In this document: piece by piece, positions 1 through 40,009 of the stretch
How positions within the stretch are numbered: position 1 is the stretch's first letter
How the letters are laid out: each line of letters opens with the position of its first letter
Assembly (NCBI RefSeq): GCF_003334765.1
Contig: NZ_QOWT01000036.1
Strand: one strand, 5' to 3'
DNA: 40,009 bases
Origin: Escherichia coli
GTDB lineage: Bacteria > Pseudomonadota > Gammaproteobacteria > Enterobacterales > Enterobacteriaceae
Notes under the pieces: model-generated
Told to the model about the DNA's origin: nothing
The model's input: only the letters and a program-made list of their open reading frames with translations
Databases searched by the model: none
Translations under genes and position numbers: made by a program

Positions 1-75
1 CGCGAGGCATCGTCTTAACGAGGCACCGAGGCGTCGCATTCTTCAGATGGTTCAACCCTTAAGTTAGCGCTTATG
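1..75. mobile_element. IS186-family insertion sequence, terminal fragment cut by the window edge (terminal inverted repeat at 53-75)
   Basis: 53-75 caacccttaagttagcgcttatg matches, as reverse complement, the 23-bp IS186 terminal inverted repeat as I recall it (CATAAGCGCTAACTTAAGGGTTG). It is followed at 75-87 by a G-run, 6-nt spacer, C-run (gggagtaatcccc), the kind of target IS186 prefers. K-12 carries an IS186 copy next to entD. Not verified by alignment. Confidence 0.55.
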
Positions 76-185
76 GGAGTAATCCCCGCATATCCGGTTG
101 TCAGGTCAGGATGGTAAGGCACCTGCTTTACACTTTCGCCCGTGGTCAGTGATGGCTGCGGGCGAATCGTACCAGATGTTGTCAA

Positions 186-806
186 TTAATCGTGTTGGCA
201 CAGCGTTATGACTATCTTTTCTTTTATCTGCCAGTGCACAGCAAACATCTCATTCTCACGATGAATGATGACCTGCTGTTTATTCCAGCTAATTATCTGA
301 TAGTCCAGAAAACCTGCATCAGTTTGGATCTCACTTGCCTTAAATGCGCTCTCTTTGGCGGAAAATGCCAGTGTCAGCGCCAGAGAAAAGGCTAAACCGC
401 AGTCTGCGAGTCGCTCGTGTTCCGCTGGTGTAATAATGTTGTCTGTCAATTCTCTTGCGGTTTGTACAGAAAAAATTTCTTCTATATCAATGCCAATCGG
501 TTGACGAGATACCACGGCTAATGCCGTAGTCCCACAGTGGCTAATACTGCCGTATACCTCCGCAGGCCAGACAGGTTGGCGTAGCTCGCCGATTGCGGGC
601 ACACATTTATAGCCATATTCCCGCAAAGCATAAACAGCAGCGATCCGTCCGGCTAAATGCTCTGTTTTACGTTTACGTCCAGCGTGTTGCAGTTGTGCGT
701 AGTGCGGCAGCCAGAGTAAATCCTGCTCACAAAAATTCGCCGGATCGAACTCAACAAAATGCAGCGTATGTCCGGCAAAGGGGAGGGAGGTATGCGTAGT
801 TTTCAT
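186..806 (-). CDS. entD: Enterobactin synthase 4'-phosphopantetheinyl transferase EntD (206 aa)
   Basis: Translation from MKTTHTSLPFAGHTLHFVEF to the C-terminal ITLCQHD matches EntD as I recall it. The 256-aa ORF in the track is an N-terminal over-extension; the start is taken at the internal Met. Confidence 0.93.
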   Translation of the reverse strand: MKTTHTSLPFAGHTLHFVEFDPANFCEQDLLWLPHYAQLQHAGRKRKTEHLAGRIAAVYALREYGYKCVPAIGELRQPVWPAEVYGSISHCGTTALAVVSRQPIGIDIEEIFSVQTARELTDNIITPAEHERLADCGLAFSLALTLAFSAKESAFKASEIQTDAGFLDYQIISWNKQQVIIHRENEMFAVHWQIKEKIVITLCQHD

Positions 807-843
807 ATCGACCATATTCGAGACTGATGACAAACGCAAAACT

Positions 844-942
844 GCCTGATGCGCTACGCTTATCAGGCCTACATGGTCCTGCAATATATTGAATTGGCAA
901 GATTTTTGTAGGCCGGATAAGGCGTTCACGCCGCATCCGGCA
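844..942. repeat. REP/BIME: two REP units in inverted orientation between entD and fepA
   Basis: 844-873 gcctgatgcgctacgcttatcaggcctaca and 908-942 tgtaggccggataaggcgttcacgccgcatccggc are classic REP (palindromic unit) sequences, inverted relative to each other with about 35 bp between them. Confidence 0.7.
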
Positions 943-980
943 TGAACGACGCGCACTTTGTCAACAATCTGACGTTAGCA

Positions 981-3221
981 TCAGAAGTGGGTGTTTACGC
1001 TCATATACCACGTACGTCCCGGCTCGTTATAGGTATACGCCCCGGCACCGGCGATATAGTTGGCCCCTGCCAAATCGCCCGTGGTCTGGGCATTACCCGC
1101 ACGCCACAAACGTTTGTCGAACAGATTGTCCACGCCGCCGGTCAGACTGACATTCTTCGTCACATCCCAGGTCGCGCTCAGGCCAACAATGCTGTAAGGA
1201 CTAATTTCTTTGGTTTCCGGTCCAACCGCTGGCTGACCTTTATAGTTGTACTTCTTCGGCTGCTGCTTGCCGTACCAGGTGAAGGTCGTTTGCATCGACA
1301 AATCTTCCCGTGCCTGCCAGCTCAGCGTTGAGTTCAACGTATACTCCGGGATGATCGACAAACGGTCGCCCGTGGTTTTGTTTTCACTCTTCAGCATATA
1401 AGTGATGTTATTGGTCCACATCACCGTTTCGCTAACCGGTACGTTTAACGATCCTTCCAGACCTTCAACCACCGCTTTCGGCACGTTATCCCACTGATAG
1501 AGATCGGTGCCGACTGCGTTTTGCCCTACAGCCACATAGCCCGCTTCAATCTTATTGCGATAATCGTTACGGAACCAGGTGACGCCCGCCAGCCACCCGT
1601 CGCGTTTGAACTCCAGACCAATCTCTTTGTTGATGCTGGTTTCTGCTTTCAGGTCATCGTTACCTTGCAGATAGCAGCCGCCCGCGCTGGCATAGCAACC
1701 CTGACCTTTACTGTAGAGAATGTAGTTCGGGTTAGTCTGGTACAGGCTCGGCGCTTTATAAGCACGGGCGATGCCCATTTTCAGCGTGAAGTCATCGCCT
1801 AAACCTTGCGATATGTTCAGCGCCGGGCTCCAGTTATTGCCGACAATACTGTGATGATCGAAACGCAGCCCCGGCGTTACGATGGTGCTGTCAGTCAGCT
1901 CCATGTTGTTTTCGGCAAACAGCGAGAAAATTTCTGCTTTTGAATACGGGCTACGGTCGGTGGTACTCACGCCATCAATAGCGCCACCGGTATTCGTTCC
2001 GGTCAGTGCCTGGGTGTTGGAACTTAAGTCCTTCATCCGTTGCTGATTCCACTCCGTACCCAGCGTCAGCGTCTGGTTAACGAGGAAATCAATCGGCAGG
2101 TTAACTTCGCTGTGCAGCATCACGTCATCAAGATCGATATCGACGAAATCCTGTGTCGCTTTTTCGTTAAATTTCCCTTCGGTACCGCCCGCCAGACCTT
2201 CCGGAATACGCGAGTTACGGGTGTGTTCGTACTGCACCCAGTTGCTGGTGGTCACGCCGTTATCCCAGCCACCGTTCCAGGTCAGCGCGTAGTTCTGGCG
2301 ATACAGACGGTTGGTTTCATCGCCATATTTCGAGCGGGTATAGGAATCGGAGTTGGTATTCTGGGTGTCGCCCGCATACAGGTTACCCTGGCGGCTGTAA
2401 CCTGCTTCCAGTTCCAGCGATTGCAATGGCGCGAAATCCCAGCGCACCACGCCATTAATATCTTTGTTGATTACCCCTTCGCGCCCGGCTGGTAACGTCG
2501 TGGCATACGTTCCGGCACGCGCGGACTGATGGCCCTGGTTGATATCCCACGCGTCAGCCTGGGTTTTGTCGAGGTTGCCATACAAACGGAAGCTGAATTC
2601 GTCGCCCAGCGGACCGGTCAGGCTAAAGTTAGTGCGTTTGGTGGCACCTTCCTCTTTATGTTCTGGCGCATTGAAATATGCGTCCCAGGAGCCGTGCCAC
2701 TCGCCGCTGCCTTTTTTGGTAATGATGTTAACCACGCCGCCCGCCGCGCCGTTGCCATAACGCGCAGCTGCCGGACCACGCAGAACTTCAATACGTTCAA
2801 TCATTTCAGGTGGCACCCAGGAAGTATCACCACGGGTATCGCGCTCGCCACGCCAGCCCTGACGCACCGAGTTACGGCTGCTTACCGGCTTGCCGTCAAT
2901 CAAAATCAGCGTGTTTTCCGGACCCATACCGCGAATATCAATCTGTCGGTTATTCCCACGCTGACCACTGGTGGAGTTACCGGTCAGGTTAACGCCTGGC
3001 ATGGTACGGATGATCTCCGACACATCGCGGGCAACCGGGTTTTTGCGGATTTCATCTGCGGTGATGGTCGAAACGCCAGGCGCCTGTAAGTTCTGCTCGG
3101 CGGCGGTAACGACAATAGTATCGTCATGTGAAACAGGAGTATCGGTCGGCTCTTGTGCCTGCGCTACCCCATAAATCCCCAGATTGACCAACAAGGCCAG
3201 GGAATGAATCTTCTTGTTCAT
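981..3221 (-). CDS. fepA: Ferric enterobactin outer-membrane TonB-dependent receptor FepA (746 aa precursor)
   Basis: Begins MNKKIHSLALLVNLGIYGVAQAQEP (signal peptide), has the TonB-box-like DTIVVTA and ends in the C-terminal aromatic residue expected of a beta-barrel. The 766-aa ORF in the track is over-extended by 20 codons. Confidence 0.95.
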   Translation of the reverse strand: MNKKIHSLALLVNLGIYGVAQAQEPTDTPVSHDDTIVVTAAEQNLQAPGVSTITADEIRKNPVARDVSEIIRTMPGVNLTGNSTSGQRGNNRQIDIRGMGPENTLILIDGKPVSSRNSVRQGWRGERDTRGDTSWVPPEMIERIEVLRGPAAARYGNGAAGGVVNIITKKGSGEWHGSWDAYFNAPEHKEEGATKRTNFSLTGPLGDEFSFRLYGNLDKTQADAWDINQGHQSARAGTYATTLPAGREGVINKDINGVVRWDFAPLQSLELEAGYSRQGNLYAGDTQNTNSDSYTRSKYGDETNRLYRQNYALTWNGGWDNGVTTSNWVQYEHTRNSRIPEGLAGGTEGKFNEKATQDFVDIDLDDVMLHSEVNLPIDFLVNQTLTLGTEWNQQRMKDLSSNTQALTGTNTGGAIDGVSTTDRSPYSKAEIFSLFAENNMELTDSTIVTPGLRFDHHSIVGNNWSPALNISQGLGDDFTLKMGIARAYKAPSLYQTNPNYILYSKGQGCYASAGGCYLQGNDDLKAETSINKEIGLEFKRDGWLAGVTWFRNDYRNKIEAGYVAVGQNAVGTDLYQWDNVPKAVVEGLEGSLNVPVSETVMWTNNITYMLKSENKTTGDRLSIIPEYTLNSTLSWQAREDLSMQTTFTWYGKQQPKKYNYKGQPAVGPETKEISPYSIVGLSATWDVTKNVSLTGGVDNLFDKRLWRAGNAQTTGDLAGANYIAGAGAYTYNEPGRTWYMSVNTHF

Positions 3222-3383
3222 TGTTTTATTCCTGCATTTTTGCCACGAATTGCAACTGTCGGGCATGGTCGTCATCAACACGACGCATCCCGCTACCGCG
3301 AAAACCTTTGATCCTGAAAGACACGCAGTGCAGTTGGTTAATTAATGTCCGCGCTTCCCACGGCGCGCCATTACGCTATTGCA

Positions 3384-3416
3384 AATGCAAATAGTTATCA
3401 ATAATATTATCAATAT
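3384..3416. promoter_or_regulatory. Fur-box array in the fepA/fes divergent promoter region
   Basis: gcaaatagttatcaataatattatcaatat is built from GATAAT-like hexamers (gttatc, aataat, attatc) typical of Fur operators. It lies in the 242-bp spacer between divergently transcribed fepA and fes. Confidence 0.6.
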
Positions 3417-3463
3417 ATTTCTGCAATCAATGAAAAATTGCACAGTAAACATGGGGTTATGGT

Positions 3464-4666
3464 GTGACGGCGTTAAAAGTAGGAAGTGAGAGCTGGTGGC
3501 AGTCGAAACATGGCCCGGAATGGCAGCGTCTGAATGACGAAATGTTTGAGGTCACTTTCTGGTGGCGTGATCCCCAAGGTTCTGAAGAATACTCGACGAT
3601 AAAGCGCGTATGGGTCTACATCACTGGTGTGACCGATCACCATCAGAACAGCCAGCCCCAGTCGATGCAGCGAATTGCAGGCACTAACGTCTGGCAGTGG
3701 ACGACACAACTCAATGCCAACTGGCGCGGCAGCTACTGCTTTATTCCCACCGAACGCGATGACATTTTTTCTGTACCATCCCCCGATCGCCTCGAATTGC
3801 GCGAAGGCTGGCGAAAACTATTACCCCAGGCGATAGCCGATCCGCTGAACCTACAAAGCTGGAAAGGCGGGCGAGGGCACGCTGTTTCTGCACTCGAAAT
3901 GCCGCAAGCGCCTCTGCAACCGGGATGGGATTGTCCGCAAGCGCCAGAAATACCTGCCAAAGAAATTATCTGGAAAAGTGAACGGTTGAAAAAGTCACGG
4001 CGTGTATGGATTTTTACCACCGGCGATGCAACAGCAGAAGAACGCCCGCTGGCAGTTTTGCTCGATGGCGAATTTTGGGCGCAAAGTATGCCCGTCTGGC
4101 CAGTGCTGACTTCGCTGACCCATCGTCAGCAACTTCCTCCCGCCGTGTATGTGTTGATCGACGCTATCGACACCACGCACCGCGCCCACGAACTGCCGTG
4201 TAATGCGGATTTCTGGCTCGCAGTACAGCAAGAGTTATTACCCCTGGTGAAAGCTATTGCCCCTTTTAGCGATCGTGCCGATCGCACCGTGGTTGCCGGG
4301 CAGAGTTTTGGTGGGCTTTCCGCGCTGTATGCCGGACTGCACTGGCCTGAACGCTTTGGCTGTGTATTAAGCCAGTCAGGATCGTACTGGTGGCCGCATC
4401 GGGGCGGGCAGCAAGAGGGCGTGTTACTTGAAAAGCTAAAAGCTGGTGAAGTTAGCGCCGAAGGTCTGCGCATTGTGCTGGAAGCGGGTATTCGCGAGCC
4501 GATGATCATGCGGGCCAATCAGGCGCTGTATGCGCAATTACACCCCATAAAAGAATCCATTTTCTGGCGTCAGGTTGACGGCGGACATGATGCGCTTTGT
4601 TGGCGCGGTGGCTTGATGCAGGGGCTAATCGACCTCTGGCAACCACTTTTCCATGACAGGAGTTGA
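3464..4666 (+). CDS. fes: Enterochelin (ferric enterobactin) esterase Fes; 400 aa from GTG at 3464, or 374 aa if the ATG at 3542 is used
   Basis: Translation matches Fes and contains the GQSFGG serine-hydrolase motif. The first codon at 3464 is GTG, preceded by a G-rich stretch (gggg at 3454-3457). The stop overlaps the ybdZ start region. Confidence 0.88.
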   Translation: MTALKVGSESWWQSKHGPEWQRLNDEMFEVTFWWRDPQGSEEYSTIKRVWVYITGVTDHHQNSQPQSMQRIAGTNVWQWTTQLNANWRGSYCFIPTERDDIFSVPSPDRLELREGWRKLLPQAIADPLNLQSWKGGRGHAVSALEMPQAPLQPGWDCPQAPEIPAKEIIWKSERLKKSRRVWIFTTGDATAEERPLAVLLDGEFWAQSMPVWPVLTSLTHRQQLPPAVYVLIDAIDTTHRAHELPCNADFWLAVQQELLPLVKAIAPFSDRADRTVVAGQSFGGLSALYAGLHWPERFGCVLSQSGSYWWPHRGGQQEGVLLEKLKAGEVSAEGLRIVLEAGIREPMIMRANQALYAQLHPIKESIFWRQVDGGHDALCWRGGLMQGLIDLWQPLFHDRS

Positions 4667-4668
4667 AT

Positions 4669-4887
4669 ATGGCATTCAGTAATCCCTTCGATGATCCGCA
4701 GGGAGCGTTTTACATATTGCGCAATGCGCAGGGGCAATTCAGTCTGTGGCCGCAACAATGCGTCTTACCGGCAGGCTGGGACATTGTGTGTCAGCCGCAG
4801 TCACAGGCGTCCTGCCAGCAGTGGCTGGAAGCCCACTGGCGTACTCTGACACCGACGAATTTTACCCAGTTGCAGGAGGCACAATGA
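4669..4887 (+). CDS. ybdZ: MbtH-like protein YbdZ (72 aa), accessory protein for the EntF adenylation domain
   Basis: MAFSNPFDDPQGAFYILRNAQGQFSLWPQQ... is an MbtH-like fold with conserved Trp residues. Its start lies 2 bp after the fes stop, and its stop overlaps the entF ATG (atga at 4884-4887). Confidence 0.9.
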   Translation: MAFSNPFDDPQGAFYILRNAQGQFSLWPQQCVLPAGWDIVCQPQSQASCQQWLEAHWRTLTPTNFTQLQEAQ

Positions 4888-7800
4888 GCCAGCATTTACC
4901 TTTGGTCGCCGCACAGCCCGGCATCTGGATGGCAGAAAAACTGTCAGAATTACCCTCCGCCTGGAGCGTGGCGCATTACGTTGAGTTAACCGGAGAGGTT
5001 GATTCGCCATTACTGGCCCGCGCGGTGGTTGCCGGACTAGCGCAAGCAGATACGCTGCGGATGCGTTTTACGGAAGATAACGGCGAAGTCTGGCAGTGGG
5101 TCGATGATGCGCTGACGTTCGAACTGCCAGAAATTATCGACCTACGAACCAACATTGATCCGCACGGTACTGCGCAGGCATTAATGCAGGCGGATTTGCA
5201 ACAAGATCTGCGCGTCGATAGCGGTAAACCACTGGTCTTTCATCAGCTGATACAGGTGGCGGATAACCGCTGGTACTGGTATCAGCGTTATCACCATTTG
5301 CTGGTCGATGGCTTTAGTTTCCCGGCCATTACCCGCCAGATCGCCAATATTTACTGCACATGGCTGCGTGGCGAACCAACGCCGGCTTCGCCATTTACGC
5401 CTTTCGCTGATGTAGTGGAAGAGTACCAGCAATACCGCGAAAGCGAAGCCTGGCAGCGTGATGCGGCATTCTGGGCAGAACAGCGTCGTCAACTGCCGCC
5501 GCCCGCGTCACTTTCTCCGGCACCTTTACCGGGGCGCAGCGCCTCGGCAGATATTCTGCGCCTGAAACTGGAATTTACCGACGGGGAATTCCGCCAGCTG
5601 GCTACGCAACTTTCAGGTGTGCAGCGTACCGATTTAGCCCTTGCGCTGGCAGCCTTGTGGCTGGGGCGATTGTGCAATCGTATGGACTACGCCGCCGGAT
5701 TTATCTTTATGCGTCGACTGGGCTCGGCGGCGCTGACGGCTACCGGACCCGTGCTCAACGTTTTGCCGTTGGGTATTCACATTGCGGCGCAAGAAACGCT
5801 GCCGGAACTGGCAACCCGACTGGCAGCACAACTGAAAAAAATGCGTCGTCATCAACGTTACGATGCCGAACAAATTGTCCGTGACAGCGGGCGAGCGGCA
5901 GGTGATGAACCGCTGTTTGGTCCGGTACTCAATATCAAGGTATTTGATTACCAACTGGATATTCCTGATGTTCAGGCGCAAACCCATACCCTGGCAACCG
6001 GTCCGGTTAATGACCTTGAACTGGCCCTGTTCCCGGATGTACACGGTGATTTGAGTATTGAGATCCTCGCCAATAAACAGCGTTACGATGAGCCAACGTT
6101 AATCCAGCATGCTGAACGCCTGAAAATGCTGATTGCCCAGTTCGCCGCGGATCCGGCGCTGTTGTGCGGCGATGTCGATATTATGCTGCCAGGTGAGTAT
6201 GCGCAGCTGGCGCAGCTCAACGCCACTCAGGTTGAGATTCCAGAAACCACGCTTAGCGCGCTGGTGGCAGAACAAGCGGCAAAAACACCGGATGCTCCGG
6301 CGCTGGCAGATGCGCGTTACCTGTTCAGCTATCGGGAAATGCGCGAGCAGGTGGTGGCGCTGGCGAATCTGCTGCGTGAGCGCGGCGTTAAACCAGGGGA
6401 CAGCGTGGCGGTGGCACTACCGCGCTCGGTCTTTTTGACCCTGGCACTCCATGCGATAGTTGAAGCTGGAGCGGCCTGGCTACCGCTGGATACCGGCTAT
6501 CCGGACGATCGCCTGAAAATGATGCTGGAAGATGCGCGTCCGTCGCTGTTAATTACCACCGACGATCAACTGCCGCGCTTTAGCGATGTTCCCAATTTAA
6601 CAAGCCTTTGCTATAACGCCCCGCTTACACCGCAGGGCAGTGCGCCGCTGCAACTTTCACAACCGCATCACACGGCTTATATCATCTTTACCTCTGGCTC
6701 CACCGGCAGGCCGAAAGGGGTAATGGTCGGGCAGACGGCTATCGTCAACCGCCTGCTTTGGATGCAAAATCATTATCCGCTTACAGGCGAAGATGTCGTT
6801 GCCCAAAAAACGCCGTGCAGTTTTGATGTCTCGGTGTGGGAGTTTTTCTGGCCGTTTATCGCAGGGGCAAAACTGGTGATGGCTGAACCGGAAGCGCACC
6901 GCGACCCGCTCGCTATGCAGCAATTCTTTGCCGAATATGGCGTAACGACCACGCACTTTGTGCCGTCGATGCTGGCGGCATTTGTTGCCTCGCTGACGCC
7001 GCAAACCGCTCGCCAGAGTTGCGCGACGTTGAAACAGGTTTTCTGTAGTGGTGAGGCCTTACCGGCTGATTTATGCCGCGAATGGCAACAGTTAACTGGC
7101 GCGCCGTTGCATAATCTATATGGCCCGACGGAAGCGGCGGTAGATGTCAGCTGGTATCCGGCTTTTGGCGAGGAACTGGCACAGGTGCGCGGCAGCAGTG
7201 TGCCGATTGGTTATCCGGTATGGAATACGGGTCTGCGTATTCTTGATGCGATGATGCATCCGGTGCCGCCGGGTGTGGCGGGTGATCTCTATCTCACTGG
7301 CATTCAACTGGCGCAGGGCTATCTCGGACGCCCCGATCTGACCGCCAGCCGCTTTATTGCCGATCCTTTTGCCCCAGGTGAACGGATGTACCGTACCGGA
7401 GACGTTGCCCGCTGGCTGGATAACGGCGCGGTGGAGTACCTCGGGCGCAGTGATGATCAGCTAAAAATTCGCGGGCAGCGTATCGAACTGGGCGAAATCG
7501 ATCGCGTGATGCAGGCGCTGCCGGATGTCGAACAAGCCGTTACCCACGCCTGTGTGATTAACCAGGCGGCTGCCACCGGTGGTGATGCGCGTCAATTGGT
7601 GGGCTATCTGGTGTCGCAATCGGGCCTGCCGTTGGATACCAGCGCATTGCAGGCGCAGCTTCGTGAAACATTGCCACCACATATGGTACCGGTGGTTCTG
7701 CTGCAACTTCCACAGTTACCACTTAGCGCCAACGGCAAGCTGGATCGCAAAGCCTTACCGTTGCCTGAACTGAAGGCACAAGCGCCAGGGCGTGCGCCGA

Positions 7801-8765
7801 AAGCGGGCAGTGAAACGATTATCGCCGCGGCATTCTCGTCGTTGCTGGGGTGTGACGTGCAGGATGCCGATGCTGATTTCTTCGCGCTTGGCGGTCATTC
7901 GCTACTGGCAATGAAACTGGCAGCGCAGTTAAGTCGGCAGGTTGCCCGCCAGGTGACGCCGGGGCAAGTGATGGTCGCGTCAACTGTCGCCAAACTGGCA
8001 ACGATTATTGATGCTGAAGAAGACAGCACCCGGCGTATGGGATTCGAAACCATTCTGCCGTTGCGTGAAGGTAATGGCCCGACGCTGTTTTGTTTCCATC
8101 CTGCGTCCGGTTTTGCCTGGCAGTTCAGCGTGCTCTCGCGTTATCTCGATCCACAATGGTCGATTATCGGCATTCAGTCACCGCGCCCCAATGGCCCCAT
8201 GCAGACGGCGGCAAACCTGGATGAAGTCTGCGAAGCGCATCTGGCAACGTTACTTGAACAACAACCGCATGGCCCTTATTACCTGCTGGGGTATTCCCTT
8301 GGCGGTACGCTGGCGCAGGGTATTGCGGCGCGACTGCGTGCCCGTGGCGAACAGGTGGCATTTCTTGGCTTGCTGGATACCTGGCCGCCAGAAACGCAAA
8401 ACTGGCAGGAAAAAGAAGCTAATGGTCTGGACCCGGAAGTGCTGGCGGAGATTAACCGCGAACGCGAGGCCTTCCTGGCAGCACAGCAGGGAAGTACTTC
8501 AACGGAGTTGTTTACCACCATTGAAGGCAACTACGCTGATGCTGTGCGCCTGCTGACGACTGCTCATAGCGTACCGTTTGACGGTAAAGCGACGCTGTTT
8601 GTTGCTGAACGCACACTTCAGGAAGGTATGAGTCCCGAACGCGCCTGGTCGCCGTGGATAGCGGAGCTGGATATCTATCGTCAGGATTGTGCGCATGTGG
8701 ATATTATCTCTCCAGGGACGTTTGAAAAAATTGGGCCGATTATTCGCGCAACGCTAAACAGGTAA
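4884..8765 (+). CDS. entF: Enterobactin synthase component F, non-ribosomal peptide synthetase EntF (C-A-PCP-TE, 1293 aa)
   Basis: Starts MSQHLPLVAAQPGIWMAEKL; carries the adenylation core FTSGSTGRPKG, the carrier-protein motif LGGHSL and the thioesterase GYSLGG. The 1339-aa ORF in the track is over-extended upstream. Confidence 0.95.
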   Translation: MSQHLPLVAAQPGIWMAEKLSELPSAWSVAHYVELTGEVDSPLLARAVVAGLAQADTLRMRFTEDNGEVWQWVDDALTFELPEIIDLRTNIDPHGTAQALMQADLQQDLRVDSGKPLVFHQLIQVADNRWYWYQRYHHLLVDGFSFPAITRQIANIYCTWLRGEPTPASPFTPFADVVEEYQQYRESEAWQRDAAFWAEQRRQLPPPASLSPAPLPGRSASADILRLKLEFTDGEFRQLATQLSGVQRTDLALALAALWLGRLCNRMDYAAGFIFMRRLGSAALTATGPVLNVLPLGIHIAAQETLPELATRLAAQLKKMRRHQRYDAEQIVRDSGRAAGDEPLFGPVLNIKVFDYQLDIPDVQAQTHTLATGPVNDLELALFPDVHGDLSIEILANKQRYDEPTLIQHAERLKMLIAQFAADPALLCGDVDIMLPGEYAQLAQLNATQVEIPETTLSALVAEQAAKTPDAPALADARYLFSYREMREQVVALANLLRERGVKPGDSVAVALPRSVFLTLALHAIVEAGAAWLPLDTGYPDDRLKMMLEDARPSLLITTDDQLPRFSDVPNLTSLCYNAPLTPQGSAPLQLSQPHHTAYIIFTSGSTGRPKGVMVGQTAIVNRLLWMQNHYPLTGEDVVAQKTPCSFDVSVWEFFWPFIAGAKLVMAEPEAHRDPLAMQQFFAEYGVTTTHFVPSMLAAFVASLTPQTARQSCATLKQVFCSGEALPADLCREWQQLTGAPLHNLYGPTEAAVDVSWYPAFGEELAQVRGSSVPIGYPVWNTGLRILDAMMHPVPPGVAGDLYLTGIQLAQGYLGRPDLTASRFIADPFAPGERMYRTGDVARWLDNGAVEYLGRSDDQLKIRGQRIELGEIDRVMQALPDVEQAVTHACVINQAAATGGDARQLVGYLVSQSGLPLDTSALQAQLRETLPPHMVPVVLLQLPQLPLSANGKLDRKALPLPELKAQAPGRAPKAGSETIIAAAFSSLLGCDVQDADADFFALGGHSLLAMKLAAQLSRQVARQVTPGQVMVASTVAKLATIIDAEEDSTRRMGFETILPLREGNGPTLFCFHPASGFAWQFSVLSRYLDPQWSIIGIQSPRPNGPMQTAANLDEVCEAHLATLLEQQPHGPYYLLGYSLGGTLAQGIAARLRARGEQVAFLGLLDTWPPETQNWQEKEANGLDPEVLAEINREREAFLAAQQGSTSTELFTTIEGNYADAVRLLTTAHSVPFDGKATLFVAERTLQEGMSPERAWSPWIAELDIYRQDCAHVDIISPGTFEKIGPIIRATLNR

Positions 8766-8780
8766 ATTAATATTATTTAT

Positions 8781-8818
8781 AAACCCATAATTACAGAAAA
8801 TAATTATGGGTTTTTTAT
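8781..8818 (+). terminator. Rho-independent terminator after entF
   Basis: Stem cccataatta (8784-8793) pairs with taattatggg (8801-8810), followed by a tttttt run, 16 bp after the entF stop. Confidence 0.6.
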
Positions 8819-8980
8819 TTGTTTGATTTATAGGTTTGATGAATATTTCTCTTAAATAGAGTGAATGTTGCATTCAGTGGAAGGAATTTACAAACTTCAG
8901 CTTCGGATAATTATCACCAACTGGTAAAGTGAGCGCCGTGGAGATTTCCCCCTATTGGACTCATTTTCAGGTTATACCCC

Positions 8981-20482: not shown

Positions 20483-20503
20483 GGAGTGATCGAGTTAACA
20501 TTG
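20483..20503. promoter_or_regulatory. Candidate cAMP-CRP site in the cstA promoter region
   Basis: gtgatcgagttaaca (20486-20500) resembles the CRP half-sites TGTGA-N6-TCACA at 4 of 5 and 4 of 5 positions. cstA is known to be CRP-dependent. Confidence 0.35.
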
Positions 20504-20620
20504 TTAAGTTAAATATTGGTTTCAACTCCGATTTACATGGTTGCTGTGTTGTTAAATTGTACAAAGATGTTATAGAAACAAAATGTAACATCTCTATGGA
20601 CACGCACACGGATAACAACT

Positions 20621-22726
20621 ATGAACAAATCAGGGAAATACCTCGTCTGGACAGTGCTCTCTGTAATGGGAGCATTTGCTCTGGGATACATTGCTTTAAA
20701 TCGTGGGGAACAGATCAACGCGCTGTGGATTGTGGTGGCGTCGGTCTGTATCTATCTGATCGCTTACCGTTTTTATGGGCTGTATATCGCCAAAAATGTG
20801 CTGGCGGTTGACCCGACGCGTATGACGCCAGCGGTGCGCCATAACGACGGGCTGGACTATGTGCCGACGGACAAGAAAGTGCTGTTCGGTCACCATTTTG
20901 CGGCCATTGCCGGAGCAGGTCCGCTGGTGGGGCCGGTACTGGCGGCGCAAATGGGCTACCTGCCGGGGATGATCTGGCTGCTCGCTGGGGTGGTTCTCGC
21001 CGGTGCGGTGCAGGATTTCATGGTGCTGTTTGTTTCTACGCGCCGTGACGGTCGCTCGCTGGGTGAGCTGGTCAAAGAAGAGATGGGGCCAACCGCCGGG
21101 GTGATTGCGCTGGTGGCCTGCTTTATGATCATGGTCATTATCCTTGCAGTGCTGGCGATGATCGTGGTGAAAGCCCTGACTCATAGCCCGTGGGGAACAT
21201 ATACCGTTGCGTTCACCATTCCGCTGGCGCTGTTTATGGGGATCTACCTGCGCTATCTGCGTCCGGGGCGTATTGGCGAAGTGTCGGTCATCGGTCTGGT
21301 ATTCCTGATTTTCGCCATTATCTCTGGCGGCTGGGTGGCAGAAAGTCCGACCTGGGCACCGTACTTTGACTTTACCGGCGTGCAGTTGACCTGGATGCTG
21401 GTGGGTTACGGTTTTGTGGCGGCGGTGCTGCCGGTGTGGTTACTGCTGGCCCCGCGTGACTACCTCTCTACCTTCCTGAAAATCGGGACTATCGTCGGTC
21501 TGGCGGTAGGCATTTTGATTATGCGCCCGACGCTGACCATGCCTGCGCTGACCAAATTTGTCGATGGCACTGGCCCGGTATGGACCGGTAACCTGTTCCC
21601 GTTCCTGTTTATCACCATCGCCTGTGGCGCGGTGTCTGGCTTCCATGCGCTGATCTCTTCTGGGACCACGCCGAAGATGCTGGCGAACGAAGGGCAGGCG
21701 TGCTTTATCGGCTACGGTGGGATGTTAATGGAATCCTTCGTGGCGATTATGGCGCTGGTTTCCGCCTGTATCATCGATCCGGGCGTGTATTTTGCCATGA
21801 ACAGCCCGATGGCGGTGCTGGCTCCGGCAGGGACGGCGGATGTGGTCGCTTCTGCCGCGCAGGTGGTGAGTAGCTGGGGCTTTAGCATTACACCAGATAC
21901 GCTAAACCAGATTGCCAGCGAAGTGGGTGAACAGTCGATCATTTCCCGTGCGGGCGGTGCGCCGACGCTGGCGGTGGGGATGGCCTACATTCTGCACGGC
22001 GCGCTGGGCGGCATGATGGATGTGGCGTTCTGGTATCACTTCGCCATTTTGTTTGAAGCACTGTTTATTCTGACGGCGGTGGATGCAGGTACGCGTGCTG
22101 CGCGCTTTATGTTGCAGGATCTGCTGGGCGTGGTGTCTCCTGGCCTGAAGCGGACCGATTCACTGCCTGCTAACCTGCTGGCAACAGCGCTGTGCGTACT
22201 GGCGTGGGGCTACTTCCTCCATCAGGGCGTGGTCGATCCGCTGGGCGGCATTAACACTCTGTGGCCGCTGTTTGGTATTGCCAACCAGATGCTGGCAGGG
22301 ATGGCGCTGATGCTCTGTGCCGTGGTGTTGTTCAAGATGAAACGTCAACGTTACGCCTGGGTGGCGCTGGTACCAACGGCCTGGCTGCTGATTTGTACCC
22401 TGACCGCAGGCTGGCAGAAAGCGTTTAGCCCGGATGCGAAAGTCGGCTTCCTGGCCATTGCTAATAAGTTCCAGGCAATGATCGACAGCGGCAATATTCC
22501 GTCGCAGTATACTGAGTCACAGCTGGCGCAACTGGTGTTCAACAACCGTCTGGATGCCGGGTTAACCATCTTCTTTATGGTGGTCGTGGTGGTTCTGGCA
22601 CTGTTCTCGATTAAGACGGCACTTGCGGCATTGAAAGATCCGAAGCCAACGGCGAAAGAAACGCCGTATGAACCAATGCCGGAAAATGTCGAGGAGATCG
22701 TGGCGCAGGCAAAAGGCGCACACTAA
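20621..22726 (+). CDS. cstA: Carbon starvation protein A, CstA (peptide/pyruvate transporter family, 701 aa)
   Basis: Large polytopic membrane protein; translation matches CstA from MNKSGKYLVWTVLSVMGAFAL to the C-terminal AQAKGAH. Confidence 0.95.
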   Translation: MNKSGKYLVWTVLSVMGAFALGYIALNRGEQINALWIVVASVCIYLIAYRFYGLYIAKNVLAVDPTRMTPAVRHNDGLDYVPTDKKVLFGHHFAAIAGAGPLVGPVLAAQMGYLPGMIWLLAGVVLAGAVQDFMVLFVSTRRDGRSLGELVKEEMGPTAGVIALVACFMIMVIILAVLAMIVVKALTHSPWGTYTVAFTIPLALFMGIYLRYLRPGRIGEVSVIGLVFLIFAIISGGWVAESPTWAPYFDFTGVQLTWMLVGYGFVAAVLPVWLLLAPRDYLSTFLKIGTIVGLAVGILIMRPTLTMPALTKFVDGTGPVWTGNLFPFLFITIACGAVSGFHALISSGTTPKMLANEGQACFIGYGGMLMESFVAIMALVSACIIDPGVYFAMNSPMAVLAPAGTADVVASAAQVVSSWGFSITPDTLNQIASEVGEQSIISRAGGAPTLAVGMAYILHGALGGMMDVAFWYHFAILFEALFILTAVDAGTRAARFMLQDLLGVVSPGLKRTDSLPANLLATALCVLAWGYFLHQGVVDPLGGINTLWPLFGIANQMLAGMALMLCAVVLFKMKRQRYAWVALVPTAWLLICTLTAGWQKAFSPDAKVGFLAIANKFQAMIDSGNIPSQYTESQLAQLVFNNRLDAGLTIFFMVVVVVLALFSIKTALAALKDPKPTAKETPYEPMPENVEEIVAQAKGAH

Positions 22727-22730
22727 AGTC

Positions 22731-22816
22731 AGAGTGAGGGGGGGATGTTGGCGAATGTTGGCTTAGTGCCCAGGGTTCCCTCTCACCCTAACCCTCTCCC
22801 CGGTGGGGCGAGGGGA
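22731..22816. repeat. Second copy (inverted orientation) of the GC-rich palindromic repeat seen at 15305-15406
   Basis: ccctctcaccctaaccctctccccggtggggcgagggg (22777-22814) is close to the reverse complement of 15305-15341. gagtgaggg (22732-22740) can pair with ccctctcac (22778-22786) downstream. Confidence 0.45.
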
Positions 22817-22840
22817 CTGACCGAGCGCGTTGATAGCATT

Positions 22841-22876
22841 TGTAGGCCGGATAAGGCGTTCACGCCGCATCCGGCA
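22841..22876. repeat. REP element between cstA and ybdD
   Basis: tgtaggccggataaggcgttcacgccgcatccggca is almost identical to the REP unit at 908-942. Confidence 0.7.
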
Positions 22877-22908
22877 CTCTTTCAGCAACATGGTTAGCGG
22901 AGGCCAAG

Positions 22909-23106
22909 ATGTTTGATTCACTGGCAAAAGCCGGAAAATATTTAGGTCAGGCGGCGAAGCTGATGATTGGTATGCCTGATTACGACAACTATGTCGAACA
23001 TATGCGGGTTAACCATCCCGATCAAACGCCGATGACCTACGAAGAGTTTTTCCGTGAGCGGCAGGACGCGCGCTACGGTGGAAAAGGCGGCGCGCGCTGC
23101 TGCTAA
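22909..23106 (+). CDS. ybdD: Small DUF466-family protein YbdD (65 aa), the usual partner of CstA-family transporters
   Basis: [52 protein letters not shown]...; ggagg ribosome-binding site 6 nt upstream. Confidence 0.85.
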
Positions 23107-23115
23107 ATTTGTACG

Positions 23116-24204
23116 TCAGGCTTTAAACGATTCCACTTTTTTGAACGCTGCACGCAACGTATCTGGTGTCAGCGTGACTGGCAGGTAATGAATGGACTCC
23201 ACCGGACGCAGGGTGTGGGCAATCACTTTGTCGATCTCCGCCTGATTATTGATATCCACTTCCAGCTCCGCCAGTGTAGTCGGCAGATGAAAACGCTGAT
23301 ACGCTCCAGTTAATTGCGCCAGCACATCATCCTGACCCAGCAAGGCGCTTTGCACCAGAATTCCGTAGGCGACTTTGGTGCCGTGGAGAAACTTCTCGGT
23401 TTGCGGCAGCACGGTCAGACCGTTATGCACGGCATGAGCTGCCGCCACACGCGTAAAACGATCGCCCAGACCACCAACCATCCCACCACCAGCAATAATA
23501 GCATCCACCACATCGCAAAATGATTGCGTTAACTGTTGATTTTGCTGATCGCTCAGCGCCTGTTCGCTACTGTTTAACAAGACGTCGCGAATGGCTTGCG
23601 CATTATTGATCCCCAGTCGCACGGTTAGCGGCAACGTTTCTGGTTGCGGAGCCAGCACCACCGCTTCATACCATTTCGCCAGCGTGTCACCGATCCCCGC
23701 CAGCAGATATTGTTGCGGTGCATTGAGGATAATCTCCGGTTCCACCAGCACCATAAAATTGGCGTCGTCGAAAATCTCATAATGCAGCGCCTGTCCGGCA
23801 TCATTATACCAGACGGAGAGCGGTGTCCAGGCGGCGCAGGTGGCGGCGATCGTCGGAACGGCAACAAACGGCAGACCGAGACGGCGGGCGAGGGCTTTCG
23901 CGGTGTCGAGCAGTGCACCGCCACCGACGCCAATCACCACGCTGCGGTCGTCACCGGACTCAGCCGCCAGTTGTTGTACATCGCTTTCGCTGCAATGACC
24001 GCGAAACAAAATATGCTTTGCCCCTGGCAGTCCAAACGCTGGCGGAAGTTTGGTTTGCGCCGCAGCAATGGCGCGTTTGCCGTAGATCCACACCGCGCGA
24101 GAAAGTTGTTCATCAGTGAAAAAATCGTGCAGGTGATTGAAACTTCCTGGATGTGAAAAGTAGTTAGCCGGGCCGACGACCACGCGGATAGGATTGTGAG
24201 GCAT
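23116..24204 (-). CDS. ybdH: Iron-containing alcohol dehydrogenase / glycerol-dehydrogenase-like oxidoreductase YbdH (362 aa)
   Basis: Iron-ADH superfamily features (GGGALLDTAK, several His); matches YbdH. Confidence 0.9.
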   Translation of the reverse strand: MPHNPIRVVVGPANYFSHPGSFNHLHDFFTDEQLSRAVWIYGKRAIAAAQTKLPPAFGLPGAKHILFRGHCSESDVQQLAAESGDDRSVVIGVGGGALLDTAKALARRLGLPFVAVPTIAATCAAWTPLSVWYNDAGQALHYEIFDDANFMVLVEPEIILNAPQQYLLAGIGDTLAKWYEAVVLAPQPETLPLTVRLGINNAQAIRDVLLNSSEQALSDQQNQQLTQSFCDVVDAIIAGGGMVGGLGDRFTRVAAAHAVHNGLTVLPQTEKFLHGTKVAYGILVQSALLGQDDVLAQLTGAYQRFHLPTTLAELEVDINNQAEIDKVIAHTLRPVESIHYLPVTLTPDTLRAAFKKVESFKA

Positions 24205-24312
24205 GTTGTGTTGTCCTTATTGTTTTATTTAGACATCTAAACGTCTTGATTGCCAAATACTAGCATCGTGTTATAGTGCCTTCAACACGCAACTTCGTCA
24301 GGTACAATAAAA

Positions 24313-25473
24313 ATGACAAATAACCCTCTGATTCCACAAAGCAAACTTCCACAACTTGGCACCACTATTTTCACCCAGATGAGCGCGCTGGCGCAGCAAC
24401 ACCAGGCGATTAACCTGTCGCAAGGCTTTCCTGATTTTGATGGTCCGCGCTATTTACAGGAGCGGCTGGCGCACCACGTTGCACAGGGGGCAAACCAATA
24501 CGCGCCCATGACCGGCGTGCAGGCCTTGCGCGAGGCGATTGCTCAGAAAACGGAACGTTTGTATGGCTATCAACCAGATGCCGATAGCGATATCACCGTA
24601 ACGGCAGGGGCGACGGAAGCGTTATACGCGGCGATTACCGCACTGGTGCGCAATGGCGATGAAGTGATTTGTTTTGATCCCAGCTATGACAGTTACGCCC
24701 CCGCCATCGCGCTTTCTGGGGGAATAGTGAAGCGTATGGCACTGCAACCACCGCATTTTCGCGTTGACTGGCAGGAATTTGCCGCATTATTAAGCGAGCG
24801 CACCAGACTGGTGATCCTCAACACTCCGCATAACCCCAGTGCAACTGTCTGGCAGCAGGCTGATTTCGCCGCTTTGTGGCAGGCGATCGCCGGGCACGAG
24901 ATTTTTGTCATTAGCGATGAAGTCTACGAGCACATCAACTTTTCACAACAGGGCCATGCCAGTGTGCTGGCGCATCCGCAGCTGCGTGAGCGGGCAGTGG
25001 CGGTTTCTTCATTTGGCAAGACCTATCATATGACCGGCTGGAAAGTGGGTTATTGTGTTGCGCCAGCGCCCATCAGCGCCGAAATTCGCAAGGTACATCA
25101 GTATCTGACCTTTTCGGTGAATACCCCGGCACAGCTGGCGCTTGCTGATATGCTACGTGCAGAACCTGAGCATTATCTTGCGTTACCGGACTTTTATCGC
25201 CAGAAGCGCGATATTCTGGTGAATGCTTTAAATGAAAGCCGGCTGGAGATTTTACCGTGTGAAGGTACATACTTTTTGCTGGTGGATTACAGCGCGGTTT
25301 CTACCCTGGATGATGTTGAGTTTTGCCAGTGGCTGACGCAGGAGCACGGCGTAGCGGCGATTCCGCTGTCGGTGTTTTGCGCCGATCCCTTCCCACATAA
25401 ACTGATTCGTCTCTGTTTTGCCAAGAAGGAATCGACGTTGCTGGCAGCAGCTGAACGCCTGCGCCAGCTTTAG
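24313..25473 (+). CDS. ybdL: PLP-dependent aminotransferase YbdL (methionine aminotransferase, 386 aa)
   Basis: Class I aminotransferase fold with the PLP-lysine region SFGKTYHMTGWK; matches YbdL. Confidence 0.9.
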   Translation: MTNNPLIPQSKLPQLGTTIFTQMSALAQQHQAINLSQGFPDFDGPRYLQERLAHHVAQGANQYAPMTGVQALREAIAQKTERLYGYQPDADSDITVTAGATEALYAAITALVRNGDEVICFDPSYDSYAPAIALSGGIVKRMALQPPHFRVDWQEFAALLSERTRLVILNTPHNPSATVWQQADFAALWQAIAGHEIFVISDEVYEHINFSQQGHASVLAHPQLRERAVAVSSFGKTYHMTGWKVGYCVAPAPISAEIRKVHQYLTFSVNTPAQLALADMLRAEPEHYLALPDFYRQKRDILVNALNESRLEILPCEGTYFLLVDYSAVSTLDDVEFCQWLTQEHGVAAIPLSVFCADPFPHKLIRLCFAKKESTLLAAAERLRQL

Positions 25474-26103
25474 CTATTTAACCGTCCAGGCGCGGGAATA
25501 TTGACGGTCGGCAAACAACTCTTGCAGGCCGTTAATTTGCTTCAGGCGCAGCACTTCGTCGCTGTCCATTCCCAGCTCTTTGCCAATTTTATTATCGTCC
25601 CATCCCAACTGGCTAAGTTCACGGACGATTTCCGACATGGCGGTGATTTGATGGCGTCCACGAGCGCGATTATGACGAATAGTCGCGGCGATGCGTTGAT
25701 TACGCGTACCTTCCAGACAGGTCACCGGCAAATAACCTTTTAAGCGTAATTTTAATGATGATGAGCCTTTACCAATTTCATGGCGGTGAAAACCATCCAC
25801 GATTTCCATGGCATTTTTATCCGTATGTGTGACCACAATGGGTTGGGTAAAACCATCTATTTCAATGGATTTTTGCAGCAGTTTTTTTTCGGGTGGTGCC
25901 ACGTTGTTTGGGTTGTAATCATTAGGCATAAGTTGGCTGTTTTTAACCCACAGAACGCAATCCACTGGCTCTTCACGAAAGGGGCTAACCTGATGGATCG
26001 CCATGCGGATTTCATTAATCGCTTTGATGCGATCATCTTCCGGCAAGCTGGCGAGAAATTGCGTTAAATCCTGCGTTAATCGTTGTTGCATAGTATCCCC
26101 CAT
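25474..26103 (-). CDS. ybdM: ParB/Srx-like nuclease-domain protein YbdM (IbrB-like), 209 aa
   Basis: Contains VDGFHRH, a DGxHR-type ParB/sulfiredoxin-fold motif. The start overlaps the ybdN 3' end by 28 nt. Exact start (M1 or M5) is uncertain. Confidence 0.85.
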   Translation of the reverse strand: MGDTMQQRLTQDLTQFLASLPEDDRIKAINEIRMAIHQVSPFREEPVDCVLWVKNSQLMPNDYNPNNVAPPEKKLLQKSIEIDGFTQPIVVTHTDKNAMEIVDGFHRHEIGKGSSSLKLRLKGYLPVTCLEGTRNQRIAATIRHNRARGRHQITAMSEIVRELSQLGWDDNKIGKELGMDSDEVLRLKQINGLQELFADRQYSRAWTVK

Positions 26104-27296
26104 TCCTGACGTTTTCCTTTTATCCGTTCGTTATAACGCTGATAGTTCTTCGATTTTGTGGGGCTAAATGATAATGCCCGACACCAGTAATCGTTATTGA
26201 GTAAAACTTTGCATATCCGCCGCCAGGAGGGGATATCTTTCGCGCCAATGTCCCCTTGCTGGGTTTGTGGAACCTCGATGCCTTTTTTCTGATACCAGTG
26301 CAAATAAATGGCGATTTTATTGCGGTAATGCTCAGCTGTTTTTTCCGGCATGCTATTGAGCAGCAATAATGCATATTCTTGCCAGTCTAAATGTTCTGGC
26401 TTGAGGATTTTCCGATGCCCATAGAAATGATTGTCATGTCCGGCGTAAATGCCGCCACTTTTTACCCCGCTGACTCGTGCGCACATAGCAGCCCAGCGAT
26501 CCGGTTCGATAACGTGATAGAGCCATAATCCTTGTCGTTGCTCCGGGCCAAAAGGTTCGCAAATTCGCATATGACGCAGAGGAACGCCTGCCTGATACAT
26601 TAGGTTATACAGTGGGTTGCAGAGACTTTGATGATTTGCATACCAGGTCCAGATATCAGCCACTTTCCAGTCGTAAATGGGGTAAATGTACCAGCTATGA
26701 CCGCCTGGTGCGGCCGTAGTCCAGGGTTTATCGTCGGCAAAACGTTGTTTATTTAAACTGGCGATGGCGACAAAACGGTTGTAGGACTCATCCGCACGGA
26801 TGCCGATCATCATCGCCGCCGGACGTTTTTGTGAAAACCATTCGGCAAACTCACGTACAAATTGTTCGAAGGTCATGCCTGGCTGGTAAAAGGAGAAAAA
26901 GTCAGGGTCGGTTATCGCATCTTGGGGAGGTTGACGTACCCATTCGACATCAGGTTCCCAGCACTGCCATTCGGGTTGGTATTGTGAAAGGGAATTTTGC
27001 GTCGTAAGCGGGAGCGCAACCCAGTAAAACTCTTCGATGACATCGGTGTACAACTCGCGCAGGGACTGAACATAGTTAATGGTGCAAGAGAATTGCGCCT
27101 CCCAGTCGATAAACAAAACGCAGATTTTTTTGCCCATTTGTCGGGCAAGTTCGGCTGTCAGATGCAGCATTAAACCAGAGTCTTTGCCGCCAGAAAATGA
27201 GACACAAACGCGGGGTAGGGTGTTGAGTGTCCAGGTAATACGCTCTCGTGCAGCTTCCAGAATATTGAGCGGAAGAGGAATTTTATAAATAGACAT
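26076..27296 (-). CDS. ybdN: PAPS-reductase-like PP-loop ATP pyrophosphatase with C-terminal extension, YbdN (IbrA-like), 406 aa
   Basis: PP-loop motif SFSGGKDSG near the N-terminus; matches YbdN. Confidence 0.9.
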   Translation of the reverse strand: MSIYKIPLPLNILEAARERITWTLNTLPRVCVSFSGGKDSGLMLHLTAELARQMGKKICVLFIDWEAQFSCTINYVQSLRELYTDVIEEFYWVALPLTTQNSLSQYQPEWQCWEPDVEWVRQPPQDAITDPDFFSFYQPGMTFEQFVREFAEWFSQKRPAAMMIGIRADESYNRFVAIASLNKQRFADDKPWTTAAPGGHSWYIYPIYDWKVADIWTWYANHQSLCNPLYNLMYQAGVPLRHMRICEPFGPEQRQGLWLYHVIEPDRWAAMCARVSGVKSGGIYAGHDNHFYGHRKILKPEHLDWQEYALLLLNSMPEKTAEHYRNKIAIYLHWYQKKGIEVPQTQQGDIGAKDIPSWRRICKVLLNNDYWCRALSFSPTKSKNYQRYNERIKGKRQEWGILCNND

Positions 27297-27442
27297 CTGA
27301 AGACGCTCTCTGAACGTTACAGGGTGATCAGTGAGATAAGTCTGTTAATTATAAAGTAAACACTGTAAAGCAGAGTGTTTTATTTTTCATTCGCGCTGTG
27401 AATAAATAGATGAAAGTTATAGTAGCTGTCTGTAGTTATATA

Positions 27443-28345
27443 TCAAAAACTCTCATTTAGACGGTCAATAAATCGGGAGAACACCAAATTATTTAAAGAA
27501 GATTTATTATAGGAAATGTAAAGCTTTATTGAAGGTAACGGATGTTCTAGTTTTATCTCTTTTAAGTTAAGAAAGTCACGGTAGAAATTATAAAGTTCAT
27601 AGGGGACTATTCCCAGTAAATCTGTAACTGCAATGCTATTAATGATTGTCAGCAAAGAGGAACCACGAAATGAGATTTTGCGATTCATAAATCTCTCGTC
27701 TATTTCCATTTGAATATCATCAACCCCTGCTGATTTAGATATTAATTGGGTGAACTCTTCTGCCATAATTTGTTCATAAGTGCTATTGTCAGTAATTCGT
27801 GGATGCCTATTACTACAAATTAGAGTATTGCGAATCGTATGCAATGGCATGCAAATGACGGAACGGCTGATCACTGGCATTTGGGTGATCACCAGATCGG
27901 CTTTGCGGTGAACCAACAGTTCTTCAGCATTCTCTGCTGACATGAGGATATCATGGCACTCAATCTCGACAGAGGAATCTTGCCGTAGGCAGCGGATCAG
28001 CATACTATTATTAGAGCAAGAAATGAGCTGAGGGCCGTAGATAATAAAGTTTTTCTTTAGTTCGGACTTATTGACTATATTAATTGTTTGTTCAAGGCCT
28101 CTGAGATTTTTCTCAAGATGGTGATGCAGATTTAACCCTGTTGTCGTCGGCGCGATACCTTTTCCTGAGCGAATGAATAAAGGGTCATTAAATTGCGCAC
28201 GTAAGCGTTGTAACGACTGGCTCACGGCTGATGGGGTGATATATAGTGATTCAGCAGCTTTGCTAATGCTTAAATGCTGGTAAATACACTCAAATATGAC
28301 AAGAAGATTTAAGTCGAACTTTTTCAAGTCGTAGAGATTGGCCAT
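27443..28345 (-). CDS. ybdO: LysR-family transcriptional regulator YbdO (300 aa)
   Basis: The N-terminal helix-turn-helix (LSISKAAESLYITPSAVSQSLQRLRAQF) is LysR-type; the coding sequence is markedly AT-rich by eye. Confidence 0.9.
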   Translation of the reverse strand: MANLYDLKKFDLNLLVIFECIYQHLSISKAAESLYITPSAVSQSLQRLRAQFNDPLFIRSGKGIAPTTTGLNLHHHLEKNLRGLEQTINIVNKSELKKNFIIYGPQLISCSNNSMLIRCLRQDSSVEIECHDILMSAENAEELLVHRKADLVITQMPVISRSVICMPLHTIRNTLICSNRHPRITDNSTYEQIMAEEFTQLISKSAGVDDIQMEIDERFMNRKISFRGSSLLTIINSIAVTDLLGIVPYELYNFYRDFLNLKEIKLEHPLPSIKLYISYNKSSLNNLVFSRFIDRLNESF

Positions 28346-28552
28346 ACACTACTCCGGTTATATTTTTCTTCCATGATATATTCACTTAATCAATGTTTTT
28401 TGCGTATATATTTTTATTGATTATGTTTTTTGCTTAACTCAGGATTAAGTTTTTCTAAAATAGCACAGCCACTTAGGGCAGAGCGAGCAATTCATGCTTT
28501 TTTAGGATGGTTGAAAAGCAGGGATATAGTTCAACCATCCATGAATTACCTT

Positions 28553-29299
28553 TTATTTATTCCCCATAATGATATTAAGCGTTTTCTGATCGGGCAACCC
28601 CACGGCCTGTTGTAGCGTATTTTCCTTACTCATGTAATAGATAGCCGGCGTGACATTTGCCCCCAGATCGTCCATCAGTTTCTCATTGTCACTTAACACT
28701 TTCATTTGCTCTGTACTTACGTTTGCAGGCACGTTTAGCTTAAGCTTGCCACCAGAGGCTTCATATTGTTGCCAGGTTTTTGCGGGATCTTTGGAGGCAA
28801 GAATTGCCGCTGCTGTCGCCGGGCTTTCTGGCTTGATAACCCCAACCAACAATGTTCTTAATTGCACTTTGCCAGAATCTACCCACGGGCGCGCCTGCTG
28901 CCAGAACTGTTTACAATATGGGCAGAACGGATCGGCGAAGACGTAGACAATGACCGGCGCATCTTTTTTACCGTCGAGGAGCCAGTGGGATTGTTCCATC
29001 CGTTGCCACATTTCGCGTCCGGCTGGTGCGTAAATTTCTTTTTCGATAAGTGTGTTACTCAGGTTTTCACCTTTCTCGTTGTACATGTAACCAGAGATAG
29101 CGTGCTTACCATCTGGAGTCAGGTAGATGGTGACGCCCATATCCTGATACTTTCCGAGATAACCTTTCATTCCTCCGGGGGCATCGAATGTTTTGATGAT
29201 TGTAATGCCCTGTTTTTCAATCGCTTTTACTGGAGCAGGAAGTTCCTCTGCGAAGGCGATTGCAGGAAGCAGAGCCAGTAAAAGTATCTTTTTTAACAT
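28553..29299 (-). CDS. dsbG: Periplasmic thiol:disulfide interchange protein DsbG (248 aa precursor)
   Basis: Signal peptide [17 protein letters not shown] and thioredoxin-like active site CPYC; the track ORF is over-extended by 20 codons. Confidence 0.92.

Positions 29300-40009: not shown

Follow-up and report, generated by a model that had tools for sequence, protein, structure and literature searches.

IS186 is an insertion sequence with a highly specific target, GGGG(N6/N7)CCCC, which it enters in either orientation; it is active in E. coli K-12 in general, and MG1655 has only 19 sites of the form GGGG(N6)CCCC (Lee et al., 2016, PMC5009759). The hotspots described in that study resemble the site considered here, next to the toxin gene hokE, in that the duplication takes in the core and some of the G/C runs, either orientation is used, and the site is hit repeatedly. 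SaiSree et al. (2001) are cited for an IS186 hotspot with the same target motif in the E. coli B lon promoter. The lon, fimA, and menC sites are in promoters or coding genes, however, while the hokE site is an RNA hairpin in the 3' untranslated region of a toxin mRNA.

In the hok/sok system of plasmid R1, pairing between a fold-back inhibitory (fbi) element and the tac element at the 5' end holds the full-length mRNA in a stable form that cannot be translated before its 3' end is processed, with Sok-dependent decay by RNase III and toxicity at the membrane completing the scheme (PMC9841398). In K-12, hokA, hokC, and hokE are described as inactivated by insertion elements, a statement attributed to Pedersen & Gerdes (1999) in two later papers (PMC12214031, PMC7232551), and hok/sok loci have been flagged as insertion hotspots for mobile elements (bioRxiv 10.1101/527788). 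The nearest parallel within K-12 is IS186A at hokC (gef), which was inserted some 20 nt beyond the hok stop codon into a homologous hairpin, GGGGAGTGATCCCC, with the duplication GGAGTGATCC, and which also cuts the body of the hokC mRNA off from its fbi element and terminator. It differs from the hokE insertion in its core (AGTGAT, vs. AGTAAT at hokE), in its orientation, which is opposite relative to the hok gene, and in the neighboring gene, which is dnaJ at hokC and entD at hokE.

The DNA analyzed here (the window) is a stretch of 40,009 nt from E. coli contig NZ_QOWT01000036.1. It is 99.955% identical to MG1655 (NC_000913.3) over 40 kb, with 17 mismatches and one 1-base gap; the differences include positions 3017, 5384, 14493, 26893, 27585, and 28432, and the gap is a missing T in a T-run near 28432. 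These 17 substitutions and one gap indicate that the window comes from a close phylogroup-A relative and not from the reference strain. Many E. coli chromosomes match positions 1–400 at 100%, that of MG1655 among them, and the identity with MG1655 continues through 1–1227. The MG1655 copy between hokE and entD, IS186B, matches the window in element, site, orientation, duplication, and flanks. The first 25 kb of the window are matched at 100% by natural isolates, among them strain 2452, which has the same entD-IS186-hokE order and an extra IS150 upstream of hokE.

The IS186 end and its target site

The window begins inside the insertion sequence, reading CAACCCTTAAGTTAGCGCTTATG up to the element's end and continuing directly as GGAGTAATCCCCGC. 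The features at this end are:

1–75, + strand: right-terminal 75 bp of IS186, equivalent to the MG1655 copy annotated IS186B (transposase insL2); the body and transposase gene would lie upstream of the window
53–75, + strand: right terminal inverted repeat of IS186, 23 bp and perfect, an exact match to CAACCCTTAAGTTAGCGCTTATG
76–85, + strand: right copy of the 10-bp target-site duplication GGAGTAATCC, from the flanks and the empty-site comparison
76–89, + strand: right half of the GGGG(N6)CCCC target hairpin, the left flank ending in GGGGAGTAATCC and the right flank starting with GGAGTAATCCCC

Positions 1–75 align to IS186 at 100% identity. The repeat at 53–75 is the sole match to its sequence in the 40 kb with up to three mismatches allowed, and 100 shuffles gave none. 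In NC_000913.3, the segment corresponding to window positions 1–78 falls under the RefSeq feature “insertion sequence:IS186B” (608,007–609,351), which contains insL2 (b0582, annotated “IS186/IS421 transposase”) and extends 3 bp beyond the repeat-to-repeat element on each side. The left repeat, CATAAGCGCTAACTTAAGGGTTG, is at 1737–1759 of the MG1655 record used here (L001) and is the reverse complement of the right one; from repeat to repeat the element measures 1339 bp (1737 to 3075). This hokE-site copy is the same as IS186A near hokC over 1339 of 1339 bp, and the same as an inverted copy in another strain (L004, see below). Its 370-aa ORF scores 133.3 bits against the NCBIfam IS4-family model NF033592 (cutoff 115), and a transposase gene of this family is found directly upstream in each of the close matches inspected (MG1655, REL606, and strain 2452). 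The IS186 end sequence as such is common, occurring at some 15,000 places in 5,415 genomes. Judging from the genomes that match the window, positions 1–75 are very probably the right end of a complete IS186 of the IS4 family.

An earlier note made from the window alone had proposed an IS186-type inverted repeat at 53–75, ending 110 bp from the entD stop beside a G-run/C-run target motif, and this description holds in each part: the exact 23-mer is there, bases 76–185 separate it from the stop codon, and the GGAGTAATCCCC that follows rebuilds GGGGAGTAATCCCC when joined to the left flank. The alignment to IS186 that it suggested gives full identity over 1–75, and the upstream transposase gene and second repeat with target duplication that it called for are both present in the matching genomes.

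In K-12, the left flank of the element ends in GTGCGGGGAGTAATCC and the right one begins with GGAGTAATCCCCGCAT. Removing IS186 together with one copy of GGAGTAATCC yields GGGGAGTAATCCCC, identical to the empty site in other E. coli (L003). Since the target is palindromic, the boundary between element and duplication can be shifted by 1–2 bases. No further GGGG(N6/N7)CCCC site is found elsewhere in the 40-kb window. The simplest history would be that IS186 transposed into a preferred GGGG(N6)CCCC site, here the GGGG-AGUAAU-CCCC hairpin 21 nt past the hokE stop codon, duplicating GGAGTAATCC.

The interrupted hokE transcript

In the matching genomes, hokE lies on the + strand beyond IS186, converging on entD. 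The element starts 21 nt beyond the hokE stop codon, and the site it occupies is the conserved GGGG-AGUAAU-CCCC hairpin of the hokE mRNA. In empty-site genomes the stop codons of hokE and entD are 122 bp apart, and it is this close convergent arrangement that accounts for IS186 ending 110 bp from entD. The 50-aa ORF is annotated as HokE by RefSeq; its matches to NCBIfam Hok models have E-values of 1e-12 and 5e-10, with scores (47.7 and 38.9) below the respective cutoffs of 89 and 73. An annotated sokE is also present in NC_000913.3, and both sokE and the hokE ORF are intact. The 5' leader of hokE, in both of the hokE copies in L003 (intact loci), matches the Rfam sok family RF01794 at 86.5–87.1 bits (gathering score 59), which places the predicted 5' end of the hokE mRNA at GGGUGCCUGAAGC.

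On the window side of the insertion, the following features were assigned to the same transcript:

76–166, + strand: putative 3' untranslated tail of the hokE mRNA, cut off from the hokE body and collinear with the intact hokE loci of L003 once IS186 and one duplication are removed
117–124, + strand: candidate hokE fbi element, AGGCACCT, with predicted pairing to the mRNA 5' end GGGUGCCU (tac element)
135–166, + strand: putative stem-loop at the end of the hokE mRNA, in the interval where hokE and entD converge, from its folding energy

A reconstituted hokE mRNA was made by joining the K-12 flanks, and from its predicted 5' end to the end of the strong hairpin it is 400 nt long. In silico, its nt 1–8 (GGGUGCCU) pair with nt 353–360 (AGGCACCU, window positions 117–124) with a probability of 0.87–1.0, while for the IS-interrupted transcript the predicted pairing of the 5' end with the transcript's own last 80 nt has a probability of at most 0.02. 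Folding of the two intact hokE copies in L003 and of the reconstituted L004 locus gives the same predicted tac/fbi pairing, and hokC has its equivalent with another partner sequence. Both the fbi-tac pairing and the mRNA ends are predicted rather than mapped on transcripts.

The hairpin at 135–166 has a folding energy of −24.4 kcal/mol (z −5.2) as + strand RNA and −14.9 kcal/mol (z −2.8) as − strand RNA. It is weaker on the − strand because several of its pairs are G-U, which are found only in the + strand RNA, and this asymmetry suggests that the hairpin evolved within the hokE RNA rather than that of entD. An Rfam search of positions 1–1200 gave only REP-derived matches, located between entD and fepA; the hok 3' tail has no Rfam model because the “sok” model spans only the 5' leader.

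As reconstituted, the hokE mRNA resembles that of R1 hok/sok (PMC9841398) in its length of about 400 nt, its RF01794-type leader, its predicted 5'-3' fold-back, and its terminal hairpin. Unlike R1 hok/sok, hokE is chromosomal, has a LexA-box-like sequence upstream, and is interrupted by IS186, with the fbi element off the transcript. Taking collinearity and predicted folding together with the presence of hokE in the genomes that match the window, we consider it highly likely that positions 76–166 are a regulatory tail detached from the hokE mRNA. The insertion would have left the body of the mRNA (5' tac, sokE target, and hokE ORF) on the far side of IS186, and would have stranded the fbi element (117–124) and terminal hairpin (135–166) beside entD. 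On the accepted hok model, the stable, untranslatable reserve of mRNA cannot form without fbi, and this is how the locus is considered to have become inactive in K-12. The identity, boundaries, duplication, and target of IS186, the collinearity of the tail, the predicted pairing and its loss, and the recurrence of the insertion were obtained here; the functional inactivation of hokE is taken from the literature.

“Inactivated” may not be the same as silent. The hokE mRNA has been detected in K-12, where it is A-to-I edited (PMC12214031), and hokE is listed as an SOS-induced toxin (PMC8406316), so the term may instead mean deregulated. A perfect LexA-box-like palindrome of the form CTGT-N8-ACAG, CTGTATAAATAAACAG, is located at 1369–1384 of L001, some 30 bp before the point where the hokE mRNA is predicted to start, and fits the SOS-induced listing.

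These same points are what could be said for the insertion being neutral for hokE, in which case the locus would still be regulated and potentially toxic, and IS186 would persist in phylogroup-A-like strains by descent only: the transcript is made and edited, the gene is treated as an SOS-induced toxin with a LexA-box-like sequence upstream, and sokE and the hokE ORF are intact. Against this, the predicted fbi-tac lock is lost, independent insertions have struck the homologous hairpin of hokC and, with the element inverted, that of hokE itself, and the papers cited above (PMC12214031, PMC7232551) class the locus as inactivated. A neutral insertion is on balance unlikely, and severance of the hokE mRNA from its regulatory tail is the reading preferred here.

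The neighboring entD gene

Across the hairpin from hokE, the neighboring gene is:

186–806, − strand: entD, phosphopantetheinyl transferase, coding sequence intact (stop codon 186–188), from the ORF list and RefSeq annotation

The earlier note had looked to this gene for the consequences of the insertion, suggesting that IS186 could affect entD 3' end formation. The comparison of occupied and empty sites does not bear this out: the 110 bp adjoining entD are the same with or without IS186, and the hairpin at 135–166 sits 19 nt past the entD stop, with the element lying beyond it as viewed from entD. The transcript that is truncated is instead the convergent hokE mRNA, whose gene lies outside the window.

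A scan of positions 1–1000 for intrinsic terminator and promoter consensus sequences found none on either strand, so neither a canonical entD terminator nor an outward IS promoter can be claimed. This leaves some room for a main effect on entD, whether through 3'-end formation or through convergent transcription from the transposase gene, since insL2 reads toward entD in the K-12 orientation and, with no canonical intrinsic terminator between the two genes on either strand, read-through is conceivable both ways. Such an effect nevertheless seems improbable. Occupied and empty sites do not differ in the 110 bp beside entD, hairpin included; this hairpin folds far more stably as hokE-strand RNA than as entD-strand RNA, and entD retains an intact coding sequence. 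The junction is moreover present in 31% of complete E. coli genomes, enterobactin-proficient laboratory strains among them, and the papers searched gave no published effect of IS186 on entD.

On the other side of entD, the intergenic region before fepA (830–960) consists of REP/BIME-type palindromes, with an Rfam match to ES036 at 865–906 (− strand) above its gathering score and partial matches to naRNA4 at 911–952. Farther into the window, Rfam also identifies the rnk leader (34739–34847, − strand, 124.9 bits) upstream of rnk, and STnc70 (29433–29526, + strand, 42.7 bits) in the dsbG-ahpC intergenic region.

Recurrence across E. coli

The occupancy of the site was surveyed with junction queries made up of 100 bp of IS sequence and 200 bp of flank reaching into entD, against 5,426 complete E. 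coli genomes. A query consisting of window positions 1–400 is unable to separate occupied from empty sites, with flank making up more than 80% of it, and queries of 150 and 300 bp were used instead. For the entD-adjacent hokE site, the 300-bp queries gave:

1,676 genomes of 5,426: IS186 in the K-12 orientation
233 genomes of 5,426: IS186 in the opposite orientation
2,900 genomes of 5,426: uninterrupted hokE-entD

About 35% of complete E. coli genomes thus have IS186 at this site, from at least two independent events. The forward orientation is common to K-12, B (REL606), and strain 2452. The inverted element in strain CUVET20-416 (L004) shares this position but entered another allele of the target, with GGAGCAATCC duplicated on both sides, which marks it as an independent event. 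The suggestion that this is a hotspot is borne out, the site being occupied by IS186 in both orientations in different strains. With the 150-bp queries the counts rise to 1,727 genomes for the K-12 orientation and 410 for the inverted one, and this excess over the 300-bp counts indicates that some insertions sit in other copies of hokE. Inflation of the counts by hokC junctions was considered and rejected: the hokC tail stops matching 14 bp beyond the IS, and the 300-bp queries include entD.

The same figures dispose of the idea that positions 1–75 are a chance resemblance, or a solitary IS end without a complete element: only 75 bp of IS186 are inside the window, but no chance matches are expected for the repeat at 53–75, at least 100 bp of IS186 are joined to exactly this entD flank in 1,676 genomes, and the full 1339-bp element with its transposase gene is present in every close match inspected (the strain 2452 gene being annotated as frameshifted), leaving this explanation with next to no likelihood compared with the end of a complete IS186.

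In many of the empty-site genomes the hokE/sokE unit is present twice in tandem, at a period of about 503 bp (2191–3093 in L003; 2338–2992 in L002), and each unit has its own GGGG(N6)CCCC hairpin, fbi element, and terminal hairpin. Only one unit is found in K-12, REL606, and L004, and one-unit genomes with an empty site also exist. In JJ2434 (ST131-type), the second hokE copy is followed not by entD but by two SDR oxidoreductases and an ABC transporter permease (L002, 3102–5076), an arrangement which shows that in some lineages other DNA lies between hokE and entD. Such lineages probably account for part of the roughly 600 genomes outside all three junction classes.

Other insertions and breakpoints were seen around the locus. 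In REL606, an IS150 that is itself interrupted by IS1 lies between ybdK and hokE (13543–15446 in L005); in strain 2452 the IS150 at this position is intact (1784–3153 in L009), and it is in this strain that the frameshifted IS186 transposase gene is annotated. In the K-12 derivative XL1-Blue (NZ_CP081007.1), the junction match begins only at base 49 of the query, equivalent to window position 24, and the IS186 copy there seems to be broken or rearranged about 50 bp from its right end, which could also be an assembly artefact.

Larger changes have been reported as well. In evolved REL606 lines, a deletion designated “hokE_large” removes the fep/ent operons (PMC4557228), and an osmotically adapted MG1655 line has an 8.5-kb amplification over hokE-entD-fepA-fes-ybdZ (PMC3588905). 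The neighborhood does rearrange, then, but since the REL606 locus also has IS1 and IS150, IS186 is only a possible cause.

Implications

The IS186 at the hokE site is already known: the reference genome carries its annotation, published work explains it, and it leaves current understanding unchanged. Reading the window in isolation was right about IS186 and the hotspot, and wrong about the gene affected. The practical value is in annotation: the sequence between the insertion and entD is best labeled as the detached tail of the hokE mRNA, rather than as anonymous spacer or an entD terminator.

A more speculative reading, which we think has only a slim chance of being correct, is that the GGGG-N6-CCCC hairpin of hok genes is maintained as a “landing pad” for repeated switching-off of Hok, with the orphaned hokE tail kept to serve entD; if so, the tail might act there as, for example, a 3' stabilizer or a barrier against read-through from the IS. 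The strict GGGG(N6)CCCC preference of IS186 coincides with a hairpin that is conserved in hok genes, and the toxin family is hit repeatedly as a result, making the hokE site a textbook example of target preference meeting the hok hairpin, seen at population scale.

Follow-up and report, generated by a model that had tools for sequence, protein, structure and literature searches.

The region between fepA and fes in the 40,009-nucleotide stretch of Escherichia coli DNA analysed here (the window) is the classical bidirectional promoter-operator through which Fur represses the enterobactin cluster in E. coli, serving fepA leftward and fes-ybdZ-entF rightward. The reading preferred for this locus combines a Fur-repressed fepA-fes switch, a fes start at the GTG at position 3464, and upstream ATGs that are non-functional as starts, and is held with a probability of about 0.9. 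Neither the control region, a textbook Fur operator, nor the assignment of GTG as the fes start is new. Sequence comparison over 3200-3560 found the window identical to K-12, and matches occur in 5415 of 5426 complete genomes of E. coli. The locus is the same as the published K-12 fepA-fes promoter-operator, with DNA that does not differ at any position (Pettis et al. 1988, Hunt et al. 1994, and Escolar et al. 1998, as cited in PMC2189734 and PMC4469952). An earlier note made from the letters alone had recognized a divergent fepA/fes control region with a Fur operator, and its coordinates are confirmed on the sequence. As the fepA start codon occupies 3219-3221 on the minus strand, the first intergenic base is 3222. 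The features discussed below are collected in Table 1.

Table 1. Features of the fepA-fes region in window coordinates (strand "." for features given without orientation).
Feature	Position	Strand	Basis or remark
fepA CDS, ferric enterobactin outer-membrane receptor	981..3221	-	RefSeq annotation of a 100%-identical strain, and K-12
fepA 5′ leader (inferred)	3222..3394	-	start near 3394 deduced from the predicted -10
GC-rich palindrome CGCGCT-TCCCAC-GGCGCG, early fepA leader	3350..3368	.	conserved
Fur operator (published DNase I footprint mapped onto the window)	3372..3419 (about)	.	PMC2189734 Table 3
Putative fes promoter	3380..3407	+	by eye; -35 TTGCAA 3380-3385, -10 TAATAT 3402-3407
Predicted fepA sigma-70 promoter	3401..3430	-	-35 TTGATT 3430-3425, 18-nt spacer, -10 TATTAT 3406-3401
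fes 5′ leader, ~50 nt	3414..3463	+	5′ end inferred from promoter positions
19-codon same-frame extension of the 12-codon ORF, from ATG 3430 (MKNCTVNMGLWCDGVKSRK, then stop)	3430..3489	+	no Shine-Dalgarno; polymorphic
In-frame TAA	3446..3448	+	frame: TAA ACA TGG GGT TAT GGT GTG
12-codon ORF (MGLWCDGVKSRK, then stop)	3451..3489	+	judged incidental
fes Shine-Dalgarno GGGGT	3453..3457	+	GAGGT, AGGGT or AAGGT in other genera
Two-codon ORF ATG-GTG-TGA across the fes GTG	3459..3467	+	ATG only 1 nt past the Shine-Dalgarno
fes CDS, enterochelin esterase, 400 aa, GTG start	3464..4666	+	RefSeq and K-12 annotation
Met27 codon of Fes, former 374-aa start	3542..3544	+	judged non-initiating

The position of the operator is taken from the Fur DNase I footprint given in Table 3 of PMC2189734 (U00096.2 611868-611915), converted by adding 777 to reach U00096.3 and then subtracting 609273 to reach window coordinates. 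The Fur-like array that had been noticed at 3384-3416 between the divergent genes is present, reads AATGCAAATAGTTATCAATAATATTATCAATAT, and lies inside this footprint. Within it, four in-phase hexamers at 3394-3417 (GTTATC AATAAT ATTATC AATATA) agree with NAT(A/T)AT at 5, 5, 6, and 4 of 6 positions, respectively, and PMC2189734 describes the fepA-fes Fur sites as a cluster of 4, with 18.7 bits. Against the 19-bp Fur consensus GATAATGATAATCATTATC the top 19-mer of the region, at 3381-3399, matches at 13/19 positions; 17 of the 19-base windows in 40 kb score 13/19 or better, the strongest of them at other ent-cluster control regions. Judged by such motif matches, the Fur array exceeds chance expectation. 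Among 78 Enterobacteriaceae genomes positions 3362-3415 retain at least 90% identity, as does the footprint block at about 3372-3419, and the stretch CTATTGCAAATGCAAATAGTTATCAATAATATTATCAAT is almost unchanged among the 78 loci. AT-rich Fur hexamer arrays are likewise located between the divergent iron-uptake operons at fepD-entS and fepB-entC in the same window, gene names that are inferred here from K-12 coordinates, and these score 16/19 at 12929-12953 and 15/19 at 15449-15588, so that the fepA-fes match of 13/19 is the weaker one. Both of these stronger matches fit coordinates in PMC2189734.

The predicted fepA promoter has 9/12 consensus matches in the promoter scan and overlaps the Fur operator. 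The putative fes promoter, with 8/12 matches, falls under the scan threshold, and its -35 and -10 elements also overlap the operator. From these positions the fes transcript would begin around 3414, some 20 nt away from the start inferred for fepA; this agrees with the separation of 19 bp between the fepA and fes transcription starts stated in PMC4469952. In the presence of iron, Fur-Fe2+ would occupy about 3372-3419, and since the two back-to-back promoters have their -10 and -35 elements in the covered stretch, both would be off; iron limitation would leave the fepA and fes promoters both active. Fur repression has been seen with fepA and fes fusions (PMC6686035, PMC4676285). According to a cited study, a fes fusion is not regulated by CsrA. 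The conserved leader block contains a pattern resembling a CRP half-site, which was rejected on inspection by eye.

The fepA leader folds ordinarily (z = -0.30), as does the fes leader (z = +0.85), which is AU-rich and predicted to be unstructured. A riboswitch or attenuator is rejected because the leader has no Rfam match and neither leader folds unusually well, and a sequence scan of the control region found no terminator-like site. The palindrome in the early fepA leader shows 70-90% column identity over the 78 genomes and forms a perfect CGCGCT...AGCGCG repeat in most species.

The start codon of fes has been assigned in two ways. The early literature and older K-12 records use an ATG that gives 374 aa, whereas the current reference and the present analysis use the GTG that gives 400 aa, the latter being the annotation in RefSeq and in NC_000913.3 (NP_415117.2); the GTG corresponds to K-12 position 612737. 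The earlier note had counted 400 codons from GTG 3464 and 374 from the in-frame ATG 3542, and both counts are correct, with the ORF ending at 4666. A TAA at 3446-3448 closes the frame 18 nt upstream of GTG 3464, so these two codons are the only candidates. The note had left the choice between them unresolved from sequence; the conservation of the start, the spacing from the Shine-Dalgarno, the pattern of substitution by codon position, an ancient N-terminal motif, and the solved structures together lead to GTG 3464.

With respect to ribosome binding, within the fes leader only GGGGT pairs with the anti-Shine-Dalgarno (-5.4 kcal/mol), and it stands 5-6 nt before GTG 3464. It takes the form RRGGT in 77 of the 78 scored loci, with GGGGC in locus L075; one further locus, L079, was left out of start scoring as it has no detectable Shine-Dalgarno element. 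All 78 scored loci have an in-frame start 3-10 nt past the conserved Shine-Dalgarno, which is GTG in 67, and Enterobacter, Lelliottia, and Leclercia have no alternative to the GTG start. The surrounding block TAAACATRRGGTTA is conserved across the 78 genomes more than the Shine-Dalgarno alone requires. Ribosomes would bind GGGGU at 3453-3457 and initiate at GTG 3464 to produce the 400-aa esterase. Downstream of that start, column entropy over codons 1-31 is 0.39, 0.39, and 0.87 at the first, second, and third codon positions, the third being about twice the first two, a pattern by which codons 1-26 of Fes are judged to evolve as coding sequence.

The protein itself points to the same start. 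NCBIfam model NF007758 matches Fes with 703 bits against a cutoff of 222 and aligns residues 2-398 to profile positions 14-417. PF11806 and PF00756 of Pfam also match; PF11806 begins only at residue 29, and therefore one curated model leaves out the N-terminal segment. In a 12-sequence alignment, residues G7, S8, W11, W12, Q13, G17, P18, W20, and R22 are invariant, and W12 and P18 keep a conservation of 90% or more in sequences as distant as 30% identity; on these alignments, the GSxxWW…P motif of the segment is ancient. An AlphaFold2 model built from a 77-sequence alignment (12 close sequences gave a pLDDT of 52, which was unusable) has a pLDDT of 95.4, with 89-98 over residues 1-30, and shows the N-terminal domain and alpha/beta-hydrolase fold of the solved structures. 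Its N-terminus consists of a helix at 9-13, a strand at 19-22, and a strand at 27-35, of which Met27 is the first residue. Crystal structures expressed from a 400-aa-type ORF are available for Shigella flexneri (2B20, 3C87, 3C8D, and 3C8H, 96-97% identical to the window protein) and Salmonella (3MGA, 73%), and the window model superposes on them at 1.4-2.5 Å over 390-395 columns; for 3C87_A the TM-score is 0.94-0.97 and the rmsd 1.5 Å over 392 columns. The 2B20 structure has 391 ordered residues, and the solved structures show the N-terminal segment to be placed within the ordered Fes protein.

These observations also bear on the suggestion that fes yields, besides the 400-aa protein initiated at GTG 3464, an N-terminally truncated 374-aa form from ATG 3542. 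This ATG is in frame and was the annotated start in older K-12 records, and PMC2189734 gives a distance of 149 nt between fes and the Fur site upstream of it, which fits ATG 3542. Pairing with the anti-Shine-Dalgarno is, however, weak there and wrongly spaced (-2.4 kcal/mol, gap 11), Met27 is found in only 4 of 79 sequences (E. marmotae naturally has ATC, for Ile), and the truncated form would lose the conserved GSxxWW…P motif together with both helix 9-13 and strand 19-22, so that its N-terminus would lie within strand 27-35 of a confidently folded domain. A second product is for these reasons very unlikely. Fes is reportedly a protein that Brickman and McIntosh purified in 1992. The fes gene is repressed by Fur in the media of published ribosome profiling. 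The TRAINSPOTTER N-terminomics, Salmonella riboproteogenomics, and TetRP supplements, and likewise those of Giess et al. 2017 and Stringer et al. 2021, contain no entry for fes, b0585, or the K-12 coordinates; all five studies used iron-replete media. A literature search on the fes start codon, the N-terminal sequence, or an upstream ORF returned nothing relevant.

Upstream of GTG 3464, the leader holds ATGs at 3430, 3451, and 3459, which in E. coli are out of frame with fes. Those at 3430 and 3459, like the in-frame TAA at 3446-3448, had escaped the earlier note. The ATG at 3451 does open a 12-codon ORF that overlaps GTG 3464 and stops at 3487-3489, as had been described, reading ATG GGG TTA TGG TGT GAC GGC GTT AAA AGT AGG AAG TGA. 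The possible role that the earlier note allowed for it is not supported, as the ORF has no Shine-Dalgarno of its own, is lost in E. albertii, and occurs at a chance level. The ATG is formed where a conserved CAT meets the fes Shine-Dalgarno, whose first G completes it, and the ORF is 12 codons long only because the Shine-Dalgarno-to-start spacer of Escherichia is 1 nt shorter than in other genera. The 50-nt leader contains 3 ATGs compared to 2.2 ± 1.0 in dinucleotide shuffles (P = 0.38), and 49% of shuffled leaders contain an ORF of 10 or more codons that opens at an out-of-frame ATG and overlaps the start. On this comparison of sequences, the short ORF most likely arose by chance as a side effect of the ribosome-binding site.

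The opposing explanation is that E. coli translates the short ORF, with 12 codons from ATG 3451 or 19 from ATG 3430, and that this ORF acts in cis to lower or tune Fes synthesis, a cis-regulatory effect being expected because the ORF reads through both the fes Shine-Dalgarno and the fes start codon. The ORF exists, the stretch 3425-3492 is the same in 3840 of 5410 E. coli genomes, and the sequence block around ATG 3451 is conserved; the start codon itself has a homologue in 51 of 78 loci, where the resulting ORFs have 3, 5, 12, or 110 codons, and its position reads ATA in the sister species E. albertii and in Klebsiella and Raoultella. One E. coli genome has a GGGG run short by one G, which shifts the frame of the 12-codon ORF, and ATG 3430 is ATA in UTI89 and in three other Escherichia lineages (Escherichia sp. 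MOD1-EC7003, E. whittamii, and E. albertii). An AU-rich leader that is predicted to be unstructured favors Shine-Dalgarno-independent loading, and as such leaders can support this kind of initiation, low-level initiation at ATG 3430 or 3451 is possible. Against it, neither ATG is preceded by a Shine-Dalgarno (anti-Shine-Dalgarno duplex energies of +0.4 kcal/mol upstream of ATG 3451 and +2.2 upstream of ATG 3430), ATG 3451 overlaps the Shine-Dalgarno of fes, and an equivalent ORF arises in half of the shuffled leaders. The small-ORF supplement of Stringer et al. has no entry at the coordinates of the ORF, which counts as weak evidence because fes is repressed in the medium used. The ORF shares with attenuation leaders and start-overlapping upstream ORFs a short ATG-initiated reading frame in the 5′ leader that overlaps the main start codon. 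Unlike regulatory leader ORFs, it lacks its own ribosome-binding site and a conserved start, frame, length, or peptide, and it is accompanied by neither a terminator nor a coupled or alternative RNA structure. A regulatory function of this ORF in E. coli is thus quite improbable, and the ATGs at 3451, 3459, and 3430 are inferred to be non-functional as starts, with the short ORFs left untranslated.

A further variant concerns ATG 3459, which is the annotated in-frame start in Citrobacter (MxVTAL) and could be an ancestral loading site. Ribosomes would load there, translate ATG-GTG-TGA, and re-initiate at GTG 3464 by a GTGA-type coupling of termination and reinitiation, an arrangement that would be served by the overlap of TGA 3465-3467 with GTG 3464-3466. 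An ATG 1 nt past the Shine-Dalgarno is too near for initiation from that element, however, and ATG 3459 is missing but the GTG kept in Enterobacter, Lelliottia, Leclercia, and C. sedlakii. With its 6-nt spacing the GTG can be used directly, which requires no coupling, and reinitiation at fes is extremely unlikely. The shortening of the spacer by 1 nt in Escherichia would have placed the AUGs at 3451 and 3459 and the E. coli-specific one at 3430 out of frame, and the idea that the resulting ORFs form a lineage-specific brake on Fes is highly doubtful. If it were true, with ribosomes loading on the leader independently of a Shine-Dalgarno, the short ORFs could lower Fes relative to the downstream ybdZ-entF.

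The preferred reading, of a Fur-repressed switch followed by direct initiation at GTG 3464, carries little weight as a discovery, since the operator is known and the reference annotation already begins fes at the GTG. The short ORF should have no place in small-protein catalogues unless it is directly evidenced. The annotated ATG start of Citrobacter fes is probably two codons too long. For E. coli, the analysis provides sequence-based grounds for a 400-aa Fes, which are useful when fes is to be cloned or deleted.

Of 5426 complete E. coli genomes, 5415 have a match to positions 3100-3700, which reaches at least 99% identity in 2577, and over 3200-3560 the window shows no differences from K-12 MG1655. 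All of the strings reported in the earlier note are found in the window at the positions it gave.

Features of the fepA-fes intergenic region and its flanks (window positions unless indicated)
Feature	Position	Strand	Remark
fepA start codon	3219-3221	-	first intergenic base is 3222
WP_001174912.1 ORF	3226-3426 (427-627 in comparison locus L002)	-	across Fur operator and fepA leader
Putative fes promoter	TTGCAA 3380-3385, TAATAT 3402-3407	+	weaker, identified by eye; within or against operator
AT-rich array	3384-3416		between fepA and fes
Predicted fepA promoter	-35 3430-3425, -10 3406-3401	-	sigma-70-like; within or against operator
ATG 3430 ORF	3430-3489	+	frame of ATG 3451; 19 codons, MKNCTVNMGLWCDGVKSRK; not in earlier note
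TAA	3446-3448	+	in frame with fes, 18 nt upstream of GTG; not in earlier note
Short ORF	ATG 3451 to TGA 3487-3489	+	reads MGLWCDGVKSRK
ATG-GTG-TGA	3459-3467	+	two-codon ORF across GTG start, stop overlaps fes GTG; not in earlier note
fes ORF	GTG 3464 to 4666	+	400 codons
ATG 3542	3542	+	fes frame; 374 codons remain

The choice of fes start codon, which the earlier note had left open, is decided on comparative and structural grounds for GTG 3464, the codon already annotated by RefSeq/PGAP and in the K-12 reference (NP_415117.2). The upstream TAA limits an in-frame start to this GTG or ATG 3542. The sole leader element pairing with the 3′ end of 16S rRNA is GGGGU at 3453-3457 (-5.4 kcal/mol), located 5-6 nt before the GTG, and the anti-Shine-Dalgarno match of ATG 3542 is weak and mis-spaced (-2.4 kcal/mol, gap of 11). 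An in-frame start codon lies 3-10 nt past a conserved RRGGT in all 78 loci and is GTG in 67, with 6 nt between the two in Escherichia and 7 nt in the majority of the remaining genera. No candidate besides this start is available in Enterobacter, Lelliottia, Leclercia or Citrobacter sedlakii, and just 4 of 79 sequences have ATG (Met27) at codon 27. In 21 sequences from Escherichia, Citrobacter and Intestinirhabdus, column entropy over codons 1-31 is 0.39, 0.39 and 0.87 at codon positions 1, 2 and 3, a pattern that is the same further downstream. In the clinical isolate E. coli XH989 (comparison locus L003, 1865-3353), an IS91-family transposase insertion cuts fes after 120 nt and the gene is annotated as a pseudogene.

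The N-terminal segment encoded between the two codons is conserved and folded. Residues G7, S8, W11, W12, Q13, G17, P18, W20 and R22 are invariant in a 12-sequence alignment, W12 and P18 are at least 90% conserved as a GSxxWW…P motif among 77 sequences, homologues that share just 30-47% identity begin to align at query residue 3-7, and the NCBIfam equivalog NF007758 spans residues 2-398. An AlphaFold2 model built from the 77-sequence alignment has a mean pLDDT of 95.4 (89-98 for residues 1-30), contains a helix at 9-13 and strands at 19-22 and 27-35, and superimposes on Shigella Fes crystal structures at 1.5-2.5 Å over 390-395 columns. The crystal structure 2B20 has 391 ordered residues, a count that must include most of residues 1-26. 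According to the model, a Met27 start would remove the helix along with the first strand and open inside the next strand. The one item discordant with the GTG start is Pfam PF11806 (Enterochelin_N), which starts at Fes residue 29 and leaves out the conserved, folded GSxxWW…P segment (residues 1-28, window 3464-3550); this boundary looks like an inheritance from the older 374-residue annotation.

The spacer from GGTTA to the GTG is 1 nt shorter in Escherichia than in Citrobacter and Enterobacter. This deletion shifts the fes ATG annotated in Citrobacter (MxVTAL) out of the reading frame in Escherichia, where ATG-GTG-TGA is left, and also accounts for the 12-codon length of the short ORF. As the Citrobacter ATG is only 1 nt past the Shine-Dalgarno sequence, that annotation probably includes two codons too many.

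The 12-codon ORF is present as originally described; a role for it, left open in the earlier note, is not supported, as every test of membership among regulatory upstream ORFs that was run came out negative. It is best read as incidental because it lacks Shine-Dalgarno pairing of its own, varies in start and length, involves ATGs at chance level and coincides with no terminator, Rfam or folding signal. No anti-Shine-Dalgarno pairing is found upstream of ATG 3451 (+0.4 kcal/mol) or ATG 3430 (+2.2 kcal/mol), and the former is composed of a conserved CAT and the first G of the Shine-Dalgarno sequence (CATGGGGT). A homologous ATG occurs in 51 of 78 loci, namely wherever the first Shine-Dalgarno purine is G, and mostly opens ORFs of three codons (MGL* or MRL*) or five, with 110 codons in two Citrobacter genomes; the 12-codon length is restricted to Escherichia plus one coincidental case. 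The triplet is ATA in E. albertii, Klebsiella, Raoultella and others, as is ATG 3430 in E. coli UTI89, Escherichia sp. MOD1-EC7003, E. whittamii and E. albertii; within E. coli, 3425-3492 is identical in 3840 of 5410 genomes. Dinucleotide shuffles of the 50-nt leader reveal no ATG excess (3 versus 2.2 ± 1.0, P = 0.38), and 49% of shuffled leaders carry an ATG-initiated ORF, out of frame and 10 or more codons long, that runs across the start. The region contains no terminator-like site or Rfam match, and folding of the fes and fepA leaders is not unusual. Low-level Shine-Dalgarno-independent initiation may occur on the AU-rich leader; a slight damping of Fes translation by the out-of-frame AUGs specific to Escherichia is very improbable. 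The absence of fes from the supplements of the initiation-site and N-terminomics studies searched is expected, since Fur represses the gene in the media used. E. coli ISHS7 (locus L087, ~3453-3456) has GGG for GGGG, which may be a homopolymer sequencing error and places ATG 3451 in the fes frame; PGAP annotates the GTG regardless.

Other elements between the two genes are also conserved. Around the fes Shine-Dalgarno sequence, TAAACATRRGGTTA (3444-3459) is 70-99% conserved among 78 Enterobacteriaceae genomes, which is more than a Shine-Dalgarno sequence needs by itself, whereas the remaining fes leader is at 10-60%. The upstream part of the block, TAAACAT, would lie ~50-60 nt ahead of the inferred fepA transcription start. 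A GC-rich palindrome, CGCGCT TCCCAC GGCGCG (3350-3368; most other species have it as a perfect CGCGCT…AGCGCG), and GCCATTACGCTATTG next to it (together 3347-3380) are 70-99% conserved and lie to the left of the Fur hexamers, within the initial ~45 nt of the fepA leader. Some RefSeq E. coli genomes, e.g., CH10268, carry an annotated 66-residue hypothetical protein, WP_001174912.1; a C-to-G change at window 3377 in CH10268 abolishes a stop codon (minus strand TAG to TAC). As this ORF starts ahead of the inferred fepA transcription start, the call is almost certainly spurious.

The Fur-like array pointed out in the earlier note is real and previously characterized. The DNase I footprint of Hunt et al. 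1994, tabulated by Chen et al. 2007 as U00096.2 611868-611915 with four overlapping Fur sites as a cluster centered at 611889 (PMC2189734), converts to window 3372-3419 with a center at 3393, so that the array at 3384-3416 falls within it; offsets were +777 between K-12 versions and then -609273 to the window, anchored on U00096.3 (fepA end 612494, fes start 612737). Four in-phase hexamers, GTTATC AATAAT ATTATC AATATA, occupy 3394-3417, and the top 19-mer at fepA-fes matches the Fur consensus at 13/19 (3381-3399), a score of at least 13/19 being reached by only 17 19-base windows in the 40 kb scanned. The best matches, 12929-12953 (16/19) and 15449-15588 (15/19), correspond in position to the K-12 fepD-entS and fepB-entC divergent control regions. 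In an alignment of 320 nt per locus (window 3192-3511, ending 30 nt into the conserved GS(E/D)xWW motif) comprising the window and 77 genomes from other Enterobacteriaceae species, identity is at least 90% over 3362-3415 and CTATTGCAAATGCAAATAGTTATCAATAATATTATCAAT is nearly invariant. The promoter positions predict start sites near 3394 (fepA) and 3414 (fes), consistent with the 19-bp separation quoted for the two genes (PMC4469952). The sequence is the fepA-fes bidirectional Fur-controlled region as published, not a variant of it, and the finding is an ordinary one that was known before.

Follow-up and report, generated by a model that had tools for sequence, protein, structure and literature searches.

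How far is the translation of the small gene ybdZ tied to that of its neighbors fes and entF in the enterobactin operon of Escherichia coli? We considered this question in a stretch of 40,009 nucleotides of E. coli DNA (contig NZ_QOWT01000036.1), which we refer to as the window. An earlier note on this DNA claimed that ybdZ is translationally coupled on both sides, to fes upstream and to entF downstream, and that this arrangement would give near-stoichiometric production of an MbtH-like protein (MLP) and its NRPS partner.

Layout of the fes, ybdZ, and entF genes

All three genes are encoded on the plus strand. The ORF list, RefSeq annotation, and NCBIfam agree on fes, the gene for enterochelin esterase, at positions 3464 to 4666 (400 aa, GTG start, TGA stop at 4664 to 4666); its protein scores 703 bits against the NCBIfam equivalog NF007758, for which the cut-off is 222. 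The 72-aa MLP gene ybdZ spans 4669 to 4887, as supported by its translation, Pfam, and a PDB match. The gene entF, identified by its open frame, RefSeq, and NCBIfam, spans 4884 to 8765 and encodes the 1293-aa NRPS termination module (C-A-PCP-TE) that is the partner of YbdZ (2812 bits against the NCBIfam equivalog NF007605, cut-off 2400). Base-by-base reading at gacAGGAGtTGAatATGgca puts the fes stop codon TGA at 4664 to 4666, two further bases at 4667 to 4668, and the ybdZ ATG at 4669 to 4671, forming a TGA-at-ATG junction with a 2-nt gap (4664 to 4671, plus strand). The same reading at gcAGGAGGcacaATGAgcc places the entF ATG at 4884 to 4886 and the ybdZ stop codon TGA at 4885 to 4887, forming an ATGA junction with a 4-nt stop/start overlap (4884 to 4887, plus strand). 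The ORF list and RefSeq give both junctions identically; therefore, the positions that the earlier note assigned to the fes stop, the ybdZ ATG, and the ATGA overlap are exact to the base, and its naming of the genes as fes, ybdZ (MbtH-like), and entF (NRPS) is correct according to RefSeq, NCBIfam, and Pfam.

The same layout is found well beyond this isolate. In the RefSeq annotation of MG1655, fes occupies 612737 to 613939, ybdZ 613942 to 614160, and entF 614157 to 618038, which corresponds to distances of +2 and -4 nt. Identity between the window and MG1655 is 99.955%, and the surroundings of the junctions show no differences. RefSeq annotation of UTI89, one ETEC strain, and one pig isolate gives an identical fes/ybdZ/entF layout, and 5,317 of 5,414 E. 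coli genomes share the exact 61-mer across the fes-ybdZ junction. A published genome-wide table of distances between E. coli genes likewise gives both values, +2 and -4. The junctions are thus already known, from the reference annotation as well as from that genome-wide table, and fes-ybdZ-entF is a known segment of the iron-regulated E. coli enterobactin operon.

The operon has been named fes-ybdZ-entF-fepE, with RNA levels that co-vary (PMC8910356). A consensus scan of positions 3464 to 4900 detected neither promoter-like nor terminator-like sites, and on this basis we set aside the idea of an internal promoter in the fes-entF interval. The shared strand, the scan, and the operon name in the literature are together consistent with a single transcript carrying the three genes. 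The scan detected a terminator-like element 16 nt past the entF stop, a 13-bp hairpin with a T run behind it (8781 to 8813, plus strand). This predicted hairpin is likely to be the 3' boundary, or an attenuation point, of the fes-ybdZ-entF message before fepE.

YbdZ has the hallmarks of an MLP. Residues 4 to 54 constitute the Pfam PF03621 core (E = 4.9e-21), and homologues of YbdZ bear precomputed PF03621 matches. The MLP signature includes three conserved tryptophans (PMC10510592), and W27, W37, and W52 are invariant in our 13-sequence protein alignment. In addition, residues 1 to 72 match chain B of PDB 5JA1, the crystal structure of the YbdZ-EntF complex, over the full length (E = 3.2e-48). 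Given this match and the position of entF directly downstream, YbdZ is both encoded beside an NRPS adenylation (A) domain and bound to it. MLPs bind the A domain 1:1 and make their NRPS partners more soluble and more active (PMC7593251, PMC10510592), and the best MLP:A-domain ratio is likewise 1:1 (PMC7593251).

Spacing, ribosome-binding sites, and possible reinitiation

Coupling by termination-reinitiation has been demonstrated for other E. coli gene pairs at stop-to-start distances of -8 to +10 nt (PMC6728339, PMC10666635), and both junctions described here lie within about that range. Among native E. coli pairs at -4 nt, four of five were coupled by termination-reinitiation, the exception being bioBF, and removal of the Shine-Dalgarno (SD) sequence cut reinitiation substantially in four of the five pairs tested (PMC6728339). 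A gap of at least 20 nt nearly abolishes reinitiation in tested pairs.

The spacing of the three genes is ordinary. Distances of -8 to +6 nt separate 707 of 2,987 unidirectional E. coli gene pairs (approximately 24%), with -4 as the commonest single value (PMC10666635), and the same range covers 7 of the 22 same-strand pairs in the window when distances are derived from RefSeq annotation. The close fes-ybdZ-entF spacing is therefore a typical operon layout, not an unusual one. Subunits of heteromeric complexes are enriched 4.5-fold among short-distance pairs (PMC10666635). Because the layout is so common, linked translation is plausible, and neither coupling nor equal protein output is shown by the layout. 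Ribosome profiling indicates that overlapping ORF pairs differ in relative translation about as widely as pairs without an overlap do (PMC5318159); near-stoichiometric production of YbdZ and EntF, as proposed earlier, does not follow from an overlap and finds no support in the sequence. In the literature that we searched, we found no explicit treatment of translational coupling for ybdZ-entF or for MLP-NRPS pairs; the searches yielded just the names of operons and a single mention that was unrelated.

At both junctions, the SD sequence of the downstream gene lies inside the coding end of the upstream gene. The ybdZ SD, AGGAG (4658 to 4662, plus strand), is 6 nt before the ATG and, in Escherichia, falls within the final fes codons (D-R-S-stop); its anti-SD duplex energy of -6.9 kcal/mol is reached by only 2% of 4,810 internal coding positions of fes and entF. 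The entF SD, AGGAGG (4874 to 4879, plus strand), is 4 nt before the ATG, in ybdZ codons 69 to 71 (Q-E-A). Its duplex energy of -10.3 kcal/mol is the strongest among the 34 gene starts in the window and is reached by none of the 4,810 internal positions, for which the median is -2.5 kcal/mol. The SD motifs before ybdZ and entF are not chance occurrences.

Folds of the regions from -99 to +30 predicted no masking RNA structure at the ybdZ or entF start. Both regions folded no better than shuffled controls (z = +0.67 for entF and +0.82 for ybdZ), and the SD and start codon are mostly unpaired in the centroid structures at both junctions. The mean unpaired probabilities of the start regions, 0.51 for ybdZ and 0.41 for entF, lie in the middle of the range for the window's 34 genes. 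These results bear on a mechanism that is classical for several E. coli pairs (PMC6728339), in which the downstream start, here that of entF or ybdZ, is hidden in a hairpin and opened only by translation of the upstream gene. With pairing over a range of up to 100 nt considered, no stable fold was predicted, and we rejected this mechanism as highly improbable for either junction.

Because both SDs are strong and lie in RNA predicted to be unstructured, ybdZ and entF could equally well be initiated independently. De novo initiation at the downstream starts is thus predicted not to be limited, a prediction that still leaves room for partial coupling. It is possible, although we are inclined to doubt it, that there is no functional coupling here, that ybdZ and entF are translated mainly from their own strong, accessible SDs, and that the junctions are neutral products of operon compaction and stop-codon drift. 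The variability of overlapping pairs in ribosome profiling and the lack of coupling in bioBF, despite its distance of -4, would both fit such a history. However, the majority of tested E. coli pairs at -4 are coupled, and a ribosome elongating on the last ybdZ codons would cover the entF start, which would make some interplay unavoidable.

Conservation of the junctions and probable coordinated synthesis

We compared the junctions in 18 fes-MbtH-entF loci across Enterobacterales, 12 of which are from outside Escherichia. A contig scan gave 11 close relatives and a word-index protein search gave near relatives only; the wider diversity came from an exhaustive representative search combined with contig look-ups. 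The order of MLP gene followed by entF is kept in all 18 enterobactin-type loci, and the ybdZ-entF distance ranges from -8 to +9 nt in all of them. The ATGA is invariant in 11 aligned sequences, and 4 of the 12 non-Escherichia loci have a distance of +1 to +9 nt instead of an overlap. The entF SD is kept in every Escherichia and Citrobacter sequence compared, and in 10 of the 12 non-Escherichia loci, entF is preceded by an SD-like motif with a duplex energy between -5.8 and -10.3 kcal/mol, the exceptions being L012 (-4.0) and L017 (-3.6). In the protein alignment, YbdZ is variable in both sequence and length beyond P62, and this tail carries the entF ribosome-binding site. As far as can be read from these alignments, the variable C-terminal tail of YbdZ doubles as the putative ribosome-binding site of entF, which is a modest new point. 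A distance that stays within -8 to +9 nt while the tail changes freely suggests a constraint on proximity itself and argues against purely neutral origins for this junction.

The fes-ybdZ junction has a different history. The +2 gap is found only in Escherichia, and the distance in other genera is -14 or +12 to +98 nt. An alignment of nine sequences revealed that approximately 25 nt of the Citrobacter fes-ybdZ spacer are absent from Escherichia, with the result that the fes frame extends through the conserved ybdZ ribosome-binding site. Nine aligned sequences, from nine genera or species, have the ACAGGAG core before ybdZ, and the A-GGAG columns are invariant. A conserved SD block behind so variable a distance is what would be expected if ybdZ were translated without functional coupling to fes. 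From these comparisons, the two junctions appear to differ in history, the ybdZ-entF junction being conserved across Enterobacterales and the fes-ybdZ +2 gap being specific to Escherichia, and this too is a modest new point. In MLP loci that are more distantly related, a 4-nt overlap joins the MLP gene to an NRPS gene upstream and to a glyoxalase or ABC transporter gene downstream; in one such locus, the MLP gene has no close neighbor. Because distant MLP genes overlap whatever adjoins them, including unrelated neighbors, tight junctions may reflect general operon compaction, again in keeping with neutral origins.

Two other readings of the region were examined and rejected. The first was a ybdZ start at the in-frame TTG at 4663, which would overlap fes as TTGA; such a start would leave no spacing from the SD, and other genera lack the TTG. 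The second was a frameshift that would fuse YbdZ and EntF as a conserved product. In E. coli, the entF frame already lies open from 4695 onward, and some assemblies contain chimeric YbdZ-EntF ORFs. Other genera do not share this open stretch, so the chimeric ORFs look like sequencing errors or pseudogenes.

Overall, we consider it probable, with some reservation, that YbdZ and EntF are synthesized in a coordinated manner, with part of entF translated by reinitiation and the rest de novo, and that the fes-ybdZ gap is a lineage-specific by-product. Reinitiation coupling, mainly at the ybdZ-entF junction, is plausible given the arrangement of stop, start, and SD. A ribosome ending ybdZ would halt with its stop codon over the entF ATG, and the AGGAGG upstream of entF could retain the small subunit; through this combination of overlap and retention, part of entF translation would probably proceed by termination-reinitiation. 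The remainder would probably come from fresh ribosome binding at the same strong SD. YbdZ and EntF would then be made coordinately from one mRNA, not necessarily in equimolar amounts, and YbdZ would be made first, near the emerging EntF A domain that it binds 1:1. The 2-nt fes-ybdZ gap may permit reinitiation; most ybdZ translation probably starts from the gene's own conserved SD, as it would have to in genera with gaps of 12 to 98 nt. The claim of coupling on both sides is partly supported. Its geometry is right, both distances lying within -8 to +10 nt; the coupling is what we infer from that geometry, and the two junctions are not alike, given that the fes-ybdZ gap is Escherichia-specific. 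Observations that run against coordinated synthesis by partial reinitiation include the one-third of non-Escherichia loci without overlap, the strong, unmasked entF SD, the uncoupled bioBF pair, and the genome-wide spread in relative translation of overlapping pairs.

The tight ybdZ-entF junction might also have been selected for local, ordered delivery and not for equal amounts. After its release at the 5' end of entF, on the mRNA shared by both genes, YbdZ would capture the nascent EntF A domain co-translationally, like a cis chaperone, and unbroken ribosome traffic would shield the 5.3-kb message from Rho-dependent polarity. The benefit of MLPs to the solubility and activity of the A-domain partners that they bind 1:1 is consistent with this idea, as are the conserved order and tight spacing in all 18 loci and the existence of natural fusions of an MLP with an A domain, SlgN1 (4GR4/4GR5) and ObiF1 (6N8E); co-translational complex formation is, moreover, a proposed benefit of overlapping pairs (PMC10666635). 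Nevertheless, we regard selection for local delivery as unlikely. YbdZ is not needed for EntF to be soluble, and in a strain that lacks ybdZ, ENT biosynthesis is promoted by PA2412, a non-cognate MLP (PMC7593251), which indicates that an MLP from another locus suffices and that cis delivery is not essential. Cross-talk of MLPs occurs among clusters (PMC10510592), and in other clusters the NRPS gene comes first and its MLP gene follows. We give similarly little credence to an extended version. In it, cis delivery would be the benefit for which ybdZ-entF proximity was selected, with every ribosome that starts entF having just released a YbdZ on that mRNA for co-translational loading onto the nascent A domain, and the loss of approximately 25 nt in Escherichia would additionally tie the module to fes translation.

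Comparison with known systems

If coupling were demonstrated, this locus would be a clean natural example of a small NRPS helper supplied in step with, and beside, a very large client, and it would be useful for the heterologous reconstruction of NRPS pathways, in which the yield of soluble, active synthetase is often limited by how much MLP is supplied. As it stands, the analysis adds little, the junctions having been annotated and tabulated and the layout being the commonest in E. coli operons.

The closest parallels are four E. coli pairs in which termination-reinitiation has been demonstrated by experiment, hyfH-hyfI, astD-astB, ydbH-ynbE, and menD-menH (Huber et al. 2019, 2023). Like ybdZ-entF, these are same-strand operon neighbors with a short overlap, an SD in the upstream coding end, and a distance within -8 to +10 nt. 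Coupling of those pairs was tested with premature-stop and SD mutants, whereas that of ybdZ-entF is predicted from sequence. With its exceptionally strong SD in unstructured RNA, entF is better placed for independent initiation than the downstream gene of a typical pair, and the table of Huber et al. itself marks ybdZ-entF as "not a complex." The bioB-bioF pair also resembles ybdZ-entF in having a 4-nt overlap inside a biosynthetic operon, yet it is uncoupled; overlap alone is therefore no proof of coupling. The SDs of the two downstream genes differ, with bioF initiating de novo despite a very weak SD and entF having a very strong one.

In SlgN1 and ObiF1, an MLP is paired 1:1 with an A domain, and YbdZ matches their MLP portions (E = 3e-10 and 5e-8, respectively). 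Stoichiometry in these fusions is fixed by a covalent link, whereas E. coli YbdZ and EntF are separate polypeptides, encoded in different frames and joined only by the ATGA. Within the window, fepD-fepG-fepC (-4 and -4) and entB-entA-entH (-1 and +2) each have a middle gene that is packed closely on both sides, as ybdZ is. However, FepD, FepG, and FepC all belong to a single ABC transporter as its subunits, EntB, EntA, and EntH are enzymes of the pathway, and none of them is a small accessory protein encoded before a 1293-aa partner.

The fes-ybdZ-entF locus and its transcription unit

The window is chromosomal E. coli DNA with 99.955% identity to K-12 MG1655 over 39.7 kb, and none of the 17 substitutions or the single 1-nt deletion that separate the two lies near the fes-ybdZ-entF junctions. 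Eight of the substitutions are grouped within ~840 bp of the citT-citG region (37477-38315), a cluster that may be a recombination patch, and the deletion falls in the citR-dsbG intergenic region (28432). The identities of the three genes are secure: Fes and EntF passed NCBIfam equivalog cut-offs, and YbdZ matched both the Pfam MbtH family (PF03621, residues 4-54, E = 4.9e-21) and, from end to end, the YbdZ chain in 5JA1, a crystal structure of EntF with YbdZ. The current annotation of fes uses a GTG start at 3464 and encodes 400 aa, 26 residues more than the older 374-aa version, whose start was withdrawn on mass-spectrometry evidence (PMC4512697).

The earlier note placed the fes stop (TGA, 4664-4666) two bases before the ybdZ ATG (4669) and the entF ATG in an ATGA shared with the ybdZ TGA (4884-4887); both placements are exact. 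RefSeq MG1655 has the same layout (fes 612737-613939, ybdZ 613942-614160, entF 614157-618038), as do the annotations of UTI89, one ETEC isolate, and one pig isolate. The distances, +2 nt (gap) for fes–ybdZ and -4 nt (overlap) for ybdZ–entF, are already listed in an E. coli gene-pair table (PMC10666635, supplementary file 3).

A sequence scan found no promoter-like or terminator-like sites between fes and entF, and the literature treats fes-ybdZ-entF-fepE as a single Fur-repressed operon with co-varying RNA levels (PMC8910356). A perfect 13-bp hairpin followed by a T run (8781-8813, + strand) begins 16 nt past the entF stop, and promoter-like hexamers occur at 8776-8804 and 8887-8914. Because these elements lie between entF and fepE (8981), fepE may be largely uncoupled from the other three genes, in agreement with RNA fold-changes that shrink along the operon (-5.04, -4.96, -3.10, -1.69; PMC8910356). 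The + strand fepE (end 10114) and the - strand fepC (end 10111) are convergent and overlap each other by 4 nt at the stop codons (10111-10114). Elsewhere in the window, Rfam matches at or above the gathering threshold were the rnk leader (34739-34847, - strand, 125 bits), the sRNA STnc70 (29433-29526, + strand, 42.7 bits), and ES036/CssrF (865-906, - strand, 40.5 bits).

Conservation of the two junctions

Of 5,426 complete E. coli genomes, 5,414 carry the region. A 61-mer spanning the fes–ybdZ junction is identical in 5,317 of these; the corresponding ybdZ–entF 61-mer is identical in 1,984 and carries one to three differences in 3,407, with AGGAGG and ATGA retained in all inspected variants. 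A 223-bp scaffold labelled Lactobacillus johnsonii ATCC 33200 (NZ_GG670150.1) also spans the ybdZ–entF junction; at the protein level it matches E. coli ybdZ with 98% identity, and it is almost certainly a contaminant from E. coli.

We compared 18 Enterobacterales loci with the gene order fes–MLP–entF (MLP, MbtH-like protein), in which the lowest MLP identity to YbdZ was 49%. Besides the window, these comprised five Escherichia loci (the cryptic-clade strains E1V33 and MOD1-EC7003, E. whittamii, E. albertii, and a divergent strain labelled E. coli) and 12 non-Escherichia loci (Citrobacter, Enterobacter, Mangrovibacter, Yokenella, Trabulsiella, Izhakiella, and six genome or metagenome contigs without assured taxonomy). 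The MLP–entF distance stays between -8 and +9 nt in all 18: it is -4 in all six Escherichia loci and, among the other 12, -4 (six loci), -8 (two), +1, +7, +8, and +9. Between fes and the MLP gene the spacing is +2 in every Escherichia locus and in no other, the remaining values being -14, +12, +12, +16, +18, +28, +30, +30, +33, +35, +40, and +98. This contrast indicates that the two junctions have different histories. In an alignment of 4590-4668 with loci L008, L015, and others, ~25 nt of the Citrobacter fes-ybdZ spacer are absent in all Escherichia species, so that the fes frame crosses the conserved core ACAGGAG (in E. coli, GACAGGAGTT) to end 2 nt short of the ATG; the Escherichia Fes C-terminus (…LWQPLFHDRS) is thus extended across the ybdZ Shine-Dalgarno (SD) site. 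The enterobacterial genome with the 98-nt spacer (GCA_015902465.1, 2403-2500) nevertheless keeps the ATGA overlap with entF, and its MLP has 61% identity to YbdZ, matching the figure reported for Salmonella ybdZ.

YbdZ is conserved to P62; beyond it, both the sequence and the length of the tail differ between loci, the whole protein measuring 67-73 aa. An SD-like purine run before entF is kept in 10 of the 12 non-Escherichia loci (-5.8 to -10.3 kcal/mol), with weaker duplexes in L012 (-4.0) and L017 (-3.6), and the tail's role as the entF ribosome-binding site seems no smaller than its role as protein. The E. coli entF reading frame is also open upstream of its ATG across most of ybdZ (4695-4883), and several public assemblies contain frameshifted YbdZ'-EntF chimeric ORFs (P0033, P0037, P0044). 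Other genera do not share this open stretch, so the chimeras are probably assembly errors or pseudogenes rather than products of a programmed YbdZ-EntF fusion.

Ribosome-binding sites and possible translational coupling

The ybdZ SD (AGGAG, 6 nt before the ATG) is predicted to pair with the 16S rRNA 3' end at -6.9 kcal/mol, and the entF SD (AGGAGG, 4 nt before the ATG) at -10.3 kcal/mol, the strongest among 34 gene starts in the window. These motifs are not random: across 4,810 internal positions of fes and entF, 2% reach -6.9 kcal/mol and none reaches -10.3. At neither junction does the -99 to +30 region form a more stable fold than shuffled controls (z = +0.67 and +0.82), which makes classical coupling by structure unmasking unlikely in these predictions. 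Both start sites are mostly unpaired in the predicted fold, with accessibility in the middle of the range for the window, so nothing would hinder binding of fresh ribosomes at ybdZ or entF.

Four of five native E. coli -4 overlaps are coupled by termination-reinitiation, and SD removal substantially lowers reinitiation in four of five pairs; bioBF shows no coupling (PMC6728339). By analogy with these pairs, ybdZ–entF reinitiation is plausible, and we lean toward substantial coupling. A +2 gap keeps 30-95% of reinitiation, which is nearly gone at ~20 nt (PMC10666635), and fes–ybdZ reinitiation is possible in Escherichia; in genera with gaps of 12-98 nt, the SD block before the MLP gene must act alone. 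Most likely, entF initiation would be mixed, combining reinitiation with de novo initiation, and ybdZ initiation largely SD-driven, giving coordinated but not necessarily equal output. The literature searched on ybdZ-entF and MLP-NRPS coupling contained no discussion of coupling at the ybdZ–entF junction.

Stoichiometry and spacing relative to other gene pairs

The earlier note read the arrangement as coupling that gives near-stoichiometric YbdZ and EntF. This reading is partly supported: the junctions have the sequence features of termination-reinitiation, but overlap does not predict equal synthesis, since in ribosome profiling relative translation of overlapping ORF pairs is about as variable as that of non-overlapping pairs (p = 0.06; PMC5318159). 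The non-cognate MLP PA2412 promotes enterobactin biosynthesis in a strain without ybdZ, EntF is soluble without YbdZ (PMC7593251), MLPs cross-talk between clusters (PMC10510592), and in more distant loci MLP genes overlap whatever neighbour they have by 4 nt or have no close neighbour at all. Near-stoichiometry is still a reasonable idea because YbdZ and EntF form a complex (5JA1), the optimal ratio of MLP to adenylation (A) domain is 1:1 (PMC7593251), MLP–A-domain fusions occur naturally (PMC10510592), and complex subunits are enriched among short-distance gene pairs (PMC10666635). That last study flags both fes–ybdZ and ybdZ–entF as "not a complex" ("CMPLX not"), a label open to question for YbdZ–EntF in view of the crystallised complex; the study's enrichment of complexes among overlapping pairs is therefore slightly conservative.

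A further reading, which we consider improbable, is that the conserved junction enforces co-translational loading of YbdZ in cis onto the growing EntF.

Tight spacing around ybdZ is not unusual. Spacings of -8 to +6 nt occur in 707 of 2,987 same-strand E. coli pairs (24%), the commonest single distance being -4 (ATGA) (PMC10666635); by annotated coordinates, the same range holds for 7 of 22 same-strand pairs in the window. Like ybdZ, fepG (-4 and -4) and entA (-1 and +2) have tight junctions on both sides, and, in what is the best-annotated of bacterial genomes, the fes-ybdZ-entF arrangement is an already known, textbook-type operon junction.

Follow-up and report, generated by a model that had tools for sequence, protein, structure and literature searches.

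What fills the 182 nt between the pyruvate transporter gene cstA and its small partner ybdD in Escherichia coli, and how does this filling bear on the messages of the two genes? The question was addressed in a window of 40,009 nt, the whole stretch of DNA analysed (contig NZ_QOWT01000036.1 of assembly GCF_003334765.1), whose cstA-ybdD region displays 100% identity to E. coli K-12-type genomes. Window positions are converted into coordinates of MG1655 (NC_000913.3) by adding 609273. The genes around the spacer are arranged in the order entA, entH, cstA (plus strand), ybdD (plus strand), hcxA, also named ybdH (minus strand), and ybdL, and the features that frame the spacer are the following:

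20621-22726, plus strand: cstA (b0598), pyruvate transporter of 701 aa (ORF list, MG1655 annotation)
22727-22908, plus strand: cstA-ybdD spacer, 182 nt (gene boundaries)
22899-22903, plus strand: Shine-Dalgarno sequence GGAGG of ybdD, 5 nt ahead of the ATG (sequence; CCGGAGG is conserved in Escherichia)
22909-23106, plus strand: ybdD, encoding a 65-aa PF04328 (DUF466) protein (ORF list, MG1655 annotation)
23116-24204, minus strand: hcxA (ybdH), convergent with ybdD (ORF list, MG1655 annotation)

An initial annotation, made from the sequence alone, had given the spacer as 182 bp, a length that the gene coordinates reproduce exactly (22727-22908), and had stated that CstA-type genes usually carry a small DUF466 partner. 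The MG1655 annotation places the small PF04328 gene directly downstream of cstA on the same strand. Among 80 loci scanned in species-representative genomes with YbdD, the CstA C-terminus stands directly upstream of ybdD in 77, the other 3 lying on contigs too short to tell, and the paralogous pair btsT-yjiX extends the same association. It has been established that constitutive pyruvate uptake requires both cstA and ybdD (Hwang et al. 2018). Within the spacer, the following elements were delimited:

22734-22786, plus strand: hairpin A, stem GTGAGGGGGG ... TCCCTCTCAC with a structured loop (MFE helices, -23 kcal/mol; alignments)
22745-22764, plus strand: short tandem duplication within the hairpin A loop, with ATGTTGGC at both 22745 and 22755 (direct reading; alignment gaps)
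22775-22839, plus strand: Box C unit of type A (HPG1), with arm CCCTCTCACCCTAA, core CCCTCTCCCC-GGT-GGGGCGAGGG and tail GACTGACCGAGCGCGTTGATAGCATTTGT (alignments of K-12 copies; Kaplan list)
22778-22814, minus strand: G-rich strand of Box C, CCCTCGCCC-N4-GGGGAGAGGG-TTA-GGGTGAGAGGG (sequence; motif definitions of PMC5100583 and PMC4666352)
22842-22876, plus strand: single REP of Y type (palindromic unit), GTAG at 22842-22845 followed by a stem of 22846-22859 and 22862-22875 (inverted repeat, Rfam, copy search)

The GC-rich palindrome that had been placed at 22731-22816 is real and consists of two stem-loops, hairpin A and the core of a Box C element, an identity that the initial annotation had missed. 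The core palindrome spans 22792-22814, with arms of 10 and 10 nt (22792-22801 and 22805-22814) and a folding energy of -17 kcal/mol. Box C has been tabulated as a 56-bp element with about 32 copies (PMC2267715; range 22-32), and the same family has been published as PIT elements or TMECO intrastrand-triplex motifs, with 23 copies (Holder et al. 2015, PMC4666352), and as HPG1/HPG2 G-quadruplex-hairpin motifs (Kaplan et al. 2016, PMC5100583); Rfam holds no Box C family. The spacer copy was compared with ten other MG1655 sites taken from the list of Kaplan et al. 2016, being aligned to those at fepB-entC, ygfF-gcvP, alx-sstT and hrpB-mrcB, while the remaining K-12 copies were compared by eye. All ten sites display CCCCTCACCCTAACCCTCTCCCC-N3-GGGGCGAGGGGAC followed by the semi-conserved tail TG.CCG.GC.C.TTT..GA..TTTGT, and 22775-22839 fits this type A pattern with, as its only internal difference, a 2-nt insertion in the first block. 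The unit is degenerate, as the insertion falls within its CCCTCACCC block and CCCTCTCACCC replaces CCCCTCACCC; on the G-rich strand the insertion makes the third block read GGGTGAGAGGG, and the strict TMECO pattern CCCTCNCCC-N3-6-GGGNGAGGG-N3-GGGNGAGGG (PMC4666352) is not matched. In Kaplan et al. 2016 the copy figures as a degenerate HPG1. The distribution is that of the family, which is intergenic, present in 20-35 copies per genome and often arranged as inverted pairs of A and B units. At E <= 1e-3, a 108-nt query of the element hits 13 places in the median E. coli genome and 15 in an MG1655 record, and the window itself contains a second copy between fepB and entC, located on the minus strand at about 15261-15411 (core 15306-15328).

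Hairpin A belongs to the same family. At the paired Box C sites a type-B unit is joined to a type-A unit by the conserved loop AATGTTCGCACCAGTGC.GG.CTGTT, and the inverted type-B unit terminates in GGGGTGAGGG at ygfF-gcvP, alx-sstT and fepB-entC. Hairpin A and its loop align at this position, so that, in alignments with these three sites and with hrpB-mrcB, hairpin A corresponds to the middle part (GGGTGAGGG-loop-CCCTCACCC) of a Box C pair from which the left unit is missing; the core of that unit is absent and the end of cstA occupies its place. The ATGTTGGC duplication in the loop is restricted to the K-12-type allele, and other alleles lack 12 nt here. Thus, the spacer shares with the Box C/PIT/TMECO/HPG copies the arm CCCTCACCCTAA, the core CCCTCTCCCC-N3-GGGGCGAGGG, the tail GACTGNCCGNGC, the type-A (TTA) loop, the intergenic position and the remnant of an inverted partner, whereas it differs from them in being degenerate, in having lost the left unit while keeping the central hairpin and, probably, in falling outside the strict TMECO class.

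The second element had been reported as a REP at 22841-22876, and this is borne out with a slight refinement to 22842-22876. It is an imperfect palindrome of 35 nt (GTAGGCCGGATAAGGCG-TTCA-CGCCGCATCCGGC) with 14-nt arms that are 86% complementary, and in the MFE fold its stem is lengthened by the flanks, 22817-22836 pairing with 22879-22897. The sequence agrees with the consensus GCC(G/T)GATGCG..CG(C/T)CTTATC(C/A)GGCCTAC, its reverse strand reading GCCGGATGCGGCGTGAACGCCTTATCCGGCCTAC; this sequence (GCCGGATG... on the reverse strand) is that of the Y type, and the GTAG tetranucleotide associated with RAYT recognition flanks the stem. As for E. coli Y-type REP or PU elements in general, the repeat is extragenic and highly dispersed: about 2,700 E. 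coli records each give at least 40 pieces with a REP query, the median number of places being at least 39, and an identical copy of the spacer REP 30-mer is present at window 912-941, where shuffled sequences predict 0. A search of Rfam, with relaxed thresholds over 22000-23600 and gathering thresholds over the whole window, yields as the only match in the spacer a sub-threshold similarity of the REP to the REP325-derived naRNA4 (38.2 bits, E = 8e-5, gathering score 59.5). In contrast to the clustered members of the family, the spacer holds one REP only, while window 840-945 holds two, and being solitary it does not constitute a BIME. Its distance from the cstA stop codon is 115 nt. The translational down-regulation mediated by REP elements, described in 2015 by Liang and colleagues, reportedly reaches roughly 15 nt, a range that leaves the spacer copy outside.

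The nature of both repeats raises the possibility of a role at the level of DNA rather than of RNA, in which a switch between G-quadruplex, triplex and hairpin at Box C, together with the binding of gyrase, IHF or HU to the REP, would affect supercoiling, replication or recombination. The G-rich Box C motif has published potential to form a G-quadruplex or an intrastrand triplex (PMC5100583, PMC4666352): transitions between G-quadruplex and hairpin have been observed in vitro with consensus oligonucleotides (Kaplan et al. 2016, PMC5100583), and triplex formation by such oligonucleotides, as well as instability of the loci, has been documented (Holder et al. 2015, PMC4666352). However, in vivo DMS footprinting did not support a stable triplex (PMC4666352), the spacer Box C is degenerate in its third G block and the single REP is not a BIME. 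On this balance a DNA-level role is considered very unlikely.

The description of the spacer as a composite of two repetitive, structure-forming elements therefore holds by family membership, the elements being Box C and REP. As judged from its alignments, the spacer is 'one and a half' Box C, namely hairpin A plus one type-A unit, followed by a solitary Y-type REP. The folding energy of the whole 182-nt spacer is ordinary for its composition (z = -1.5 to -1.7 against shuffles), a comparison that is uninformative because GC-rich shuffles also fold well; consequently, the reality of the elements rests on their membership in repeat families and not on energy. Both families, and the Box C copy between cstA and ybdD, were already known from the literature: the latter is HPG1 no. 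19 in Table 1 of Kaplan et al. (PMC5100583), with midpoint 632058 on the minus strand, 51 nt past cstA and 108 nt before ybdD. A 50-aa open reading frame at 22745-22897 was rejected as a gene, since it is built of the repeats and its frame is disrupted by natural indels.

How the repeats might act on RNA is best approached from the transcript ends. Term-seq data provide the following position:

22825, plus strand: RNA 3′ end, MG1655 632098 (Adams et al. 2021, PMC7815308, supplementary files 1 and 3)

The Box C core stem precedes this end by 11 nt, whereas the REP lies downstream of it and the ybdD ATG follows after 84 nt; the end was recorded in LB at OD600 2.0, in one of three conditions, and is weak, with a mean of 1686 reads (PMC7815308). 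It represents the sole curated 3′ end on either strand in 631900-632499, and none is found at the REP (PMC7815308). Two other Box C copies behave in the same manner: that at hrpB-mrcB has a 3′ end at 164636 (plus strand) just past its core stem, and that at lldD-trmL has one in the corresponding place, at 3781065 (plus strand), which scores 1.3 as an intrinsic terminator (threshold 3) and falls within a significant Rho region. In the 100-nt bins of 11 more Box C sites, no 3′ end is curated (PMC7815308). Like the cstA copy, the hrpB-mrcB and lldD-trmL copies are transcribed in the same orientation from the upstream gene. By a rough estimate, assuming a few thousand ends over 9.3 Mb of strand, 3 ends within roughly 15 nt at 16 Box C sites is far above chance. 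Trimming by exonucleases such as RNase II and PNPase leaves ends about 5-11 nt past a stable stem that lacks a U tract. The three Box C copies with 3′ ends past the core stem hint that Box C may act as an RNA 3′-end barrier, like REP. In the cited Box C, PIT, TMECO and HPG publications, promoter, terminator, triplex, G-quadruplex and genome-instability roles are considered, and a 3′-end barrier role is absent.

With somewhat better than even confidence, we propose that the Box C and REP stem-loops serve as 3′-end barriers for cstA mRNA, and that ybdD is read from pass-through transcripts. The cstA promoter would drive both genes. The scan for promoter and terminator consensus sequences over 22400-23300 yielded no sigma-70-like promoter, the shortest spacers of the family, of 14-20 nt (Kosakonia cowanii, Enterobacter sp. 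Bisph1 and K. quasisacchari), imply either co-transcription of cstA and ybdD or a promoter inside cstA, and co-induction of the two genes has been reported for Salmonella inside macrophages; it is from these three observations that co-transcription is inferred. RegulonDB, as quoted in Table 1 of Kaplan et al. (PMC5100583), gives cstA and ybdD as separate single-gene units. In the model, the spacer stem-loops, lacking U tracts, would be inefficient terminators and would instead block 3′-to-5′ exonucleases, as the REP stabilisers in malE-malF do. Transcripts that end or are cut further downstream would be trimmed back to the hairpins, the outcome being a stable cstA-only mRNA whose 3′ end follows the Box C core stem by about 11 nt, and translation of ybdD would be confined to molecules that keep their full length. 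Under this proposal, the cstA:ybdD ratio would be set post-transcriptionally. In addition, the repeat that supplies the hairpin would be largely interchangeable, which would explain how a hairpin can be present family-wide while its sequence turns over freely.

An intercistronic REP stabiliser has been reported for the malE-malF operon by Newbury and Higgins. Both systems share stable stem-loops without U tracts between co-directional genes, with predicted protection of the upstream mRNA and discoordinate expression; the differences are that at cstA-ybdD the effect is predicted only, and that the mapped 3′ end is found at the Box C stem and not at the REP. The first option of the initial annotation, that the repeats may stabilise the upstream mRNA, thus gains from the stationary-phase 3′ end that follows the Box C core stem by 11 nt, and from two further copies that behave alike, evidence that is indirect.

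Its second option was attenuation, in which the structures, by intrinsic or Rho-assisted means, would halt a fixed fraction of polymerases so that ybdD is transcribed less than cstA. A 3′ end inside the spacer, upstream of ybdD, is what such an attenuator would produce, the 3′ end of the lldD Box C copy falls within a significant Rho-termination region, and hairpins with U-rich tails that resemble intrinsic terminators do occur in Atlantibacter, Kosakonia, Buttiauxella, E. coli ST131 (GAGGGCATTTGTATT) and btsT-yjiX. Nevertheless, the tails that follow the three K-12 stems (CCTAAC, GACTGACC and ACTCTTTC) contain no U tract, and the scan over 22400-23300 returned 0 terminator-like sites. Across the family, the last hairpin is followed by at most 2 T in 8 nt in 60 of 77 species, U-rich tails being a minority in a count that is crude, as MFE stems may absorb the tail and tiny 3′ helices may pass as the last hairpin. 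According to the account given by Holder et al. (2015, PMC4666352), PIT/Box C elements had proved inactive as promoters and as terminators in earlier reporter tests and had not affected RNA polymerase, a result that fits a barrier better than a terminator while lending no positive support to the former. Finally, in about 22% of E. coli genomes neither the Box C core nor the REP is present, yet YbdD is identical. Attenuation of read-through is therefore regarded as unlikely.

On the opposite strand, convergent transcripts of hcxA would likewise run into the Box C and REP structures. The stop codons of ybdD and hcxA are only 9 nt apart, so that hcxA transcripts must cross ybdD in antisense, heading for the repeats, and ybdD-hcxA is a listed convergent excludon. 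On this strand, the data of Adams et al. 2021 give the following:

22721, minus strand: Rho-termination region, MG1655 631994, Rho score 4.5, p = 8e-6 (PMC7815308, supplementary file 2)

For transcripts arriving from hcxA, this position falls immediately past the repeats (PMC7815308). It could be postulated that the elements form the 3′ end of hcxA transcripts and thereby limit antisense transcription into cstA. However, the position has low resolution because Rho scores use windows of about 800 nt, no minus-strand Term-seq 3′ end is curated in 631900-632499, and the convergence with hcxA, known here from E. coli, would not explain a hairpin found family-wide. A main role on the opposite strand is accordingly given a low probability.

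Within E. coli the spacer is polymorphic. Spacer architectures were counted with junction-specific queries in 5,426 complete E. coli genomes:

3,696 genomes, about 68%: Box C tail, REP and ybdD leader (junction query)
1,189 genomes, 22%: 112-nt spacer of the ST131 type, without Box C core or REP (junction query)
231 genomes, about 4%: Box C without REP, 141 nt, of the EC42405 type (junction query)
136 genomes: matched in part by the no-REP query (one inspected, EC21Z-144); the REP-only class amounts to 2.5% or more

The K-12 allele itself is represented by about 1,346 genomes at 99% identity or above. The EC21Z-144 spacer consists of hairpin A and REP without the Box C core, an arrangement that recurs in the E. 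albertii, E. whittamii and Escherichia sp. MOD1-EC7003 representatives. In the ST131-type spacer, hairpin A is accompanied by a fragment of the Box C tail, after which comes a small hairpin, GCCCTC-TTAATTCAG-GAGGGC-ATTTGT. Hairpin A is retained in all Escherichia haplotypes examined. Since hairpin A plus REP without the core is common to E. albertii, E. whittamii and clade strains, its distribution suggests that this state was ancestral in Escherichia. Against this, ST131-type strains retain the Box C tail together with a hairpin that resembles, and aligns with, that of Citrobacter and Salmonella, the flanking GCATTTGTA included; on this alignment, the small ST131-type hairpin may instead be the ancestral state. 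Either a gain of the Box C core through conversion or its loss through deletion may underlie the haplotypes.

These variants raise the simplest alternative, namely that Box C and REP are neutral or selfish filler, by-products of repeat spread and decay at a tolerant site, without an effect on expression and with the 3′ end at 22825 as an incidental decay intermediate. At least four E. coli spacer architectures coexist with an identical YbdD protein accession in the genomes inspected. It has been reported that Box C/TMECO loci are far more variable than control intergenic sites and that paired copies decay to a residual hairpin (Holder et al. 2015, PMC4666352), a report that the instability of this spacer matches, and several dedicated Box C studies assigned no function to the element. 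On the other side stand the strong hairpin, which 77 of 80 species and all Escherichia haplotypes studied possess and which recurs in the independent btsT-yjiX pair, and the conservation of stems within clades, where the alignments of Kluyvera and of Citrobacter/Salmonella reveal some, albeit few, compensatory changes. We therefore consider pure filler to be rather unlikely. Whichever reading holds, at least four spacer versions in natural E. coli offer a ready-made test of whether repeats such as Box C, described about 30 years ago, influence the expression of flanking genes.

The barrier reading is best viewed in the context of the whole family. Examination of spacer content in other enterobacteria had been put forward as a check in the initial annotation, and it revealed a strong GC-rich hairpin in 77 of 80 species, those with spacers of at least 47 nt, in sequence types that are unrelated. 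Spacers mostly measure 55-63 nt (range 14-195 nt), the 182 nt of K-12 being the second longest. For the 77 spacers of at least 47 nt, the median folding z is -3.3 against dinucleotide shuffles, with values lower than -2 in 83% of them, the most stable hairpin per spacer reaches a median of -21 kcal/mol, and the last hairpin ends a median of 16 nt ahead of the ATG, just before the Shine-Dalgarno sequence. The hairpins belong to at least four unrelated types, including a simple CCCTCTCC/GGAGAGGG stem, REP-like elements and single or double Box C, distributed as follows:

Citrobacter, Salmonella, Kosakonia: simple stem GCCCTCTCC-N4-6-GGAGAGGGC
Enterobacter, Lelliottia, Leclercia, Trabulsiella: species-specific REP-like elements
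E. hormaechei, E. asburiae, Leclercia, Lelliottia, Pluralibacter, Pseudocitrobacter, Cedecea, Phytobacter: one or two full Box C units, in an arrangement unlike that of E. coli
Kluyvera, Buttiauxella, Atlantibacter, Siccibacter: other unique stems

The comparison shows that Box C and REP are lineage-specific and unstable fillings of a site with a near-universal hairpin. It is tempting to go further and to regard the stem-loop at the transporter/DUF466 junction, in both cstA-ybdD and btsT-yjiX, as a selected RNA element across Enterobacteriaceae that sets the ratio of transporter to partner, mobile REP and Box C elements having repeatedly replaced, as interchangeable substitutes in function, an ancestral hairpin of the Citrobacter/Salmonella type; this extension is offered tentatively and with considerable doubt. 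If true, it would be a case of genomic repeats recruited to maintain a conserved RNA structure. The family-wide conservation of the hairpin could be due, in part, to a feature common to gene ends at large, or to the repeats favouring pre-existing hairpins. What is new here, beyond the known repeats, is the pattern of conserved structure and variable sequence at the transporter/DUF466 junction, together with a possible link between Box C stems and the position of RNA 3′ ends.

The paralogous pair btsT (yjiY)-yjiX of MG1655 provides an independent instance of the arrangement. Its 49-nt spacer consists of GCCCCGC-TTCG-GCGGGGC followed by TTTGTTCTT. In common with cstA-ybdD, the pair displays the transporter/DUF466 architecture and a strong GC-rich hairpin just ahead of the ribosome-binding site of the small gene, whereas the btsT-yjiX hairpin is of unique sequence, contains no repeat element and, with its U-rich tail, has the look of a canonical intrinsic terminator.

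Beyond E. coli, eight loci of the 80-locus scan of species-representative genomes with YbdD (L014, L017, L043, L060, L063, L064, L070 and L076), from the genera Enterobacter, Leclercia, Lelliottia, Pluralibacter and Phytobacter, carry two Box C units in the cstA-ybdD spacer, with a folding energy of -50 to -80 kcal/mol. The units are arranged opposite to the E. coli pairs, with CCCTCACCC on the outer left and GGGTGAGGG on the outer right. Box C is thereby implied to have colonised one common site, the cstA-ybdD spacer, on independent occasions.

Two further loci of the scan come from assemblies with Gram-positive labels. L008, a 465-nt contig labelled Streptomyces sp. DH24, contains an enterobacterial ybdD (98% identity), and L034, labelled as a Bacillota MAG, contains another (89% identity) together with an Enterobacter-type cstA-ybdD spacer that includes REP and Box C. 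Contamination or mis-binning most likely accounts for both.

The first description of Box C was reportedly that of Bergler in 1992, at envM, which is the fabI site of the table in Kaplan 2016. The repeat family of window 22775-22839 has been named independently as Box C/PIT/TMECO, described as a triplex (Holder 2015, PMC4666352), and as HPG1/HPG2, described as a G-quadruplex (Kaplan 2016, PMC5100583); the term Box C does not occur in the text of the latter. The family is also found as a pair in the fepB leader region, corresponding to HPGQ 17/18 of Kaplan 2016:

15261-15411, minus strand: paired Box C, degenerate type B plus type A, in the fepB-entC divergent region

At the 5' edge of this pair, ahead of the hairpins and not beyond them, Term-seq data place a highly abundant RNA 3' end: 624680 (-), window 15407, with 103,563 reads in LB 0.4 (Adams 2021, PMC7815308).

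Elsewhere in the window, a two-REP cluster, whose Y-type REP is identical to that of the cstA-ybdD spacer, and three Rfam matches were detected:

840-945: BIME of two REPs, Z-type followed by inverted Y-type
865-906, minus strand: ES036 (CssrF), above its gathering score, inside the two-REP cluster
29433-29526, plus strand: sRNA STnc70, gathering-level match, 42.7 bits
34739-34847, minus strand: rnk leader, gathering-level match, 124.9 bits

The regulation of cstA by CsrA is known. Three plus-strand Term-seq 3' ends lie inside the start of the cstA ORF (Adams 2021, PMC7815308), suggesting processing or premature termination at the cstA 5' end:

20641 (= 629914), plus strand: 20 nt into cstA, 9,744 reads, LB 2.0
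20681 (= 629954), plus strand: 60 nt into cstA
21012 (= 630285), plus strand: 391 nt into cstA

At the other side of the spacer, the stop codons of the convergent ybdD and hcxA (genes 22909-24204) are 9 nt apart (window 23106-23116), so that termination of each gene necessarily occurs within or past the other. The pair is included in a listing of convergent excludons (PMC12288877), and a Rho-termination region has been reported at window 22721 (-) (PMC7815308).

Follow-up and report, generated by a model that had tools for sequence, protein, structure and literature searches.

The ybdN-ybdM locus of Escherichia coli, a chromosomal member of the IbrA/IbrB family pairing a PP-loop enzyme with a ParB/Srx-fold protein

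Several systems are known in which the gene for a PAPS-reductase-branch PP-loop enzyme adjoins one for a ParB/Srx-fold protein, among which IbrA/IbrB of E. coli ECOR-9 (PHROG 2302 and PHROG 2159) have architectures and an overlapping gene order like those of ybdNM. Sandt and colleagues reportedly found in 2002 that ibrA and ibrB jointly activate prophage eib genes. The Eib proteins are YadA-like adhesins, and the output of IbrAB, in which silent acquired genes are switched on, may resemble counter-silencing by VirB. The same kind of enzyme next to a ParB/Srx-fold protein with a DGxHR motif is found in DndC/DndB, in SspD and in BrxP of type 4 BREX, and DndC is defined by a three-cysteine 4Fe-4S site together with a cysteine dyad for sulfur relay (PMC10853773). 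The literature searched holds no mechanistic study of ybdN/ybdM, IbrA/IbrB, DUF3440 or the combination of PAPS reductase and ParB, nor any characterisation of ybdN or ybdM, in agreement with the first-pass annotation of this DNA, which had called their biochemical activity undefined. The gene pair and its family are already known; with a record going back to 2002, the locus is no discovery in itself.

In the window, by which we mean the whole stretch of 40,009 nucleotides of E. coli DNA that was analysed, the locus comprises the following features.

25474-26103, minus strand: ybdM, 209 aa, IbrB family, with an N-terminal helical hairpin, a ParB/Srx-fold nucleotide-binding domain and a C-terminal helix-turn-helix
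25780-25800, minus strand: VDGFHRH motif of YbdM (residues 102-108), counterpart of ParB box II (GERR)
26076-26103, minus strand: overlap of 28 nt, shared by the 3' end of ybdN and the 5' end of ybdM, with the annotated ATG of ybdM
26076-27296, minus strand: ybdN, 406 aa, IbrA family, with a PAPS-reductase-like PP-loop ATP pyrophosphatase domain and DUF3440
26145-26588, minus strand: DUF3440 domain of YbdN (Pfam), residues 237-384, running on to the C-terminus
26595-27209, minus strand: catalytic domain of YbdN, residues 30-234
27174-27200, minus strand: PP-loop motif SFSGGKDSG of YbdN, residues 33-41
27297-27442, minus strand: citR-ybdN intergenic region, 146 bp, 34% GC
27347-27391: imperfect inverted repeat of 18 nt in the citR-ybdN intergenic region
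27446-27419: predicted promoter-like site in or at the citR-ybdN intergenic region
27443-28345, minus strand: citR (ybdO), LysR-type repressor of ybdNM, AT-rich and H-NS-silenced

Both motifs, the gene overlap and the AT-rich LysR gene upstream on the same strand (38.5% GC against 52.9% for the whole window) are present as first described, and the earlier assignment of a PP-loop PAPS-reductase-like and a ParB/Srx-like domain was correct. With a ybdM start at Met5, as in the 205-aa Citrobacter orthologues, the overlap becomes 16 nt. YbdN matches PHROG 2302 over its full length (260 bits) and has the IbrA-type architecture, with Pfam PAPS_reduct (E 1e-13) followed by DUF3440 (E 5e-23). YbdM, named 'IbrB-like domain-containing protein' in RefSeq, gives a full-length match to PHROG 2159 (234 bits), and its gene overlaps the ibrA-type gene on the same strand in the IbrB manner; the proposed paralogy with IbrA/IbrB thus stands. 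A mobile ibrAB-type pair of E. coli shares 58% identity with YbdN and 57% with YbdM, and its overlap arrangement is alike. Unlike mobile IbrA/IbrB, ybdNM is non-mobile, occupies one chromosomal site in E. coli, Salmonella and Klebsiella, and has a dedicated LysR repressor. It is almost certain that ybdN-ybdM is a chromosomally fixed copy of the IbrA/IbrB two-gene module, vertically inherited across Enterobacteriaceae, of which mobile versions reside on phages, plasmids and genomic islands.

The pair was found in 5423 of 5426 complete E. coli genomes as a fixed core locus between ybdL and dsbG/ahpC, the gene order ahpCF / dsbG-LysR-ybdN-ybdM / ybdL is preserved in Klebsiella and Salmonella, and the dN/dS values (0.04 for ybdN and 0.09 for ybdM) indicate strong purifying selection. 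Extra, mobile copies occur in 39% of E. coli genomes; these are patchy and often decayed, either gene having been lost by frameshift or stop with no apparent consequence. The pair is also carried by 868 plasmids and by about 225 phage genomes, with tblastn giving 224 records for YbdN and 226 for YbdM and equal counts in all eight genera listed for both. A set of viral contigs came from an alignment-based scan, a scan with a single sequence having given one close locus only. Of 78 viral loci in this set, 69 carry both genes on the same strand, for the most part overlapping, and the ibrA-ibrB gap is -4 to +5 nt in most viral loci; in phages ibrA and ibrB are an obligate pair. The hosts of these phages span at least five bacterial phyla, and virulent phages with the pair include Moineauvirus, mycobacteriophages and Ficleduovirus. 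The search for natural IbrA-IbrB fusions returned only one dubious 281-aa chimera and one chimera with a UvrA fragment, both of which are probably gene-calling artefacts.

In an alignment of 85 YbdN-family sequences the PP-loop is highly conserved (93% for G36; 96-99% for S35, G37, K38, D39 and S40), residues D64, E66, S171 and D214 of the catalytic domain are invariant, and G165, R167, E170, R174, D209 and W210 are near-invariant. YbdN has all the motifs that are invariant or nearly so in the family (SGGKDS, D-x-E, G-x-R-x-x-E-S and D-W-x-x-x-D), and judged by these residues it looks like a catalytically intact PP-loop enzyme. No cysteine column is conserved among the 85 members, and the single frequent one (80%) is occupied by alanine both in YbdN and in the ibrA-type protein of E. 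coli. A fold search of the predicted model placed YbdN in the PAPS-reductase/FMN-adenylyltransferase/CysD-like fold, its top structural neighbours being enzymes that transfer adenylyl groups or bind APS/PAPS. These searches used whole models, and the matches covered the N-domain only; by sequence, neither YbdN nor YbdM has a close relative of solved structure in the PDB. YbdN differs from CysH, CysD and eukaryotic FMN adenylyltransferase by its full ATP PP-loop, by the missing CysH cysteine, by a conserved Trp/Arg-rich insert (residues 94-140) and by DUF3440, a domain that is all-helical in secondary structure and strongly basic (net charge +9 in YbdN; family median +8; pI 9.4).

YbdM has a ParB/sulfiredoxin fold followed by a small helix-turn-helix (HTH). 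Its residues D103, G104, H106 and R107 are invariant in 79 sequences, and a profile alignment to ParB/Noc sets DGFHR on GERR (box II) and NDYNPN on the box I motif PNxxQPR, NDYNPN being, with TIRHNRARGxH, one of the YbdM family's own invariant motifs. Like the ParB-CTPase-fold regulators KorB, VirB, Noc and PadC, YbdM has alignable boxes I and II within the N-terminal ParB fold and an HTH after it, but it departs from the ParB clamps in carrying DGFHR in place of the GERR arginine patch, in ending after the HTH at residue 209, with no C-terminal dimerisation domain, and in the acidic character of the HTH region (family median charge -4). Since such a charge is unusual for a DNA-binding HTH, this region may be a surface for contact with a protein instead. 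We know of no ParB clamp that needs a PP-loop enzyme as its partner, unlike YbdM. The ParB domain of YbdM is closest to ParB domains fused to DNA methyltransferases; proteins of this fold bind CTP, ATP or GTP, with a specificity that the sequence does not predict (PMC12704722). Compared with sulfiredoxin, SerK and SbnI, YbdM has an extra HTH and no serine-kinase context, and the catalytic cysteine of Srx (GGCHR) is replaced by Phe105 (DGFHR), which is Phe in at least 90% of the family. Some phage IbrB proteins bear an EctC-like cupin domain, a small-molecule enzyme fold.

When the neighbours of the pair in 80 viral loci were clustered, a small, orthologous SNF2-family translocase was found to join it in 22 of them, and this partner is also present in Listeria, Flavobacterium phage FCL-2 and Lactobacillus phage AQ113. 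The pair is located in or beside packaging modules, adjoining DNA-related genes, in three phage groups that are unrelated to one another: in Arthrobacter phage Laroye its neighbours are the terminase and a methyltransferase, in mycobacteriophage Akoma it directly precedes TerL, and in FCL-2 it lies between TerL and the portal gene. No nucleophile donor, transferase, nuclease or effector, transporter or metabolic gene is conserved beside the pair in the 80 loci. A recurrent methyltransferase partner was considered and discarded: one such gene follows IbrB in Listeria and one in Laroye, these two are mutually unrelated, and neither has a relative in other loci.

Outside phages, two E. coli plasmids have an ibrAB-type pair next to YadA-like genes, and on a Ralstonia megaplasmid such a pair directly follows a YadA-like gene, so that the adhesin association comprises three of about 11 proteobacterial mobile loci inspected, a tally and not a statistical test. 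YadA-like genes are absent from the 80 viral loci, the adhesin link being limited to proteobacterial plasmids and islands. Other mobile copies adjoin a PerC regulator, siderophore loci or fimbrial loci. A LysR gene next to the ibrAB pair of a Salmonella plasmid was rejected as a relative of CitR, its 29% identity extending over the HTH only.

The LysR reading frame upstream of ybdN scores 467 bits against the NCBIfam CitR equivalog (cut-off 400). Whether YbdO controls ybdNM, which had been put forward as a point to check, is already answered in print: CitR represses both genes, citR deletion raising ybdN by log2 5.5 and ybdM by log2 2.5, and ChIP-exo shows a peak upstream of citR-ybdNM; flagellar and cys changes, among others, also accompany the deletion (PMC9068703). 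A further report places citR (ybdO) among the genes silenced by H-NS (PMC4720273). Apart from the one imperfect intergenic repeat, no convincing palindrome or parS-like site was found. In MG1655, overexpression or deletion of YbdM has fitness effects of 1-10% only (PMC8764527).

The reading that we prefer, with a probability of roughly 35-40%, is that ybdNM encodes a DNA-directed adenylyl-transfer enzyme and a nucleotide-switch partner that change how acquired genes are expressed, IbrAB and eib being the precedent. YbdN would be an active enzyme cleaving ATP between the alpha and beta phosphates, that is, an ATP pyrophosphatase of the PAPS-reductase/CysD/FMN-adenylyltransferase branch of the PP-loop superfamily, and its basic DUF3440 domain would take it to nucleic acid, most probably double-stranded DNA. 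YbdM would be translationally coupled to YbdN, would form a complex with it and work only in its company, serving as a ParB/Srx-fold nucleotide-binding switch or co-enzyme with a small HTH; in the three-gene versions the SNF2 translocase may move the pair along DNA. The output would be an altered state of DNA or of DNA-bound proteins that switches on silent, horizontally acquired genes, and in E. coli K-12 the module itself would be held off by CitR and H-NS. The charge of DUF3440, the SNF2 partner, the position in packaging modules and the kinship of the YbdM ParB domain to methyltransferase fusions all point to nucleic acid as the target. For gene activation as the output, the placing of mobile copies near YadA-like genes gives contextual support, as do the copies near the PerC regulator and the siderophore and fimbrial loci. 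The acidic HTH region of YbdM and the small fitness effects of its overexpression or deletion weigh against the preferred reading.

Phages of Gram-positive hosts and of Bacteroidota have no such adhesins, and gene activation may therefore be secondary to a more general DNA transaction. A bolder version of the preferred reading, for which we see perhaps an outside chance, would make IbrA/IbrB, ybdNM included, an unrecognised machinery acting on DNA, in which a ParB/Srx nucleotide switch, often together with an SNF2 motor, guides a PP-loop adenylyltransferase that is free of cysteines. The enzyme would chemically mark DNA or a DNA-bound silencer, and genes of phages, plasmids and islands would thereby escape xenogeneic silencing. 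If it were true, the many viral genes of the DUF3440 clade that are listed as 'CysH auxiliary metabolic genes' would be mis-assigned.

A different possibility, which we regard as rather doubtful, is that the pair covalently modifies DNA (backbone, end or base) through an adenylylated intermediate in a cysteine-independent manner, providing an epigenetic mark or anti-restriction for mobile elements, with gene activation as a by-product. The conserved catalytic residues indicate a real enzyme, and the known DNA-acting members of its branch, DndC and, by weak partial matches, BrxP, modify DNA. Proximity to terminase and methyltransferase in Laroye, to TerL in Akoma and to TerL and portal in FCL-2 would suit such an activity, as would an SNF2 partner, which occurs in the Dpd, DISARM and BREX modification systems, and the likeness of the YbdM ParB domain to ParB-methyltransferase fusions. 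However, the literature searched reports no modified nucleoside for phages with the pair, the viral neighbourhoods offer neither a conserved nucleophile donor nor a transferase, and a chromosomal copy, being silenced as a rule, would not keep up a self mark.

It is unlikely that the two proteins form a nucleotide-signal pair, in which YbdN would make an adenylylated small molecule or an unusual nucleotide, comparable to the APS made by CysD or the FAD made by FMN adenylyltransferase, and the ParB/Srx pocket of YbdM would bind this product and switch. The closest folds to YbdN are indeed small-molecule adenylyltransferases and APS/PAPS binders, Srx, SerK and SbnI apply the fold of YbdM to small or protein substrates, and both the CTP, ATP or GTP binding of the ParB fold (PMC12704722) and the EctC-like cupin of some phage IbrB proteins are consistent with a soluble ligand. 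Against this, the basic DUF3440 and the SNF2 partner favour nucleic acid over a soluble substrate, and no transporter or metabolic gene is conserved nearby.

We give a similarly low chance to a system of defence against phages or plasmids, which might work by sensing or marking the DNA that enters. The domain pairing recalls components of Dnd, Ssp, Dpd and type 4 BREX, the copy in one lambdoid prophage is an opposite-strand moron of the nin region, a single island copy adjoins a Mokosh MkoA-like helicase, and the YbdM protein is 29-fold more abundant in cells with plasmid pUUH239.2 (PMC8764527). The co-occurrence with defence genes that the first-pass annotation had led us to look for was nevertheless not borne out: in E. 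coli the pair occupies a fixed core site that has no defence genes and lies outside defence islands, and the helicase neighbour is found for that one mobile copy only. PADLOC v2 systems and candidates are unmatched except for weak partial hits to DndC and BrxP, the latter scoring 18.5 bits in an alignment of 74 residues to a profile of 779 positions, with BREX genes absent nearby; no nuclease or effector is conserved, and carriage by virulent phages is atypical for host defence.

A Dnd/Ssp-type core for phosphorothioate modification of DNA, the system to which the pair had been likened, is largely refuted. The proposed DndB/DndC-like pairing holds for the shared superfamilies, the PP-loop, a motif common to its entire superfamily, and the DGxHR motif, and fails for family scores, cysteines and operon partners. 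YbdN scores 22.2 bits against the DndC equivalog TIGR03183 (cut-off 290.4) and 21.8 bits, in a partial match, against the DndC model of PADLOC, while YbdM matches none of the DndB models of PADLOC and NCBIfam at E<=0.01 and has only the short DGxHR motif (DGFHR) in common with DndB. DndC has Fe-S and relay cysteines and lacks DUF3440, whereas YbdN shows the reverse; because its family has no conserved cysteines, YbdN is not a DndC, a CysH or a BrxP. No DndC or SspD structure appears among the fold matches of the models, and in about 100 loci examined no dndA, dndD or dndE lies nearby, the genomic neighbours of ybdN/ybdM being citR, dsbG and ybdL; nor does any neighbourhood inspected hold a cysteine desulfurase, and no such gene recurs in the clustering of the 80 viral loci. 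The Dnd comparison is valid at the superfamily level only, and ybdNM is not a DNA-phosphorothioation system.

A CysH-type PAPS reductase, that is, a sulfur-assimilation 'auxiliary metabolic gene' as annotated in many phages and viromes, is very improbable. RefSeq and many phage records use the name phosphoadenosine phosphosulfate reductase, genes of the DUF3440 clade are included in the viral CysH tally of a viromics preprint, and the cys regulon is 4- to 7-fold up in the citR deletion strain, in which ybdNM is derepressed (PMC9068703). YbdN has the PAPS-reductase fold, yet it reaches 34.8 bits against the PAPS reductase equivalog TIGR02057 (cut-off 254.2) and 24.8 bits against TIGR00434 (cut-off 165.1), its ATP-type PP-loop is intact, the catalytic C-terminal cysteine of CysH is missing, and it is obligately coupled to a ParB-like protein, often with an SNF2 helicase. 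A toxin-antitoxin pair, a guilt-by-association guess made for the Listeria homologues lmo1309/lmo1310 that draws on the overlapping two-gene cassette on mobile elements and on a TASmania entry, is hardly credible, as growth rate falls by only about 10% when YbdM is overexpressed (PMC8764527), mobile copies lose either gene without apparent consequence and neither protein resembles a known toxin fold.

Virtually all chromosomes of E. coli, Salmonella and Klebsiella carry the strongly conserved module, and virulence and resistance plasmids have it in their hundreds, by adhesin, siderophore and fimbrial loci. Solving the chemistry of IbrA/IbrB would add a new reaction to those of PP-loop enzymes in the PAPS-reductase branch, assign a role to a large group of orphan proteins with the ParB/Srx fold and probably correct the widespread 'viral CysH' annotation. 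E. coli K-12, with a single repressor to delete, CitR, is a clean test bed for this. An apparent deep two-allele split of the E. coli locus resides in citR and not in ybdNM.

Both open reading frames, their motifs, the overlap between them and the same-strand LysR gene upstream in AT-rich DNA lie where the first-pass annotation placed them, and that observation is confirmed. The features of the locus are:

25474-26103, minus strand: ybdM, open reading frame of 209 aa, with VDGFHRH at residues 102-108
26076-27296, minus strand: ybdN, open reading frame of 406 aa, with SFSGGKDSG at residues 33-41
26076-26103, minus strand: ybdN/ybdM overlap, 28 nt
27443-28345, minus strand: citR (ybdO), LysR open reading frame, NCBIfam CitR equivalog

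The overlap is 16 nt if Met5 is the start of ybdM, as in the 205-aa Citrobacter orthologues; purine-rich stretches precede both possible starts. The LysR gene passed the CitR equivalog (467 bits, cut-off 400) and lies on the same strand 146 bp from ybdN, in DNA of 33-43% GC. The region is 100% identical to E. coli chromosomes, where its genes are annotated as ybdL, ybdM ('IbrB-like domain-containing protein'), ybdN ('phosphoadenosine phosphosulfate reductase') and citR; the pair is an already known and annotated entity.

YbdN comprises a PAPS_reduct domain (Pfam, residues 30-234, E 1e-13) followed by DUF3440 (237-384, E 5e-23), and its AlphaFold2 model, obtained with an alignment of 85 diverse relatives, is confident (pLDDT 93.8). 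Its distant structural relatives are TilS (12.9), TtuA (11.6) and the NAD and GMP synthetases, and the nearest ones either transfer AMP to oxyanions or bind APS/PAPS; the rest of the model is all-helical and gave no structural match in the fold search. YbdN carries the residues that are invariant or near-invariant in the family alignment: the PP-loop SGGKDS, D64 and E66, a Trp/Arg-rich insert (W110, W113, W119, R121), G165, R167, E170, S171 and R174, and D209, W210 and D214. The alignment holds no conserved cysteine, and the sole frequent Cys column (80%) is Ala in both YbdN and the mobile E. coli IbrA-type protein. DUF3440 is strongly basic family-wide (median net charge +8, pI 9.4). From these motifs, the absence of cysteines, the basic DUF3440 and the model, we infer that YbdN would be an active enzyme cleaving ATP at the alpha-beta position, with an appendage for binding nucleic acid, and neither a thiol-dependent reductase nor an Fe-S sulfurtransferase.

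The earlier interpretation of the pair as DndB/DndC-like, and hence a candidate modification or defence module, is partly supported: the likeness stands at the superfamily level only. The DndC equivalog has a cut-off of 290 bits, of which YbdN reached 22; the PADLOC DndC model gave 21.8 bits with partial coverage. YbdN has neither the Fe-S site formed by three cysteines nor the Cys dyad by which DndC is defined (PMC10853773), YbdM matched no DndB model at reporting thresholds, and none of dndA, dndD and dndE is a neighbour of the pair in about 100 loci inspected. Two further identities were rejected for YbdN, namely CysH (34.8 bits against 254, no catalytic cysteine, intact ATP PP-loop) and BrxP (18.5 bits, partial). 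Phage and virome annotations widely label the IbrA/DUF3440 clade CysH or PAPS reductase and class it among sulfur 'auxiliary metabolic genes'; a viromics preprint takes the DUF3440 clade as viral CysH. This label is probably wrong, because the clade has no conserved catalytic cysteine and an obligate ParB-like partner.

YbdM gave a weak Pfam ParB_N match (E 3e-4) and scored 234 bits against PHROG 2159. Its model (pLDDT 87.8) begins with a helical hairpin, continues with a ParB/Srx-fold domain and closes with an HTH, whose segment is acidic (family median charge -4). In a profile of 79 relatives, NDYNPN aligns to ParB box I and DGFHR to box II GERR, and E72, S79, P88, D103, G104, H106, R107, T141, R143, N145 and H151 are invariant in the family. 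A canonical ParB clamp was rejected, with DGFHR in place of GERR and the C-terminal dimerisation domain absent from YbdM, as was a sulfiredoxin, the catalytic Cys position being Phe105. A 2025 survey of the ParB-CTPase fold, in which nucleotide specificity is shown not to be predictable, mentions neither IbrB, YbdM nor PAPS reductase partners (PMC12704722).

The pair belongs to the IbrA/IbrB family, a kinship already proposed and now borne out by the PHROG 2159 match, the chromosome annotation and 58% identity between YbdN and the product of a mobile ibrA-type gene. Sandt and colleagues reportedly found in 2002 that overlapping ibrA and ibrB jointly switch on the eib genes of prophages, whose products are YadA-like adhesins that bind immunoglobulin. 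Searching phage records with tblastn, we found YbdN in 224 and YbdM in 226, with equal counts in all eight genera listed for both (Flavobacterium 90, Mycobacterium 60, Streptococcus 21, Arthrobacter 12, Bacillus 8, Microbacterium 5, Rhizobium 4, Lactobacillus 3). The family profile retrieved a sample of 80 IMG/VR loci, 78 of them with a callable ibrA ORF, and 69 of these 78 have a same-strand ibrB. In most of these 69 loci the two genes overlap by 1-4 nt, and both gene orders occur; ibrB-first loci encode a long IbrB (~375-413 aa) with an additional unannotated C-terminal region. Neighbour clustering of the 80 loci revealed one more recurrent gene, a SNF2-family helicase of ~400 aa (Pfam SNF2-rel_dom and Helicase_C), present in 22 and mostly directly upstream of the pair, with clear orthologues in Flavobacterium phage FCL-2, Lactobacillus phage AQ113 and a Listeria chromosome. 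Examples, in the coordinates of the retrieved comparison loci, are:

L060, 3653-4891: SNF2 helicase
L003, 4145-5356: SNF2 helicase
L004, 3833-5002: SNF2 helicase
L104, 5800-7005: SNF2 helicase

Weak profile matches of this compact helicase, a specific third partner of IbrA/IbrB, include DISARM DrmD, Zorya ZorD, DpdE and a 'pilus expression-regulating Snf2 helicase'. The position of ibrAB in phage genomes is not fixed:

Mycobacteriophage Akoma: pair immediately 5' of TerL
Arthrobacter phage Laroye: ParB-IbrA-IbrB-methyltransferase-TerS-TerL
Flavobacterium phage FCL-2: pair flanked by TerL and the portal gene
Streptococcus and Lactobacillus phages: pair 3' of the lysin
Lambdoid-type contig: pair in the early RecT...Ant...DnaB region
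E. coli prophage: pair as a moron on the opposite strand, nin region

In some phage IbrB proteins an N-terminal ectoine-synthase-like cupin (NCBIfam 118 bits, residues 1-127) is fused to ParB/Srx, as in locus L078 (9290-10186) and in Pseudoalteromonas phage XCL1123. The fusion hints at a small-molecule ligand or substrate for IbrB.

A mobile ibrAB-type pair occurs in 2094 of 5426 E. coli genomes, at 1-4 copies per genome and 71 times on plasmids, and the IbrA-type protein of this pair has matches on 868 PLSDB plasmids (Klebsiella 323, Escherichia 216, Ralstonia 129, Shigella 123, the last mainly remnants). YadA-like trimeric autotransporter genes lie within a few kb of such pairs on two E. coli plasmids, and on a Ralstonia solanacearum megaplasmid the pair is directly 3' of a same-strand YadA-like gene, a proximity that echoes the IbrAB-Eib link. 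The neighbourhood entries are:

L095, 4916-6814
L098, 14247-16550
L100, 3930-7859

The Ralstonia proteins are 37% identical to YbdN and 50% to YbdM, and a 145-aa 'transcriptional regulator' separates ibrA and ibrB there. Other inspected mobile contexts were iro or iuc siderophore loci, Saf/Afa fimbriae, a PerC regulator and one island where ibrAB adjoins an MkoA-like helicase. Directly 5' of ibrAB in the island of O26/99-3311 is an 'AAA domain' protein of 893 aa (L102, 6796-9474), with a match to the MkoA/MkoC helicase region of Mokosh (PADLOC E 1e-43); it is preceded by a POTRA-domain protein, and a PerC-family regulator comes after ibrB. Of five copies in chromosomal islands or prophages, two have one gene disrupted, by a frameshift or a stop codon:

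L091, 8978-10209: ibrA, frameshift, O26 RM10386
L092, 10155-10799: ibrB, internal stop, EC0885

These decayed mobile copies contrast with the core ybdNM, which is under strong purifying selection. The locus is present in 5423 of 5426 complete E. coli genomes, and ybdN and ybdM keep 95-98% identity between two genome classes (dN/dS 0.04 and 0.09, respectively). The 1765 genomes (~1/3) that form an apparent 80-90% identity class do so because citR alone diverges. Orthologues of 72-85% identity extend across the Enterobacteriaceae, and Klebsiella and Salmonella keep the same order (ahpCF / dsbG-LysR-ybdN-ybdM / ybdL). In Listeria monocytogenes the module has become fixed in the chromosome a second time, independently, in a five-gene cassette of small protein-SNF2-IbrA-IbrB-class I SAM methyltransferase (L104, 5448-9568) that is inserted near lexA, with pyrH and tkt on either side; the pair is counted among the core genes, as lmo1309/lmo1310 (PMC7020466).

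We propose a four-step mechanism, tentative as a whole (probability about 0.35-0.4). YbdN would be an adenylyl-transfer enzyme (ATP pyrophosphatase), because its catalytic motifs are intact and under selection and its nearest folds transfer AMP or bind APS/PAPS, as described. A nucleic acid, most probably dsDNA, would be the platform for YbdN/YbdM, given the basic DUF3440, the SNF2 translocase of three-gene forms, the phage DNA-transaction neighbourhoods and the ParB-type partner. Obligate pairing and translational coupling suggest that YbdM may be a nucleotide-binding switch or co-enzyme working solely with YbdN. The physiological output would be the switching on of otherwise silent acquired genes, in view of the effect of IbrAB on eib and of mobile copies recurring next to adhesin and other virulence loci. 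By analogy with TilS, whose layout is similar, RNA is a possible substrate of YbdN. Of the main rival readings, a protective or epigenetic DNA modification is unlikely, and synthesis of a small-molecule signal appears improbable, as does a role in defence. Literal Dnd-type chemistry, CysH function and a toxin-antitoxin pair are each highly implausible. Among modules that are enzymatically intact yet have no reaction assigned to them, ybdNM is one of the more widespread, and the question is directly testable in E. coli K-12.

Control of ybdNM by YbdO, suggested earlier, proved to be already published: CitR (YbdO) binds upstream of citR-ybdNM, and citR deletion raises ybdN by log2 5.5 and ybdM by log2 2.5 (PMC9068703). 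The same deletion raises the whole cys regulon (cysDNC, cysJI, cysAUW) 4- to 7-fold and the flagellar regulon 16- to 30-fold, with lrhA down (PMC9068703, Table 1); the flagellar rise may be a secondary lrhA/flhDC effect. YbdM, termed 'completely uncharacterized' in 2022, increased 29-fold in abundance in MG1655 with plasmid pUUH239.2, its overexpression cost ~10% growth rate and ybdM deletion gained 1-2% fitness (PMC8764527). A peptide-resistance screen recovered a ybdM knockout (PMC12147183).

The two deeply diverged citR alleles of E. coli (27443-28345 and comparison locus L087, the other allele being that of the 1765 genomes) share 80% nucleotide and 89% amino acid identity (dS ~2.0, dN/dS 0.03), and the surrounding ybdM, ybdN, ybdL and dsbG differ by 2-5% only. 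This fits the published H-NS-linked diversification of ybdO, an H-NS-silenced, quickly diversifying gene (PMC4720273). The citR-ybdN intergenic region contains an 18-nt imperfect inverted repeat (27347-27391, AATTATAAAGTAAACACT / AGTGTTTTATTTTTCATT, 9-nt spacer), a possible operator for CitR or weak terminator of citR, and a promoter-like site lies upstream of it at 27446-27419. At the other end, ybdL (plus) and ybdM (minus) converge with 0 intergenic bases, their TAG stops abutting at 25471-25476 and thus leaving no space for a terminator; the two are among the convergent 'excludons' (PMC12288877). Elsewhere in the window, three Rfam matches exceeded the gathering threshold:

865-906, minus strand: ES036 (CssrF) sRNA
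29433-29526, plus strand: STnc70 sRNA, between dsbG and ahpC
34739-34847, minus strand: rnk leader

Follow-up and report, generated by a model that had tools for sequence, protein, structure and literature searches.

Comparative evidence for a selected hairpin without a U-tract at the 3′ end of the Escherichia coli dsbG transcript

Efficient release of the transcript at intrinsic terminators of Escherichia coli needs a U-tract. The recognition site of LysR-type regulators is an interrupted dyad, about 15 bp long and built around a T-N11-A core near -65. Very AT-rich DNA is a more typical target of H-NS. A further class of elements was described by Dar and Sorek in 2018, who found that stable stem-loops without U-rich tails, followed by a mild excess of C over G, protect Rho-dependent 3′ ends (PMC6061677). 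Stem-loops of this class shield the RNA from PNPase and RNase II, and the C-over-G sequence downstream of them is rut-like (PMC6061677). The class is recognised by steady-state 3′ ends mapped to the foot of the stem, by read-through that rises under bicyclomycin and by ends that are lost or extended in pnp/rnb mutants.

The element described here is a perfect inverted repeat located between dsbG and ybdO (now annotated citR) in a 40,009-nucleotide stretch of E. coli DNA, termed the window. Its arms, GGATGGTTGAA (28505-28515) and TTCAACCATCC (28530-28540), are complementary at 11 of 11 positions and are separated by a 14-nt spacer. Both flanking genes lie on the minus strand. The dsbG coding sequence occupies 28553-29299 and ends in a TAA stop codon at 28553-28555, as given by the ORF list and by the RefSeq annotation of identical DNA, and ybdO occupies 27443-28345 in the RefSeq annotation. 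The DNA of the window is K-12-like, and the intergenic region differs from that of MG1655 only by one A fewer in an A-run. For positions above 28437, K-12 coordinates are obtained by adding 609,274 to those of the window. A plus-strand ORF of 61 amino acids with a TTG start (28430-28615) overlaps the end of dsbG, and no evidence supporting it was found.

Read on the minus strand, as dsbG-sense RNA, the repeat would form a hairpin shortly after the stop codon. A 12-nt spacer, AAGGUAAUUCAU (28541-28552), separates the TAA from the stem, which begins 13 nt past the stop; the spacing is similar in other species, where the median stem start is +11. The 5′ arm of the hairpin reads GGAUGGUUGAA (28530-28540), the fast-evolving loop of 14 nt reads CUAUAUCCCUGCUU (28516-28529), and the 3′ arm reads UUCAACCAUCC (28505-28515). 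The stem is followed by the tail UAAAAAAG (28497-28504), in which an A-run stands instead of a U-tract. In total, about 200 nt of untranslated RNA extend past the dsbG stop.

The position of the hairpin, on the sense strand and right after the stop codon, is that of a canonical terminator. Its composition is not. Only one of the eight nucleotides after the stem is a U, compared to about five or more in a canonical U-tract. The loop of 14 nt compares with 3–8 nt in canonical terminators, and the stem is AT-rich, with G-C in 5 of its 11 pairs, rather than rich in G+C. Moreover, a consensus terminator scan did not call the hairpin. Because of the missing U-tract, the long loop, the low number of G-C pairs and the absence of a scan call, it is not a canonical intrinsic terminator in E. 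coli. The initial annotation had described a perfect 11-bp repeat at 28505-28515 and 28530-28540 with a 14-nt gap, which the sequence bears out. It had also stated that no U-run follows on the dsbG strand, which is correct given the tail UAAAAAAG, and was right that the repeat is not a canonical dsbG terminator, in view of the 14-nt loop, the single U in eight and the scan result.

A second, outer repeat of 8 bp, formed by AATTCATG (28489-28496) and CATGAATT (28540-28547), could extend the helix over a 9-nt bulge; on the minus-strand RNA its 3′ half reads CAUGAAUU. This pairing is disrupted in Escherichia sp. E1V33 and does not occur in Citrobacter, and the outer repeat was rejected as part of a longer conserved helix. 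Since it is kept only in close relatives of E. coli, it probably lies outside the selected structure.

First-order random sequence is expected to yield 0.35 perfect 11-bp inverted repeats with loops of 3–30 nt in every 40 kb, and at least one turns up in 25% of random 40-kb windows. The repeat count by itself is thus unremarkable and gives moderate support only. The predicted fold is more distinctive: a 46-nt segment folds at -15.2 kcal/mol (z -5.75) and an 81-nt segment at -23 kcal/mol (z -5.9), and in each case none of 200 shuffles folded equally well. The element is single-copy, as it occurs at a median of one place per genome and at most at two in 4198 E. coli genomes. At 0–1 mismatch, the window contains no further copies of the half-site besides the repeat itself. 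With up to 2 mismatches there are 21 matches compared to 11.5 expected, none of which falls close to the ChIP-exo peak of CitR or to the ybdN promoter, and the half-site was rejected as a regulon motif on these counts.

A search of Rfam 15, including permissive E-values, gave no family at its gathering score over the repeat; the overlapping matches were at chance level, such as a snoRNA model with 20.6 bits and E = 4. Elsewhere in the window, the STnc70 sRNA family (RF02069) matches 29433-29526 on the plus strand with 42.7 bits, compared to a gathering score of 40. This match falls between dsbG and ahpC, shortly before the ahpC start at 29671. Apart from the repeat described here, the window holds only two perfect inverted repeats of 11 bp or more; both look like canonical intrinsic terminators and offer a local precedent for a hairpin of the terminator type. 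One, at 8781-8813 on the plus strand, consists of AAACCCATAATTA and TAATTATGGGTTT around a 7-nt loop and is followed by TTTATTTGTTT. The other, at 35784-35811 on the minus strand, consists of GCCCGCCAGGT and ACCTGGCGGGC around a 6-nt loop, and the AAAAAA in front of it reads as a T-run on the minus strand.

The region past dsbG was compared across species by means of DsbG-anchored loci, with one genome per species; 69 of the 70 loci were usable. A hairpin of at least 6 bp is found within 65 nt of the dsbG stop in 64 of the 69 loci, with a median start at +11. The stem sequences are unrelated between genera. The E. coli stem, GGATGGTTGAA, corresponds to GGATAACTGAAA / TTTCAGTTATCC in Escherichia sp. 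E1V33, to ATGAGTGATTG / CAATCACTCAT in most Citrobacter, to GAATGATTGATAT / ATATCAATCATTC in C. youngae CCUG and to CAAGGTGATTG / CAATCACCTTG in Pseudocitrobacter, while Raoultella has GCCAGGCTC and Pectobacterium has CAGGAGGGA-ATA-TCCCTCCTG. These comparisons show that the E. coli hairpin is the positional and sequence homologue of a post-dsbG hairpin present throughout the Enterobacteriaceae.

The tails that follow these stems differ in their T content. A census of the eight nucleotides after the stem found at least five T in 10 loci and at least four in 26 loci. Carriers of T-runs include C. youngae CCUG and wls619 (TTCTTTTC), Pseudocitrobacter (TTTTCT), Pectobacterium and the loci L036, L054 and L055, and in these the hairpin is therefore a canonical dsbG terminator. 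All of the canonical T-runs are on the dsbG-sense side. In Escherichia, the tails contain 1–3 T per 8 nt, and a U-tract is missing in all four of the lineages sampled. The presence of T-runs in several relatives suggests that the hairpin descends from an intrinsic terminator of dsbG.

The hairpin can also be followed in genomes that have lost the downstream gene. In Citrobacter sp. Awk 4 (L021) and in HRGM_0066 (L018), citR is gone and dsbG adjoins ybdN; the hairpin is present in both. In C. amalonaticus S646 (L076), citR is degraded and the hairpin is retained. The L021 and L076 hairpins are clearly homologous to that of E. coli. The hairpin thus travels with dsbG irrespective of whether citR is its neighbour.

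Within E. coli, the 3′ end of dsbG was found in 5423 of 5426 complete genomes. Approximately 1150 genomes carry a divergent citR promoter allele, and in these the similarity to the window begins at about 28484, downstream of the hairpin. This marks a sharp boundary of divergence: in 28485-28552, almost no variation is found in the end of dsbG, in the hairpin or in GCATGAATTGCTCG, while in 28346-28484 the alleles of the citR promoter and leader are only 82–89% identical across E. coli. The boundary fits the H-NS-associated diversification reported previously (PMC4720273).

Some of the other loci in the comparative set are unusual in themselves. In Salmonella enterica arizonae and diarizonae (L022 and L023), the dsbG-ybdO spacer is longer (315 nt) and contains GC-rich palindromes, such as GCCCGATA...TATCGGGC, at +37 to +65 past the dsbG stop, without an AT-rich hairpin. 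We take these palindromes to resemble REP-type elements. A contig titled "Chryseobacterium sp. 18061" (L028) carries a dsbG of the Enterobacteriaceae type, 75% identical, and a 2.2-kb MAG contig titled "Lachnospiraceae bacterium" (L075) is 97–98% identical to the E. coli dsbG-citR region. Both titles are probably wrong, and contamination or mis-binning is the likely cause.

The history of the stem was traced in an unguided MAFFT alignment, A3, of 26 sequences from Escherichia, Citrobacter and Pseudocitrobacter. The arms fall in register without gaps, the 5′ arm in columns 25-35 and the 3′ arm in columns 50-60, and RNAalifold independently predicted a core helix of 9 bp from this alignment. Standard pairs occupy 99.1% of the 234 cells of the helix, compared to 89.9 ± 0.9 in shuffles, and 7 of the 9 pairs show changes on both sides, compared to 3.5 ± 0.9; none of 500 shuffles reached either observed value. 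Cells with a double change number 32, compared to 9.8 expected. When the register is slid by 1–3 columns, pairing drops to only 26–58%. These patterns show that base pairing, rather than sequence, has been preserved by selection.

Variation within Escherichia is distributed in the same manner, with changes in 10 of the 14 loop columns and in 8 of the 22 arm columns. Six of these eight arm columns make up three compensated pairs by which E1V33 differs from E. coli. The U-tract is missing in E1V33 as well, and selection for pairing has therefore outlasted the U-tract. In several Escherichia and Citrobacter sequences, a few bases of the 3′ arm recur towards the 3′ side of the loop (...AUCC... in E. 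coli, ...CUCAU... in Citrobacter and ...CAGUU... in E1V33). A shorter alternative pairing between loop and 5′ arm is conceivable, and the resemblance could be due to chance.

The helix cells that depart from Watson-Crick pairing bear on the strand that is folded. Ten of them are G.U on the dsbG-sense strand, compared to a single A.C, which would be G.U on the opposite strand. Counted as lineage-by-position events, the census stands at about 6 to 1, a small number once shared ancestry is allowed for. In Citrobacter, columns 31 and 54 pass through the series U-A, U.G and C-G. No strand bias of this kind would be expected of a cruciform or of a DNA dyad bound by protein. Whole-segment folding energy, regarded as uninformative, was rejected as a strand test: 73-nt segments from the 69 species average -21.4 kcal/mol for the antisense and -19.9 kcal/mol for the sense strand, so that the antisense strand is, if anything, more stable. 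The test was dropped because of the heterogeneity of the segments and because stacking context makes AU-rich helices differ. As folding energies do not favour the sense strand, the strand assignment rests on the wobble census and on the orientation of the T-runs. Taken with the compensatory changes, these show that selection acts on an RNA hairpin and that this hairpin is part of the dsbG transcript, at its 3′ end.

The region between the hairpin and citR contains the citR promoter. The start site has been mapped to 107 bp upstream of the ATG in K-12 by dRNA-seq, or to 106 bp in strains SE11 and SE15 by 5′ RACE (PMC4720273). Mapped onto the minus strand of the window, the promoter spans 28450-28465, with an extended -10 element, TGcTATTTT, at 28465-28457 and the start site at 28451/28450. 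The extended -10 is conserved in Citrobacter. Relative to this start site the repeat lies at -54 to -89. Phylogenetic footprinting predicts a CitR (YbdO) operator, CTTAA-N7-TTAAG, at +2 to +18, with conservation that extends from Escherichia through Citrobacter and Salmonella (PMC9068703 Fig. S2). This corresponds to 28433-28449 on the minus strand, which is the only exact match to the box in the window.

Binding sites of YbdO have been determined by ChIP-exo in K-12 grown in glucose M9, at 636934-636965 (inside citR), ybgD, ygiL and yjjP (PMC8464067 Dataset S4). The repeat, at K-12 637779-637814, is absent from these sites, which represent one growth condition (PMC8464067). The strongest site, with a signal/noise of 97, corresponds to 27660-27691 and lies about 220–250 bp from the 3′ end of citR, in its coding region and outside the dsbG-citR intergenic region. 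The CitR peak has been described as "upstream of citR-ybdNM" (PMC9068703). No box resembling CTTAA-N7-TTAAG is visible at 27660-27691, nor does this in-window peak contain a half-site similar to that of the repeat. Two further papers on YbdO give no motif and no footprint at its own promoter. A weak ChIP-exo site of YfeD, an uncharacterised factor, is listed under "dsbG" with a signal/noise of 3.49 (PMC8464067 Dataset S4); it falls at 28421-28444 (K-12 637695-637718) and overlaps the CitR box and the citR leader. In E. coli 2018-01-1CC (L005), an IS1A element at 1748-2445 of this locus is inserted at about 28435-28443 of the window, inside the CitR box and citR 5′ UTR, with a 9-bp target duplication, CCTGAGTTA. 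This insertion separates the citR leader and operator from the promoter, and the dsbG hairpin upstream is intact.

Several explanations that place the function of the repeat in DNA, on the other strand, or nowhere can be weighed against these observations. The initial annotation had correctly placed the repeat upstream of ybdO, as its distance of -54 to -89 from the published start site confirms, and had offered two alternatives, a dyad operator, for instance for LysR autoregulation, or an RNA structure. If the repeat were a double-stranded DNA dyad recognised by CitR, or by another factor acting at the citR promoter, its location would be in the range usual for LysR-type recognition sites (about -80 to -50), and autoregulation of CitR has been reported (PMC9068703). 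Location is compatible with a LysR recognition site and is the sole point in favour of one, the other four of the five features looked for being absent. The arms covary and show no conservation of sequence, with G.T tolerated on one strand only, and the hairpin persists in lineages with citR missing or degraded. Arms of 11 bp around a 14-nt spacer do not fit a T-N11-A box, whereas the published CTTAA-N7-TTAAG at 28433-28449 does, and the ChIP-exo sites lie elsewhere, with no similar half-site at the peak inside the window. The operator suggestion thus finds no support and appears very unlikely, while the suggestion of an RNA structure is the one favoured by 7 of 9 doubly changed pairs, 99.1% paired cells and G.U tolerance on the dsbG-sense strand. 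A role in DNA could also be exerted through H-NS, with the repeat forming part of the upstream element that silences citR. This element was defined by a deletion from -250 to -176 relative to the ATG, approximately 28520-28594 in the window, which raised reporter activity and relieved H-NS repression (PMC4720273). The deletion takes out the 5′ arm and most of the loop, but also the very AT-rich end of dsbG (AATAAATAAAAGGTAATT). Because it cuts the repeat inside the loop, the hairpin is inseparable from the AT-rich dsbG end in that experiment. Silencing through H-NS would leave the compensatory changes, the G.U strand bias and the retention of the hairpin in lineages without citR unexplained, and it is considered improbable. 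The repeat might instead serve a plus-strand transcript, as a terminator or structure of an RNA, antisense or divergent, with its start close to the citR promoter and its end at CCUUUUAUUUAUU over the dsbG stop. On the plus strand a U-rich run does come after the extended helix, TTAACT-16-TAAAAT at 28434-28461 resembles a promoter, and several Citrobacter species have an antisense tail of UUUUGUU. However, promoter-like sites are at chance level (5 compared to 5.6 expected), the U-run is dictated by the dsbG codons Asn-Lys-stop, G.U pairs of the sense strand turn into A.C mismatches on the other strand, the plus-strand minimum-energy fold lacks the outer helix, and Rfam gives no match. Such a transcript seems exceedingly unlikely. 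A chance palindrome without function would be unsurprising on numbers alone, as about a quarter of random 40-kb sequences hold a perfect 11-bp repeat of this kind, but it is refuted by the covariation, by the hairpin in 64 of 69 species loci and by the variable loop beside a conserved stem, which leave it a practically negligible probability.

The main rival holds that the hairpin is a self-standing terminator of dsbG, weak or leaky but factor-independent, for which neither Rho nor exonuclease trimming would be needed. In line with this explanation are the usual terminator position just past the stop codon and the homology to hairpins with T-runs in C. youngae, Pseudocitrobacter, Pectobacterium and three further loci (L036, L054 and L055), as well as the description of ybdO as monocistronic, with a start site of its own (PMC4720273). 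Against it stand the single U in eight post-stem nucleotides, the 14-nt loop, the G-C content of 5 in 11 pairs, the consensus scan without a call, and the lack of a U-tract in all four Escherichia lineages sampled. A terminator that works on its own is accordingly a minority possibility, unlikely yet still to be taken seriously.

The explanation that is probable, by a modest degree of confidence, is that the hairpin descends from a dsbG terminator, has lost its U-tract, and now defines and protects the 3′ end of dsbG mRNA, with Rho aiding termination. In Escherichia, the U-tract would have been replaced by an A-run while pairing was still maintained. Because pairing has been maintained after this loss, the hairpin most likely acts like the U-less 3′-terminal hairpins of Rho-dependent transcripts. 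RNA polymerase reading past dsbG would enter a stretch of about 200 nt that is untranslated and bound by H-NS, and could be stopped there by Rho. Exonucleases acting in the 3′-to-5′ direction would then trim the RNA back to the hairpin, which would in this manner fix and stabilise the 3′ end. A likely side effect, or at least a plausible one, although still speculation, is that the silenced citR promoter would be insulated from OxyR-driven transcription of dsbG.

Some features fit this Rho-aided, protective role less well. The excess of C over G amounts to +6 to +8 per 78-nt window (28544-28441), but the C/G ratio is only 1.0–1.14 over the 40–100 nt after the stem, so that the signal is weak, and this is a weak point of the Rho-dependent fit. 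The loop of 14 nt is longer than usual for hairpins of the terminator type and counts against the role as well. The overlap of the repeat with the H-NS-dependent upstream element (approximately 28520-28594) counts against a reading at the RNA level only. In the literature, including the part of its supplements that was covered, no account of dsbG 3′ ends, Rho dependence or stability was found, and dsbG and ybdO are not mentioned in the portions covered of the supplements of Adams 2021 (PMC7815308) and TERMITe (PMC12207403).

The barrier formed by the hairpin might also be leaky or conditional. CitR (YbdO) has been reported to be a repressor of oxyR, katG, ahpCF and sodA (PMC11681634). Were OxyR-induced transcription of dsbG to read through into citR, it could override silencing by H-NS and produce negative feedback on the peroxide response. 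This is a rather improbable extension; if true, the conserved hairpin would set the gain of a peroxide-response loop.

The assignment of the hairpin to dsbG has consequences for how the region is annotated and used. A tempting annotation, that of a LysR operator upstream of ybdO/citR, is removed, and an element at the boundary of the dsbG transcript takes its place. The locus would also offer a clean natural case of a terminator hairpin without a U-tract in which pairing is still selected, with three compensated pairs that date from after the loss, within one genus. Such a pattern is to be anticipated if 3′ hairpins that lack a U-tract are functional in their own right, for example in shielding mRNAs terminated by Rho or in keeping read-through out of a gene silenced by H-NS.

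Compared to the known systems, the hairpin is an ordinary, previously unannotated 3′ hairpin of the terminator type, and the sole mildly notable point is that its U-tract was lost while its stem has continued to evolve in a compensatory manner. Dyad symmetry and a location at -54 to -89 relative to the transcription start of a LysR-family gene are shared with the LysR-type recognition site; the hairpin differs in its 11-bp arms and 14-nt spacer, in the covariation of these arms, in its persistence without the regulator gene and in the location of the CitR box elsewhere. REP and BIME elements are likewise palindromes downstream of genes that are able to stabilise the upstream mRNA, but the E. 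coli element is single-copy, AT-rich and unrelated to them in sequence. With the canonical Rho-independent terminator it shares its location downstream of the stop codon in sense orientation, its 11-bp stem and its homology to hairpins with T-runs, whereas in Escherichia the U-tract is replaced by UAAAAAAG, the loop is long and the stem is AT-rich. Finally, the stem-loops of Dar and Sorek resemble it in being stable, in lying just past a gene without a U-rich tail, and in being followed by a long untranslated stretch in which Rho could act, with a mild excess of C over G that is a weak signal at dsbG. The 3′ end placed at the dsbG stem is a predicted one; its loop of 14 nt is longer than usual for terminator hairpins, and the A-rich sequence upstream is imposed by dsbG codons.
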